Assembly: GCA_965277715.1 (NCBI GenBank)
Contig: OZ255836.1
Location: forward strand, 2,080,001 to 2,144,000
Direction of reading: 5' to 3'
DNA from: Gammaproteobacteria bacterium
GTDB taxonomy: Bacteria; Pseudomonadota; Gammaproteobacteria; JBCCGL01
DNA length: 64,000 bases
The translations under genes and the position numbers were made by a program. Positions 1 through 64,000 of this stretch are shown piece after piece (position 1 is the stretch's first letter; every line of letters starts with the position of its first letter). The notes under the pieces are model-generated. The model ran no database searches and was not told where the DNA came from. It saw nothing but the letters and a program-made list of their open reading frames with translations.

Positions 1-164
1 ATTTTGTTGAAGGACTTCGAAAAGCAGGTTTATCATAGTTGGTAAAAGGTAAATGTTATGCACCGACCAATGTATAACACTTACCATAACTACATACTAT
101 TTAGCCCCCTCCCTTCAACCTAGCCCCACTTACTCTAGCCCCACTAGATTGCATCTGTTCCTGA

Positions 165-273
165 GCTAACCTTGATAAACGCGTATCCCCCTCATCTAAA
201 AGCTGTTTGTGCTCTGATCGACGTACCTTGTCAACCGCCGTGTTGAGGTGTGCGCTTATGTGATAACGATCAT
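165..273 (-). pseudogene. ISL3-family transposase fragment
   Basis: Manual minus-strand translation gives DRYHISAHLNTAVDKVRRSEHKQLLDEGDTRL, matching the ISL3 DRFH...AVDKVRR.E motif. It is interrupted at 274 by the next IS. Confidence 0.7.
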
Positions 274-1052
274 CCTATATTCCGCAGTTAAAATTGTTTA
301 TATTTCTCCAAGTATTTGAAAATTTTTAGAAAAGCTATGAAATTATCCGATTCATCCGTTCACCCAAAGAGTGAAGAAAAAAACTCACCGAAAACGGGCT
401 TATCAGAAGCGATAGAAGGTCAGCTTGAAGTAGATACCTACGCAGGTAAAGTGTTTGTAGAGTGGGCCCCGGATTCGGCGGTAACGCCATTAGGTCAACT
501 GCCCTTTTTCATCCACTTTCTCAAGTGGGAAGAGCGTTTTGATCCGTGGGTGGAGGTTTGTCCGCTGAGTGATAGGAGCAACAATGCACCGGCTAAACGA
601 GATGTATTAGGCAGCCTGTTTTTATCGATACTGTCTGGGCATAGACGGTATGCGCATTTAGCGACGTTGCAAGCAGATCGGGTGAACACGAAGTTATTGG
701 GTATGGATAAAGTGGTGAGTGATGATTCGGCGATCCGTACCTTACAAAAGATGCCGGAAGAAGCGTCTATCCACTGGTTGCAGGAACACCTGCTAAGCAG
801 TTGTGATCCCCTGCTACGCTAGCCGTGGATACTGGGTGTGGATGTCACGGTAAAGCCGCTGTATGGCAGTCAGGAAGGAGCGAAAGTCGGTTACAACCCC
901 CACAAACCCGGGAGGCCTTCACACACGTATCATAACCTACCTTATAGCGAGTTTACGGTTGGTGTTGGAAGTGGAAGTACAAGCAGGCAATCAAAGTGTA
1001 GCGTGTTATTGCGCACCGGGTTTACTGGAGCTGTTGGATCGTTTGCCCGAGG
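274..1052 (+). mobile_element. IS1380-family element remnant (transposase pseudogene: in-frame stop at 820-822, frameshift near 935, 3' truncated)
   Basis: ORFs 316..822, 838.. and 863.. join into one transposase-like sequence (TPLGQLPFF...D.TVKPLYG.QEGA.VGYNP.KPGRPSH). Putative terminal sequence cctatattccgcagtt at 274. Confidence 0.75.
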
Positions 1053-1234
1053 GCTGCGTAATAAATATTTATCGTATTGCTGAAAAAAAAATACCGTAGC
1101 AACATTCACAAACTCAAGGGCAAGATCTCTCAAAAAACACTTTGTTTTTTCTATTGCTTGTATACAATCTGGATATTAGAATATACCTATTTTAACTTAG
1201 CAAACCCACTAGCACCCATCTGGAAGATTCTTTA

Positions 1235-3001
1235 GTGGCACATAACAACAAAAATAAACGAGAACTGAAAGCAATCCTATTTGCCGATGTAGTAGGCTAC
1301 ACGCGCCTAATGCAAGACAATGAAGAAGCAACTCATGTAGCAACCACCGAACTAGTCGATATTTTCACAAAGGGTTGCGATAAACTGGGTGGCGAAATGC
1401 TTGAAATAAGAGGCGATGGTATCTTTGCATTATTCACCAGTGCTATAAACTCAGTTCGGTTTGCAGATAAAACACAAGACCTTATCGAAAAACATAATCA
1501 AAAATACGAAGAGCATCGAAAAATACGTTTCCGTATAGGCATTCACTTAGGTGATGTTGTAAAAAATAATAAACACTATTATGGAGACAGTATCAATATC
1601 GCCTCACGCATTGAGGGTTTAGCCGATCCAGGTGGCGTGTGTATTTCCAGCGCAATATACGAACAAGTTAAAAGTAACGGTAGTTTTGGTTACGAATACC
1701 TCGGACCGAAAAAATTAAAAAATGTTACTGAGCCTATTAATACCTACCGAATTGTTAAGGATACAAATACAGCCACTCTTGTAGCAAGCCCACGAGACCC
1801 AGAAGAGAGAAAACAACTTATACCAGAGGAAATTCGACCTTCCGTTGCTGTTTTACCATTTAAAAACACTGATGGAAATCCAGCATTTGATTACTTTCCT
1901 GACGGTATAACTGAAGATATTATTACCAACCTATCCAGGTTTCATAATTTGTTTGTAATCGCACGGAGCTCTTCATTTGTATACAAGAATAGTGTCTTAC
2001 CTGCAAAAGTTATCGGAAGAGAGTTGAACGTTCGCTATCTAGTAGATGGTACTGTTCGCCTAGCAAATAACCGCGTCAGAGTTTCTGTCCAGCTAGTAGA
2101 CACAGACAAAGGTTCAACTATTTGGGCAGATAAATACGATCGCAGTCTTGATTATATTTTTGAGGTGCAAGATGAAATATCGGCAATTATTTGTAATATT
2201 ACTGCCGTCAAAATTGAAAAAGAAGAACGTGCCCGCTCATCACATGTCTTACCTGCAAACTTACACGCTTATGAGTATGTTCTCCAGGGTCAGCAACAAA
2301 TATATTTATATACAAGAAAAAGCGTTAGCTCGGCTCGCAAACTTTATGAATCAGCTATAAAGTATGATCCTCGCTATGCAAGAGCATTTGCATCAATGTC
2401 ACGCACTTTAAACCTAGAATGGCGATATTCATGGTCAAATAACCCAGAAGAGTCACTATCACGTGCACTTGACCTTGCTAAACAAGCTGTTTCAATGGAT
2501 GATAGCGACGCGAGAGGGCATTCTGAACTTGGTTTTGTGTACCTCTATAAAAAAGAACATGACCTATCTATTAATGCCTATGAAAAAGCTCGCATCATCA
2601 ATCCAAATGATGCTGATATTATGGCGGATATGGCTGACGCTCTTGTCCATTCAGGCAAACCTGAAGAAGCTCTAAAAATAATAAAAAAAGCTATGCACTT
2701 AAACCCATTTTATCCTGACCAGTATTTGTGGCACCTAAGCGGAGCACAGTTCAAACTAAAACAATATAGAGATGTTATATCTACAGTAAATAAAGCAAAT
2801 AACCCAACAGAAGGAGAGAGATTACTCGCAGCTAGTTTTGCCCACCTCGGCGACCTAGATAAAGCTAAGTGGTATGCCAACCGAGTTTTAGAAGCTCACC
2901 CGAATTTTTCTTTAAGGCATTGGCAAGAAATACTTCCCGACAAATACGAGGAAGATGCAAAGCACTATATCGAAGGCTTACACATGGCAGGCCTTCGATA
3001 A
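1235..3001 (+). CDS. Class III adenylate/guanylate cyclase with TolB-like and TPR domains
   Basis: AILFADVVGYT, RGDG, FRIGIHLGDV and GDSINIASRIE cyclase motifs; PSVAVLPF...DGITEDII TolB-like segment; C-terminal TPRs. Confidence 0.92.
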   Translation: MAHNNKNKRELKAILFADVVGYTRLMQDNEEATHVATTELVDIFTKGCDKLGGEMLEIRGDGIFALFTSAINSVRFADKTQDLIEKHNQKYEEHRKIRFRIGIHLGDVVKNNKHYYGDSINIASRIEGLADPGGVCISSAIYEQVKSNGSFGYEYLGPKKLKNVTEPINTYRIVKDTNTATLVASPRDPEERKQLIPEEIRPSVAVLPFKNTDGNPAFDYFPDGITEDIITNLSRFHNLFVIARSSSFVYKNSVLPAKVIGRELNVRYLVDGTVRLANNRVRVSVQLVDTDKGSTIWADKYDRSLDYIFEVQDEISAIICNITAVKIEKEERARSSHVLPANLHAYEYVLQGQQQIYLYTRKSVSSARKLYESAIKYDPRYARAFASMSRTLNLEWRYSWSNNPEESLSRALDLAKQAVSMDDSDARGHSELGFVYLYKKEHDLSINAYEKARIINPNDADIMADMADALVHSGKPEEALKIIKKAMHLNPFYPDQYLWHLSGAQFKLKQYRDVISTVNKANNPTEGERLLAASFAHLGDLDKAKWYANRVLEAHPNFSLRHWQEILPDKYEEDAKHYIEGLHMAGLR

Positions 3002-3080
3002 GATTATAAGCTAGTGCACTGAAAGTCAGTGACTTTGATAAAGCTATTTTCCCGCCAAATAGAATACATGCTGTAGACAG

Positions 3081-3530
3081 CTAACTACCTTTTACATGCA
3101 TGCCTTTTACATTCATGCCGCTAGTTTTCAGTTGCTGGTTAGCTGATAGGACAGGTGCCAAAAGTATTTCCTCAAACGCTCCTGTCTCTAAATCTAACCG
3201 AATAGAAAAATCCGCTTTATCATATGTCCAGACACGAATTCCAGCCTGCTCAATCTCTAACTCAGGGTCTGGTTCAATAACAGTCCCTGCCTCAGCCGGT
3301 GTTTGCCCATCCCCGTGCACCATAAAAATGGCAGGACGAGGCATATCATAGTAATGCCCTTCATACTCAAAGCCATAGACACGCGCCAATTGAGCATTTT
3401 CAGCGGACAATTGGCTTTGCAAAGCAGTTGTCGCCCCAGCACCTTGAGAACTCGCCCCTTCAAGCTTTAGATCGGTTACCACTCGCCCGTATAGACGAAT
3501 CACAGATTGATTCAGTAATGTTTCACTCAT
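3081..3530 (-). CDS. Hypothetical protein with repeated C-terminal GMxVK motif; candidate RiPP precursor/substrate
   Basis: 149-aa ORF with an aagaaaggaaac RBS, last gene of the ycaO-tfuA operon; ends ...SGMNVKGMHVKGS. Confidence 0.75.
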   Translation of the reverse strand: MSETLLNQSVIRLYGRVVTDLKLEGASSQGAGATTALQSQLSAENAQLARVYGFEYEGHYYDMPRPAIFMVHGDGQTPAEAGTVIEPDPELEIEQAGIRVWTYDKADFSIRLDLETGAFEEILLAPVLSANQQLKTSGMNVKGMHVKGS

Positions 3531-3561
3531 TAGTGTTTCCTTCTTTCGGTTTGTTGTTAAA

Positions 3562-4932
3562 TTAGTGTCGCAAGTTTAACCGCGCCCGCTGAACTCTTTC
3601 GTAATACGTTAGTCGGCTGTTATTTTCAGCCAACTCAGTCGGTTGCAGCTGTAGTATACGCGTGGAGTGCATGTGGCTTGTGATCTCACCAGGCGCTTCA
3701 AACTGTGGCCCAGCTTCTATTAAGCCGACACCTCTACGCGTTGTATTATGTATTATAATTTCTTTATATGCCCCTTCTGTGTATTCACAATCCACATTAA
3801 TAAGGGCTTCAACTACATCAGCATACCTAAGACACTGAGGTGATAATCTCAAACAGACTCTGGCGAGATAAGTGCCTACAGTATCACGTGCATCCATTAA
3901 TGACTGCTTAAAACCCAGCGGATCAGCCGCAAAGGCACGATCAAAGCCTACCTGGACAAGGTATTGTTTTTCTGGCACATATTCATGTTCATGTGCGAAT
4001 TCTTTTAATGGCTGGCTAATCAACTGCCTCGATAACAATATTTCCTGAAAAATATCGACAAAGATATCAAATATAGCCCCTGTCAGTGGCTGCCCTAACG
4101 CATGTTCATCACTCCAACCATCAACAAAATTCCGCATAGTCAATGTGTTAGCCGCCAGCCTAATTTGCTCATTTCTGGAGAGTTCGGCTATCCGGTTTAG
4201 CCTGTTTAGCGAATACAAATTGCCCGAGGTATTTTCCAGCAATTCATCCAATATCGAGTCAAAGTGCATCACCGCAATAATGGCCGTTAAATCCGCCGCC
4301 GATTCATGGAACCCATAGTATTCGCCTGTTTGATTTTCCGGCTCAGGTACACCCACCTGGCTATAAATAATGCCATGGCCTATCTCGTGTGCAATAACGT
4401 CAAAATTCAGGCAAAAATGACTAAAAAAGCCATCCTCCGTCGTATGGGAACCCGCCTCCATAAACCCGTAACCAATCTGCGCATTTGGAAAGTGCGGCAG
4501 TATCGCCAACTCAAGGCGGTCATAATGGTGATCAAAATGCCAGGGTATAGAGCAGCCGAAATACTGCTCCCAAACATCTAAGGTGAACCGCGCACAACCG
4601 AATAAGTGCGCCAGTTTAAATTCGTGGGAGTCAACTGGGATGTGATCAAAGTGGCCGTGCTTGTCTGGCATTGCAGGTGGATAAATATCCCCCGTCCACG
4701 GGGGCAACAGTAGATAAGAACCGTAGCTGCCACTGTGGCAACCATATTCCTTCACTTTATCAATAGGGTATAACGCATACATTCGATCATCAGCCGGGCC
4801 TGGACCAACCGTTCCAGCCGGGCAGGAAATGTATACCTGTTCCGGTTCATTATCTGCATCGACAAATGGAGCCTGTGGAAACAACCGAAACCGTGTCCCA
4901 CCTGAATCATTATATTGAACTACCTTGTCCAT
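3562..4932 (-). CDS. Zinc metallopeptidase, gluzincin (M4/M36-like)
   Basis: DVIAHEIGH (HExxH) plus downstream GFHESAAD third ligand; no N-terminal signal peptide. Confidence 0.8.
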   Translation of the reverse strand: MDKVVQYNDSGGTRFRLFPQAPFVDADNEPEQVYISCPAGTVGPGPADDRMYALYPIDKVKEYGCHSGSYGSYLLLPPWTGDIYPPAMPDKHGHFDHIPVDSHEFKLAHLFGCARFTLDVWEQYFGCSIPWHFDHHYDRLELAILPHFPNAQIGYGFMEAGSHTTEDGFFSHFCLNFDVIAHEIGHGIIYSQVGVPEPENQTGEYYGFHESAADLTAIIAVMHFDSILDELLENTSGNLYSLNRLNRIAELSRNEQIRLAANTLTMRNFVDGWSDEHALGQPLTGAIFDIFVDIFQEILLSRQLISQPLKEFAHEHEYVPEKQYLVQVGFDRAFAADPLGFKQSLMDARDTVGTYLARVCLRLSPQCLRYADVVEALINVDCEYTEGAYKEIIIHNTTRRGVGLIEAGPQFEAPGEITSHMHSTRILQLQPTELAENNSRLTYYERVQRARLNLRH

Positions 4933-4980
4933 ATTATTTTTTGATCTGCCTTATATTATTTATAGCTTCCGCACACCTTT

Positions 4981-6354
4981 TTACTGGCTTTCCCGTTTCA
5001 TTGCAAGCTCAAAAAAGTGCTGTTTTTTTACCAATTGGTAAAAATCCTCGCGCCGATGGAGGCCTATTTGCAGTAAATAATCATCAAGGTTAGCTGGAAT
5101 GCCCTTACCCAATTTTGACTCAAAATACCAGGCAAGTAATTGCGCAGGCACGATATCAGACGCTAGTTCACCAGAAATACAAGCGGCCCGCTTCGCTTCA
5201 GCACACGCTTTGAGCGCATTATACTCACCACTAAGGCGCAGTTCGTTTAACAACAAATGAACACTCTCATCATCCAGGTCATTCTCAACCGCTTTGCACA
5301 ACTGCTCATCCTGCAAAGCCTGTTGCAGGTTTTCTAGCGTCCAGTTATTTTGTTCAATCCACTGGTCAAGCTGAACACGCGTATACAACCCCAAGTTTTC
5401 CCGCCATGCTTGCAGCTGTTGGCACATTTGCCTGTCACCAATTGCTATGCGTTTGCGCCCCGCCTCGTGCAACGCCAGTTTTTTAAGACGAGCACGCAAC
5501 ATAACCTGACGATAATGTAATGGCGCCAACCTGAGTTCATCGATAATGAGCTGCTCTATACCAGCAACAAGTTGCTTACTCTCTACATGCGATTTTTCCG
5601 CTTTACCTGCCAGTGCATGCCCTGTTACAACGCTATCCCACGCCACTGTCCATTCAAATGCATAGTCGCAACGCATCGGAGCGGCTTCAGAGGAAGAAAA
5701 CGCTGCCAATGCCGCCAACAAAGCTTCAGCATCCTGACATTTTAAGTCCTGCTCCCCTCCCGGCAACCAACGTTCAAATGCCGACAACATATGCGCTTCA
5801 GCACCTGCCTGCTTCGCTGCGGCTACCACACACAACCATTGGCGTTTTTGATAAAAAATAGACTTTGCTGCCGCAATTAACAAATCCGCATCCTGCTTAC
5901 TCACCACTGATTCAGTCAGCGCACGACTTACGGTCGCACGGACATTGACCATAGGAAGAGATAATGACAAGTAGCCCAACTCTGCAGGGCCGTGTAATAC
6001 AGCTACTTCATCATCGTCTTCAAGCACACCATCGCGATAACAGGCAAAAATTTCACCCACACCCCGCATACCGAATGAATGCAATTCAGCAGCGCGCAAC
6101 GCCCCCATACTACTGGCACCAAACACATGAATACCACGCGACATAGCCCAAAGAATTTCTTTGTGCCATACGGAGGGAACACCCTCAAAATAACCATCGA
6201 TGATGGCTATCACATCAGGTGCTGTCTGTGCTGCACGGTACACATCCCCCTGCGAAACTGGGGCTTGCCATTCAACACCTTGCACCGCTTCAACCGCATC
6301 ACGGGAAATACTCGGCCCGGAAAATACAATAGTTTTCACTTGTACTTCATTCAC
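4981..6354 (-). CDS. tfuA: TfuA-like protein with C-terminal helical extension
   Basis: VF.GPS, IIDGYF...PSVWHKEIL, GASSMGALRAAEL and DDDEVAV.HGP motifs. Confidence 0.92.
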   Translation of the reverse strand: MNEVQVKTIVFSGPSISRDAVEAVQGVEWQAPVSQGDVYRAAQTAPDVIAIIDGYFEGVPSVWHKEILWAMSRGIHVFGASSMGALRAAELHSFGMRGVGEIFACYRDGVLEDDDEVAVLHGPAELGYLSLSLPMVNVRATVSRALTESVVSKQDADLLIAAAKSIFYQKRQWLCVVAAAKQAGAEAHMLSAFERWLPGGEQDLKCQDAEALLAALAAFSSSEAAPMRCDYAFEWTVAWDSVVTGHALAGKAEKSHVESKQLVAGIEQLIIDELRLAPLHYRQVMLRARLKKLALHEAGRKRIAIGDRQMCQQLQAWRENLGLYTRVQLDQWIEQNNWTLENLQQALQDEQLCKAVENDLDDESVHLLLNELRLSGEYNALKACAEAKRAACISGELASDIVPAQLLAWYFESKLGKGIPANLDDYLLQIGLHRREDFYQLVKKQHFFELAMKRESQ

Positions 6355-6401
6355 ATTAGCCCGCTATCCCATCCTAAAGAAAGTGTGCAAAGTGCTATGC
6401 A

Positions 6402-7259
6402 TCATAGTTTTTTCTTCTTATCCCGCCAGAACTCCATTTTCTTATATTTATAGTACAGGCTGTTCCCCAAAACCTCACGGGCATCCCAGGTTCTATCTCT
6501 CAGTGCAGGCCCCAGTTTATGCAAATCTGGAATACCATAGGCGCCTGCATCGTTCTCGATAATTTCTTTCTTTATTTTATCAAAATAGTGTGTTTCATTA
6601 TCACCCCATATAGATAGATCTTTACGACCGATAAAACCATATATCTGATCGATAACTTCTCCTGGCTTGGCAATTAAATCTTTTCTCTCTACCAGTAGAA
6701 GGTTTTTTTTACTTTTACTTAAATATGTTTTTTTAAGATTTGCATAACACCAACCAACGCTAGTGGGAATAGTCGGGTTCATCATTAACAGGCAGCGATT
6801 TTCATCGCTCAGTTTTTTATGCTCATTCAGCAGTTGTGCATCAATAAATGAATTGTGGTCGGGATTTTTTCGTATCAGCATAAGAAAGGACGCCAGGCAA
6901 TCTGTAATATTATCGACAGTACAGATTACTTTCATCTCCTCTTGTAAAATTTCCCTGGCAGCGTCAATAGGGTCTTTCATATGCCAGGCCCACGATTTAT
7001 CAAAAATATGCGTTTCCTCCCTGTGTTGATACATACCATCCCGCACACTGCGCCATAGATTTGGCAGTTGATCCGGGTGTTTATAAGCTTTCAGTGTTAC
7101 TGCGTTTTTCCGCCACTTGATCAAAATCTCGCTGATGATTTCACTCAATGGAGAAGCCGGAGAAACATGCATATTTTTATTTTGATTCAGGATTTCACCT
7201 AAAACTGTACTGCCGGTTCTTGGCAGCCCTGCCAGGTAATAATATTTCTTTTGCTTCAC
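6402..7259 (-). CDS. PAPS-dependent sulfotransferase
   Basis: N-terminal 5'-PSB motif AGLPRTGSTVL..ILNQN; FDKS..W motif. Confidence 0.85.
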   Translation of the reverse strand: MKQKKYYYLAGLPRTGSTVLGEILNQNKNMHVSPASPLSEIISEILIKWRKNAVTLKAYKHPDQLPNLWRSVRDGMYQHREETHIFDKSWAWHMKDPIDAAREILQEEMKVICTVDNITDCLASFLMLIRKNPDHNSFIDAQLLNEHKKLSDENRCLLMMNPTIPTSVGWCYANLKKTYLSKSKKNLLLVERKDLIAKPGEVIDQIYGFIGRKDLSIWGDNETHYFDKIKKEIIENDAGAYGIPDLHKLGPALRDRTWDAREVLGNSLYYKYKKMEFWRDKKKKL

Positions 7260-7337
7260 ATTTAACTCGCTTGAATTTACAACGTTACCCTGCTTATTCT
7301 TGCAATCGTACTTTCACTTTGTGCAATCTGCAACGCC

Positions 7338-8591
7338 TCATAAAGTAGCCTGCACCTCGCGAGCACGCGCTCCAGGGATATAATCATCATCATGCGGACC
7401 TTCAAGCCCAGGGATGACAATTCTTACCACTGGAATATTGAACGTTGGTTTAGTGAGATTAATACAAATCACTTCGTCTATTTCAATACGACGCAACTGG
7501 GTTAGCATCCAGTCAACATCTTCCTGAAAGGTGGAAAACTGTCGACTGTCGATGGTGGCAAAATCAACACACCCATTACCCTGCCCGGCAATATTGCGAA
7601 ACACCCGGTTTTTTTCCTGCAGCCTTGCCTGTGTAAATTCAGCATGGGTTAAATCGTCACGCGATCCGGCAATATAGGTTGTGCGCACTTGCACGGCTTC
7701 AGTAAGCGCCCGCACCAGCGCAATCGATTTACTCGGGTGACACCCGGCGCCCAACCCAGGGTGTGCTATAGGGTTGCGTTCATCAAGCAATACACACTCA
7801 AAACAGGCAACACCTGTATCACTACTAATATCCCAAACCGTTATCGATAGATCGGCTGTATGCAACTGCTCAATCAAGCGACGACAAAGCATATCATCCA
7901 CTGAACCAAGATCAAGTTTATCTGCATCGCGCCCCAGTTTACTTTTTTGGTGCCATAGGCTGCTCGCATCGCGTTCAATCACTTCACATATCGCATGCGA
8001 TACCGCCTCCAGGTAGTGGTTACCCGATGCCAGGCCATTACTACTCTGTGCAAAGCACCCACTGCCAGAAGGCGATGGGTGGTTATAGCAGGTATGCACA
8101 ATTTCATAGGGCAACCAAGTGTTTTTTGTATCGAGAAGGTTGCTGCCTTCAATCCATAAAATAGGCCATGTTGGTTGATACCGACTGCCGCACATTGCCG
8201 GCAAGCGGTCAATGTTGACTAAATGCTGGTTATCCGACAGATCATCAAAGCTACCCAGCTTTAGTGGAAGTTCAATGTGCTCAGCATGCCACGACTCAAC
8301 TGATTCCATCAGCCCTGAAGCTTTGGCGGCGTCTAATGTCAACCCTTTCCCTTGGGAAACGGCAATAGAGCGGGAATTAGGGCGGCATACCATCACCACC
8401 GGTATACCAATACGATCCAATCCGGTAACGTTGGCGATGCGTGTGATACCCATTACAGGCATAAACGGCATTACATTGGCCAGTGTTTCTGCCGGTTCAA
8501 TCAGAAGGTGTGCACCGGTTTGGTAGCATTTTTCCGCACGCTCTAATGCTATTGGAGGGTATTGTTGTGGAGATTCAGTATGCTTTGGCAT
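7338..8591 (-). CDS. ycaO: YcaO-family protein (TfuA-associated, thioamide-forming type)
   Basis: GITRIANVTGLDRIGIPV, SQGKG, SNGLASG, EVIERDA and RALTEAVQ.R ATP-binding motifs; no C-terminal PxP. Confidence 0.93.
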   Translation of the reverse strand: MPKHTESPQQYPPIALERAEKCYQTGAHLLIEPAETLANVMPFMPVMGITRIANVTGLDRIGIPVVMVCRPNSRSIAVSQGKGLTLDAAKASGLMESVESWHAEHIELPLKLGSFDDLSDNQHLVNIDRLPAMCGSRYQPTWPILWIEGSNLLDTKNTWLPYEIVHTCYNHPSPSGSGCFAQSSNGLASGNHYLEAVSHAICEVIERDASSLWHQKSKLGRDADKLDLGSVDDMLCRRLIEQLHTADLSITVWDISSDTGVACFECVLLDERNPIAHPGLGAGCHPSKSIALVRALTEAVQVRTTYIAGSRDDLTHAEFTQARLQEKNRVFRNIAGQGNGCVDFATIDSRQFSTFQEDVDWMLTQLRRIEIDEVICINLTKPTFNIPVVRIVIPGLEGPHDDDYIPGARAREVQATL

Positions 8592-8724
8592 CGCGTTGTA
8601 CTGTGTTTAACTCTGTCATCCGCACAGCAGGCCCGTGGCATGAAAGACTGTCAATAAACCATCCACATTCGATGTCAACCAGGCTACACTTGAAAGTACA
8701 AGACAGATCTATCAAGCAGACAAA

Positions 8725-8943
8725 GTGCATAAACTCACCTTTGAGCTATCGATCAGTAGCGATCAATGGCTACATTATTACGCAGGCCACGCCAATGCAG
8801 TGCGTGTTGTGGCCGACAACGGCAAATCACTACAACTACCCGCCAGCGCACTGCGCCCGTTTATTTTGCACAATGGTATACACGGTCGATTTGTCGTGCG
8901 TTTTGACCAATACAATAAGCTATTGGGTATTAATCGTTTATAG
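8725..8943 (+). CDS. DUF2835-family protein
   Basis: F.L.IS...L.YY.G.A..V.V....G..LQLPA..LRPF....GI.G.F. Confidence 0.8.
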   Translation: MHKLTFELSISSDQWLHYYAGHANAVRVVADNGKSLQLPASALRPFILHNGIHGRFVVRFDQYNKLLGINRL

Positions 8944-8984
8944 AGAGTGTACAATAACTGGTTTTACATTTTACGGTATCACAC

Positions 8985-9272
8985 ATGAGCCAACTCCAGC
9001 TTTCCGCAGAACTCGTTCGCCAACTCCACCAATCACTGGCCGACCATGACGATAATGCCGAAGACCCCGGTGTAGCCGCACAATATATGGCAGCCATTAT
9101 TGGCTTCTTACTTGGTGAACAGGATATGCCAGACACACAAAAGGAGGAGATACTTGAACAGTTGTTTGCCTTTGCAAAGCATGTTGCAAATGACGTTAGC
9201 CAACAGAAAAAAGCCCCTCCAGCTCCTCCACCACAAAATGCATTTGGTGTATGGAAACCTGGCATGAGCTAA
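8985..9272 (+). CDS. Conserved hypothetical protein
   Basis: ORF in operon position; C-terminal AFGVWKPG. Confidence 0.7.
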   Translation: MSQLQLSAELVRQLHQSLADHDDNAEDPGVAAQYMAAIIGFLLGEQDMPDTQKEEILEQLFAFAKHVANDVSQQKKAPPAPPPQNAFGVWKPGMS

Positions 9273-9337
9273 ACCCATACATGAATTTGTTTTTTTCCCT
9301 ATAGTTATTTCCCCTTTCCAGATCGAGTATCTCTCTA

Positions 9338-9616
9338 ATGTCACAAGCCAGCGCACGCCATATCTTGGTCAACAGCGAAGAACAATGCAATACACTGAAA
9401 CAACAAATCATCGATGGTGCTGATTTTGCCGCTGTCGCCGCCGAGCACTCACAGTGCCCTTCTGGCAAGCAGGGCGGTGAACTTGGCACTTTTTCACCTG
9501 GCCAGATGGTACGTGAATTTGATACTGTCGTATTTAACGAGGCAGTGGGTGAAGTGCATGGCCCGGTACAAACACAGTTCGGCTACCACCTGATCGAAAC
9601 CACCTCACGTACCTGA
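9338..9616 (+). CDS. ppiC: Parvulin peptidyl-prolyl isomerase
   Basis: ARHILV, HS.CPS..QGG.LG.F, TQFGYHLI. Confidence 0.95.
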   Translation: MSQASARHILVNSEEQCNTLKQQIIDGADFAAVAAEHSQCPSGKQGGELGTFSPGQMVREFDTVVFNEAVGEVHGPVQTQFGYHLIETTSRT

Positions 9617-9641
9617 GCAATTTGTCATAACAGGCACCAAC

Positions 9642-10346
9642 ATGACCGAGACCGTCTTTTACCAGGATAGCTACGCCACCCACTGCGATGCACATATCAC
9701 AGCGATCACTGATAATACGATTACGCTTGATCGCACTGTTTTTTACCCGATGGGAGGCGGCCAACCCGGTGATACCGGCACACTGATCAGCCAGAGTGGG
9801 GAACATATTGCCGTTACCGATACCCGAAAAGAAGGAGACGATATTGTCCACTGGGTGGAAGTCGATTTATCAACCATTGCTGTCGGTGATCATATTACTG
9901 CCGAAATAGACTGGGTTCGTCGGCACCGCCATATGCGCATGCACACTTGCCTGCACCTGCTATGTTCGCTGATTGATGCCCCCGTAACCGGTGGCTCTGT
10001 TGCCGCCGACAAAGCACGGCTGGATTTTGATTTACCCGAATCCACACTCGATAAGGAAGCTCTGAACACATCGCTAAAACAGCTAATCGATAACGATCAT
10101 ACTATTAGTATTGAATGGATTAGTGACAAAGCGCTGGAACAACAACCAGAGTTGGTGCGCACCATGTCAGTTAAGCCTCCCACAGGGCATGGCAAAGTAC
10201 GACTAATCAATATCGAGAATGTAGATCTACAACCTTGTGGCGGCACGCATTTGCAATCCACTGGTGAAATTGGCGCAGTGCGCGTACGTAAGATCGAAAA
10301 AAAGGGCAAACAGAACCGGCGCGTGATTCTGGTATTTGACGAATAA
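9642..10346 (+). CDS. AlaX alanyl-tRNA editing protein
   Basis: FYP.GGGQPGD, HMRMHTCLHLL, QPCGGTH. Confidence 0.92.
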   Translation: MTETVFYQDSYATHCDAHITAITDNTITLDRTVFYPMGGGQPGDTGTLISQSGEHIAVTDTRKEGDDIVHWVEVDLSTIAVGDHITAEIDWVRRHRHMRMHTCLHLLCSLIDAPVTGGSVAADKARLDFDLPESTLDKEALNTSLKQLIDNDHTISIEWISDKALEQQPELVRTMSVKPPTGHGKVRLINIENVDLQPCGGTHLQSTGEIGAVRVRKIEKKGKQNRRVILVFDE

Positions 10347-10363
10347 AGCGCCACTTGCTAAAG

Positions 10364-10705
10364 CTATGCACTGCGTCGCCCTATTACTCGCCCAACAAAG
10401 GTAACCTCAGTGCCAGGCTGAGGCACCCAGGGAATAACTGCGACAACCCCAATGAAAGCACGGCAAAACCAGCGCCAATTAAAAATACCATAGCAGGTGA
10501 AACCAACCACAAAAGCAATAAACCCGGGCACTTCACGCAAACTTTGTAAAATACCAATCTCGGCGCCGGTAAACTGCGCCTGCTCAACGGCAAAATTATT
10601 CAGCAATGTCTGCCAGGCAGCAAAAGAAAACGGCACCGCTGCAGCCATCAGGTACAGCAAGCACTCTGGTGACTTCCAGTTTTTCAAAAAGGAGATAAAA
10701 ACCAC
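10364..10705 (-). pseudogene. MFS transporter, internally deleted
   Basis: N-terminal LLNNFAVE...EIGILQSLREVPGF is fused out of frame to a C-terminal-type LWLVSPAMVFLIGAGFA segment; only ~340 bp remain. Confidence 0.75.
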
Positions 10706-10897
10706 TATCGTTCCCCACTAAGACTTAAGAGCAAGTCTAACAGGCTGTTTATCAGAAGCCTGTCGGGTTTAGGTACTCGTAGCGAGGAAAAGACCGGATT
10801 GAATCATTTTTTGCGCACTGTTGAGGTGCACAAAAAAGGGCCAAATCAGCTTTTCCATAGTAAAACAGCATTGAATCCGGCAGGCGCCTGCCATTGA

Positions 10898-11968
10898 TTA
10901 AAACAAAGGTAACTGCACCATCTCATAGATAGACACTGGCACCAGGCCCGACACACTGACACCGAGCAAACGCACCGGCTTATTGGCGACATCTGTCCTT
11001 TCCAGCAACAGCGGCAAACGAGACAACATGTCCTCTGCACAACAAATCCGACTGGCTAACGAATGGCTACGCGTCACCAACTGAAAATCTGCATAGCGTA
11101 CTTTGATCGTCAGTGTGCGCGCTGTAAGGCTTTTAGACAGTAAACCATCGGCCACCTGAATAGCCAACTGTTCAAGCTGATCTAACATCTTTTCAGGTCG
11201 GGTTAAATCGACTTGAAAGGTCGTCTCCGAACCAATTGACTGCCGTTGACGAGCGTGCTCGACAAGCCGGTTATCGATACCACGGGCTATATTAAAATAA
11301 TACTGTGCCGACCTGCCAAAATGTGCCTGTAATTCCACTAATGACCAAGCGCGCAAATCGGCACCCGTTTCAATGCCCAGCTGGTGCATTTTCGCCTCAG
11401 TTACACGCCCCACCCCATGAAACCTTGCAATAGGTAGACTGGCGACAAACGCCTCACCCTGCTCCGGCAAAATGACAGTCAACCCATCGGGTTTATTCAT
11501 TGCAGAGGCAATCTTGGCAAAAAACTTGTTGTAGGATACGCCCGCAGATGCCGTCAGTCCCGTCGCAGCAAAAATCTGCTGCCTGATCGACTGAGCCAAG
11601 CGGGTAGCAGACCCTTGGCACTGCTGCACCTCACTGACATCGAGATACGCTTCATCCAGTGACAACGGCTCAACCAGCTCAGTAAAACACCGAAATACAT
11701 GATGAATCGTTGTGGAAACCGCTTTATACACATCAAACCGTGGTTGGATAAAAATCGCCTGCGGGCACAAGCGGTACGCCTGCGCACTTGGCATCGCCGA
11801 ATGAACACCAAACTGGCGTGCCTCATAACTACACGCTGCAACTACCCCACGGCTGTGCGGCTTACCACCCACGACAACAGGCTTCCCCCTATATGCAGGA
11901 TTATCACGCTGTTCCACAGAAGCGTAATATGCATCCATGTCGATATGTAAGATCTTGCGTTGGTTCAC
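10898..11968 (-). CDS. dinB: DNA polymerase IV
   Basis: RKILHIDMDAYYASVE, SYEAR.FG, EPLSLDEAYLD; GTG start at 11968 preferred over the longer ORF. Confidence 0.95.
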   Translation of the reverse strand: MNQRKILHIDMDAYYASVEQRDNPAYRGKPVVVGGKPHSRGVVAACSYEARQFGVHSAMPSAQAYRLCPQAIFIQPRFDVYKAVSTTIHHVFRCFTELVEPLSLDEAYLDVSEVQQCQGSATRLAQSIRQQIFAATGLTASAGVSYNKFFAKIASAMNKPDGLTVILPEQGEAFVASLPIARFHGVGRVTEAKMHQLGIETGADLRAWSLVELQAHFGRSAQYYFNIARGIDNRLVEHARQRQSIGSETTFQVDLTRPEKMLDQLEQLAIQVADGLLSKSLTARTLTIKVRYADFQLVTRSHSLASRICCAEDMLSRLPLLLERTDVANKPVRLLGVSVSGLVPVSIYEMVQLPLF

Positions 11969-12381
11969 AGTACTATTTAACCTAAAAGCCTCAGTTGAGT
12001 GCAAAAAAGCTGTGTAAGCATAGGCACGCACGGAAAGGTTTAAAGGTTCAAGACTTGGAACCACCCTTACTTACTGGGCTGTTTGTATCATTTTTGCACT
12101 ATCTATAAGCAACATTTGCTGTATCTAGAGCAATATTTGCACAAAATATGTTGCCAAAAAACAACAAAAATAAAAAAAAGCAGTAAATAAAAATAGGAAA
12201 ACAACTACAACCTATTGATAAACAATGAATAAACAACAAAAAGAGGCCATCTAAATATATTTCCACATAGGCTGTTGCATTTTAGATACAAGCCTTCTAT
12301 ATTTCGCACCGTGGTTGTGAAGCCACTTCCAAATAATTTTTTCTGATTAGTTTTGTTATAAACAAACCGAAGGAAACACAT

Positions 12382-13527
12382 ATGAATTTTAAAAAAACTG
12401 CAATTGCACTGGCTGTTGCCAGTGTTGCTGCCACACCGATAATTGCATCGGCTGATGGTAGTGTTTATGCCTCTGCACGTATTGGTTTACAGTACTTAGA
12501 TGGAGGTGAAAACCGTAACGGTGATAGTGTTAACGAAACCACCGATAGCGAAATAACTGTTCGTAGTTATGCAGCTCGTTTGGGCTTTAAAGGCGAAACC
12601 GAAATTGGAAATGGTTGGTCTGGTTGGGGTCGTTATGAGCTTGAAGTACTAACTGATGCAGCGAGAGATAACACCTCTCAGGATGCTACGTTTAGACGCC
12701 GTCATGCTGTTGCTGGCCTTAAAAGTGAACATAACAATATCTATGTAGGACAAACCTCACATACTTGGTATAACCATATTGTTGGACCTGCCGATTATCC
12801 TTGGTGGGGTTCTGGTTACGCATTGGTAAAATACGATATTCGTGAGGACAATGGCATCACTTATAATGGTAGTTTTGGCGTTGTAGAGTTTGGGATTACT
12901 GGTTTTTTTCAACCTGATAACCTTGGCGGTAACTTAAGTAGCAGCGGTGATTCCGAAGTACTTGATGAATACCAGTTGGCAATTTCCTTTAATATAGGTT
13001 CTAGTGTACGTCTTGGTCTTGGTCTTGCAGGCGCATTAGGTGATTTTGAAAATACTGGTTCTCCTGCTGTTGCTGCTGTTCCTGCTAATACAACAAACGG
13101 AGATGGTATTCCAAACACAGCAGGTTCTGAAGCTGTTGATCCTGTTCCTGCCACTGCTGTAGAAGATGAACCTATTATAGGTGTTTCTCTTAGTATTGAT
13201 CTTGGTTCAGTAAATCTTGCTGGCAACTATCAAACTCAGAGCCTGAATGGTGGTGGTGACAATAACAGTATCTCACTCAACGTAGCGCTATATGACTTCA
13301 ACATTCACTATGAATCAGTGGATTTTGGAAACAGTAGCACAGCTAACACAGCTTTAAATACTAGCAATTTAAATGTTGATCAAACAAGCCTGACTTTGGG
13401 TTATACCTTAAACCTCGGCCCTCGAACTTTGATATGGTTCGAATTACAGCAGCTTGATCGTGATACTGTTAACGATAATGATGATAGGACGATTGGCCGT
13501 GCTACACTGAAATACGATATTCTGTAA
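12382..13527 (+). CDS. Gram-negative porin
   Basis: Signal peptide MNFKKTAIALAVA, RLGFKG.E..G.G amphipathic strands, C-terminal LKYDIL. Confidence 0.85.
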   Translation: MNFKKTAIALAVASVAATPIIASADGSVYASARIGLQYLDGGENRNGDSVNETTDSEITVRSYAARLGFKGETEIGNGWSGWGRYELEVLTDAARDNTSQDATFRRRHAVAGLKSEHNNIYVGQTSHTWYNHIVGPADYPWWGSGYALVKYDIREDNGITYNGSFGVVEFGITGFFQPDNLGGNLSSSGDSEVLDEYQLAISFNIGSSVRLGLGLAGALGDFENTGSPAVAAVPANTTNGDGIPNTAGSEAVDPVPATAVEDEPIIGVSLSIDLGSVNLAGNYQTQSLNGGGDNNSISLNVALYDFNIHYESVDFGNSSTANTALNTSNLNVDQTSLTLGYTLNLGPRTLIWFELQQLDRDTVNDNDDRTIGRATLKYDIL

Positions 13528-13554
13528 AATCTAGTTTTTACATTGTATTTCTTG

Positions 13555-13582
13555 AAAAGGCTCCTTAGGGAGCCTTTTCTTT
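13555..13582 (+). terminator. Rho-independent terminator
   Basis: aaaaggctcc-ttag-ggagcctttt followed by a T-rich tract. Confidence 0.85.
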
Positions 13583-13934
13583 TGGTTTTACAGGTATCAT
13601 ATGGAATGGAAGGAAGCAAATCTACTCCGTAACATATAAGCTCTAACACCTAACATTTATCTTATTCAACTACAACCAACACTGAAACAAGCAAAAAACT
13701 AAAAAATATAATTTTTTGGTATTTCTTCACAGAAACCACTACGAAATAGCGTTATATTGAAATTACAGGGATGCTCCAAAAGACTTTAAAATCAGCGGAT
13801 AGTAAATGGATATATCACCAGGGATAAGCTTATGGGCAGGGAGGCCCACTACCTCTAGATCAAAAACGCACAATAGAACCTGCAAATCACCGTTGCTGGC
13901 ATATCAAATTCAACTCTTCTATACTTCAGAAATC

Positions 13935-14465
13935 ATGCGAACCAACCTATTACTATTGATTACCCTATTGATAAATTGCCTGCCAATCTATGCGCAGGCG
14001 GTGGAAGTGGCTCCACGTATTTCAGACCGTGAAATTATAGAGTCACTCGCCAATTTACGCGGCGACATAAAAGAGCTTAAAGCGGGACAACATGCACTAA
14101 GCCAACGTATTGATGATATGAATCAGCGACTAGACCAACGCATTGATGGTATGAATCAGCAATTAGGTCAACGAATTGAGGATATGAGCCAACAACTCAG
14201 TCAGCGCATGAACCTCATTGAAAATCTGATACTTACTATGTTAGCCGCCGTTTTCGCCTTGATTGGTTATATTGTTTGGGATCGCAAAACCGCCATGCGA
14301 CCATTAGAAAACCGTTTAGCCCATATTGAATCAGCGTTGGAGCACGATTTAGAACTGAAATCACCCGAAGGTTCCCGGCTAACAAGGCTTATTCACGCGT
14401 TGAGAGAACTTGCCATTACTGATGAGAAAGTGGCTAGCGTATTACGCAGTTTTTCTCTGCTATAA
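13935..14465 (+). CDS. Membrane-anchored coiled-coil protein (signal peptide, three 11-aa repeats, TM helix), copy 1
   Basis: Start inferred from the identical N-terminus of the paralog; QRID.MNQ.L repeats; TM LILTMLAAVFALIGYIVW. Confidence 0.85.
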   Translation: MRTNLLLLITLLINCLPIYAQAVEVAPRISDREIIESLANLRGDIKELKAGQHALSQRIDDMNQRLDQRIDGMNQQLGQRIEDMSQQLSQRMNLIENLILTMLAAVFALIGYIVWDRKTAMRPLENRLAHIESALEHDLELKSPEGSRLTRLIHALRELAITDEKVASVLRSFSLL

Positions 14466-14705
14466 GCGTAACAAAACAGTTTTTTTGGTATTTTTTCACA
14501 GAAACCACTACAGAATAACGTAATATGGAAACTACAGGGACGCTCCAAAGGATTTTAAAACCAGCGGATAGTAAATGGACATATATTATCAGGGACAAAC
14601 TTATGGGCAGGGAGGCCCATTACCTCTAGATCAAAAACGCACAATAGAACCTGCAAGTCACTGTTGCTGGCATATCAAATTTAACTCTTCTATACTTCAG
14701 AAATC

Positions 14706-15302
14706 ATGCGAACCAACCTATTACTATTGATTACCCTATTGATAAATTGCCTGCCAATCTATGCGCAGGCGGTGGAAGTGGCTCCACGTATTTCAGACCG
14801 TGAAATTATAGAGTCACTCGCCAATTTACGCGGCGACATAAAAGAGCTTAAAGGTGGACAACAGGCACTCAACCAACGCATTGATGGTTTAAACCAACAG
14901 CTAAGCCAACGCATTGATGGTTTAAACCAACAGCTAAGCCAACGCATTGATGGTTTAAACCAACAGCTAAGCCAGCGCATTGATGACATGAATCAACGAC
15001 TAGACCAACGAATTGATGATATGGGTCAACAGCTCAGTCAGCGCATCAACCTTGTTGAAAATTTGATACTGACCATGTTAGCAGCTGTTTTTGGTCTAAT
15101 TGGCTATATTGTTTGGGATCGTAAAACCGCCATGCGGCCATTAGAGAATCGATTAGTCCATATCGAATCAGCACTGGAACACGATTTAGAACTGAAATCC
15201 CCCGAAGGCTCCCGACTAACGAGGCTTATTCACGCGTTGAGAGAACTTGCCGTTACTGATGAGAAAGTGGCTGGGGTATTACGCAGTTTTTCTCTGCTAT
15301 AA
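14706..15302 (+). CDS. Membrane-anchored coiled-coil protein (five 11-aa repeats), copy 2
   Basis: Paralog of 13935..14465, 22 aa longer. Confidence 0.85.
   Translation: MRTNLLLLITLLINCLPIYAQAVEVAPRISDREIIESLANLRGDIKELKGGQQALNQRIDGLNQQLSQRIDGLNQQLSQRIDGLNQQLSQRIDDMNQRLDQRIDDMGQQLSQRINLVENLILTMLAAVFGLIGYIVWDRKTAMRPLENRLVHIESALEHDLELKSPEGSRLTRLIHALRELAVTDEKVAGVLRSFSLL
14874..14972 (+). repeat. 3 x 33-bp perfect tandem repeat (QRIDGLNQQLS)
   Basis: caacgcattgatggtttaaaccaacagctaagc x3. Confidence 0.95.
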
Positions 15303-15656
15303 GCGTAAAAAAACAGGTTTTTTTGGGTATTTTTTCACAGAAACCACCACGAAACAGCATTATATTGAAATTACAGGGACGCTCCAAAGGACTTCAAAAC
15401 CAGCGAATAGTAAACGGACAGATATTCTCAAGGATAAGCTCATGGGCAAGGAGGCCCATTACTTCCAGAACCAAGAAAACAGGCAATAGAACGTGTAAAT
15501 TACCTAAAACCTCACCTTGGTACATGCCATAACACCCGACCAAGCAAACAAACGCAACCAACCCTGTATGTGCGCGCCTCACAGAATATCTTCAACCCGG
15601 TTAACGCGCTCTAATGGGTTCACTATAGAGGGTATCGGAAGTCGCATTGAGTATAG

Positions 15657-18509
15657 TCATCCCGTCCAACCTAACCCAGCAGCAATGCAGTTAATCGAGT
15701 GCAGCAAAGGGCTGCTATCAGGTCGCTGGTGAGTTGATTGTCTAAACTGCCGAATCAGTTCCACTTGGGTATTACTCACTTGATTGATGACCTCAGCGCG
15801 CCGCTCTATGCGGCTTTGGAAGTGCGCGAACCGCGTTGCAATGTGGGGCGCATCAGTGATCGACAAGAGCCGCTTTTTAGTGAGTGTAAACTCCGCTTCA
15901 ACCAGTGAAAAAACCCGCTCGCGCAATTCGGCATCGTCAACCAGCGAGGCGAACCGGGCGGCGACGTTCAGATCGACCTGTGCCAGGGTTTTTTCTACTT
16001 CATCGATAATTAGCCGGAATAAAGCACATTCGGCAAACATTTTTTTCAATAGCTGTTCGCCCGACTCACCGCGCACGGCGATAAATTGACTCAGCCCACT
16101 ACCAACCCCGTACCAGCCGGTGATCATATGACGGTTTTGGCTCCAGGCAAATACCCACGGAATCGCCCGTAGATCGTTGAGTGATGCAACGCCAAAGCGG
16201 CGTGCCGGGCGCGATCCGATGTTCAGCAGTGCTAGCTCTTCTACCGGGCTTGCGGCGCTGTAGTAATCGATCAGGCCCGGCTGCTCAACAAAGCTACGGT
16301 ACGCCGCCAATGAAGCGCCGGACAAAGCTTCCATCGCTTCATTAAACTCAGGGCTGAGTGCACTACCAGGTGATGTTCCGGCCAACAGTGTGTGCTCCAT
16401 TACCGTGGCGGTAAGCAATTCCATTTGATAACGCCCGGTGCCCCGGTTGGCGTATTTTGATGACACTACCTCACCCTGCTCGGTGATGCGGATGCGCCCC
16501 TGTACCGAGCCTGCCGGTTGCGCCAGTATGGCGCGCTCGGTAGGTGCGCCACCACGGCTTACAGATCCCCCTCTGCCATGGAAAAAAGCGATAGCAATGC
16601 CACAGGATTCGGCCACCTGGGTCAAGCCAATCTGCGCTTTGCTGGTTTCCCAGTTCGAGGCTAAGAATCCACCGTCTTTATTCGAGTCAGAATAGCCAAT
16701 CATCACCTCTTGCACACCGCCCAACTCACGCACTGTGCGCCGCAACAGCGGCACGGTGAGGAGTGATTGCATAATGTCGGAGGCCGCCTGTAGATCACCA
16801 ATGGTTTCAAACAGCGGCACAACCATTAGGCTACAGCTCTCAACACCTTGTTCATCAACAAACAAACCGACGTATTTAGCCAAGAGGTAAACGCCTAGAA
16901 TATCGCTGACACTGTGGGTCATGCTGAGTACAAATGCACCAAATGCCTCGCGATCGAAAGTCTCGCGTGAATCGCGCACCAGGTACAGTAGGTTAATCAA
17001 TTCTCTGGCTTCACCGGGCAAATCGTACAACAGCGGCAAACGTTGCAGTGGGGTGGAAAGCTCACTGTGTAACCAATCCAGCCAGGCCGGTGAGTCGAGC
17101 GCTGGCGGGGGCGCCGATGAACGCGTGACCAACGCCCAAACCGCCTGGAGGGTACGGTTGGTGACGTCGGTGTTCTGGCGCACGTCGAGGCGCACGGTAC
17201 GAAACCGGAACGCCTGCACTTCACGGCGCAGCGGGGTGACATAAGCGCTGGCTAGGTCTTTGCAGTGTGCACCGCTCATACCGGCTTCCAGGGTACGCAG
17301 GTCATCGATCAATGCGTCTGCACCGTCATAGGCAAGATGGTTTTTCGCCCCGTCTGTTACTTTACTTGCCGCCCTATTTGTCGCTTGGTCATTATCAATT
17401 CGCTCATTGGCAATCGCCAGATTGGCATCCAGCTTATGTACCATACAGGCAATAAACTGGCGAAATACTTCACCGGGGTTACGGGCGGTAATGACCTCCG
17501 CCTCACCTGTTTCAACCAGTAGATTATCCAGCGCCTGCAAGAACGTGGCGGGCACAGTCAAGGCATTGCGGGTGGCGCTGAGAGTACGCAACAACACACG
17601 AAAGCGCTCGCGATAGTGCTGTAATGCGGCGAGACGATTGGTTTGCAGGGCATTGCGAGTGACGTCACAGTCAACATAGGGGTTGCCGTCCCGATCACCA
17701 CCTATCCAGGAGCCAAACTGGAAAAAGGCGGGCAGCGAAAAGTGAACATCCGGGTAGTGTTGTTTTAACGCCCAGGATAAGGAATCCTGAAGTTCGGGAA
17801 TCAAGCCAAAGATAGTGCCACGAAAAAAGTGCAGCCCCCAAGCCACCTCTTTTTCAACCGCCGGTTTTTCCAGCATCAATTCACCGCTTAGCCACAGCAA
17901 ATCGATTTCGTTGCGCAGGCTATCAATCAGGCGCGTGCGCTCTCGCTCAGTCCAGCGGGTCGATTCCAGATCGACCAGGCGGCGGTAGATACGGCGGTGA
18001 ATTTCCAGCGCAGTAATGCGCCGTGTCTCGGTGGGGTGGGCGGTGACCGTAGGGCAGATGTAGGCTTTGTTAAAAAATTCCTGGAGTTGATCAGCGTCGA
18101 TACCAGCGCGTGCCGCTTTGGCAATAATATGGGCAAATGTGCCGCGCCGCCTGGGCTGGTCAACCTGCTGCCCGTGCTCGCGGCGCAAGCGCATGGCAGC
18201 GTTTTCCTCGGCGATATTCAGCAACTGAAACCAGATACCTTGCACTTGCAGACAATGCAGTAGCTTGTCACTGTCATTGAGCAATGTCGTGGCGTCACCG
18301 CGTAGCTGGGGCAGGATAGCCGGTACGCGCTGGCCAACAACGTCCATCAGCAGCGTGTGTAATTGCTCAACAACGCCCGTCGCGTAGTCGGTCGCCAGGG
18401 TTGCGCCGGGGTCAAGCGATAGCGGGCCAAGTGACAGATGATCAGGCGACAGCGGATTGAGCGGCAGCGGTGCGGCGCCCTGCGCGGTAGTATCATTTAT
18501 GCCAGACAT
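15657..18509 (-). CDS. ppc: Phosphoenolpyruvate carboxylase
   Basis: TAHPTE, SWIGGDRDGNP, MIGYSDSNKDGG, FHGRGGSV.RGG, LRAIPWVF. Confidence 0.97.
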   Translation of the reverse strand: MSGINDTTAQGAAPLPLNPLSPDHLSLGPLSLDPGATLATDYATGVVEQLHTLLMDVVGQRVPAILPQLRGDATTLLNDSDKLLHCLQVQGIWFQLLNIAEENAAMRLRREHGQQVDQPRRRGTFAHIIAKAARAGIDADQLQEFFNKAYICPTVTAHPTETRRITALEIHRRIYRRLVDLESTRWTERERTRLIDSLRNEIDLLWLSGELMLEKPAVEKEVAWGLHFFRGTIFGLIPELQDSLSWALKQHYPDVHFSLPAFFQFGSWIGGDRDGNPYVDCDVTRNALQTNRLAALQHYRERFRVLLRTLSATRNALTVPATFLQALDNLLVETGEAEVITARNPGEVFRQFIACMVHKLDANLAIANERIDNDQATNRAASKVTDGAKNHLAYDGADALIDDLRTLEAGMSGAHCKDLASAYVTPLRREVQAFRFRTVRLDVRQNTDVTNRTLQAVWALVTRSSAPPPALDSPAWLDWLHSELSTPLQRLPLLYDLPGEARELINLLYLVRDSRETFDREAFGAFVLSMTHSVSDILGVYLLAKYVGLFVDEQGVESCSLMVVPLFETIGDLQAASDIMQSLLTVPLLRRTVRELGGVQEVMIGYSDSNKDGGFLASNWETSKAQIGLTQVAESCGIAIAFFHGRGGSVSRGGAPTERAILAQPAGSVQGRIRITEQGEVVSSKYANRGTGRYQMELLTATVMEHTLLAGTSPGSALSPEFNEAMEALSGASLAAYRSFVEQPGLIDYYSAASPVEELALLNIGSRPARRFGVASLNDLRAIPWVFAWSQNRHMITGWYGVGSGLSQFIAVRGESGEQLLKKMFAECALFRLIIDEVEKTLAQVDLNVAARFASLVDDAELRERVFSLVEAEFTLTKKRLLSITDAPHIATRFAHFQSRIERRAEVINQVSNTQVELIRQFRQSTHQRPDSSPLLHSINCIAAGLGWTG

Positions 18510-18515
18510 GCGCGG

Positions 18516-19487
18516 CTAAACCAGCTTATCGCGTGGGGTTTCACCGTTAAAAAACGCCTGCACATTGTCGATCACGCGCATCCCCATAGCGTAGCGGGTC
18601 TCTTGGGTGGCACTGCCAAGGTGAGGTAACAGTACAACTTTTTCCATCGATAGCAAGGCATCTGACACCTGCGGTTCGCACTCGAATACATCCAGACCCG
18701 CACCGGCAATCTGGCCGCTTTGCAGGGCGTCAATCAGTGCCGCTTCGTCGACTACATCGCCTCGCGCTGTGTTAATCAAGAAGGCCGCTGGTTTCATCGC
18801 TGCAAAAGCATCGGCACCCATCAAGTGATGGGTTTCATCGCCACCTGGGCAATGCAGAGAGACAAAATCGGCCTGTACAAAGACGGCCTGCGCCGATTGA
18901 CAGGGTTGTGCATTCAAGCCCTCAAGCGCCTGTGCAGAGGGTGGAAGGGGGTCGTAAAACACCACGCGCATATTAAAACCGTGCACCGCCCGTGCGGCGA
19001 CTGCGCGAGCGATACGGCCCATGCCGATAAGGCCGAGCGTTTTGCCGCTCACCCGCGTGCCCATCATGTGCGTGGGGCGCCAACCGCTCCACGCTTTGCT
19101 GCGCACGTGGCGTTCACCTTCACCGGCACGGCGTGCCACCATCAGTAGCAAGGTCATGGCCAAATCAGCGGTGCAGTCAGTCAATACCTCGGGGGTATTG
19201 CTGACGGTTAGTCCCACTGCTTTTGCCGCATCCAGATCGATATGGTTAAACCCCACCCCATTACTGCCCAGCATTTTGGCACGCACCGTACTGGCACTCA
19301 GCACTTCGGCATTAATTTTATCACTGACGGTGGGTAACACGGCGTCCGCGTCTTGCAGTGCCTGTTGTAACTCGGTGACCGACATGGGGTGGTCGTCTGT
19401 ATTGAGTTGCGTATCGAACAGTTCACACAACTTAGCCTCAACGCGTTCGTGCCAGCGGCGGGTGACGATTATCTTTGGTTTGCTCAT
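18516..19487 (-). CDS. D-2-hydroxyacid dehydrogenase (glyoxylate/hydroxypyruvate reductase-like)
   Basis: NTPEVLTD.TAD, GMGRIA, LINTARG, GLDVFE.EP, LPHLGSAT. Confidence 0.92.
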   Translation of the reverse strand: MSKPKIIVTRRWHERVEAKLCELFDTQLNTDDHPMSVTELQQALQDADAVLPTVSDKINAEVLSASTVRAKMLGSNGVGFNHIDLDAAKAVGLTVSNTPEVLTDCTADLAMTLLLMVARRAGEGERHVRSKAWSGWRPTHMMGTRVSGKTLGLIGMGRIARAVAARAVHGFNMRVVFYDPLPPSAQALEGLNAQPCQSAQAVFVQADFVSLHCPGGDETHHLMGADAFAAMKPAAFLINTARGDVVDEAALIDALQSGQIAGAGLDVFECEPQVSDALLSMEKVVLLPHLGSATQETRYAMGMRVIDNVQAFFNGETPRDKLV

Positions 19488-19538
19488 TTAATCAATTTCC
19501 AGTGTTCAAGTTTAACAGACAGATTCAAGCAAGCAGGT

Positions 19539-19717
19539 TTAAGCCGTCTTAGCGAGCACATGGGCAACCCAGCTACCAAATTCAGAGGGACGGACAATAA
19601 CGCCAATTCCACAATCACGCAAAATTTCGGCCCTTTCATCGGCAGGTTCACCGCTGGCGAAGGCAATCGCACCCGCATACCCCTACGCCGACCTTTCAGT
19701 GCCGTCAGCCCCACAAT
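19539..19717 (-). pseudogene. C-terminal remnant of a succinate/malate-CoA ligase alpha subunit (sucD/mtkB-like)
   Basis: Manual translation IVGLTALKGRR / frameshift / GYAGAIAFASGEPADERAEILRDCGIGVIVRPSEFGSWVAHVL matches the SucD/MtkB motif IAG.TAP.GRRMGHAGAI. Confidence 0.75.
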
Positions 19718-21748
19718 TTATAGCAGAGCACCAAGTCGGCTACCCTGATCAATAGCACGCTTTGCATCCAGCTCCGTGGCACGATCAGCCCCACCGATAA
19801 GGTGCACTGATTGATGGCGTTTTTGTAGCGCATTCAGCAATGAACGCTCAGGCTCCTGCCCGGCGCAGACGACAATATGATCGACCGCCAACCGTTGCGG
19901 CTGATCACCATTGAGGATATGCAAACCTTCATCATCAATATGTTGGTAACGAACATTGGCCAACATCTGAATACCTCTGTTTTTCAATTTTGTGCGGTGT
20001 ATCCACCCGGTGGTTTTACCCAGTCGTTTGCCCACACGTTCATCGCGCCGCTGCAACAAATAGATTTGCCTGGGTGATATCGGCTGCACCGGTGCCTGCA
20101 ACCCCGCCCGCTGTTGCAGCGTCTGATCGATACCCCATTCATCGAGAAACGCCTGCCGTTGTGATACCAGTGGCGTTTCACTGTGCGACAGGAAATCCGC
20201 CACATCAAAACCAATCCCACCCGCACCAATAATCGCCACCGAAGGCCCAACAACACGCGCATTTTGCAGCACATCGAGATAACTCAACACCTTGGGATGC
20301 TCAATCCCCGGCAGCGATAAAGCACGCGGTGTAACCCCAGTGGCAATGACGATATGATCAAACTGTTCACCAACCAAGCCATCCACATCAGCGCGCTGAT
20401 TGAGCAATAATGTAACGCCATGCAGCTCAATCTGGCGCTGAAAATAACGCAAGGTATGCGCAAAATCAGACTTACCTGGAATGCGCCTGGCCATATTGAA
20501 CTGCCCGCCTATTTGCCCCGACGCCTCATATAAAGTAACACGGTGTCCACGTTGTGCCAGTACCGTCGCGCACGCCATACCCGCTGGCCCCGCGCCAACA
20601 ACAGCGATATGCCCAGGATGGTGTGTGGGTATGTAGTTGAGTTCGGTTTCATTGCAGGCGCGGGGGTTGACCAGGCACGTTGCGCGCTGCCTGGCAAAGA
20701 TATGATCGAGGCAAGCCTGGTTACAGGCAATACAGGTATTGATTTGATCATCCTTATTATCACGTGCCTTGTTGATAAACGCCGGATCAGCCAGGAACGG
20801 CCTGGCCATCGAAACCATATCCGCTTCTCCCGCCGCTAAAATTTGCTCGGCGAGTTGCGGTGTATTAATGCGGTTAGTCGTGATTACAGGGGTGTGCACA
20901 TGCGCTTTGAGGCGGGCGGTTACCCAGCTAAACACCCCCGGCGGCACTGATGTGGCGATTGTTGGAATCCGTGCCTCGTGCCAACCGACGCCCGCGTTGA
21001 ATAGATCAACACCCGCTTTTTCAAGCTGTATGGCCAGCGCGACAACTTCATCCCAGCTACTGCCATCGCGCACCAGATCAAGCATTGAAAGCCGGAAGAT
21101 AAGCAGAAAATCTTCACCTAACGCGGCACGTGTTCGCTCGACAATCTGGCGTGCAAAACGCGACCGGTGAGCAAAACACCCTCCCCAACGGTCTGTGCGT
21201 TTATTGGTGTGTGCCACCAGAAACTGGTTAATCAGATACCCCTCTGAGCCCATGATCTCGACACCATCGTAACCTGCATCACGTGCCAGTTTCGCGCATT
21301 GCACAAACGCACTAATCTGCCTTTCAATACCCGCAGGGCTTAGTTCACGTGGTGAAAAGGGGGATATCGGTGACGCAATAGGCGACGGTGCCACGCACAG
21401 GGGTGAGTAACCATAGCGCCCCGTGTGCAGGATTTGCATACATATTTTTGCGCCGTGCTGGTGCACGGCACGCGTCAGTAAACGGTGTCTTGGCACCTCC
21501 CAGCGGCGGCTGAGCTTGCCGGCAAACGGGGCAATCCAGCCGGCAATATTCGGCGAGATGCCCCCGGTAACCATTAAACTGACACCACCCTCTGCACGCT
21601 CAGCAAAGTAGGCCGCCAGTTTCTGGTAATCCTTGCGACGATCCTCCATCCCCGTATGCATAGATCCCATAAGTACCCGGTTAGGCAGTGTGGTGGCACC
21701 GATTGTCAGGGATGAGAAAAGATGGGGGAAACGAGGGTGCGGAGTCAT
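19718..21748 (-). CDS. fadH: 2,4-dienoyl-CoA reductase (NADPH)
   Basis: NRVLMGSMHTG, MGSEGYLINQF, CIACNQACLDH, GKTTGWIHR. Confidence 0.96.
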   Translation of the reverse strand: MTPHPRFPHLFSSLTIGATTLPNRVLMGSMHTGMEDRRKDYQKLAAYFAERAEGGVSLMVTGGISPNIAGWIAPFAGKLSRRWEVPRHRLLTRAVHQHGAKICMQILHTGRYGYSPLCVAPSPIASPISPFSPRELSPAGIERQISAFVQCAKLARDAGYDGVEIMGSEGYLINQFLVAHTNKRTDRWGGCFAHRSRFARQIVERTRAALGEDFLLIFRLSMLDLVRDGSSWDEVVALAIQLEKAGVDLFNAGVGWHEARIPTIATSVPPGVFSWVTARLKAHVHTPVITTNRINTPQLAEQILAAGEADMVSMARPFLADPAFINKARDNKDDQINTCIACNQACLDHIFARQRATCLVNPRACNETELNYIPTHHPGHIAVVGAGPAGMACATVLAQRGHRVTLYEASGQIGGQFNMARRIPGKSDFAHTLRYFQRQIELHGVTLLLNQRADVDGLVGEQFDHIVIATGVTPRALSLPGIEHPKVLSYLDVLQNARVVGPSVAIIGAGGIGFDVADFLSHSETPLVSQRQAFLDEWGIDQTLQQRAGLQAPVQPISPRQIYLLQRRDERVGKRLGKTTGWIHRTKLKNRGIQMLANVRYQHIDDEGLHILNGDQPQRLAVDHIVVCAGQEPERSLLNALQKRHQSVHLIGGADRATELDAKRAIDQGSRLGALL

Positions 21749-21877
21749 TGGTCGCTCGAAAAAACAGTGGAAAGTAGTTTAATTTAGGATTATGCCACCA
21801 TTCTGTCTGGACTTATTTGATTGGGGTTTATTTTATGGGGGATTATCTATAGTCCATTTACCCAATGGGGATTGACG

Positions 21878-23203
21878 TTAAATCAGGTAATCGACAGAGG
21901 GGGTTTTTTTCATCGCCAAACGCTCGGTTAACCGGGTGGAAAACTGCGTGTAATAATGTGCCTGCATAGCCGGTGACACCTGCTTAAACACTTTCCGGTT
22001 TACAACGCACACAGTGACAGCAGACAACGCCTGAACAGCCGCGATGCTTTTGGCGCGCTTGATAAACCCAGCTTCACCAAAATACTCACCACGGCCAATC
22101 GCCTGCATAAAACAACCGTTACAACGCATCACCAGATCACCGTCGAGAACAATATACAGATTGTCATCAGACACCGCCTGCTCAAGCGCAACCTCACCCG
22201 GCTTATAACTTAATAAGCGACAGGATTTAATCACCACGTCAATATCCGCCTCACCCATGGGTTTAAATAACGCCAGATCCCGCAATGTCTGTCCAGATTC
22301 ATCGGTGCTATTAGTATTAGTAACCGGGCTGGATAACATACTGTCTGCAATAATGGAAATTCCTTCGGCAAATTCGGCGACCGACTGATAGCGTTTATCT
22401 GCATCCTTGTGTAGCGCTTTAGCGAGAATATCTGATAATTCCCGTGGCAGATCGGGGCGAATATCTGACAGACGCGGTGGCGGCTGACTGATGATAGAAC
22501 GAAATAGCGCCTGTATGGTATTGGCTACAAACAACTGTCGGCCTGTAAGCATCTCAAACAACACGGTAGCCAGTGAATAAAGGTCACTCTGCGGTCCCAA
22601 CGCCACACCGAGCACCTGCTCCGGCGACATATAGTTTGGCGTGCCCAACGCCACCCCGGCACTACCGACAAACTCCTGGTGGGTGGAAATGGCAATACCA
22701 AAATCGAGTATTTTCGCCACATTTTGCGGCGTCAGCATAATATTCGATGGCTTAATATCACGGTGAATAATACCCTTGCCATGCGAATAATTGAGTGCCT
22801 GGGCACTCTCGTAAATAATTTCCAGCACTCTGCGGGTCGGCAACGGTGTTCTGCCCTTACCAAACTCAGTCAACTGTGTGCCGGGCACATATTCCATCAC
22901 CAGGTAATTGAGGTTTTTATGAATCCCTCTATCGTACAAAGCGATAATGTGTGGGTGGGCCAGCTTGCTAATAGCCGCCGCTTCTGTAAGAAACGAACGC
23001 TGTGCGGTAGCTGATTTTTTGCTGTCACCATCACTGCCGTTAAATGAAAATTTAATCGCGACTTCGCGGTAGATACTCGGATCGTATCCCTTAAAAACAG
23101 CGCCAAAAGCACCACTCCCCAGGCACTGCCCCAGTTCGTACTGACCAACTTGGTCTGGCACATCAACACCCATTGCCAATTCACGGGTTGCTTTCATTAT
23201 CAC
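21878..23203 (-). CDS. Hanks-type Ser/Thr kinase with C-terminal cNMP-binding domain
   Basis: LGSGAFGAV, HRDIKPSN, DFG, GTPNYMSPEQ; LYIVLDG...GEYFGE. Confidence 0.9.
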   Translation of the reverse strand: MIMKATRELAMGVDVPDQVGQYELGQCLGSGAFGAVFKGYDPSIYREVAIKFSFNGSDGDSKKSATAQRSFLTEAAAISKLAHPHIIALYDRGIHKNLNYLVMEYVPGTQLTEFGKGRTPLPTRRVLEIIYESAQALNYSHGKGIIHRDIKPSNIMLTPQNVAKILDFGIAISTHQEFVGSAGVALGTPNYMSPEQVLGVALGPQSDLYSLATVLFEMLTGRQLFVANTIQALFRSIISQPPPRLSDIRPDLPRELSDILAKALHKDADKRYQSVAEFAEGISIIADSMLSSPVTNTNSTDESGQTLRDLALFKPMGEADIDVVIKSCRLLSYKPGEVALEQAVSDDNLYIVLDGDLVMRCNGCFMQAIGRGEYFGEAGFIKRAKSIAAVQALSAVTVCVVNRKVFKQVSPAMQAHYYTQFSTRLTERLAMKKTPSVDYLI

Positions 23204-23249
23204 TCTAAACCAGTTATCTTAAAAATATCTATTAAACCAATCAGATTTC

Positions 23250-24617
23250 TTAACCGAATTTATCGACAAGACGGCCTAATAGCTTACTGTGTATATCATC
23301 AAACCCACCGTTTGACATGATCACAACATGATCCTGATTTTGTGCATGGCCCATTATCCATTCGGTGATTGTAGGCACATCCGACAATACCTGCACTGTC
23401 GCAGAGGAGACGGTTTTGCACACCCTGTCAAACCCCTCACCAGGGACGCAATGTACCAGAACCTGGTCGGCACAGGCAAAAGATTGCGGCAGTTTTTCAG
23501 TGTGTACCCCCATACGCATACTGTTCGAACGCAGTTCCACCACGGCAATGATCCTACCGCTGGCAATACGCGCCCGCAGTGCCTGCAGGGTTGCCGCAAT
23601 AGCGGTGGGATGGTGGGCAAAATCATCATAAACCGTGATGCCCGCAATACAGGCACGCACTTCCAAACGGCGCTTGACGCCCTGAAACCTGGCCAGAGAA
23701 ATCGCCGCGCTGTCGGGCACCACGCCTGCATGGCGCGCCGCTGCCATAGCCGCCATCGCATTAAGGGCATTGTGTACCCCTGGCATTGTCCACTGTGCCG
23801 TCACGGATGTTCCTTCCGGTGTCACAACCTGTATGCCCCGCTGATCAACGTTGTCTAGCACCCAGGTCGGTTGTTGCGCTGGCACCTGTTCAGAAAAATA
23901 CTCGCGCTCACTCCAACACCCCTGCTCAAGCACTTCAGCAAGCGGCGCATCATCACCATTGATAATAAGCTTACCGTTACCAGGCACCACCCTGATCAGG
24001 TGATGGAACTGCCGCTGGATCGCGGCCAAATCGGGAAATATATCGGCATGGTCAAATTCGAGGTTATTCAACACCAACGTATTCGGGCGGTAATGTACAA
24101 ATTTAGAACGTTTATCGAAGAACGCGGTATCGTATTCGTCAGCTTCAACGACAAAAAAAGGCATTTTACCCAGGCGTGCAGAAAGCCCGAAATTGCTGGC
24201 GATGCCACCAATTAAAAACCCCGGTTGCAAACCGGCATCTTCCAATAGCCAAGTGAGAATACTGCTGGTAGTGGTTTTGCCGTGGGTTCCGGCAACCGCT
24301 AACACCCAGCGCCCCTGCAATACATGATCACCCAGCCACGCAGGGCCAGATGTGTAGGGTATCCCACAGTTGAGCACCCGTTCGACCTCAGGATTACCGC
24401 GTGACAAGGCATTACCTATTACCACCAAATCCACATCAGCGGCAATATTATCTGCGGCATATCCCTCCATCAGGGCAATACCCGCCTCATTCAATTGCGT
24501 GCTCATCGGTGGATATACATTGGCATCCGAGCCACTGACCTCGTGTCCCAGGGTACGCGCAAGCAGCGCGATGCCGCCCATAAACGTGCCACAAATCCCA
24601 CTTATATGTAATTTCAT
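23250..24617 (-). CDS. mpl: UDP-MurNAc:tripeptide ligase (murein peptide ligase)
   Basis: HI.GICGTFMGG, GTHGKTTT, EADEYDTAFFDKRSKF, DDFAHHPTAI. Confidence 0.96.
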   Translation of the reverse strand: MKLHISGICGTFMGGIALLARTLGHEVSGSDANVYPPMSTQLNEAGIALMEGYAADNIAADVDLVVIGNALSRGNPEVERVLNCGIPYTSGPAWLGDHVLQGRWVLAVAGTHGKTTTSSILTWLLEDAGLQPGFLIGGIASNFGLSARLGKMPFFVVEADEYDTAFFDKRSKFVHYRPNTLVLNNLEFDHADIFPDLAAIQRQFHHLIRVVPGNGKLIINGDDAPLAEVLEQGCWSEREYFSEQVPAQQPTWVLDNVDQRGIQVVTPEGTSVTAQWTMPGVHNALNAMAAMAAARHAGVVPDSAAISLARFQGVKRRLEVRACIAGITVYDDFAHHPTAIAATLQALRARIASGRIIAVVELRSNSMRMGVHTEKLPQSFACADQVLVHCVPGEGFDRVCKTVSSATVQVLSDVPTITEWIMGHAQNQDHVVIMSNGGFDDIHSKLLGRLVDKFG

Positions 24618-25174
24618 ACTTCACTGACCGGGGCAGTAGATTCAAGTATTGGCGCTGGAAACAAATAATCGGCCACCATTACCACCGTTATCAAATAGGC
24701 AATTGAGACGATAACCCCTACCCTCATACGGATACCGAAGCAGTGACGAAAAATATTTGCTACGACGATCACGCTCCAGAGATACAACCCGAGCAGTATC
24801 AATGACACACTGGTGCTCACCGTATCCCCCGCATCAAGACCATCAGTCGACAGCAATATCGGCCAGAAAGCCAGGTTGAGTAACGCTCCGGTACCGCAAA
24901 GCGCCGCATAGCCCTGTACAAAACGCTCCCGGTGCCCGGTTATTTTCAAACCACCGTATAACAACGCGAATAGCACCAGCATATCCAGCGCGACCCTCGG
25001 CAAAGACTCAGACAACCCATAATGGGATGAGATAACCACGACGTAGCTCAATACCGAGGCAGTCACTGAACCCCAAAATACCGCATAAGTGTTGGGCACC
25101 TGATAAGGCTGGGCACGGAGTAAAACCATTTTAAAATACAGGCAGGTCAGTTGTAAAAAATGCTGCATACACAA
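24614..25174 (-). CDS. Hypothetical membrane protein
   Basis: Multiple hydrophobic segments; overlaps the mpl start. Confidence 0.75.
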   Translation of the reverse strand: MCMQHFLQLTCLYFKMVLLRAQPYQVPNTYAVFWGSVTASVLSYVVVISSHYGLSESLPRVALDMLVLFALLYGGLKITGHRERFVQGYAALCGTGALLNLAFWPILLSTDGLDAGDTVSTSVSLILLGLYLWSVIVVANIFRHCFGIRMRVGVIVSIAYLITVVMVADYLFPAPILESTAPVSEV

Positions 25175-25314
25175 TCACCGGGTTGGAATAACCCTAATAA
25201 CCAGTTGAGTTGTCGCCAAAGCGTTTAACCAAAGACCTATCGGGTTTAGGCACGCTATAGAAAACAACAACAGGTTCGACTGATTGTTAGGGTAATGTAG
25301 GGCATAATACGTTT

Positions 25315-26355
25315 ATGCAATTGACAATGATACAAGCTGATGACTGGCACTTACACCTGCGTGATGGTGACGCCCTGGCCACCACCGTTGCCCACAGTGC
25401 CGCACAATTTTCCCGTGCATTAATAATGCCCAACTTAAAACCACCCATTACTCAAGTGGTAATGGCGGAGGCATACCAACAACGGATTCTTGCCGCACTC
25501 CCCGAAACAATGTCATTTGAACCGCTGATGACCCTGTATCTAACCGAGTCCACCCCGGTTGAAGAAGCCACCCGCGCTGCGGCATCAAATGTGATCAAAG
25601 CGTTCAAATATTACCCGGCGGGCGCCACCACTAATTCAGATGCCGGTGTGCGCAACCTGGAAAAAATCTACCCCCTGCTGGAAGCAATGCAAACGAGTGG
25701 CCTGGTGCTGTGCCTGCACGGTGAGGTGGTCGACAGTGACGTGGATATTTTTGACCGCGAGAAATTATTTATCGAACGCGCCCTGGTACCGCTGGTAGCG
25801 GCTTTTCCGGCACTAAAAATTGTGCTCGAACATATCACCACAAAAGAGGCGGCAGCGTTTGTGCAGAGCGCCCCCAGCACCGTGGCGGCAACACTGACGC
25901 CGCAGCATTTACTCTACAACCGCAATGCCTTGTTCCAGGGTGGTATTCGCCCACACTATTACTGCCTCCCCATTCTTAAGCGTGAATGTCACCAATTGGC
26001 ACTGGCAGAGGCCGCGCTAAGTGGCAATCCAAAATTCTTTCTTGGCACCGACAGCGCACCCCATACACAAACGACCAAAGAGAGCGACTGCGGCTGTGCC
26101 GGGGTTTACTCTGCACACGCGGCGCTCGCCTTATATGCCGAGTTTTTTGAACAGCACGGCGCATTGGATAAACTGGAGGCATTTGCCAGCCATTTCGGCG
26201 CCGATTTCTACGGCGTGCCGCGCAACACCAGGACAATAACACTGACAAAGAAACCCTGGCGTATCGCCAATGATTACCCACTGGGGCAAGGCAGGCTGAT
26301 TCCATTTCGCGCCGGTGAAACCATGCAATGGTCACTCAGTGGTAGCGGACAATGA
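25315..26355 (+). CDS. pyrC: Dihydroorotase
   Basis: [28 protein letters not shown]. Confidence 0.97.
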
Positions 26356-26975
26356 GTTACCTGCCCGGAAAAACCACCCGTATCGCCGAGCGTTTCCGTA
26401 GCTACCTACCGGTTGTCGTCGACGTGGAAACTGGCGGCTTTAACCCGGCGACCGATGCGCTACTGGAAATTGCAGCGGTAATTATCAACATGGATCAAGA
26501 CGGAAAACTGATTCCCGGTGAAGTGCGTTCCTCACACGTGATTCCATTTGAAAACGCCAACCTTGAACCAAAATCACTGGAAATCAACGGCATCGACCCC
26601 TGGCACCCGTTGCGTGCTGCGCGCAAAGAAAGCGATGCGTTGGGGCACATCTTTAAACCTATCCGCCAGGCGATAAGCGACAGTGAATGTACGCGTGCCG
26701 TGCTGGTGGGCCACAATGCCTTTTTTGATTTGAGTTTTATCAACGCAGCAGTCAAGCGGACGGGCATCAAGCGCAACCCCTTTCACCCATTCAGCAATTT
26801 TGACACCGTATCACTGGCTGGGTTGGCGTACGGACAAACCGTATTGGCCAAAGCCAGCGAAGCCTCTGGCATTAAATGGAACAATGACGAAGCCCATTCA
26901 GCCGTTTACGATACGCTGCAAACGGCTACATTGTTTTGCAATATTGTCAATTACTGGGAATCGCTGCATCAGTGA
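26352..26975 (+). CDS. rnt: Ribonuclease T
   Basis: [27 protein letters not shown]. Confidence 0.97.
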
Positions 26976-27182
26976 CGGGCGTTAATCTTATGCTGCCAGG
27001 GTTTCGGTCATATCATCTTTGCGTTGCAACAGCGTAACACCCTGCTCCAATACCGCCTTTTTCAGCTCATCGTGGGTATAAAACGTCACCAGATCCAGGT
27101 GTGGTATTGATAAGCCTGACGACACGAGGGACAGGCATCGTCTACACTGGAACGGACTCTCCATCCATCACAAAATGATATA

Positions 27183-28373
27183 GTGGCGGATATGGCCGAC
27201 AACCCCCACAGTAATACGCCTCTGCAGACGGTGCTAGCACAATTACAGGCCGCTGCCGCCCTGCCTTTCGAGCAGGCACACCCAATCCCCGCAGCAGTAA
27301 ACCACTCCCAGGCATTTCTCGAACACGAAAGACAGTGTGTCTTTATGCAGGAATGGGTTTGCGTGGGACGCGTAGACGAAGTAGCCGGGTTTGGCGATTA
27401 CTTAACCCACACAATAGCGGGTGTGCCCATACTGGTAGTGCGCCAAAAAGAGGGGGAGCTGGCCGCTTTCGTGAATGCCTGTGCGCACCGCCAGGCCTGT
27501 TTAATGCCGCACCAAAATGGCCACGCCAAGCAGTTTACCTGTCGCTACCACGCCTGGACTTACGCTTGCAGTGGCCGGTTAATCCGGGCGCCTTATATGG
27601 AAATGAAGGTGGGGTTTGATTCCACGAAACACGGATTACGGCCATTAAACCTGGAAACATGGGAGGGCTTTATCTATGTCTCTATTGCTGAAAAACCGGC
27701 AACCCGGCTAGCCGATGTGCTCGCACCATTGCGCGATAATGTCGTCGGTCGGTTTGATATGGGCTGTTACCAAACCGTGCTGCGGGAAACGATGGTATGG
27801 CAGGCCAACTGGAAAAACCTGATCGAGAATTTCACCGAGAGTTATCACGTACCTATCGCCCACGGCAAAACCTTTGCACAGCATAAAAAACCTCTGACCG
27901 ATTACCACTGCGGTGAAGAGAGTGATTACTACGGCTATCATCAGGCGGCACAACCAAGTAGTACCGGGCCAGGCGCGGCGCACGCAAAAAATGACCGGCT
28001 GACAGGTAAGTGGCGGCGGATGATGGTGGACTTTTGTGTATTTCCCTGCCACCTGGTGACACTGATGCCAGACTATCTTTGGTATATCTCCGTGCAACCG
28101 CTGGGCAGCGATCAAATGCAGGCCACCTGGAGCGTAGCGGTTCCCCCTGAAGTGCTCGCCGATGTGGCTGAATCAGACTACAACAACTGGCTACAGCAGT
28201 TCAAAACGTATATAAATGTCGCCAACGATGAAGACAGGGCATTAGTCGAGGCCCTACATCAAGGCACAAAATCACCTATTCTGCCGGTGGGTACTTATCA
28301 CCCAATCGAGCGCAACCTCTGGCAGTTTTCCCGCTACCTGTCCAGGGTTTGTGGGAACCGACCTCCAACGTGA
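27183..28373 (+). CDS. Rieske non-heme iron oxygenase alpha subunit (betaine/choline oxygenase-like)
   Basis: CAHR...CRYHAW Rieske motif; ANWK...ENF.E.YH...H iron site. Confidence 0.9.
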   Translation: MADMADNPHSNTPLQTVLAQLQAAAALPFEQAHPIPAAVNHSQAFLEHERQCVFMQEWVCVGRVDEVAGFGDYLTHTIAGVPILVVRQKEGELAAFVNACAHRQACLMPHQNGHAKQFTCRYHAWTYACSGRLIRAPYMEMKVGFDSTKHGLRPLNLETWEGFIYVSIAEKPATRLADVLAPLRDNVVGRFDMGCYQTVLRETMVWQANWKNLIENFTESYHVPIAHGKTFAQHKKPLTDYHCGEESDYYGYHQAAQPSSTGPGAAHAKNDRLTGKWRRMMVDFCVFPCHLVTLMPDYLWYISVQPLGSDQMQATWSVAVPPEVLADVAESDYNNWLQQFKTYINVANDEDRALVEALHQGTKSPILPVGTYHPIERNLWQFSRYLSRVCGNRPPT

Positions 28374-28422
28374 TTAATTCAGTTTAAGCCCACCTACCGT
28401 ATCTGAGGAAACAGCAATCAAC

Positions 28423-28740
28423 ATGCCGGAAGTCGCATCAAAATTTTTGATCGGGCAAATTATATGGCACACCCGGTTTGACTACCGGGGAGTGATTATC
28501 GATGTAGACCCCGTCTACACCGGCACTGCGCTCTGGTACGAACACGTCGCCTTAAGCCGACCACCTAAAGACAGACCCTGGTATCACGTTTTAGTGGATA
28601 ACGACGAATCGAGCACCTATGTGGCGGAACAGCACCTCAGCCTTGATGCATCGGCTGCCGCCATCCAACACCCGGCTATCGCCCATTATTTTAGTGGTAT
28701 GAAAGGCGGTCGCTACCTACCCAGACAACCGGCCCATTGA
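28423..28740 (+). CDS. hspQ: Heat shock protein HspQ (YccV-like)
   Basis: KF.IGQI..H..F.YRGVI.DVDP, PWYHVLV, YVAEQ.L. Confidence 0.88.
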   Translation: MPEVASKFLIGQIIWHTRFDYRGVIIDVDPVYTGTALWYEHVALSRPPKDRPWYHVLVDNDESSTYVAEQHLSLDASAAAIQHPAIAHYFSGMKGGRYLPRQPAH

Positions 28741-28822
28741 ATACAATAAACGCATGCTGCACCCGTGGCTTGTGGCTTATACTCACTCATATACTATCAA
28801 CCAGCCGATACTGGGTTCACCT

Positions 28823-29809
28823 ATGAATCAACGCCCGTTAATGATCGACTGCCTGCAATATTGCAACTGGTCGAAAAAGATTTTCCAACAAATGCACGAA
28901 GGCGGCGTAGCGGCTGTGCACGTCACGATCTGTTACCACGAAAATTTTCGTGAAACAGTGGCCAATATCGAACAGTGGAACCGCTGGTTCGAACAGTTCC
29001 CGGAGCTGATTGTGCACGGTAAAAATGCCGATGACGTGCGCCGCGCCCACCGCGAAGGCCGCACAGCGATTATTTTTGGGTTTCAAAACTGCTCTCCAAT
29101 CGAAGACGACTACGGCCTGATAGAAATCGTACACGCACTGGGCGCACGCTTTATGCAATTGTCGTATAACAACCAGAGCCTCCTGGCGACTGGCTGCTAT
29201 GAGGCAGAAGACCCCGGCATCACCCGCTTTGGCAAACAGGCTATCGCCGAAATGAACCGCATCGGGCTGGTGATCGATATGTCACACTCTGCCGAGCGCT
29301 CTACGCTGGAAGCCATTGAGTTATCCACACGCCCGATAGCCATCACCCATGCCAACCCGGCATTCTGGCACCCCGCTTTGCGCAATAAATCGAACGATGT
29401 GCTGCGTGCGCTGGGTGAGTCTGGTGGTATGCTCGGCTTCAGCATGTACCCACACCACCTCAACAACGCCGATAACTGCACACTCGATGACTTTTGCGGC
29501 ATGATCGCCAAGACCGCTGAACTGATGGGTGTCGATTGTATTGGCATCGGTTCCGACCTCTGCCAGGATCAGCCCAACACAGTGGTTGAATGGATGCGCG
29601 TCGGTCGCTGGTCAAAAGCAATCGATTACGGTGAAGGCTCAAAAGACAACGCCGGGTTTCCACCACAACCGACGTGGTTTGAAAATAACCTACACCTGAA
29701 AAATCTGCTGGACGGACTGAAGACCGCCGGATTTGATGACCGTGACACCGCTAAAATAATGGGTGGTAATTGGCTGGCATTTTTTGAAAAATCGTTTGAC
29801 GCGCTATAA
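28823..29809 (+). CDS. Membrane dipeptidase (M19) family amidohydrolase
   Basis: IDCLQY.NW, QLSYNNQS, DMSH, ITHAN, GIGSD; start moved to ATG 28823. Confidence 0.88.
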   Translation: MNQRPLMIDCLQYCNWSKKIFQQMHEGGVAAVHVTICYHENFRETVANIEQWNRWFEQFPELIVHGKNADDVRRAHREGRTAIIFGFQNCSPIEDDYGLIEIVHALGARFMQLSYNNQSLLATGCYEAEDPGITRFGKQAIAEMNRIGLVIDMSHSAERSTLEAIELSTRPIAITHANPAFWHPALRNKSNDVLRALGESGGMLGFSMYPHHLNNADNCTLDDFCGMIAKTAELMGVDCIGIGSDLCQDQPNTVVEWMRVGRWSKAIDYGEGSKDNAGFPPQPTWFENNLHLKNLLDGLKTAGFDDRDTAKIMGGNWLAFFEKSFDAL

Positions 29810-29826
29810 ACAGACAGGTCTCCACT

Positions 29827-31512
29827 ATGCAAATACCACTGCGCCCACCGGAACAGGTCATGCGCCTGGAACGTATGGGCTGCCGCTACCAGACGCGTAT
29901 CAGCTTTATGCGCTCGCTACTGCGGCGCCTGCGTGAAGAAAACTGGCACATCGAACAAACCCAGGCGAACTGGGACGCCGAGGGATACGGCACCGCTGTG
30001 TACCGCACCACAGGGCCAACGCATTGTTACAGCCTGATCGCCTACTCCAATCACCTCGATGCAGCAGACCGCTCTGACCGCGTTATCGCCGAGAAATGGG
30101 ACGCAGCCTTCACCCTATTCGATGGCAACCCAACACCTGCAGATATCGACCGACTACGGGAAAACGTGCCAAAACAGGAAGCCGGGCGTTGCAGCGCCAG
30201 CGAGCTCACCTTAAGCCGTGCCAACAAAAGCGTGCGCCTGTTCGAGCACGTTGTTGACAGCCTCGCCAACGGTCACCAGCCCAGCCTGGAAATGATCGCA
30301 CAAACCGGCTATCTGATGCGCACGACAGCCGTCTATGGCAACGGCAAATTTGGCCTGTCCGACCGACAGCGCACCTGCCACCGCGAGGCACTTGCCAGCC
30401 CCTATCAGGCCGAATTACTCACCGTATACCTGATTCGCTGCTTTACCCACGATTTGGTAGAGCACGTCGCCCGCTGCCGCAACCCGGAAAAAGCCGTACC
30501 ACTCGACAGACAAACCCGTCGCTACCTCGGTATCGGCAACTCTACCGGGCTTGGTATGGCACCATTTCTCTACCACCATCCACTGCTGATCCACAACTGG
30601 GTCACGGCGGCAGAAACCGCACTGGCAGCCGTTCGCAACGTCGAGCATATTGCCCCCCCTCAACAGCAGGCATTCAAACAGTCACTGACACAGGCACAGC
30701 GCATGTGCACACAATGGAATGTGCCAGACCAACGACAAATGCAGCGCATAGTGCAACTGCGCGCAGACCTTGACAGCCTGGCTGAACAACTGTCCAGTGA
30801 CCACTGGCTCGCAGGCACGCAACCCTGGAACACACTCTATTGCTGGGTCGAGAATACGCTTTCAATAGAAGCGCAAGAGCTGGTAGCCGCCCTGTTAATC
30901 GAAATGCACCCGGAAAAAGTCGACCACCTGGCAACCACAATGGGCACGCGTGATACAGTGGAGATTCAACCGGCAATGGCACTGGGCGAACTGGTAAAAC
31001 TGATCGAAACACACTACGTATGGGCATTAAAAATAGACTTCAATACACCACAGGCAACCCACTTTTTTTGGTACGCCTCAGAGGAAAAGCTCGAACCGCG
31101 TGTTGGTGAGCGCCACCTGGAGCCCGGCGCCGACCGCGAACACAAACTCACCGCAGCACGCGATACCGTCGCCCTGTACAACGACCTTCAATCGTTTCCG
31201 GCACAGCACAGCGTCGCTGAGTTTCTATTAACACACCCCCAACACCGCCATATTGTGCGGCGGATACAAACCCTGGCCAACTACCGCTATGCGGAAATCC
31301 AGGAAAACCTGCTCGGCTCCACCCTGCTGCCAATCGATATGTTGCGCTTCAAACTGGCCTTTTTTGGTGCGACAAAATTTGACCCAAAATCAGACAAATG
31401 GACGCGTATCACCCTGTACCAGGGCGCGCCGCTACCAGACGAAATTGGCCTGGCTGACAGTGACCGCTGGATGTTCCTGCCGCAAGCCCCCAGTGTTGAG
31501 CAGGCCACATGA
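29827..31512 (+). CDS. Conserved hypothetical protein (561 aa)
   Basis: Long ORF in operon between the dipeptidase and the DUF3726-like gene. Confidence 0.85.
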   Translation: MQIPLRPPEQVMRLERMGCRYQTRISFMRSLLRRLREENWHIEQTQANWDAEGYGTAVYRTTGPTHCYSLIAYSNHLDAADRSDRVIAEKWDAAFTLFDGNPTPADIDRLRENVPKQEAGRCSASELTLSRANKSVRLFEHVVDSLANGHQPSLEMIAQTGYLMRTTAVYGNGKFGLSDRQRTCHREALASPYQAELLTVYLIRCFTHDLVEHVARCRNPEKAVPLDRQTRRYLGIGNSTGLGMAPFLYHHPLLIHNWVTAAETALAAVRNVEHIAPPQQQAFKQSLTQAQRMCTQWNVPDQRQMQRIVQLRADLDSLAEQLSSDHWLAGTQPWNTLYCWVENTLSIEAQELVAALLIEMHPEKVDHLATTMGTRDTVEIQPAMALGELVKLIETHYVWALKIDFNTPQATHFFWYASEEKLEPRVGERHLEPGADREHKLTAARDTVALYNDLQSFPAQHSVAEFLLTHPQHRHIVRRIQTLANYRYAEIQENLLGSTLLPIDMLRFKLAFFGATKFDPKSDKWTRITLYQGAPLPDEIGLADSDRWMFLPQAPSVEQAT

Positions 31513-32237
31513 TCGTCTCTCTGAGTGAACTGGCCGAAATGGCCAAAAAAGCCACCAGCGGTTGTGGTCATCCATTTGGTATTGCCGAGGAAATGGCCTA
31601 CGCCACCCGCTGGCTTTGTGAGCATGGCTTACCCGGCATAGAAATACTAATAGAAGCGCTTGAACAACCGCCATCGTGTGCACCAGGCCTTGAGCGTAAT
31701 GCACAAGGCCTGTGCATTACCCACCCAACAGCCGCCCCCATTTCAGCACTCACCCTGGGGCCATCCATCGCGGATTTACTGATAACGTACGGTGCAGGCG
31801 GAAAAGTGCTCAGCATAAACACCTGCACCCAACCACTGATACTCATCCCTTTTATCGTCAAGGCGGCAAAGACCACCACTGTTCACACGCACTGGACAAC
31901 CGATAACAACACCCAGGTAACCGTTAGCTGTGGCCCCGGGTGTGACCCTGGATGTGACACCGGGGGCACACATATTTTTGCCCATGACACCCAGGCACTC
32001 AGGCAAACCCACGCCAACAACATTACCTGCCAATGGGGGCAGACCGCGCCTGTTACACCCCGTTTGCTATCCCCTCAACAATTGCGTGAACAACGCCAGT
32101 CCGCCATTGCCAATGGGTGTAAAATCGATGATTTACTTTGGAAAAAAGTACAACAACACGCGCACAACACCTACGTACCCGTCAGTGAAACATCACGGCT
32201 GCGGGGCGCTGGCGCTGGCTTAACGGATAACGACTAA
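31509..32237 (+). CDS. DUF3726-like protein
   Basis: S.SE....KKA..G.G...G.AEE and C-terminal YVP.SE.SR..GAGAGL.DND. Confidence 0.8.
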   Translation: MIVSLSELAEMAKKATSGCGHPFGIAEEMAYATRWLCEHGLPGIEILIEALEQPPSCAPGLERNAQGLCITHPTAAPISALTLGPSIADLLITYGAGGKVLSINTCTQPLILIPFIVKAAKTTTVHTHWTTDNNTQVTVSCGPGCDPGCDTGGTHIFAHDTQALRQTHANNITCQWGQTAPVTPRLLSPQQLREQRQSAIANGCKIDDLLWKKVQQHAHNTYVPVSETSRLRGAGAGLTDND

Positions 32238-32443
32238 ATCGCGTATTTAAATGCTTCAATAACAGAGAATTCAAAAAACGCATTGATAGACCATGCATTA
32301 CACACTACTATGCCGCCCAGTCGTGCTATATGACCAATGTACACTACGCATAAAAGTACCCACTGTTTCACACTACTTACTTTATAACCCTTTAATTTAA
32401 CATCTGAATTTAAACACCTAAATTTAAAAACCTGGGAGATAAC

Positions 32444-33085
32444 ATGCTTATAATTGATTTTCTATCCCGCTGGGGACACGTGCTATTCGGCGTTACCTGG
32501 ATCGGCCTGCTCTACTATTTCAATTTCATCCAGGGCGAATATTTCAAAGAAGCCGAGGCCGGTGCCAAAGCAGACGCCACTAAAAAACTCGCACCACGCG
32601 CACTCTGGTGGTTTCGTTGGGGTGCAATGGGCACCTTCCTGACCGGTGTTTACCTGTTTGCCACACTCGGTGGTGGAATCAATCAATACATCGCACTGAG
32701 TGCATTGATGGGCACACTGATGTTTCTCAATGTGTGGCTGATTATCTGGCCAAACCAGAAAATCGTCTGCGGCATCGTCGAAGGGGATGCTGCCAGCGCT
32801 GGCCCTAAAGCACTGCTTGCATCGCGCACTAACACCTTATTCTCAGCGCCTATGCTGTTTGGTATGTTGGGCTCCAAGCACGGTACACTCACCGCAGGTG
32901 CCAATGGTGGCTTTGATGCAATCAACTTGGGCGATATGGGGTTTTTAATCGGCCTGCTGCTGATTGTCGCACTTGAAGTCAATGCCATCGTCGGCAAAAT
33001 GGGTCCCATTGCCACCGTAAAAGGGGTTATCCATTGTAGCCTGGGGCTCACTGTTATCATGTTTGGCATCGTCCACTACGTGTAA
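32444..33085 (+). CDS. Urate hydroxylase PuuD-like membrane protein (no cytochrome c domain)
   Basis: RW.H...G..WIGLLYYFNF, LWWFRW, NVW.IIWP.Q, SRTNT..S.PM. Confidence 0.8.
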   Translation: MLIIDFLSRWGHVLFGVTWIGLLYYFNFIQGEYFKEAEAGAKADATKKLAPRALWWFRWGAMGTFLTGVYLFATLGGGINQYIALSALMGTLMFLNVWLIIWPNQKIVCGIVEGDAASAGPKALLASRTNTLFSAPMLFGMLGSKHGTLTAGANGGFDAINLGDMGFLIGLLLIVALEVNAIVGKMGPIATVKGVIHCSLGLTVIMFGIVHYV

Positions 33086-33106
33086 GCAATCCGCTCTTTG
33101 CAAAAC

Positions 33107-33136
33107 AAAAAACCCGGTTCTTTACCGGGTTTTTTT
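33107..33136 (+). terminator. Rho-independent terminator
   Basis: aaaaaacccggt-tcttt-accgggttttttt. Confidence 0.85.
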
Positions 33137-33160
33137 ATTTCAGATACGGTGACTGAATCC

Positions 33161-33769
33161 ATGCCTGACAAAACCTTTGTATTCGACCTCGCTGGCGTCC
33201 TGATAAACTGGGACCCCTCCCCGCTATACCAACGCCTGTTCGACAATCAACAGGCAAAGCTCGACTATTTTTTTACCTCAGTACTAAACGACCAGGCGCA
33301 GGCGCGCATCAGCGCTGGCACCCCCATGCAGCAAGTGCTCGACGCGCTGGCAACACAACACCCGGATTACACCGATGCCATCCACGCCTGGCGAACCCAC
33401 TGGCGGGAAATGGTCATCGGGCCAATTGGTGGCACAGTCGCCGCACTGGGCGAAATACGCGAACGCGGTTACAAAACCTATGCACTGGGAAATTGGGCAC
33501 GCGAGGAGTTCGATTGGGTGGTCGACGAATTCGACTTCCTGCAACAATTTGATGGTGTCCTGCTGTCAGGTGACTGTGGCCTATTGAAACCCGACGAAGG
33601 TATTTACCAACGCGCCGAACAACAATTTGCTTTACAGCCAGCGCATACTATATTTATCGATGATCGGGAAGACAATGTGCTGACCGCTATTCAACGGGGC
33701 TGGAATGGCATCGTCTTTGAGAACCCAAGACAGCTTTATTTAACACTGATGGAATACCAGTTGTTATAG
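33161..33769 (+). CDS. HAD-family hydrolase
   Basis: VFDLAGVL, KPD..IY, FIDD. Confidence 0.9.
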   Translation: MPDKTFVFDLAGVLINWDPSPLYQRLFDNQQAKLDYFFTSVLNDQAQARISAGTPMQQVLDALATQHPDYTDAIHAWRTHWREMVIGPIGGTVAALGEIRERGYKTYALGNWAREEFDWVVDEFDFLQQFDGVLLSGDCGLLKPDEGIYQRAEQQFALQPAHTIFIDDREDNVLTAIQRGWNGIVFENPRQLYLTLMEYQLL

Positions 33770-34106
33770 AGGGAGCAAGGGCTATTGCTCTCGATGCTAC
33801 GGTGCTTTCCGACACCATCTACAAATAGCAACCGGGTAGCAAATACTGCTAATTTTCGACTCAATTACAAATAATTAGCCTAAATTATAAAAAATTAAAC
33901 AAATTTCAATCATTATTTAAATAATTGCCTATAATACCTAAAGCTATTGACTATTCTCGGCATGTATACCTTGAGCAATAGCGCAAACTATTAGTTGCAT
34001 TTTATCAGGATTTTTCAGTAGTGTTATTTTAGTACTTTCTGTTCATCTCTTATCGCAAATCTGCAATTTAATAGCGACTTATTTTTTACTACCAGAGGTT
34101 ATTTTC

Positions 34107-34307
34107 ATGGCAACAGGAACGGTTAAGTGGTTTAACGAAGCTAAAGGATTTGGTTTCATTAGTCCCGCCGATGGCGGCGCGGACGTATTTGTGCATTTTT
34201 CTGCAATTGCAGGTGATGGTTTTAAAACGCTGACCGAAGGCCAGCAGGTTAGTTTTGATGTAACTGATGGAAACAAAGGCCCCCAGGCGTCTAACGTTGC
34301 CATCTAA
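34107..34307 (+). CDS. cspA: Cold-shock protein
   Basis: [24 protein letters not shown]; long AT-rich upstream leader; paralog identity within the Csp family uncertain. Confidence 0.9.
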
Positions 34308-34336
34308 ACTTCAGGCCTGTAGGCCTGTCACTATTT

Positions 34337-34678
34337 TCAACCCCTCGTAATGTGAGTTTCAACCCCTGTACGAGGGGGTTTTTTACGTGACGTATATTCA
34401 TCACGGCACACCATCTCATCACATATCGTCGCATCAACGAGCTGCTGTTTTTGCCATCTTGTCATTTTTTTAATCGCCACTTCCCGCTGGCAGGCCGCCG
34501 AACGTGTTGGCACACACTCACTGTAAACCAGACTAAGTGGTCGCCGTGTGCGGGTATATTTTGCCGCCAACCGATCATCGTGATTGTGCTCATGCAGACG
34601 GCGTTGCAGATCAACGGTAATCCCTGTGTATAAACTGCCATCGGCACAATGCAATACATAGGTATACCAATCACTCAT
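34337..34678 (-). CDS. GIY-YIG nuclease family protein (YhbQ-like)
   Basis: WY.Y.L.C.DGSLYTGIT.D..RR..EHN, AKYTR.RRP. Confidence 0.9.
   Translation of the reverse strand: MSDWYTYVLHCADGSLYTGITVDLQRRLHEHNHDDRLAAKYTRTRRPLSLVYSECVPTRSAACQREVAIKKMTRWQKQQLVDATICDEMVCRDEYTSRKKPPRTGVETHITRG
34361..34385 (+). terminator. Probable terminator of the csp gene
   Basis: aacccct-gtacga-gggggtt followed by a T run. Confidence 0.6.
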
Positions 34679-34709
34679 AAAAAAATCTCTTCATGCTTAC
34701 GCTTTGGCC

Positions 34710-36260
34710 ATGCCTTTATCGTTTACACTTAACAACCAGTCCCCAACCACGCCTATTCCCGGACACGCTGTGCACAAATCAAAAACACTCGAACAATTAG
34801 ATTTTGACAACAGCTATGCGCGCCTCCCGGCGCTCTTCCACTCGGCACACGACCCCACACCGTTGAATGAACACCGGCTGGTTCACTTCAACCGGTCGGC
34901 GGCGGCACTCATCGATCTCGACCCTGACGAGGCATTGCGCCATGACTTTGTTGATATTATCAGTGGAACACAACCACTGCCCGGTTTCCAACCCATCGCC
35001 TGTTGCTATGCGGGTCACCAGTTTGGCCACTTCGTGCCACGCCTGGGTGATGGCCGTGCCATTTTACTGGGTGAGGTGTGTAACGAGCAAAGTGAGCGCT
35101 GGGATCTACAGCTCAAAGGGGCGGGGCTAACCCGCTACTCACGCGAGGGGGATGGCCGCGCCGTACTGCGCTCCTCAATACGCGAATACCTGTGCAGTGA
35201 GGCGATGCACGGGCTTGGTATCGGCACTACCCGCGCCCTGTGTTTAACTACCAGCAATGAAGCCGTATACCGGGAACGCATCGAGCCAGGCGCCATGGTG
35301 CTGCGTATGGCACCCAGCCATATCCGTTTTGGCAGCTTTGAATATTGCTACTACTCGCAACGCTTCGACGCACTAAAAACCCTCGCTGATTACACCTTAC
35401 AAACACATTTCAAACACCTGCTGGCGCATCAAAACCCTTACCTTTCGCTTCTCATTGAAGCCATCGACTCAACGGCAAAATTGATCGCGCAGTGGCAGTC
35501 TGTCGGGTTTATGCACGGCGTGATGAATACCGACAACATGTCGATTCATGGACTCACCATCGATTATGGCCCGTTTGGATTTATGCAGGCATTTAACCCC
35601 GGCCACATTTGTAACCACTCAGACCACAGTGGCCGCTACGCTTTCAACCGGCAGCCGGAGATCGGCCTGTTCAACCTTAGCTGCCTGGCCCAGGCACTGG
35701 TGCCACTGTTCGATCCGGTAGCAGAGAAATCCGCCGAACTGGCAACCACTGAGCTACACAAATACCAGGCCCTGTATGAACAATATTACGACGGTTTAAT
35801 GCGAGAAAAACTCGGCCTGTACACCTCACAGGAAGAGGACAAAGCGCTCCAGCTATCCCTGTTAGACACCATGCAGGCAAACCAGGTAGACTTTACCCGT
35901 CTCTTTCGCGCACTTTCAGACCCTGACCATAACCGGCGCAACAACAAGGCGCGCGCACTCTTTGCCAACCCGGCAGCTTGCGATGCATGGATGGTGCAAT
36001 ACGACGCAAGATTGACACGCGAAAGTACCCGCACAACAACCCGCAGCCAGCGCATGCAAAAGGCCAACCCAAAATACATACTGCATAACCACATAGCCGA
36101 AACCGCTATCCGCAAGGCAGAAGATGCGCAGGATTACAGCGAAATCGAACAGTTGATGACCTTACTCGCCACACCCTTTGACGAGCACCCGGCGATGTCA
36201 CACTATGCCGACACCACCCCGGCGTGGGCATCACAGTTAACGGTGAGCTGTTCTTCATAA
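34710..36260 (+). CDS. selO: Protein adenylyltransferase SelO
   Basis: YAGHQFG, LGDGRA, LKGAG.T.YSR..DGRAVLRS, HGVMNTDN; C-terminal SCSS; exact start uncertain. Confidence 0.95.
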   Translation: MPLSFTLNNQSPTTPIPGHAVHKSKTLEQLDFDNSYARLPALFHSAHDPTPLNEHRLVHFNRSAAALIDLDPDEALRHDFVDIISGTQPLPGFQPIACCYAGHQFGHFVPRLGDGRAILLGEVCNEQSERWDLQLKGAGLTRYSREGDGRAVLRSSIREYLCSEAMHGLGIGTTRALCLTTSNEAVYRERIEPGAMVLRMAPSHIRFGSFEYCYYSQRFDALKTLADYTLQTHFKHLLAHQNPYLSLLIEAIDSTAKLIAQWQSVGFMHGVMNTDNMSIHGLTIDYGPFGFMQAFNPGHICNHSDHSGRYAFNRQPEIGLFNLSCLAQALVPLFDPVAEKSAELATTELHKYQALYEQYYDGLMREKLGLYTSQEEDKALQLSLLDTMQANQVDFTRLFRALSDPDHNRRNNKARALFANPAACDAWMVQYDARLTRESTRTTTRSQRMQKANPKYILHNHIAETAIRKAEDAQDYSEIEQLMTLLATPFDEHPAMSHYADTTPAWASQLTVSCSS

Positions 36261-36297
36261 AAACGATATTAATCCATTGAGCCATAGCGATAAGACC

Positions 36298-36912
36298 ATG
36301 AGTGACGAAAAAACCCTTTATTACATACACGACCCGATGTGTAGCTGGTGTTGGGGATTCAGCAAAACCTGGGGCACAGTGGTCGAGGAACTTGAGGGAA
36401 CTGTCGACATTCGCTATGTACTCGGTGGGCTGGCACCCGACTCACACCAGGCAATGCCCGCCGCCATGCAACACATGCTACAGGATACCTGGCATACCAT
36501 TCAGGCGCGGATTCCCGGCACCGAATTCAACTTCGACTTCTGGACACAGTGCCAACCGCGACGCTCGACTTACCCAGCCTGCCGCGCCGTGCTCGCGGCC
36601 AAAGCGCAGTCGCCCAGCCGGGAGCGGGAAATGATCACCTCGATCCAACACGCTTACTACCTGCATGCACGCAATCCATCGAATGACGATGTATTGATCG
36701 ATCTGGCAGGTGATTTAGGGCTGGATAGTGAACAGTTCAGTACCGACCTGAACAGCGATGAGACCCACAAGACACTGCACAACGAAATTGTTTTTGGCCA
36801 ACAGCTTGGCGCGCAAGGGTTTCCAAGCATGGTGCTGGTATCGCACAACAACCGTAAATTACTGCACCTGGACTATAATTCACCAGAGAATATCCTGCAG
36901 CAAATCGCGTGA
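36298..36912 (+). CDS. DsbA/FrnE-like thioredoxin-fold protein
   Basis: DPMCSWCWGF, GFPS. Confidence 0.9.
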   Translation: MSDEKTLYYIHDPMCSWCWGFSKTWGTVVEELEGTVDIRYVLGGLAPDSHQAMPAAMQHMLQDTWHTIQARIPGTEFNFDFWTQCQPRRSTYPACRAVLAAKAQSPSREREMITSIQHAYYLHARNPSNDDVLIDLAGDLGLDSEQFSTDLNSDETHKTLHNEIVFGQQLGAQGFPSMVLVSHNNRKLLHLDYNSPENILQQIA

Positions 36913-37009
36913 TTGCAAACGCGCTCACTGCACACGCTAAAAGCAATAGCGCAAGCGTTTTTAGTGTAAATTTGCACCTCTTTAACAACAACAAAAACCA
37001 CCGAAACCC

Positions 37010-38131
37010 ATGATCGCCAAAATCTGGCTACGCGCCGAAACCAAACCCAACGAGCAACGCTCAGCACTCACCCCCCAATCGGCAAAAGCATTACTGGCAG
37101 CGGGCCACCAGGTGTTCGTCGAACGCTCAACCCAGTCAGCCATTCCCGCCCAGGCATTTGCCGATGCAGGCTGTACTATGACCGCCCCCGGTAGCTGGCC
37201 ACAAGCCCCGGATGACGCCTATATCCTCGGCCTCAAAGAGCTGCCTGAAACGGGCGAGGCACTTAAACACAAACACATCTACTTCGCCCACGCCTACAAA
37301 CAACAACACGGGTGGCAAGCGACCCTGAACCGCTTTGTACGTGGCGGCGGCGAACTGTTCGACCTCGAATTCCTGCTCGATGAAAACGCCCGCCGGGTCG
37401 CGGCATTTGGCTACTGGGCGGGCTTTGCCGGTGCCGCCGTGGCGGTGAAGGCCTGGTGTGGGCAACAAACGGATGCACAACCCGTTATCGCTGGCCTGTC
37501 TTCCTATACCAGCCAGGACGCTTTGTTAGCCGCACTGCGGAGCGACTTGGCCCAGGCCAGTAATCAGGCCAGTAATCAGGCCAGCAACCAGGCCAACTCC
37601 ACAGGGGAAAACACACCCTCAATGCTAGTGATCGGCGCAGCGGGCCGGGTGGGCACAGGCGCTTGCACACTGGCAGAGCAGCTTGGCCTGCCAGTTACCC
37701 GCTGGGATATTGCCGAAACCGCACGCGGTGGCCCCTTTGAAGAGATTCTGGCGCACACACTTTTTGTCAACTGTGTGTTAGTCAACCGCCCTCTACCACC
37801 GTTTATCACCTCTGAGTTATTGGCCCGACCAAACCGCCAGCTCAGCGTTATTTCAGATGTGAGTTGTGATCCCTACGGTGACTACAACCCACTGCCGGTT
37901 TACACGGAATGCACTACATTTGAACAACCGACTCAGCGCTTGATCGATGCGCCAACCCCATTGGATCTGATTGCGATCGATCATCTGCCATCGATGTTGC
38001 CAGTGGAGTCGAGCGAGGATTTCAGCCAGCAACTGTTGCCCCATTTATTGCAGCTTGACCCGGTGGATAACCCGGTATGGCGCGGTGCGCGGGCTATCTT
38101 TCGCGAAAAAATTGCGCTGTTATCATATTAA
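37010..38131 (+). CDS. Saccharopine dehydrogenase, NAD+ L-lysine-forming (LYS1-like)
   Basis: LRAE.K..E.R, GLKELP, HIYFAH.YK.Q, VAAFG..AG..G, IDHLPS.LP.E.S. Confidence 0.9.
   Translation: MIAKIWLRAETKPNEQRSALTPQSAKALLAAGHQVFVERSTQSAIPAQAFADAGCTMTAPGSWPQAPDDAYILGLKELPETGEALKHKHIYFAHAYKQQHGWQATLNRFVRGGGELFDLEFLLDENARRVAAFGYWAGFAGAAVAVKAWCGQQTDAQPVIAGLSSYTSQDALLAALRSDLAQASNQASNQASNQANSTGENTPSMLVIGAAGRVGTGACTLAEQLGLPVTRWDIAETARGGPFEEILAHTLFVNCVLVNRPLPPFITSELLARPNRQLSVISDVSCDPYGDYNPLPVYTECTTFEQPTQRLIDAPTPLDLIAIDHLPSMLPVESSEDFSQQLLPHLLQLDPVDNPVWRGARAIFREKIALLSY
37552..37598 (+). repeat. In-frame 12-bp tandem repeat (QASN x3-4)
   Basis: caggccagtaat units. Confidence 0.8.
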
Positions 38132-38157
38132 AAAACACAAAACCAAAGGGGAAACTA

Positions 38158-39342
38158 ATGTCAACTATTCACTGGCTGGGCACCGGCCTGTCAACTGTAC
38201 CGGGCATCCGCAGGCTGGCCAGCAGCGGTAAGTCGCTGACACTGTGGAACCGCACGCCCGATAAAGCCCATGCAGCGCTCACCGGGCTGGACAGCACAGC
38301 ACAGGTACGCAAATTCGACATTGAAGCACTCACCGCGAGCGTACAGCCCGGTGATATTCTGGTCTCCATGCTGCCCGGCACCTGGCATGTAAAAATCGCC
38401 CGGCTGGCGCTGGATAAAGGCGCGCACTTTGTCTCCAGCTCTTATATATCCGATGAAATGCAGGCTCTCAACGACGCAGCGCATAACAAAGGCCTGGCGC
38501 TGGTTAATGAAGTGGGGTTAGATCCCGGTATCGACCACCTGATGGCACACTCGCTGATCGACCACTACCGCCAGGCAGCTGAATACAATGCCAGCCACCG
38601 CCTGCGCTTTCGCTCTTACTGCGGCGGGTTTCCAAAAATCCCTAACGATTTTCGCTATAAATTCAGTTGGTCACCGCTGGGTGTACTAAAAGCCCTGAAG
38701 TCTCCGGCGCGCAGCATCCGTGAAGGGGAAGTGACCGATACGGTGCGACCCTGGGATGCGCTCAGCGATTACACCGCCAGGCTGCCCACTGGCGCAGAGA
38801 CCTTTCAGGCTTACCCCAATCGCGATTCGCTACCGTTTATGTCAGCCTACCACTTCAACCCGCAATGGCCGGTCGATGAGTTTGTGCGCGGCACTTTGCG
38901 GCTCAACGGTTGGTCTGACGCCTGGGCATCGATTTTCGCTGAAATCGACACGCTACAAGGTGCAGAAGGTGATGCGCGCCTCCAGGCGATGAGCGATGAG
39001 TTGTGGCACACCCAGGGCTACGACCCCGGCGAGCCAGACCGTGTTGTACTGTGCGTGGAGCTTGAAGCGCGCCCGGCTGCCAATGATCAGGCCATTTGGC
39101 ACCAAAGCTATGTGATCGACGCCTGTGGTAACGATAAAGGCAACGCGATGGCGCGGCTGGTATCGCTGCCTGTTAGCCTGGCGGTTGAGGCGGTAGCGGC
39201 GGGCCGTATCGGTGCGGGTGTCTCTGCGGCGCCCAGCGATCCGCAGTTAGTGGCCGAATGGTTCGCTACATTGCGGTCTCTGGGTGAGGCGATTCACCGT
39301 ATTGACCACCTGACCTCCTATCCCATATCGTGCGGGTATTAA
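38158..39342 (+). CDS. Saccharopine dehydrogenase, glutamate-forming (LYS9-like)
   Basis: NEVGLDPGIDH, SYCGG, YKFSWSP.GV, YPNRDS, RGTLR. Confidence 0.9.
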   Translation: MSTIHWLGTGLSTVPGIRRLASSGKSLTLWNRTPDKAHAALTGLDSTAQVRKFDIEALTASVQPGDILVSMLPGTWHVKIARLALDKGAHFVSSSYISDEMQALNDAAHNKGLALVNEVGLDPGIDHLMAHSLIDHYRQAAEYNASHRLRFRSYCGGFPKIPNDFRYKFSWSPLGVLKALKSPARSIREGEVTDTVRPWDALSDYTARLPTGAETFQAYPNRDSLPFMSAYHFNPQWPVDEFVRGTLRLNGWSDAWASIFAEIDTLQGAEGDARLQAMSDELWHTQGYDPGEPDRVVLCVELEARPAANDQAIWHQSYVIDACGNDKGNAMARLVSLPVSLAVEAVAAGRIGAGVSAAPSDPQLVAEWFATLRSLGEAIHRIDHLTSYPISCGY

Positions 39343-40094
39343 TTACAAACGACGACGGTATCGACGCTGACGGTATCGCCCTGCTGGAACAGACAGCGCG
39401 CAGACTGTCAGACGATATATGGGTCGTCGCCCCCGCCACTAACCAGAGTTCGCGCAGCCGGGCGATTACGCAAACCCAGAAAGTCGCGTGCGACCAACGT
39501 GGCGAACAGCGCTTTGCGGTGCACGGCACACCGGGGGACTGCATCATTATTGCGCTCAACGGGCTGATTCCCGGCAGGCAGCCAGATATTGTGCTCAGCG
39601 GTGTCAACCGAGGCTCTAACCTCGGTGAAGACCTGGCACTCTCCGGCACCATCGGCGCCTGCCTGCAGGCTTGGGAACAGGGAGTGCCGGGGATTGCCCT
39701 GAGCCAGGTATTGGCCAACTTCACGGATAAACACACCAACTGGCGCAGCAGCACAGCTCATCTTGAAACATTTTTGCAGCACATGCTGCCACTGTTGATC
39801 GATAACCCCACAGTGCTCAATGTAAATTTTCCACCACTGGATGACCCACAGGCACTAGCGGGCAGTAAGGTTGCAGAAATCGGGCGGCGACTACTGCCAC
39901 TGATGGTCAAGTCTGAAATAGATGCCAGCGGCCAGCAATGGTTTGACTACCGTTCACTGCGCAATAAAACCAAACGCAGCAAAGACAGCGACATCGACCT
40001 GGCTTATCGCGGCTTTATTACCCTGACCCCGCTCACGCTGGAAATGGCCGATTACACACGTTTTGCCACACTGACACAAACACTCAACCTTTAA
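39330..40094 (+). CDS. surE: 5'/3'-nucleotidase SurE
   Basis: LITNDDG, GTP.DC, SGVNRGSN, SGT. Confidence 0.9.
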   Translation: MRVLITNDDGIDADGIALLEQTARRLSDDIWVVAPATNQSSRSRAITQTQKVACDQRGEQRFAVHGTPGDCIIIALNGLIPGRQPDIVLSGVNRGSNLGEDLALSGTIGACLQAWEQGVPGIALSQVLANFTDKHTNWRSSTAHLETFLQHMLPLLIDNPTVLNVNFPPLDDPQALAGSKVAEIGRRLLPLMVKSEIDASGQQWFDYRSLRNKTKRSKDSDIDLAYRGFITLTPLTLEMADYTRFATLTQTLNL

Positions 40095-40114
40095 CACTAA
40101 CCGGGAGAAAAACC

Positions 40115-40399
40115 ATGGCAGCTTACTGGATGGTGAGAAGCGGCGAAATAAAAGACCAGGCAGCGCTGGAAGAATATGGCAGGCGCTGGAGCGCGATTGC
40201 CGAACGCTTCCAGGCGCGGGTGATCGCCCGTGGTGAGCACCAAACCCCGGAAGGTCGCGATTCGCCACGGGTGCTTATCGTCGAATTCCCCAGCTATTCA
40301 CAGGCTATTGCCTGCTACGAGGATGCCGAATACCAACAGGCGATAGTTTTTGCCAACCGGGCCTTTGACCGCGAGTTGACTATTATCAATGGCGTGTAA
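40115..40399 (+). CDS. DUF1330-family protein
   Basis: Y...ARG.....EG...R..IVEFPS...A..CY....YQ. Confidence 0.85.
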   Translation: MAAYWMVRSGEIKDQAALEEYGRRWSAIAERFQARVIARGEHQTPEGRDSPRVLIVEFPSYSQAIACYEDAEYQQAIVFANRAFDRELTIINGV

Positions 40400-40432
40400 C
40401 GGCCACAGCCAAGGTTATTCCGGGAGCTCCCC

Positions 40433-41359
40433 ATGACGGCGAAAACCACCTCCACACAAACCCTGGCAAAATTTGCCGGTGTGTTTTCCGGGCTGGTATT
40501 TGGCATTTACTGGATTCCTCTGCGCACCCTGGAAGCAGCGGGTTTTTCCGGCTTGTGGGCAACATTTGTTTTTAATGCCACCCCGCTGCTGTTAATTACC
40601 CCACTGCTTGTCTACCGCTGGCGGGCTTTTGCACAGGGCAGTGCCCGTTTTCACCTCTGCGGTATGCTAATAGGTATTGGCTATGTACTTTATGCCAGTG
40701 CCTTTTTATACACTGAGGTAGTGCGGACGATTCTGCTCTTTTACCTTATGCCAATCTGGGGATTCCTATTGGCCCGTGTCCTTATTGGCCAGCTAATTAC
40801 CCCGGTACGCTGGTTATCGATGGCGCTGGGGTTGGGGGGCATGCTGGTTATCTTTGGCATCGATAATGGCATACCCCTGCCCCGCAATCCGGGTGACTGG
40901 ATGGCGTTGAGTGCGGGTATCATTTGGGCAATCGCATCGTTGATGCTACTCACTGATAAGCAAAACAACACCGCCGACTACTGCGGTTTGTTCTTTTTTT
41001 GGAGCACCGTATTTGCCGGTGTGCTGGCCCTGGTCGCGACTCATCAGCAACAATTGGATGCAGCCAACTGGTTGGCCTTGAGCGATGTCATGCACTGGGT
41101 GATTCCACTGGCCCTAATCGTGCTGATCCCCGCAGCTGTCGCCACCGTATTTAGCCCTTCGCACCTCAATCCTGGCGTCGCGGGCCTGTTATTTATGACC
41201 GAAATCAGCGTGGGCGCTGGCAGCGCTGCGCTGTTTGCCGGCGAGCCTTTTGGCTTGCGTGAAATTGCCGGTGTCATTCTGATTACCCTGGCGGGCCTGG
41301 CCGAGCCGGCCTACGAATTGATTAACCGGCGCTTTACACCAGTGGTAGCCAATGAATAA
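40433..41359 (+). CDS. EamA/DMT-family transporter
   Basis: About ten TM helices with a two-repeat EamA pattern. Confidence 0.88.
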   Translation: MTAKTTSTQTLAKFAGVFSGLVFGIYWIPLRTLEAAGFSGLWATFVFNATPLLLITPLLVYRWRAFAQGSARFHLCGMLIGIGYVLYASAFLYTEVVRTILLFYLMPIWGFLLARVLIGQLITPVRWLSMALGLGGMLVIFGIDNGIPLPRNPGDWMALSAGIIWAIASLMLLTDKQNNTADYCGLFFFWSTVFAGVLALVATHQQQLDAANWLALSDVMHWVIPLALIVLIPAAVATVFSPSHLNPGVAGLLFMTEISVGAGSAALFAGEPFGLREIAGVILITLAGLAEPAYELINRRFTPVVANE

Positions 41360-42104
41360 TACCCCGCCCGCCTTTTTGGTCGAAAACAGTGACAACGACT
41401 CGCCATTACTGTTTGTCTGTGACCACGCCGGTAATGCACTGCCGCCAGCCTATGATCAATTGGGCTTGGATAAACAGATTTTATCCCAGCACATCGCCTG
41501 GGATATAGGCGCGCTGGGTATAGCGAGAAAACTCAGCTCGCGCTTCCAGAGTACATTGGTCAGCGGTGTTTACTCGCGCTTATTGGTCGACCTCAACCGC
41601 TTTCCAGGTGATCCCGGCTGGATTCCCGAAAGTAGCGATGGCATTGCTATCCCCGCCAATCAAAACCTGCCTGAAAGCCAACGCAAGGCACGCGCCGATC
41701 GCTATTTTTGGCCGTATCAGCAGGCGATCAGTCGTGAAGTAGAAAAGATCAACGCACGCACCCAAACGCCTATTATCATCTCTATACACAGCTTCACCCC
41801 TGCGCTGACCGATGGTAAACAACGCCCGTGGCATATAGGTATTTTATGGAGTGACGATGATCGCCTGGCGGCACCTATGATGACCGCGTTGCGCGATAAC
41901 CCTGCGGTGTGTGTAGGGGATAATCAGCCTTATCATGCCAATAATCCCAAAGGGTACACCGTAAAAACTCACGCGGAGGATGTAGATTACCTGAACCTAT
42001 TGGTTGAAATCCGCCAGGATTTAATTGGCGATGAGATAGGTGTCGATAAATGGTCAGAGATTTTTGGAGATGCGTTGGAGAGGGTGTTGGGCTGCTATCA
42101 ATAA
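41352..42104 (+). CDS. N-formylglutamate amidohydrolase family protein
   Basis: CDHA.N, HIAWDIGA, SRL..DLNR, IHSFTP, EIRQD. Confidence 0.9.
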   Translation: MNNTPPAFLVENSDNDSPLLFVCDHAGNALPPAYDQLGLDKQILSQHIAWDIGALGIARKLSSRFQSTLVSGVYSRLLVDLNRFPGDPGWIPESSDGIAIPANQNLPESQRKARADRYFWPYQQAISREVEKINARTQTPIIISIHSFTPALTDGKQRPWHIGILWSDDDRLAAPMMTALRDNPAVCVGDNQPYHANNPKGYTVKTHAEDVDYLNLLVEIRQDLIGDEIGVDKWSEIFGDALERVLGCYQ

Positions 42105-42369
42105 GGTGTGAAGATGTCCAGAAGATCTTCAAGCGCAGGCTCTCATGCTACACCATCAAGTAGCCCAGCAAGAAGTCCTAGAGCCAGTGGTGCACCGCCT
42201 CTCTCGCCAAGCACACATAAACGCTGACTTTAAAAGAGGTGGCAAGTATTGACCACAAGACCGATCTGTAGTCGCTTAAGTGTCTCTGCCATGCTTTTAT
42301 AAATAATTCTATATTTTGTTTTATAAAAAACAGGGCAGGTATATTTAACGACACTCACAATATGCTAAG

Positions 42370-42712
42370 CACCACTAAAGCCAACATAACGATCAGCATG
42401 TTGGGCATACTTTTCATTCAATACCTGCTGGCGAACTCCACTGAACGATATGGACTACCCGGTAAATACCTGACAAGGTGTAAAGCCTTCCAGCGCACAG
42501 TGACAGTGCTGATAGTTATACCAACCAACCTACTCAGTACACCATCCATTGACATAGCTATAACAATCAAAGCGACGAGGGTAGTCAGGTCGATACTCAA
42601 ATGTCCAAAATTGACTCTCACTGTGGGGCTTTGCATTACCCACGCGAAGCCTGCTGGGGCTAACGGTGACTGCCGACTCGCCCAGTAAGTCAAGATAGCA
42701 ATGTGCTGTCAT
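42370..42712 (-). pseudogene. IS3-family transposase (integrase core C-terminus), degraded
   Basis: Manual translation SPSRLRVGNAKPHSESQF.T..YRPDYP.RF...W...*.GWYN.QH.H..L...TP.QV..G...RQQVL..KYAQH.DRY, with stop codons. Confidence 0.75.
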
Positions 42713-43002
42713 CGGTGCGCCTCAATCTTTATGTATAGATCACCAACTTCCCTTCACATAAACCCACCGTAAACTGCTTACCATATTTAGTTAGCAGTAA
42801 CATGCAAATTCTTTGGTTTTTACCTTTTTTCAGTGATTTATACAGATTTTATTTAGTTTCAATTGATTTTTACTACAAACATGCTTTTTTTTTTACAATC
42901 AATAATATTTTATATGCATAAGATAGACAGCGTTGGATAGACAAACCTATCTGCAAAACTTAAATCGACTTATATCGTAACTTTAAACACAGGAGTAATT
43001 TC

Positions 43003-43287
43003 ATGGCTTTTCCAACATCAGTCAATGATCAAATTACTGATTCAGTGACCCAGGCAAATGTAGAAGTATTAGGCGATGCGCCAGCTACTGCAATGGGTAA
43101 TTTGTACCAAGCTACTGCTCAGGCGCTGAGTAATGCAGCTCACAATGCGACATCGGCTCAGCAGCAGACGGCGGTAACAGCCCAAGCAGCGACAACGATG
43201 GGTGTCACAACGCTTTATTCCATTGATACCGCATCGACAGGTAAGTCTACTTCGGCAATCTTGAATTCTAAAGTCGCTGGGCTTTAG
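43003..43287 (+). CDS. rebB: RebB-family R-body protein 1
   Basis: MAFPTSVN.QITDSVTQ.N..VLG.APA.AMGNLYQ...NA...QQQ signature; caggag RBS. Confidence 0.95.
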   Translation: MAFPTSVNDQITDSVTQANVEVLGDAPATAMGNLYQATAQALSNAAHNATSAQQQTAVTAQAATTMGVTTLYSIDTASTGKSTSAILNSKVAGL

Positions 43288-43320
43288 TTAATCAACAATA
43301 TCTAAAAGAGGTAAAAAAAT

Positions 43321-43590
43321 ATGGCTTTTCCAACATCGGTTAATAGTCAGATTACTGACTCAGTAACGCAAGCAAATGTAAAGGTTATTGGTGATGCACC
43401 CGCCACAGCAATGGGTAATCTGTATCAGGCTACCGCGCAAGCACTGGGCAACGCAGCACACAATGCGACGACCAGTCAGCAGCAAACTGCGGTTACCGCT
43501 CAGGCCGCGACAACGATGGGTGTTGCCACTTTATATGCAATTGACACAGCATCTACAGGCAAGGCTACAACATCTATTTTGCAATCATAA
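43321..43590 (+). CDS. rebB: RebB-family R-body protein 2
   Basis: Same signature, close paralog. Confidence 0.95.
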   Translation: MAFPTSVNSQITDSVTQANVKVIGDAPATAMGNLYQATAQALGNAAHNATTSQQQTAVTAQAATTMGVATLYAIDTASTGKATTSILQS

Positions 43591-43615
43591 GCACTTGAAT
43601 TAAGGAATCATAGTA

Positions 43616-43885
43616 ATGGCTTTTCCAACTTCGGTGAATAATCAAATCACGGATTCGGTAACGCAAGCGAATGTGCAGACGCTGGGAAGTAGCCCCGCAG
43701 TAGCCATGGGAAACTTATTTCAGGCAACCGCGCAGGCGCTAAGTAACGCGGCCCACAATGCCACTACTGCCCAACAACAAACCAATATAACCGCGCAAGC
43801 GGCGACAACCATGGGAGTGGCGTTACTCTACTCTCTGGATACAGCATCAACGGGAAAAGCTACCTCAAAAATTTTGGGCAGCTAA
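43616..43885 (+). CDS. rebB: RebB-family R-body protein 3
   Basis: Same signature. Confidence 0.95.
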   Translation: MAFPTSVNNQITDSVTQANVQTLGSSPAVAMGNLFQATAQALSNAAHNATTAQQQTNITAQAATTMGVALLYSLDTASTGKATSKILGS

Positions 43886-43940
43886 GCCTTTTGATATTTT
43901 CAATAGCAGTATTTAAAACTAACTTTAAGGTAAATTTATC

Positions 43941-44207
43941 ATGGCATATCCAACTTCAGTAAACAGTCAAGTCACCGATTCCATTACTCAGGTAAATACC
44001 AAAGTGCTGGGCGACAGCCCTTCCATGGCAATGGGTAATCTATTTGTGGCGACCTCACAGGCTTTATCCAACGCCGCTCACAATGCGACAACAGCGCAAC
44101 AACAAGCTGTCGTCACTGCTCAGGCGGCAACAACACAGGGGATTTCAACCCTATATTGCATTGATACCGCCTCTACGGGCAGAGCAACTTCTGAGATTTA
44201 TGCTTAA
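43941..44207 (+). CDS. rebB: RebB-family R-body protein 4
   Basis: Same signature. Confidence 0.95.
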   Translation: MAYPTSVNSQVTDSITQVNTKVLGDSPSMAMGNLFVATSQALSNAAHNATTAQQQAVVTAQAATTQGISTLYCIDTASTGRATSEIYA

Positions 44208-44315
44208 TTTAACGTTAGCCATCAGATGAGTTAATACGCGGCATATGGATGTGCCGATGTCATCCAAGATATTGAGAACTAAATATCAGTAGATACTAGT
44301 TCGTAAAATAATAAC

Positions 44316-44344
44316 CCTATCTGGGCAGGTTTAGCCCAGATAGG
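44316..44344 (+). other. Perfect 11-bp stem-loop inside the reb operon
   Basis: cctatctgggc-aggttta-gcccagatagg. Confidence 0.8.
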
Positions 44345-44363
44345 TTAATAACGACAGTAATTT

Positions 44364-44645
44364 TTGATGAGTGCAAGCATCAATTTTTTATCGACAGGAC
44401 TTTCCCCATGCTTATCCATGGGTATGGTTTATGGCGCAGCAGCCCATAGTGTGGGCTTGTTAATGGCAAATGCCGTGTTCAATGAAAAAGTTTCTCAAAT
44501 TAGAGCCAATGCAAGTGTCGATCAGTGTTGCGCTTTAATAATTGCAGCTGGTGCAACTGGTGCAACTGGTGCAACTGGTAAGACTGGTAAGACTAGTAAA
44601 AAGCTAGCACAGTCCCACAAAGTTAAAGATGATAAATCGGAGTAA
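44364..44645 (+). CDS. Divergent Reb-like protein with 9-bp repeat tail (GAT/GKT)
   Basis: SP..SMGM.Y...AHS.GL.M.NAV.N...Q..A.ASV.QCC Reb-like pattern. Confidence 0.7.
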   Translation: MMSASINFLSTGLSPCLSMGMVYGAAAHSVGLLMANAVFNEKVSQIRANASVDQCCALIIAAGATGATGATGKTGKTSKKLAQSHKVKDDKSE

Positions 44646-44649
44646 TTCA

Positions 44650-45306
44650 ATGACTGTTAATGATCAAATTGTGGATTCTGTCACGCAGAATACCACCTTA
44701 CTGGCGGGGAATGCGGCTCCAGAGGGTATGGGTATAGTGGATATTGTTTCCGCAAAGACCATCGGCATGTTTATGCATAATGCTGTTAGCTCGCAGCAAC
44801 AAGCGCAAATATCGTCTAATGCTTCTGTTACTGCGGTCTGCGCAAAAATGTTAAAAGTGGTGCCAGAGTTGTCAACGGCACCCACTCCAACACCAACAAC
44901 CGAAAAAAAGGCCATTCCACCATTTATGCCCTTAACAAACGCTGGAGCACCGCCACCGCCACCGTCACCTTCATTCTTACTTGATCAAGCGCAAGCCTTG
45001 GTTGATAGCGCTATTACATCAAGGTCAACACAAGAAAAAGTAGATAAAGAATCCGATAAGCAATATGAAGCAGCATTAAATCTGCTAAATAAAAAACTAA
45101 AAACAGCCACCACTGCTACAGATACAACTAAGAATACTGGCACCGGTTCTGGCGGTACTGGCACCGACACGAGTACTGGCACCGGCACGAGTACTGGCAC
45201 AAGCACGGGTACTGGCACAAGCACGGGTACTGGCACAAGCACGGGTACTGGCACAAGCACGGGTACTGGCACAGGCACGGGTACTGGTACGGGTGATGGA
45301 AACTAA
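44650..45306 (+). CDS. Reb-domain protein with Pro-rich linker and Thr/Gly repeat tail
   Basis: MTVNDQIVDSVTQ...G.A...MG...M.MHNAVS.QQ.AQ; TGTGTS repeats. Confidence 0.82.
   Translation: MTVNDQIVDSVTQNTTLLAGNAAPEGMGIVDIVSAKTIGMFMHNAVSSQQQAQISSNASVTAVCAKMLKVVPELSTAPTPTPTTEKKAIPPFMPLTNAGAPPPPPSPSFLLDQAQALVDSAITSRSTQEKVDKESDKQYEAALNLLNKKLKTATTATDTTKNTGTGSGGTGTDTSTGTGTSTGTSTGTGTSTGTGTSTGTGTSTGTGTGTGTGTGDGN
45136..45295 (+). repeat. 18-bp tandem repeats encoding TGTSTG
   Basis: actggcacaagcacgggt repeated ~4x plus degenerate flanking units. Confidence 0.9.
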
Positions 45307-45369
45307 CTCCTCTCCTGAATTACTAAGTCGGAAAAACTTTAATCACATTAAATTTTAGTAATAAGTAGC

Positions 45370-45726
45370 GTGAGCAATCAAATGACAAACCCCCAAATTA
45401 CAAACTCTATGCAAGTGCTGCAGCAAGCCACCTTGACAAGTGATGTCATCCGTCACTCAGGTGCGGGAAAAGCCTATCAGTCGGTAGCTCAAACCACCGC
45501 AATTGCCATTCAGGATGCAGCCGATCAATTACGCAATATGAATACCATCAGTGCTACGGCTACAGGTGTAGCAATTTCGCAAATGTTAGCAACAGGGGAA
45601 GTTGACAAATTCCAAAGTATTTTGGTGCAGATAGAAAGTGTATTAACGCAAAGTAATCAAAACTTTTTATGTGTTGGTCAAAATTCTAGTGAAATATTGC
45701 GCCAGTTTCCTGATGGGGATAGTTAA
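45370..45726 (+). CDS. Reb-associated (divergent Reb-like) protein
   Basis: NPQIT.S...GKAYQSVAQ.TAIAIQDA.D.LRN..TI..TA.GVA. Confidence 0.75.
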   Translation: MSNQMTNPQITNSMQVLQQATLTSDVIRHSGAGKAYQSVAQTTAIAIQDAADQLRNMNTISATATGVAISQMLATGEVDKFQSILVQIESVLTQSNQNFLCVGQNSSEILRQFPDGDS

Positions 45727-45770
45727 TCTTTTTATTAATTTTATGTTATAGATAAATAAAATATCCACTC

Positions 45771-46823
45771 ATGATTTCAATACAAAAACCTATCAGAAGC
45801 TTAACGGATTTGTCAGCAGAGGCTCGGTTAATTTTCAACTGGATTCCCGGTTCTCAAGCCTGGTTCGATTTTGCTACTAAAGAGGATGCGCCACTTTATC
45901 AATTTGAATCAGAGGCTGTGTTTCTGAAAAGCACCGCTTCTGGTCTTCATAATAGTGATTTGATTTACCTGAAAAATTGCCAATTTTTTATAGCACCGGA
46001 ACGCTTACTGACCTTTTCCCTTCAACAACTGAGAAATATCGATAGCATTATTCAACAAAAATATGATCAGGGTGAATATCATGGACTTAGTAAATTAACC
46101 ACTGGAGAAAAAATTTTTTCTACTCCTCAGTTGACAGAAATTACCTCACTATTAAAACGCCTTAACCTTATTGATAACCCATTATTTTCTAATATGACAT
46201 TAGATCAATGGCCCTCGTTACTTGCGGTGGCCGAAAAGGTAAACACGCATAAGGATAAAACTGCACATATCGCACAAGCTAGTATTTTTTCCATAGAACG
46301 TTCCGCTAATTCTGAATCTTTTTGCGCCCTTTTTGAATTCTCTTTATTTGTTTTACCCGTTTTTGAAAAAGCGTCAACCAAAAAACTTAAAAGCGATACA
46401 AGAAAAGTATATAAACGTTTGATTAAGCTTTATGAATACTTGGTAAAAAACGCGTTTAGCTTTTTGTCTTGCCCATTATTAGATGGTTCGGTTGACGAAA
46501 AAAATGTAACCGGGTTGGTTAATTATTATGGAGAAAACAACCAAGTGATTGGGTTTAACTGTTTGTCAAATGCTATTTCTCAAATTGCGCAGAATATCTC
46601 CATCGATGCTTTGTTATCCCCCAACTTAATGACAGCAGAAATTTATCGGCTGGGAGAAGTTATGTGCCAGTTTTGTAAAACCTGTCAGGTTTCTGAACCT
46701 CGTTTATCTCAGAATGCAAAGTATTGGCATTATCAGGCAAGTAGTAAAAATTACGATGCTGATTTTTCTTTATCTGAAGATGGCTGTTTGTACATGAATC
46801 GTTTTTATAAACATACTTTATAG
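45771..46823 (+). CDS. Hypothetical protein (350 aa) in the reb operon
   Basis: Long ORF, same strand, abuts the next gene. Confidence 0.8.
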   Translation: MISIQKPIRSLTDLSAEARLIFNWIPGSQAWFDFATKEDAPLYQFESEAVFLKSTASGLHNSDLIYLKNCQFFIAPERLLTFSLQQLRNIDSIIQQKYDQGEYHGLSKLTTGEKIFSTPQLTEITSLLKRLNLIDNPLFSNMTLDQWPSLLAVAEKVNTHKDKTAHIAQASIFSIERSANSESFCALFEFSLFVLPVFEKASTKKLKSDTRKVYKRLIKLYEYLVKNAFSFLSCPLLDGSVDEKNVTGLVNYYGENNQVIGFNCLSNAISQIAQNISIDALLSPNLMTAEIYRLGEVMCQFCKTCQVSEPRLSQNAKYWHYQASSKNYDADFSLSEDGCLYMNRFYKHTL

Positions 46824-47291
46824 GTGAAAGATATGAAAACAAAGAGCACAAAAAATACAAACAATCTGCTGGTAGCGATATCATCCGATAATGTCGATCA
46901 GATTTTTGAACAAATGAACAGTAGCTTGCAGCAAGCAGAGCAAGTTATGGCAGAAGCGTTCGACAAAAATAAACAATTACAAGCTGAAGCACGACAACTG
47001 ATCCTTCAAGCATCACTCTCTCAGAATAACGAAGCGCCCACCAACCCAGAAACCAGTGAGGAATATGCACAACAGGTGCAAAAAGAAGAGCAGAAGCAGG
47101 CAGCTATGCCAAATAAAACTCTGGCGCAAATAAACGAAGAGGCCCAAGCTCATATGCAATCAATTGAATCGGATATACAGGCGTCATTAAAACACATTAG
47201 TGACAATATTCACCAGCAGCAACATCAGTTGGATCAGAATGTTATACAGCAGACAAATACCATGGAGAAAACAGTTCAAGCATCGGAATAG
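46824..47291 (+). CDS. Gln-rich coiled-coil hypothetical protein
   Basis: ORF with Q/E/A-rich helical composition. Confidence 0.75.
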   Translation: MKDMKTKSTKNTNNLLVAISSDNVDQIFEQMNSSLQQAEQVMAEAFDKNKQLQAEARQLILQASLSQNNEAPTNPETSEEYAQQVQKEEQKQAAMPNKTLAQINEEAQAHMQSIESDIQASLKHISDNIHQQQHQLDQNVIQQTNTMEKTVQASE

Positions 47292-47352
47292 TATTTATTG
47301 TATCTGTATAGGTGGGCAAATAAGACCTTTACTATGACAGGATTAGCACATC

Positions 47353-48870
47353 ATGATGCCTATAGCACCAATTAGCGTTGCGCTAAGTCCAGATCAGGAA
47401 GTTAAGCGAGAAGCGGCGCTTAAACAAATGCGGGAACTGATGGCTAAGATGAGTCATTGGGTCAAGTACCGTCTGTTGACAACGCAAGATCGAAATAATT
47501 TTATCGCCAAAGGTTTCGCCAGAGACCTGGTGGATAATCTGGTCTATTTCACCCAACGCTGTTCCCCGAAAGTAGAGAGTAATACAAGTGATCATCTTAT
47601 GATCGGCTTTACCGACGCCGCCTTTGACCCTTCAATTTATGCTTGCGAGGTAAACCGTCGCGCTTTAATAAGCAGCAGTGTCGGATGTTGCGCCTGGTGT
47701 GAAAGCTTGATTGCGCAAAATGGTGGTGGCATTGTCAGTCACTATCGCCCGGCTTATGGTTATAGTGAGCAGGGAATTTTATACCGCTCGGCATATTATG
47801 AGCTGGCCTATGAGCAAAACAATCTAATCTATGCCTGCCGAGAATGCGCGGATAACTATAAGGCTGATGTATTTCCCGTAATTGGTGGAAAAAGAATGTC
47901 AGATGTTTCCGCAAGTGAAGAACGAGCCGCATTGGTCAACCCTTATGTAGAAGCCCCTCGAAATTTTATTCGTTTTAACCCTTTTAATGGCTTCGCTTTT
48001 GCCTATGACCGCGTGCTCAAATTTTATCAATCATCACAGGATAAAGGCGCCGACGAGGTCTGTAAATTACTATGGCAAGACCCAAAAAATATCCCTCTGC
48101 AACATGATATTAACGGCAATGACATTTCTTATGCTGATGTAAATAGCACTTTTCAACAATGGCTATCACAACAATCAGATGTTACTGCAGAGATGCTCTG
48201 CCGAGGACAAACAACAATTGATTTGTTGGGTTTGAACCGCCCTGCCCTTTTGTACGCCAGAAATAACCACCTGCGCCAGCTAAGAGGTTTATTTTTAGCG
48301 AAAGATAATCAAACACCAGAACTTCGCCATGAAGTGGGTAGCATTACAAACCTGGTGGATAATGTAGCTCTAAAAAAAGACAAGAGCGAGAAAATTCCCC
48401 AATACCAATCCCTAACGCTTGATGCTATCAATACCTGGTTAGCGGAAGAACAGAAAGATCAGCAACCAAATGACGCTGCAATCGCTGTAAACACAGACAA
48501 TACCAACTGGATTAGTCTTTACGACCAGTGTCTACAGGCAAAACAGAGCGATTATTCCATTACTATCTCATCAACCTTGCGTTCAAGTTTAATGTATATG
48601 GTGATAGAAAGTGAGTTGAAATTAGAAAATAAGCGCCGAATAATCAATCTACATGTAGACGACTTACTCTACGGAAATATGAACGCGAAGTGTATATTTT
48701 TACAAATTGACTGGCATAAGGATTTTCATAATGTAATCAAAGTATGCTCTATCGGTCACATCTGGGAAACTTCATTTGCCGAATTGGCTGAAACCACCTC
48801 TGACGCCGTTCGCAGTTTGTTCGCGCACAATGAAATATGGGCCGAAGGACACTACGAAAAACTTGCATGA
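47353..48870 (+). CDS. HNH-endonuclease-like protein with N- and C-terminal extensions
   Basis: CAWCE, SHYRP, NLIYACREC, LVNPY.E.P and TTIDLLGLNRP.L...R motifs of the TIGR02646/PtuB-like HNH group. Confidence 0.75.
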   Translation: MMPIAPISVALSPDQEVKREAALKQMRELMAKMSHWVKYRLLTTQDRNNFIAKGFARDLVDNLVYFTQRCSPKVESNTSDHLMIGFTDAAFDPSIYACEVNRRALISSSVGCCAWCESLIAQNGGGIVSHYRPAYGYSEQGILYRSAYYELAYEQNNLIYACRECADNYKADVFPVIGGKRMSDVSASEERAALVNPYVEAPRNFIRFNPFNGFAFAYDRVLKFYQSSQDKGADEVCKLLWQDPKNIPLQHDINGNDISYADVNSTFQQWLSQQSDVTAEMLCRGQTTIDLLGLNRPALLYARNNHLRQLRGLFLAKDNQTPELRHEVGSITNLVDNVALKKDKSEKIPQYQSLTLDAINTWLAEEQKDQQPNDAAIAVNTDNTNWISLYDQCLQAKQSDYSITISSTLRSSLMYMVIESELKLENKRRIINLHVDDLLYGNMNAKCIFLQIDWHKDFHNVIKVCSIGHIWETSFAELAETTSDAVRSLFAHNEIWAEGHYEKLA

Positions 48871-48932
48871 CACTGGCTTATTTAAAGCGAGATATTTGCA
48901 AAAAATAACAAATTATAAATTGAAAAAAATTT

Positions 48933-49661
48933 ATGAAAATTATTAAATGCAGCTTTATTTTTTCAATGTTGTATCTGTTGACGCTATGGCCTGATATCCA
49001 TAAATTTGAAATCATTCACAATATTTTTTTACCCGCCCATGCCGAAAATTATTTCACCTTATCGGCAACAGAAAAAACACAGGGTATTGATATTTCAGAG
49101 TATCAGGGCAAGGTGGATTTCAAAATACTGGAAAAAACGAGTGTTAGATTTGTGTATATAAAAGCGACACAAGGGGCCGACTACGTTGATCCAACCTATA
49201 TCATACATCGAAATGCACTATCAGACAGCAAACTACTGAGCGGGGCTTATCATTTCTATGACCCTAATGATGATCCTGTCACCCAGGCCCACCATTTTGT
49301 TTCCCAGGTAAAAAGTAGCAAGCATTTTCTGCCGCCGATGCTGGATGTAGAGCAAACAGGGAAATTGTCACCCAGTGAAATTAAGGTGGGGATTAAACAA
49401 TGGCTGGACTATGTGGAAAAAGCTCTGGATTGCCGACCGATTATTTACAGTTATGGTGATTTCTGGTTAGAGAACATTGGCCCAAGCTTTAACACTTATG
49501 ATTTTTGGTTGGCCGACTATGCTGAAAAAGCACAGCCACCGGAGGAACTATCTAATTGGCGGGTCTGGCAATATTCCAGTGAGGGCCGTTTGCCGGGTGT
49601 ACAAAACAGCGTTGATCTCGATGTAGTAGTAGCTGGCGAGTTAAGCTGTAATACCGAATAA
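48933..49661 (+). CDS. GH25 muramidase (lysozyme) with hydrophobic N-terminus
   Basis: GIDIS.YQG.VD, YIKAT.G, GAYHF, PPMLDVE (DxE), WQYS, VDLD. Confidence 0.93.
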   Translation: MKIIKCSFIFSMLYLLTLWPDIHKFEIIHNIFLPAHAENYFTLSATEKTQGIDISEYQGKVDFKILEKTSVRFVYIKATQGADYVDPTYIIHRNALSDSKLLSGAYHFYDPNDDPVTQAHHFVSQVKSSKHFLPPMLDVEQTGKLSPSEIKVGIKQWLDYVEKALDCRPIIYSYGDFWLENIGPSFNTYDFWLADYAEKAQPPEELSNWRVWQYSSEGRLPGVQNSVDLDVVVAGELSCNTE

Positions 49662-49697
49662 TAGAGAGCAATAAACCATACTTAGGAGAAAACTAAT

Positions 49698-64000: not shown

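Follow-up and report, generated by a model that had tools for sequence, protein, structure and literature searches.

A proteobacterial YcaO-TfuA gene module with a repeat-tailed candidate precursor, a predicted thermolysin-fold peptidase and a cyclase-TPR partner

Known systems and the present locus

The closest known system to the module described here is the thiovarsolin pathway of Streptomyces varsoviensis. In the biosynthesis passages of Santos-Aberturas et al. 2019 (PMC6511847), the precursor VarA carries 1-5 repeats, VarY (YcaO) and VarT (TfuA) form the thioamide, and the pathway yields N-acetylated tripeptides. In passages of PMC13063428, Met82 of the protein uL16 is thioamidated by E. 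coli YcaO, and the sulfide route is given as TfuA with a ThiS-type carrier. TfuA-type clusters are mostly proteobacterial and uncharacterised according to passages of Malit et al. 2021 (PMC8120280), in which no repeat-tailed protein of ~150-200 aa, thermolysin-like peptidase or cyclase appears; the supplementary figures might show such a cluster, but the main text never uses "repeat", "Mesorhizobium" or "Paracoccus" and has "peptidase" once (a prolyl endopeptidase, S9, in a gene-annotation legend).

The locus analysed here lies in a window of 64,000 nucleotides from a gammaproteobacterial contig and encodes a YcaO, a sulfotransferase-domain protein, a long-form TfuA, a protein with an HExxH motif and a repeat-tailed protein that we call P149, with a cyclase-TPR gene alongside (Table 1). 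Our literature search turned up no description of a YcaO-TfuA-HExxH-P149-cyclase module, so the view of an earlier note on this DNA, that the gene set is undescribed, has held so far.

Like the var cluster (passages of PMC6511847), the P149 module pairs YcaO and TfuA with a protein, here only a candidate precursor, that carries a series of short repeats. The var products are tiny, linear, thioamidated and N-acetylated, and a GNAT gene neighbours ~35 of the 80 related P149 loci—it is present in the window's closest relatives and missing from the window. The differences are several. VarA, as described in those passages, is a short peptide whose repeats are imperfect and whose leader is ordinary, whereas P149 has a folded, conserved N-domain of ~125 residues and then 2-10 near-perfect units (two units in the window's copy, between 3 and 10 in most relatives); the var cluster as presented there lacks a dedicated protease, whereas the peptidase of the P149 module is nearly constant; the module has a cyclase-TPR partner; and its hosts are Proteobacteria rather than Actinobacteria. 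No heme-oxygenase-like, ATP-grasp or amidinotransferase family was found among the scanned neighbour clusters present in at least 10 of the 80 loci. The locus is not filed in the thiovarsolin family.

A second comparison is with thioamidated proteins. In NCBIfam the window's YcaO scores highest against TIGR03266 (McrA-glycine thioamidation; 228 bits) and its TfuA against NF033432 (209.6 bits), but both scores fall under the equivalog cut-offs of 365 and 235.2. The chemistry at the window locus would, as in McrA and uL16, be a backbone O-to-S exchange; those substrates, however, are large structured proteins with one modified site and no tandem arrays, and uL16-type YcaOs act without TfuA.

In the RRNPP signalling of Firmicutes, short peptides are read by TPR receptors. 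The P149 module similarly places a presumed source gene for short peptides beside a TPR protein, and unit sequence and TPR domain co-vary between lineages; the resemblance would be a functional analogy only. Unlike RRNPP systems, the module has no export and import step and no HTH or phosphatase output but a cyclase, and its peptide would be released from tandem repeats that come with their own metalloprotease and a pair of thioamidation genes.

A conserved operon and its cyclase partner

The earlier note had described ycaO, the sulfotransferase gene, tfuA, the HExxH gene and P149 as five co-oriented genes with short spacers, and the ORF coordinates agree exactly: all five are on the minus strand, with spacers of 78 nt (ycaO/sulfotransferase), 47 (sulfotransferase/tfuA), 48 (tfuA/HExxH) and 31 (HExxH/P149).

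Table 1. Features of the locus, in window coordinates
Feature	Position	Strand	Evidence
Class III nucleotidyl cyclase-TPR, 588 aa	1235..3001	+	PF00211 E 2.6e-13, multiple TPR families
P149, 149 aa	3081..3530	-	Last of the five genes in transcription order
P149 C-terminal tail SGMNVKGMHVKGS	3084..3122	-	Two pentapeptide units, GMNVK GMHVK, then GS
P149 N-terminal domain, ~residues 1-125	3156..3530	-	Conserved; presumed recognition ("leader") domain
HExxH protein, 456 aa	3562..4932	-	Predicted thermolysin fold; HEIGH motif, residues 182-186
Long-form TfuA, 457 aa	4981..6354	-	PF07812 E 2.5e-48
Sulfotransferase-domain protein, 285 aa	6402..7259	-	PF00685 37.7 bits, cut-off 22
YcaO, 417 aa	7338..8591	-	PF02624 E 5e-75, model positions 1-325 of 325

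The four genes whose joint conservation the earlier note had proposed as a check, ycaO, tfuA, the peptidase gene and P149, are indeed kept together: the order and strand YcaO-TfuA-HExxH-P149 recur in 60 of the 80 related loci, and the arrangement is therefore beyond chance. Without the sulfotransferase gene, these four form a conserved operon, and the gene set is widespread in Proteobacteria. Gene by gene, P149 is present in all 80 loci, the HExxH protein in 73, TfuA in 67 and YcaO in 64. Neither a transporter nor an immunity gene is conserved among the neighbours of the 80 loci; ABC ATPases lie near only 14, at variable distance.

YcaO (homologs 37-71% identical) is presumed to be an ATP-dependent activator of backbone amides and the thioamide-forming partner of TfuA. 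Many of the repeat units discussed below (GGGKV, RGANV, GAMVR, GYNV) contain no Cys, Ser or Thr. This rules out azoline chemistry as the function that these YcaOs share and leaves TfuA-dependent thioamidation. TfuA consists of a TfuA domain (residues 53-171) and a C-terminal extension of ~240 aa that matched nothing in Pfam when searched alone; homologs in most of the 80 loci span residues 6-448. Among seven other TfuA frames in Rhizobium and Mesorhizobium genomes, five are 249-289 aa long and the remaining two 400 and 624 aa. In relatives ycaO and tfuA overlap, the stop of the first with the start of the second, and where the pair is present, as in most members of the module, YcaO and long-form TfuA are translationally coupled. 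The window's ycaO end still has the ATGA, with the sulfotransferase gene now parting two genes whose products are found together in 64 of the 80 loci.

The cyclase-TPR gene is convergent with P149 in the window and was overlooked in the earlier note, yet it is a conserved sixth member of the module. Full-length homologs (46-61% identity) adjoin P149 in 69 of the 80 loci, on either strand and also where YcaO and TfuA are absent. The protein has a cyclase domain (residues 13-173), a TolB-N/FlgO-like middle and C-terminal TPR repeats. Nearly invariant in the cyclase domain are D18, D61, N121 and R125—presumably the metal-binding Asp pair and the Asn/Arg of a class III cyclase. As P149 has a more constant partner in the cyclase than in YcaO (69 against 64 loci), the five-gene set cannot be the "complete" pathway that it was taken for. 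The conserved YcaO, TfuA, peptidase and repeat protein are consistent with the thioamidated RiPP pathway that the earlier note proposed; its completeness and the membership of the sulfotransferase are not supported. The core of the module is P149, the thermolysin-fold peptidase (a structure-based prediction) and the cyclase-TPR protein, to which most members add YcaO and TfuA. Rhizobium and some Mesorhizobium loci have this core without an adjacent YcaO or TfuA, and one such genome has no TfuA anywhere; since the core persists in this state, thioamidation is not obligatory.

A candidate multi-core precursor and its presumed peptidase

P149 is the only candidate precursor in the cluster and the last gene of the operon in 60 of the 80 related loci. 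It matches no Pfam or NCBIfam family; its own family comprises 498 clusters at E<=1e-10 among 1.84 billion representatives. Seven residues of the N-domain are invariant in 49 homologs (A49, G58, V71, W101, D104, D107 and G117), and the AF2 model (pLDDT ~90 at residues 40-80) is beta-rich with a helix at 119-136. Fold searches gave no match for the N-domain, with a best E of 0.54 in Foldseek and a best Z of 3.0 in VIA wide. A conserved, folded domain of ~125 residues is unusual for a mere leader and counts against the precursor reading.

The earlier note had remarked on the repeated tail of this protein; two units are weak evidence alone, but the tail is a tandem array family-wide. The closest homologs have 4-6 units of GMRVS or GMHMK, arrays with a period of 4-7 residues occur in 78 related loci, and at least three units are found in 107 of the best 148 family representatives, with 97 distinct units. 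Across the family the units are 4-9 residues long, number 2-10 and are hypervariable in sequence between lineages. The window's tail is a contracted version, the shortest case, of the family's presumed core array. With no more than two units, and without the ...G-x-S/G-D end that is usual elsewhere, the copy may be degenerate.

Codon usage speaks to the origin of the repeats. In 65 loci with at least three units, 1,596 pairs of codons in adjacent units encode the same residue; the codons differ in 972 (60.9%), the expectation for independent draws being 60.9%, and only 34 pairs of adjacent-unit positions differ in amino acid. Codons are scrambled while residues are nearly identical, and therefore the unit peptide is held by selection and is not the product of recent slippage. 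We infer that P149 is a multi-core precursor and the substrate of its neighbours.

The HExxH protein matches no Pfam family at E<=0.01 and no NCBIfam family at E<=1, and a profile search of PDB sequences returned ACE alone (E 0.15). Its AF2 model (pLDDT 87), by contrast, has 27 PDB matches at E<=1e-3 in Foldseek, led by M36 and M4 enzymes—M36 fungalysin (7qfy, 1.9e-6), aureolysin (1bqb, 2.8e-6) and thermolysin (4tln, 7e-6)—and the top matches have a probability of 1.00 at 10-14% identity. Residues H182, E183, G185, H186, E210 and D214 are invariant in 40 homologs; we take E210, in an ExxxD motif, to be the third zinc ligand. No hydrophobic N-terminus or TM segment was detected, and with neither signal peptide nor propeptide the protein is placed in the cytoplasm, which fits the cytoplasmic peptidase of the earlier note. 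On its model, it is presumed to be a thermolysin-fold zinc metallopeptidase that processes the repeat tail; excision of repeat units seems likelier than the simple leader removal first suggested. The predicted fold (E 2e-6 to 1e-3) and the zinc and catalytic set of HExxH plus ExxxD are those of M4 thermolysin and M36 fungalysin, and the action would be too. However, the protein falls outside M4 and M36 as defined: besides its low identity and its unmatched family models, it is cytoplasmic, and the model shows additional domains, one N-terminal and of beta structure, the other C-terminal and helical.

Competing readings and the sulfotransferase

Our main reading, with a rough probability of 0.58, is that its neighbours thioamidate P149, a multi-core precursor, and cleave it to small peptides, which the cyclase may sense; the chemistry would be that of the enzyme families. 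P149 would be made in the cytoplasm, its folded N-domain serving as the recognition handle. YcaO would use ATP to activate one backbone amide per tail unit, and TfuA would bring the sulfide, for which a ThiS-type thiocarboxylate is the probable source, so that every unit would end up with a single thioamide. The HExxH peptidase would then cut the array into many identical peptides of 4-9 residues, which the neighbouring GNAT may N-acetylate in the ~35 relatives that have one. Most speculatively, the cyclase's TPR domain might read the peptide or the tail and set a cyclic-nucleotide output.

Across 29 dereplicated loci we compared unit similarity with the identity of the partner proteins, taking YcaO and TfuA-N identity as the background and leaving phylogeny uncorrected. 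Partial r was 0.53 for the HExxH protein and 0.53 for the TPR domain of the cyclase (each with permutation p 0.0005, phylogeny uncorrected, a value that is not the probability of co-evolution); for other parts it was 0.25 (cyclase catalytic domain), 0.26 (cyclase middle), 0.18 (P149 N-domain) and -0.04 (TfuA C-extension). A tentative extension of the main reading, for which we see perhaps a modest chance, is a self-contained cytoplasmic circuit in which the protease frees many identical, lineage-specific, usually thioamidated peptides from the array as TPR ligands of the adjacent class III cyclase. If true, a cyclic-nucleotide second messenger would be under the control of a modified peptide made on the ribosome, and the ligand, its protease and its receptor would evolve together as a triad of matched specificity.

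The alternative that survives best, though it is unlikely, makes P149 a stable regulatory protein whose tail is thioamidated in place, much as McrA and uL16 are, and which binds or controls the cyclase-TPR protein, with the protease acting as a switch by trimming or degrading it and no peptide released. It would explain an N-domain folded and conserved beyond the needs of a leader, the cytoplasmic location of all the proteins, the absence of a conserved exporter and the survival of the cyclase-HExxH-P149 core without YcaO and TfuA; YcaO enzymes do modify intact proteins (passages of PMC13063428). A tether or degron, however, needs no exact unit identity, and the units are identical while synonymous sites are saturated; their varying number and hypervariable sequence resemble multi-core precursors, and a dedicated peptidase that co-varies with the unit fits cutting at each unit.

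Less probable still, the module might make a thioamide peptide for export, an antimicrobial or a siderophore-like compound, and the cyclase-TPR protein would then be only a transcriptional-level regulator that answers an unrelated cue and ignores the peptide. YcaO-TfuA RiPPs already known are secreted bioactive compounds (abstract of PMC8120280). Antagonistic peptides typically have hypervariable cores, and metal binding is conceivable for the Met/His-rich units found in the window's clade (GMHVK, GMHMK). But neither transporters nor immunity genes nor signal sequences are conserved, a cyclase that ignored the peptide would not be expected to show covariation between its TPR domain and the unit, and peptides of 4-9 Gly, Ala, Ser, Arg and Lys residues would be unusual antibiotics.

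The sulfotransferase belongs to Sulfotransfer_1 by its score above the curated cut-off, and its N-terminal PRTGST resembles, we presume, a 5'-phosphosulfate loop. It lies inside the cluster in none of the 80 related loci—the only match, in one of them (L062), is distant, 28% identical, on the opposite strand and 6 kb off—and was not found in any of five cluster-bearing genomes searched. Its own family is abundant, with more than 120 members of 62-78% full-length identity in many lineages, and one copy, 64% identical, is flanked by IspA and porin genes and has no cluster genes nearby. As a member of an abundant stand-alone family with lower GC (0.40-0.43 against 0.48-0.50 in the flanks), it is probably a local, species-specific insertion of an unrelated gene at the ycaO-tfuA junction, not a conserved pathway member, and probably just co-transcribed with the pathway genes. 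That it tailors the thioamidated peptide into a sulfated RiPP, as the earlier note proposed, is highly improbable: its co-orientation with close spacing, the lack of a terminator-like site around it beyond chance, the same arrangement in contigs of three further studies that bridge the insertion (no joint skips it), a synonymous to non-synonymous SNP count of 4:3 with no obvious decay, and a conceivable swap of capping enzyme for the missing GNAT are outweighed by its absence from the related clusters, a family abundance across many lineages that points to a conserved substrate with no relation to this rare cluster, the copy in a housekeeping context, the lower GC of an insertion, and tail units (GMNVK, GMHVK) with no Tyr, Ser or Thr hydroxyl to take an O-sulfate.

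Within the window's species, contigs from two studies (X5 and X6) have a +1 insertion in tfuA codon 98 that ends the frame with a stop in codon 101, and they have lost 19 nt at the ycaO stop. The ratio of synonymous to non-synonymous SNPs is 5:6 for ycaO and 4:4 for tfuA, compared with 6:3 for the peptidase gene; together with the frameshift and the deletion, these ratios suggest that constraint on the thioamidation genes is relaxed in this species.

Gene content and spread of the module

The locus probably represents a widespread, hitherto undescribed form of the YcaO-TfuA multi-core peptide pathway. Five co-oriented open reading frames, all on the minus strand and separated by spacers of 78, 47, 48 and 31 nt, lie exactly where the earlier note had placed them. 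That note had read them as a complete pathway to a thioamidated, possibly sulfated peptide, with the terminal 149-residue protein (here P149) as precursor. The nearest NCBIfam match for the YcaO and TfuA proteins is the McrA-glycine thioamidation pair, with both scoring below the equivalog cut-offs; the HExxH protein and P149 match no Pfam or NCBIfam model. Neither a signal-peptide-like N-terminus nor a clear transmembrane segment (19-residue hydropathy) was found in the six module and sulfotransferase proteins examined—the peak value, a borderline 1.69, is reached inside the sulfotransferase, with no more than 1.47 in the remaining five proteins. Scans of positions 2900-9700 for promoter-like sites (1 vs 13.2 expected) and terminator-like sites (6 vs 6.5 expected) were uninformative.

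Features of the locus and its surroundings in the window, with tblastn matches of the five minus-strand proteins in 80 related loci
Feature	Position	Strand	Evidence	Loci matched (of 80)
Pair of neighbouring short ORFs (168 aa, 81 aa)	316-1083	+		
Class III cyclase + TPR protein	1235-3001	convergent with P149	PF00211, E 2.6e-13	
P149, 149 aa	3081-3530	-	ORF	80
HExxH protein, 456 aa	3562-4932	-	ORF	73
TfuA, 457 aa	4981-6354	-	PF07812, E 2.5e-48, residues 53-171 (Pfam)	67
Sulfotransferase-domain protein, 285 aa	6402-7259	-	PF00685, 37.7 bits vs cut-off 22 (Pfam)	1
YcaO, 417 aa	7338-8591	-	PF02624, E 5e-75, full model (Pfam)	64
Region ~1 kb upstream of ycaO	8592-9641			
AlaX-like tRNA-editing domain protein	9642-10346			
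DinB/IMS-family translesion polymerase	10898-12064			
Porin	12382-13527			

In a set of 5.8 billion proteins, 20 other than P149 itself are related to it, and a degenerate-pattern scan that sampled each species by one genome picked up relatives in 273 genomes. When 1.84 billion representatives are searched with a profile, the family numbers 647 at E<=1e-3 and, at the stricter E<=1e-10, 498. A metagenome scan for close relatives returned six loci at merely 40-42% identity. Our synteny sample, the best 80 loci of the 273-genome scan, is mostly alphaproteobacterial (carriers include Mesorhizobium, Rhizobium, Ruegeria, Roseovarius, Paracoccus denitrificans, Hoeflea and Anderseniella), with some Gammaproteobacteria and Burkholderiales. 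The genes for YcaO, TfuA, the peptidase and P149 are conserved together, in this order and on one strand, in 60 of the 80 loci, and contig ends interrupt several of the others. In one alphaproteobacterial MAG (L012, 952-3507) the YcaO and TfuA ORFs share one stop in a single frame of ~850 aa, which may be a YcaO-TfuA fusion. Five Mesorhizobium loci (e.g., L024 9344-9619) carry a conserved ORF of ~91-97 aa, without a Pfam family, between the peptidase gene and P149.

As an account of the whole pathway, the five-gene set overlooked a partner. The largest ORF cluster across the 80 loci, exceeding that of P149 itself, is a ~600-aa protein that adjoins P149 in 69 of them on either strand; it is a full-length homolog (46-61% identity, residues 4-587) of the window's cyclase-TPR protein. 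In the latter, a cyclase domain whose catalytic D18, D61, N121 and R125 hardly vary is combined with a middle domain, for which there is a weak FlgO/TolB-N-like match, and with C-terminal TPR repeats. PADLOC points to no defence system, as its hits to PycC (best E 2.9e-9) reflect just general cyclase resemblance.

Where YcaO and TfuA genes are not adjacent, as in Rhizobium and part of the Mesorhizobium loci, the order cyclase-HExxH-P149 is kept, and hence the evolutionary core is cyclase-TPR, peptidase and P149; YcaO and long-form TfuA are attachments to it in most lineages. Thioamidation is dispensable for the core, which tells against the mechanism proposed below. TfuA genes stand elsewhere in four of five genomes with such loci and are absent from the fifth; their frames are mostly short, as five of seven matches measure 249-289 aa and two are longer, at 400 and 624 aa. 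Hoeflea/Anderseniella-type loci (L048, L053, L061 and L080) have a short TfuA of ~265 aa that lacks the C-extension and still retain the complete operon with 7-8 SGARV units, so the module can do without the C-extension.

The folded domain and tandem units of P149

The N-terminal ~125 residues of P149 are conserved, with W101, D104, D107 and G117 among the invariant positions, and the model shows a beta-rich domain and then a helix, at an overall pLDDT of 77.6 that rises to ~90 over residues 40-80. No usable fold match was found by Foldseek against the PDB (best E 0.54) or by VIA-align wide (best Z 3.0, GroES-like), which is not proof of a new fold. A PDB sequence-profile search with the P149 alignment gave spurious or marginal rows alone, and for P149 and the TfuA C-extension the Protein Atlas returned long-form TfuA clusters and nothing else. 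Many family members are 270-420 aa long and align to the profile as two separate segments (P0028, P0031, P0059, P0068, P0086 and others), with a long variable insertion after about the first 28 N-domain residues; some insertions are proline-rich (e.g., P0009 and P0019).

The C-terminus is a disordered tail that forms, family-wide, a tandem array of 4-9-residue units. Examples include SGAKV x7 in Ruegeria and Roseovarius, GMSAR or GMNAR x6-7 in Mesorhizobium, SGARV x8, SGKRV x4, and units such as SGANLG, SGADLR, SGSDLRT, SGAHARI, SGGKAY, GGGKV, GYNV and RAQLTG. Among the best 148 family members, 107 have at least three units, 97 distinct units occur, and tails end mostly in ...G-x-(S/G)-D or RR. 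The repeated tail noted earlier is a family trait, and the window itself holds the shortest array, two units followed by GS; in the nearest relatives of its P149, at 66-69% identity, GMRVS or GMHMK is repeated in 4-6 units. This minimal array counts against the proposed pathway, as does the lack of an exporter conserved with the module in the 80 loci. P149 might instead be a modified regulatory protein, which its folded N-domain would fit; we consider this reading unlikely, and the units themselves favour a precursor.

In the 65 loci with at least three units, 972 of 1,596 adjacent-unit codon pairs for the same residue (60.9%) use different codons, equal to the 60.9% expected for independent draws from the codon usage of neighbouring cluster genes; just 34 adjacent-unit pairs differ in amino acid. 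A cruder count over all loci gave 1,080 synonymous vs 52 non-synonymous differences. Synonymous sites are saturated or actively scrambled and each unit is kept as the same peptide—an unusually clean mark of selection on each unit. Identical units fit a template for many copies of one peptide, whereas a spacer, tether or low-complexity tail needs no identity. Because codon divergence is at the random-draw level while the peptide is identical, recent replication slippage is ruled out as the origin of the repeats.

The sulfotransferase and variation within the species

The sulfotransferase, which the earlier note had counted as a pathway member, is better described as an insertion. The end of ycaO and the beginning of tfuA overlap in related loci; the window ycaO still ends in ATGA, and the sulfotransferase gene is placed exactly at the ycaO-tfuA junction, with a GC content of 0.40-0.43 vs 0.48-0.50 on both sides. 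Its one match in the 80 loci (L062) has 28% identity and lies 6 kb off on the opposite strand, and it was not found in any of the five cluster-bearing genomes searched. Homologs occur in 5 of 400 sampled genomes of one class; the best (~64-65% identity) stands among IspA, porin, Rsd, YciO and TrpS genes with no cluster genes within 9 kb. The family holds more than 120 proteins of 62-78% identity across all 285 residues, with labels from several phyla—large and tightly conserved enough to point to a conserved substrate of its own. The window units, GMNVK and GMHVK, have no hydroxyl side chain. We treat the enzyme as a co-transcribed passenger, and a tailoring role is very improbable. The earlier note's outline of a thioamide RiPP was right all the same, and its interpretation as a whole is partly supported.

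Near-identical DNA was found in nine runs of four studies, three of them labelled sponge metagenome. The sulfotransferase is spanned by contig sets of the same species from other studies, namely X4, which covers the whole stretch, X5 and X6, and none of their joints leaves it out; the insertion is stable within the species. X5 and X6, from two studies, carry a +1 insertion at tfuA codon 98 (position 6061), which ends the frame at codon 101, and have lost 19 nt around the ycaO stop codon (position 7336); X4 has an in-frame 3-nt ycaO deletion (position 7383). The peptidase and P149 genes have no indels in these contigs. Synonymous to non-synonymous SNPs, in small numbers, are 5:6 in ycaO, 4:4 in tfuA, 6:3 in the peptidase gene and 1:0 in P149. 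Some of the population may be losing its thioamidation genes to decay, and this variation too weighs against the proposed pathway.

Upstream of the cyclase, the 168-aa ORF has a weak IS1380-family match (E 5.9e-4, 18.6 bits vs cut-off 180), and it and its 81-aa neighbour may be remnants of a broken IS1380 transposase; they sit where a GNAT gene stands in the closest relatives, L001 and L007. The ~1 kb upstream of ycaO has no conserved counterpart in related loci, and ORFs 8483-9049, 8930-9265 and 9534-9851 have no Pfam matches; this DNA may act as promoter or in regulation, or it may be another insertion. The AlaX-like, DinB/IMS and porin genes are not conserved beside the module in other genomes.

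Proposed chemistry and its relation to known systems

The analysis establishes the domains, peptidase fold, synteny, repeat architecture, selection and covariation; the chemical steps and any binding described next are our inference. P149 would be a multi-core precursor; YcaO, with ATP, and TfuA would put a backbone thioamide into each unit, with sulfide delivered by TfuA from a ThiS-type thiocarboxylate, as summarised in part of PMC13063428. The units would be cut out by the peptidase, GNATs, where present, may cap the peptides, and the peptide or tail would be read by the cyclase TPR domain. Azoline formation was rejected as the shared YcaO reaction because Cys, Ser and Thr are missing from many units.

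The peptidase is a cytoplasmic thermolysin-fold gluzincin outside M4 and M36 as defined. H182, E183, G185, H186, E210 and D214 are among the residues invariant in 40 homologs, and the HExxH motif is followed by ExxxD 24 residues on. Its AlphaFold model (pLDDT 87, pTM 0.88) matched 27 PDB chains in Foldseek at E<=1e-3 with probability 1.00 and just 10-14% identity, led by M36 fungalysins, aureolysin, thermolysin and vibriolysin; a PDB sequence-profile search with its alignment gave spurious or marginal rows and no real match.

The closest known system is the thiovarsolin pathway, for which parts of PMC6511847 describe a repeating precursor with 1-5 repeats, YcaO and TfuA, and N-acetylated thioamide tripeptides as products. 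That pathway is actinobacterial, with no protease, no folded leader domain and no cyclase. Two unrelated GNAT families flank the module, beyond the cyclase in 22 loci and directly after P149 or before ycaO in 13 (L001 12351-13043, L002 10507-11082 and 33 further loci); this suggests that N-acetylation was recruited independently, recalling the N-acetylated thiovarsolins. The window has no GNAT homolog (best E 0.59).

In the main-text parts of a global TfuA survey (PMC8120280), characterised YcaO-TfuA thioamidated RiPPs are all from Actinobacteria, proteobacterial TfuA clusters are the most numerous and uncharacterised, and the module architecture does not appear. Full-text searches of main articles yielded no YcaO or TfuA tied to such a repeat-tailed protein, a thermolysin-like peptidase or a cyclase. 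RiPP mining targets small precursor peptides, and its tools have size limits; P149-type precursors of ~150-200 aa are longer than such peptides, which may explain why they have gone unreported. The module provides a concrete, widespread candidate YcaO-TfuA substrate family (273 species genomes, 498 sequence clusters), and tractable carriers such as Paracoccus denitrificans, Ruegeria and Mesorhizobium make its chemistry directly testable.

A link between the module and cyclic-nucleotide signalling is plausible; the literature searched held no such link for RiPP-type peptide chemistry. A complex prediction for cyclase residues 185-588 and P149, run on our own alignments, scored 0.00, which carries no weight either way on binding. 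We correlated residual region identity with unit similarity across 29 loci (dereplicated at <80% peptidase identity), with YcaO and TfuA N-domain divergence regressed out as background. Partial r, with permutation p values that ignore phylogeny, was 0.53 for both the peptidase and the cyclase TPR domain (p 0.0005 each), 0.26 for the cyclase middle domain (0.0005), 0.25 for the cyclase catalytic domain (0.0020), 0.18 for the P149 N-domain (0.0045) and -0.04 for the TfuA C-extension (0.69). The predicted unit readers, peptidase and TPR domain, track the unit more closely than does the N-domain of the same gene, which is suggestive only, as regions differ in length and rate. Together with the near-constant presence of the cyclase-TPR protein, this covariation suggests a connection between peptide chemistry and cyclic nucleotides. 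If true, it would assign a role to one orphan among the numerous cyclase-TPR proteins of that kind in Alphaproteobacteria.

Follow-up and report, generated by a model that had tools for sequence, protein, structure and literature searches.

The last gene of a ycaO–tfuA operon in a gammaproteobacterial contig (OZ255836.1) encodes a protein of 149 residues. This protein is probably a large-leader precursor with multiple cores, from which a protease would release small thioamidated peptides. The window, that is, the whole stretch of 64,000 nucleotides analysed here, holds this gene next to genes for a YcaO protein, a TfuA protein and a thermolysin-like peptidase, and a class III nucleotide cyclase gene converges on it (Table 1). 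Relatives of the protein keep its N-terminal domain, change the sequence, period and copy number of the tail, and mostly keep the neighbouring genes. Selection on the repeated unit and the conserved gene order are among the evidence for the assignment.

Table 1. Features around the repeat-tailed gene, in window coordinates
Feature	Coordinates	Strand	Remarks
Class III nucleotide cyclase, TolB_N/FlgO-like middle, TPR repeats, 588 aa	1235..3001	plus	PF00211, E 2.6e-13
Repeat-tailed protein, putative precursor, 149 aa	3081..3530	minus	ORF, ATG start; stop codon 3081-3083
GS after second unit	3084-3089	minus	
Tandem 5-residue units GMNVK + GMHVK, proposed core peptides	3090..3119	minus	
Variable linker, residues 125-137, APVLSANQQLKTS	3120..3158	minus	unconserved in alignment of 21 sequences
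Conserved folded N-domain, residues 1-124, proposed leader or recognition domain	3159..3530	minus	
Thermolysin-like HExxH metallopeptidase, 456 aa	3562..4932	minus	no Pfam family
Long TfuA, 457 aa	4981..6354	minus	PF07812, E 2.5e-48, residues 53-171
Sulfotransferase, 285 aa, between ycaO and tfuA	6402..7259	minus	PF00685, E 1.9e-09
YcaO, 417 aa	7338..8591	minus	PF02624, E 5.2e-75, profile positions 1-325 of 325

The gene and its tail

The start codon of the 149-residue ORF is preceded, at a distance of about 9 nt, by AGGA, which resembles a Shine–Dalgarno sequence. The protein ends in KTSGMNVKGMHVKGS followed by the stop codon. This end contains two units of five residues, G138–K142 and G143–K147. 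As DNA, the two 15-nt units are identical at 14 of 15 bases, and Tandem Repeats Finder reports positions 3088–3119 with a period of 15, 2.1 copies, 94% matches and a score of 57. Random tails of 13 residues with the composition of the protein showed a period-5 repeat, with four or more of five positions matching, in 17 of 100,000 draws. The ORF with a repeated GM(N/H)VK tail that the original prediction had described from the letters is real; it lies on the minus strand.

The single base that differs between the two units is non-synonymous, and synonymous differences are zero. Taken alone, a two-copy repeat would be a weak signal. The repeat in the window is convincing because the tails of relatives reach up to about ten copies. 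Both of its units match the family pattern G-x-x-[VALIMT]-[RKS]. The window copy is a minimal two-unit member of the family. Cys, Ser and Thr are absent from both GMNVK and GMHVK.

Contigs assembled from four sequencing runs were compared with positions 2900–3700. They differ by 0–3 bases and the tail is free of indels, the contigs of the lowest-depth run leaving approximately 3176–3426 uncovered in this comparison. Near-identical DNA is present in runs labelled as sponge metagenome, from four studies; no RNA run is listed for this DNA.

Relatives and selection on the units

A word-indexed search gave 21 proteins, including the query. Among 1.84 billion representatives searched exhaustively, 468 clusters (50% identity) passed E≤1e-3, and 303 passed E≤1e-10. 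Scanning one genome per species located 273 loci in as many species genomes, which is a minimum, and 80 of these were kept for analysis. They are mostly from Alphaproteobacteria (Paracoccus, Ruegeria, Roseovarius, Mesorhizobium, Rhizobium, Hoeflea and others), together with Gammaproteobacteria.

The relatives have in common a conserved N-domain of approximately 125 residues, and their tails are entirely different between lineages. A tandem repeat is found in the tail of 216 of 249 relatives (213 of 246 distinct proteins after removal of duplicates); the other 33 of the 249 have no repeat and a single unit. The repeat period ranges from 4 to 12 residues and the copy number from 1 to 10, with periods of 5 (119 proteins) and 7 (46) being the commonest. 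Among the tails are SGAKV x7, GMSAR x6, GMNAR x7, SGARV x8 and GANAR x8, longer units such as SGADLR x5, SGSDLRT x4, SGANLG x7, YSGGKA x5, SGAHARI x5, GRAQLT x5 and FGQNAS x6, and also GGGKV x9, SGGRS x6 and GYNV x5. Gly is the first residue in 198 of 213 units and occurs somewhere in 202. The pattern given above fits the units of 155 of the 213 repeat-bearing relatives. Single-unit relatives retain a related motif, aromatic-S/A-G-x-x-A/V-R-h-R (for example YSGQKVRIR and YAGQKARLR). The last residue is Asp in 158 of 246 proteins and acidic (Asp or Glu) in 173, and a Cys lies within the last 40 residues in only 8 of 246. Alignment of homologs had been suggested as a check, with a conserved N-domain and C-terminal repeats of variable copy number as the supporting outcome, and this is what the 213 of 246 proteins display.

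Forty-three relatives are at least 250 residues long. We considered them as enzyme fusions and rejected this, as BLASTP against seven window proteins matched the precursor only. Those with two matching segments have an insertion of about 100–250 residues after the first 25–50.

An argument that the unit is a product comes from its codons. Across 65 distinct arrays from the 80 loci, codon pairs within an array show 2525 synonymous and 109 non-synonymous differences. Pairwise counts of this kind are not independent events; the imbalance is nonetheless very large. In one locus (L013), seven SGAKV units share the same peptide sequence, and no two of them have the same DNA. The unit is therefore held constant as peptide by selection. 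Such constancy is expected if every unit gives the same product, and it is unexpected for a linker. This argument depends on the relatives, since the only difference between the two window units is non-synonymous.

A literature search of article text found no paper on the precursor family, and the repeat strings of the tails gave no match in the literature text. These clusters may be among the gene-cluster families that PMC8120280 gives in its supplement, with the precursor unnamed.

The N-terminal domain

The 149-residue protein was modelled with AlphaFold2 from a 112-row alignment, giving a mean pLDDT of 83.4 and a pTM of 0.73. The model has ordered strands and helices up to residue 136, which bears out, at the level of prediction, the globular N-terminal part that had been claimed. 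The last 19 residues have pLDDT block means of 65 and 51; the tail is predicted to be disordered behind a confident fold. Columns invariant in the 21 aligned sequences include Y52, G58, Y60, Y61, V71, H72 and G73, and further on W101, Y103, D104, D107, R111, G117 and L123. The domain is conserved far beyond what is usual for a leader and has invariant His, Asp, Trp and Tyr residues, and a separate function of the domain is therefore possible.

Searches with this domain gave little to compare it with. Foldseek against the PDB yielded no usable fold match (best E 0.2), and the best VIA-align match among 48,161 chains was to GroES-like barrels (Z 3.2), which is not usable either. The absence of a match does not by itself make the predicted fold a new one. 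The family profile reached a best E of 0.075 against the sequences of solved structures, the ESM Atlas gave no usable match to the precursor, and a profile comparison of the N-domain with the C-terminal extension of TfuA detected no relation (probability 0.15%).

The 149-residue protein matches 0 families in Pfam (E≤10) and in NCBIfam (E≤0.01), and the NHLP and Nif11 leader models do not match it. These results fit the claim that precursor finders limited to short ORFs would miss such a gene; the word "repeat" is also absent from the main text of PMC8120280. We considered the pentapeptide-repeat family of long A(D/N)LXX arrays (PF00805), a precomputed label that one of the 21 relatives carries, and rejected it, as the window protein has no match to it at E≤10. 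A β-helix of that type is also unfit because periods of 4–12 residues clash with a fixed five-residue turn.

The operon and its conservation

The repeat-tailed gene closes an operon on the minus strand. The gaps from the YcaO gene down to it are 78, 47, 48 and 31 nt, and 79 nt separate it from the cyclase gene. Gaps of 31–79 nt leave no room for another small precursor gene, and the 149-residue protein is the only unassigned ORF in the operon. Two of the features that define a YcaO–TfuA pathway, whose mature product would carry a thioamide, are found here: ycaO and tfuA are adjacent on the same strand of one operon with only the sulfotransferase gene between them, and they accompany a candidate precursor that has a leader and a variable core.

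The YcaO protein scores 208.1 bits with TIGR00702, above the cut-off of 75.65. The best-scoring NCBIfam models of YcaO and TfuA are TIGR03266, of the McrA-glycine type (228 bits, cut-off 365), and NF033432 (209.6 bits, cut-off 235.2), respectively. Both scores lie below the curated cut-offs, and the pair does not qualify as a McrA-glycine system. TfuA has a C-terminal extension of approximately 240 residues outside the TfuA domain. The extension has no Pfam match and a best E of 0.87 in the search of solved structures; in the ESM Atlas it matched only other TfuA proteins of 450–459 residues (score 0.77).

When the window proteins were searched by tblastn against the 80 loci, the peptidase was found in 73, TfuA in 67, YcaO in 64, the cyclase in 74 and the sulfotransferase in 1. 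The usual order is YcaO–TfuA–peptidase–precursor on one strand, and it holds in loci from many genera and across classes. Of the 16 loci without YcaO, six (L023, L047, L050, L056, L060 and L078) are cut by a contig end on the upstream side. The other 10 have neither YcaO nor TfuA in the available DNA, and nine of these, from Rhizobium and some Mesorhizobium, have the arrangement cyclase–peptidase–precursor. In five genomes of this type, TfuA is encoded elsewhere in four and not found in one, whose assembly may be incomplete. The expectation that relatives would keep a repeated tail and stay close to ycaO and tfuA has thus largely stood, and the single-unit relatives and the 10 loci without both enzymes are the part that goes against it. 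From gene content, YcaO and TfuA appear to be dispensable for the family, and so does the protease.

Clustering of all ORFs of the loci identified two families of GNAT acetyltransferases, one found in 22 and the other in 14 of the 80 loci, and no conserved exporter. The window has no GNAT gene. One cluster of ABC ATPases was found in 17 loci, where its members vary in length, strand and distance. The sulfotransferase gene inside the window operon is unusual. A tailoring role for it is doubtful, as a homolog is found in just one of 80 loci and outside the operon there, on the other strand approximately 6 kb away from the precursor and not between ycaO and tfuA. Its family is abundant and very conserved (about 285 residues, 62–78% identity), with Planctomycetota and gammaproteobacterial MAGs among its members. 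A defence system was also considered and rejected: apart from weak PycC-type matches in the cyclase domain (best E 2.9e-09) and one TfuA match at E 0.0089, PADLOC gave no hits.

The thermolysin-like peptidase

The peptidase gene lies directly upstream of the repeat-tailed gene. Residues H182, E183, H186, E210 and D214 are invariant in 41 peptidase sequences, and the protein has the HExxH...E zinc site in common with thermolysin (M4) and fungalysin (M36). Its AlphaFold2 model has a pLDDT of 84.6 and a pTM of 0.87. Foldseek matched the model to 26 PDB chains at E≤0.001, all of them M36 or M4 enzymes, with E values from 5.1e-07 to 8.8e-04. The best match is the M36 fungalysin 7qfy (E 5.1e-07), and thermolysin 4tln is matched at E 2.9e-06 with a TM of 0.64 by target. 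The matched mature enzymes have 298–391 residues, as compared to 456 here. At the sequence level, the search against solved structures gave 0 matches, and the Pfam scores are under the cut-offs (M36 14 bits vs 23.3; M4 12.7 vs 22.4). With a fold of the thermolysin clan, the zinc site and Pfam scores below cut-off, we therefore regard it as a peptidase outside the M4 and M36 Pfam families. No hydrophobic, signal-like stretch was seen at its N-terminus by eye, and the enzyme is taken to be cytoplasmic. The peptidase profile matched none of three Paracoccus genomes, a set of genomes that lacks a positive control.

The cyclase–TPR neighbour

The cyclase is convergent with the precursor gene. Besides PF00211, it matches TPR families of Pfam. 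In 40 sequences, D18, D61 and R125 are invariant and N121 is nearly so; in class III cyclases, these four are metal and transition-state residues. The orthologs in the 74 loci are full-length with 31–62% identity, and the adjacency to the precursor is maintained in both orientations. In four genomes with up to 37 paralogs, the top cyclase match scores 863–907 bits and the runner-up 557 or less, and coordinates in L009 place this best match next to the precursor. The neighbouring cyclase of the Rhizobium type is more distant (513 bits). From these scores the neighbour appears to form a dedicated ortholog group. It is the most constant partner of the repeat-tailed protein, as YcaO and TfuA or the protease are each missing in some lineages. 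Three loci (L062, L067 and L071) have YcaO, TfuA and the protease and no cyclase within 8 kb. TIGR04510 matches only the TPR part of the cyclase, with 46.7 bits against a cut-off of 400, and TIGR03903 gives a weak sub-threshold match. Complex prediction for the full-length cyclase with the precursor scored 0.00 and 0.00, the mark being 0.32, a result that we count neither for nor against an interaction.

Discussion

The proposal that the tail is the core peptide is supported by the repeats of the relatives and by synteny, and we hold it to be rather likely. In the pathway that we favour, the folded domain of approximately 124 residues would be the leader or docking domain, connected by the short variable linker to a disordered tail of repeated cores. 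We infer that YcaO, with ATP, would activate one backbone amide in each unit and that TfuA would supply the sulfide, giving one thioamide per unit. The thermolysin-like protease would free the tail from the N-domain and would probably also cut between the units, yielding thioamidated peptides of about 5–7 residues. In many relatives, a GNAT acetyltransferase could then cap the new N-terminus, and the GNAT genes beside the precursor fit such a step. The adjacent cyclase–TPR protein may regulate the system or respond to it. Azoline formation within the window units is excluded by their lack of Cys, Ser and Thr, and a YcaO paired with TfuA would be expected to carry out thioamidation.

In the McrA system, the thioamide is on Gly. 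Gly is accordingly an attractive candidate site here too, since the enzymes are McrA-like and Gly is nearly invariant in the units. The McrA substrate differs from the 149-residue protein, however, and 11 of 213 units have no Gly. At least three of these are beside TfuA (L050, L062 and L071), and L062 and L071 are beside YcaO as well. Gly cannot be the universal thioamide site, since units lacking it still adjoin these enzymes, and the earlier hint that it would be the modified residue is not established. The thiovarsolin precedent would point to another site, the bond between the hydrophobic and the basic residue at positions 4 and 5 of the unit.

The constancy of the cyclase allows a different weighting of the same genes. 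The repeat-tailed protein and the cyclase–TPR protein, rather than the thioamide machinery, might together be the constant core of a module, apparently intracellular, in which peptides signal to cyclic nucleotides; we think this rather unlikely overall, and it is favoured by the cyclase being the most constant partner, by the loss of YcaO and TfuA or of the protease in some lineages, and by the lack of a conserved exporter. The protease might then meter short peptides, with YcaO and TfuA, GNAT or other enzymes decorating them by lineage, a division of labour that we put forward only tentatively. With similar reserve, the TPR domain of the cyclase may be imagined to sense the peptides, or else the acidic C-terminus that is conserved. 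If true, the module would be a proteobacterial counterpart of the peptide–TPR receptors of Firmicutes, with a cyclic-nucleotide output.

The conservation of the N-domain raises the question of whether the 149-residue protein is a working protein in its own right, such as a regulator or partner of the cyclase, thioamidated in place at the tail as McrA and uL16 are, with the protease trimming it or controlling its level. We consider this unlikely. It would account for a domain that is strongly conserved (H72, D104, D107, W101, Y103) and folds confidently, for YcaO and TfuA scoring best, though below cut-off, against McrA-glycine models, and for the dedicated cyclase being the most constant neighbour. 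The negative search of the Paracoccus genomes for the protease, though lacking a positive control, and the acidic residue that ends 173 of 246 tails, which is unneeded for the release of small units, lean the same way. YcaO enzymes are also able to thioamidate folded proteins that are left whole, uL16 being the example described in PMC13063428. Against this, unit sequence, period and copy number shift between close relatives as the peptide stays identical within an array, which is the pattern of multi-core precursors and unlike that of a tail with a structural or regulatory role; a dedicated endopeptidase stands directly upstream in 73 of 80 loci; and GNAT genes are present in 36.

The nine loci with only cyclase, peptidase and precursor can also be read as the essential set. 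The units, cut off by the protease either unmodified or with varied decorations, or the protein left over after cleavage, would then control the cyclase, and YcaO and TfuA would be an optional stabiliser. The retention of the catalytic Asp, Asp, Asn and Arg in the cyclase, its adjacency in both orientations, the lack of a conserved exporter near the 80 loci and the fact that TfuA is encoded only elsewhere in four of five such genomes, and in none of the DNA of the fifth, are consistent with this. Binding of the peptide or protein by the cyclase, which this reading would need, is hypothetical. Cyclase- and TPR-containing proteins attend other peptide-modification clusters as presumed regulators, and the weak TIGR04510 and TIGR03903 matches hint at that role instead. 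The three loci that have YcaO, TfuA and protease with no cyclase within 8 kb speak against this core as well, and we judge it quite unlikely.

Finally, it is very improbable, and already disfavoured by the codon data, that the repeat is incidental low complexity from replication slippage and that the YcaO and TfuA substrate is encoded elsewhere: the near-identity of the window units as DNA would be expected after a recent slippage, a repeat is absent from 33 of 249 relatives, and the thioamide-forming YcaO of E. coli modifies a distantly encoded protein (PMC13063428), but the units of relatives are scrambled synonymously with the peptide retained (2525 vs 109), single-unit relatives retain the motif, synteny holds across classes and the operon has no space for another ORF.

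Among described systems, the thiovarsolin pathway would be the closest to the multi-core precursor proposed here. Thiovarsolins are thioamidated tripeptides made by YcaO and TfuA from a precursor with 0–5 repeats, and the pathway of Streptomyces varsoviensis is described as comprising the precursor VarA, the YcaO protein VarY and the TfuA protein VarT (PMC6511847). As in the window, a YcaO–TfuA pair stands beside a precursor with short repeated cores, and copy number varies in both, from 0 to 5 among the thiovarsolin relatives described and from 1 to approximately 10 in the present family. The described thiovarsolin thioamide precedes Arg, and many units of the present family end in Ala/Val-Arg/Lys. 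The differences lie in the rest of the system. By its description rather than its sequence, VarA is short and its leader ordinary, in contrast to the folded leader of about 124 residues proposed here. The var cluster, as described in PMC6511847, is without a protease, whereas here a dedicated thermolysin-like protease and a cyclase–TPR protein accompany the precursor. The hosts given for thiovarsolin are Actinobacteria, and those of the present family are Alpha- and Gammaproteobacteria.

Other precursors resemble the protein in architecture. NHLP and Nif11 precursors have a conserved leader of about 80–120 residues and a hypervariable C-terminal core, and their architecture is alike, but the Pfam and NCBIfam models detect no sequence similarity to the 149-residue protein. 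To our knowledge, these two families are generally without tandem multi-core tails. Cyanobactin precursors and the plant BURP-domain/lyciumin precursors carry several short cores per polypeptide, and BURP proteins have their cores fused to a folded domain. Their chemistry and enzymes are different, and the N-domain here gives no sign of catalysis.

The linkage to a cyclase and the lack of any conserved exporter suggest that the peptides are possibly signals and not antibiotics. Compared to thiovarsolin, what sets the family apart is the folded leader, the dedicated protease, the dedicated cyclase–TPR neighbour and the proteobacterial range, in a type of precursor that is invisible to peptide finders limited to short ORFs. 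The family occurs in Paracoccus denitrificans, Ruegeria, Mesorhizobium and Rhizobium, which are easily grown and genetically tractable, and the proposal is therefore directly testable. Thioamidated ribosomal peptides are so far known nearly exclusively from Actinobacteria. More than a thousand proteobacterial TfuA clusters are reported in PMC8120280, with no product assigned to them. If the precursor reading is true, the present family would supply the substrate for many of these clusters.

The operon encoding the proposed precursor (the repeat-tailed protein of 149 aa) and its surroundings

The DNA around the precursor gene (window 2900–3700) was found nearly identical in contigs from runs labelled as sponge metagenomes, which came from several studies. 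These contigs differed from the window at 0–3 bases, and no indel was seen in the repeat-bearing tail of the precursor. Coordinates of the features discussed here are collected in the table.

Features of the window and of two related loci
Feature	Location	Position	Strand	Remarks
Two broken ORFs	window	316–1083	+	upstream of the cyclase gene
TfuA C-terminal extension	window	4981–5706	−	residues 216–457, approximately 240 aa
Sulfotransferase gene	window	6402–7259	−	between ycaO and tfuA
6S RNA (RF00013)	window	61768–61952	+	76.9 bits
GNAT acetyltransferase	L001	10351–11043		
GNAT acetyltransferase	L002	8507–9082		

The sulfotransferase gene looks like an insertion into the operon. Just one of the 80 related loci carries a homolog, which lies on the opposite strand and approximately 6 kb away from the precursor. 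The family itself is very abundant (approximately 285 aa, 62–78 % identity), and includes named members from metagenome-assembled genomes of Gammaproteobacteria and Planctomycetota. Coding-looking tandem repeats were also observed in the window, at 14102–15046 and 45154–45293. Units of 33/66 nt reach at most 3.4 copies with 98 % matches, and units of 18 nt occur in 7.4 copies.

Extended TfuA proteins and long relatives of the precursor

A Pfam search assigned no family to the C-terminal extension of TfuA, which is common to TfuA proteins of 450–459 aa in Pseudomonadota. In four related loci (L048, L053, L061, and L080), the TfuA match is only approximately 700 nt long, suggesting that these loci encode a short form of the protein.

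The precursor family includes 43 members of at least 250 aa (range P0023–P0169). Many of these long relatives have approximately 100–250 aa inserted behind the first 25–50 residues of the conserved N-domain, and the motif GD-x-VLV...NG-hY is frequent within this insertion. None of the 43 matched the window's other proteins.

GNAT acetyltransferases

Two families of GNAT acetyltransferases were identified in the related loci, in 22 and 14 of the 80, respectively, with their genes adjoining the cyclase or the precursor. Loci L001 and L007, the closest to the window, have a GNAT gene upstream of the cyclase; the corresponding position in the window is occupied by the two broken ORFs, the first of which shows a weak match to an IS1380 transposase (18.6 bits against a cut-off of 180). 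No GNAT gene was found anywhere in the window. Besides L001 and L002, 34 further loci encode these enzymes, and GNAT acetyltransferases are a sixth recurrent component of the system.
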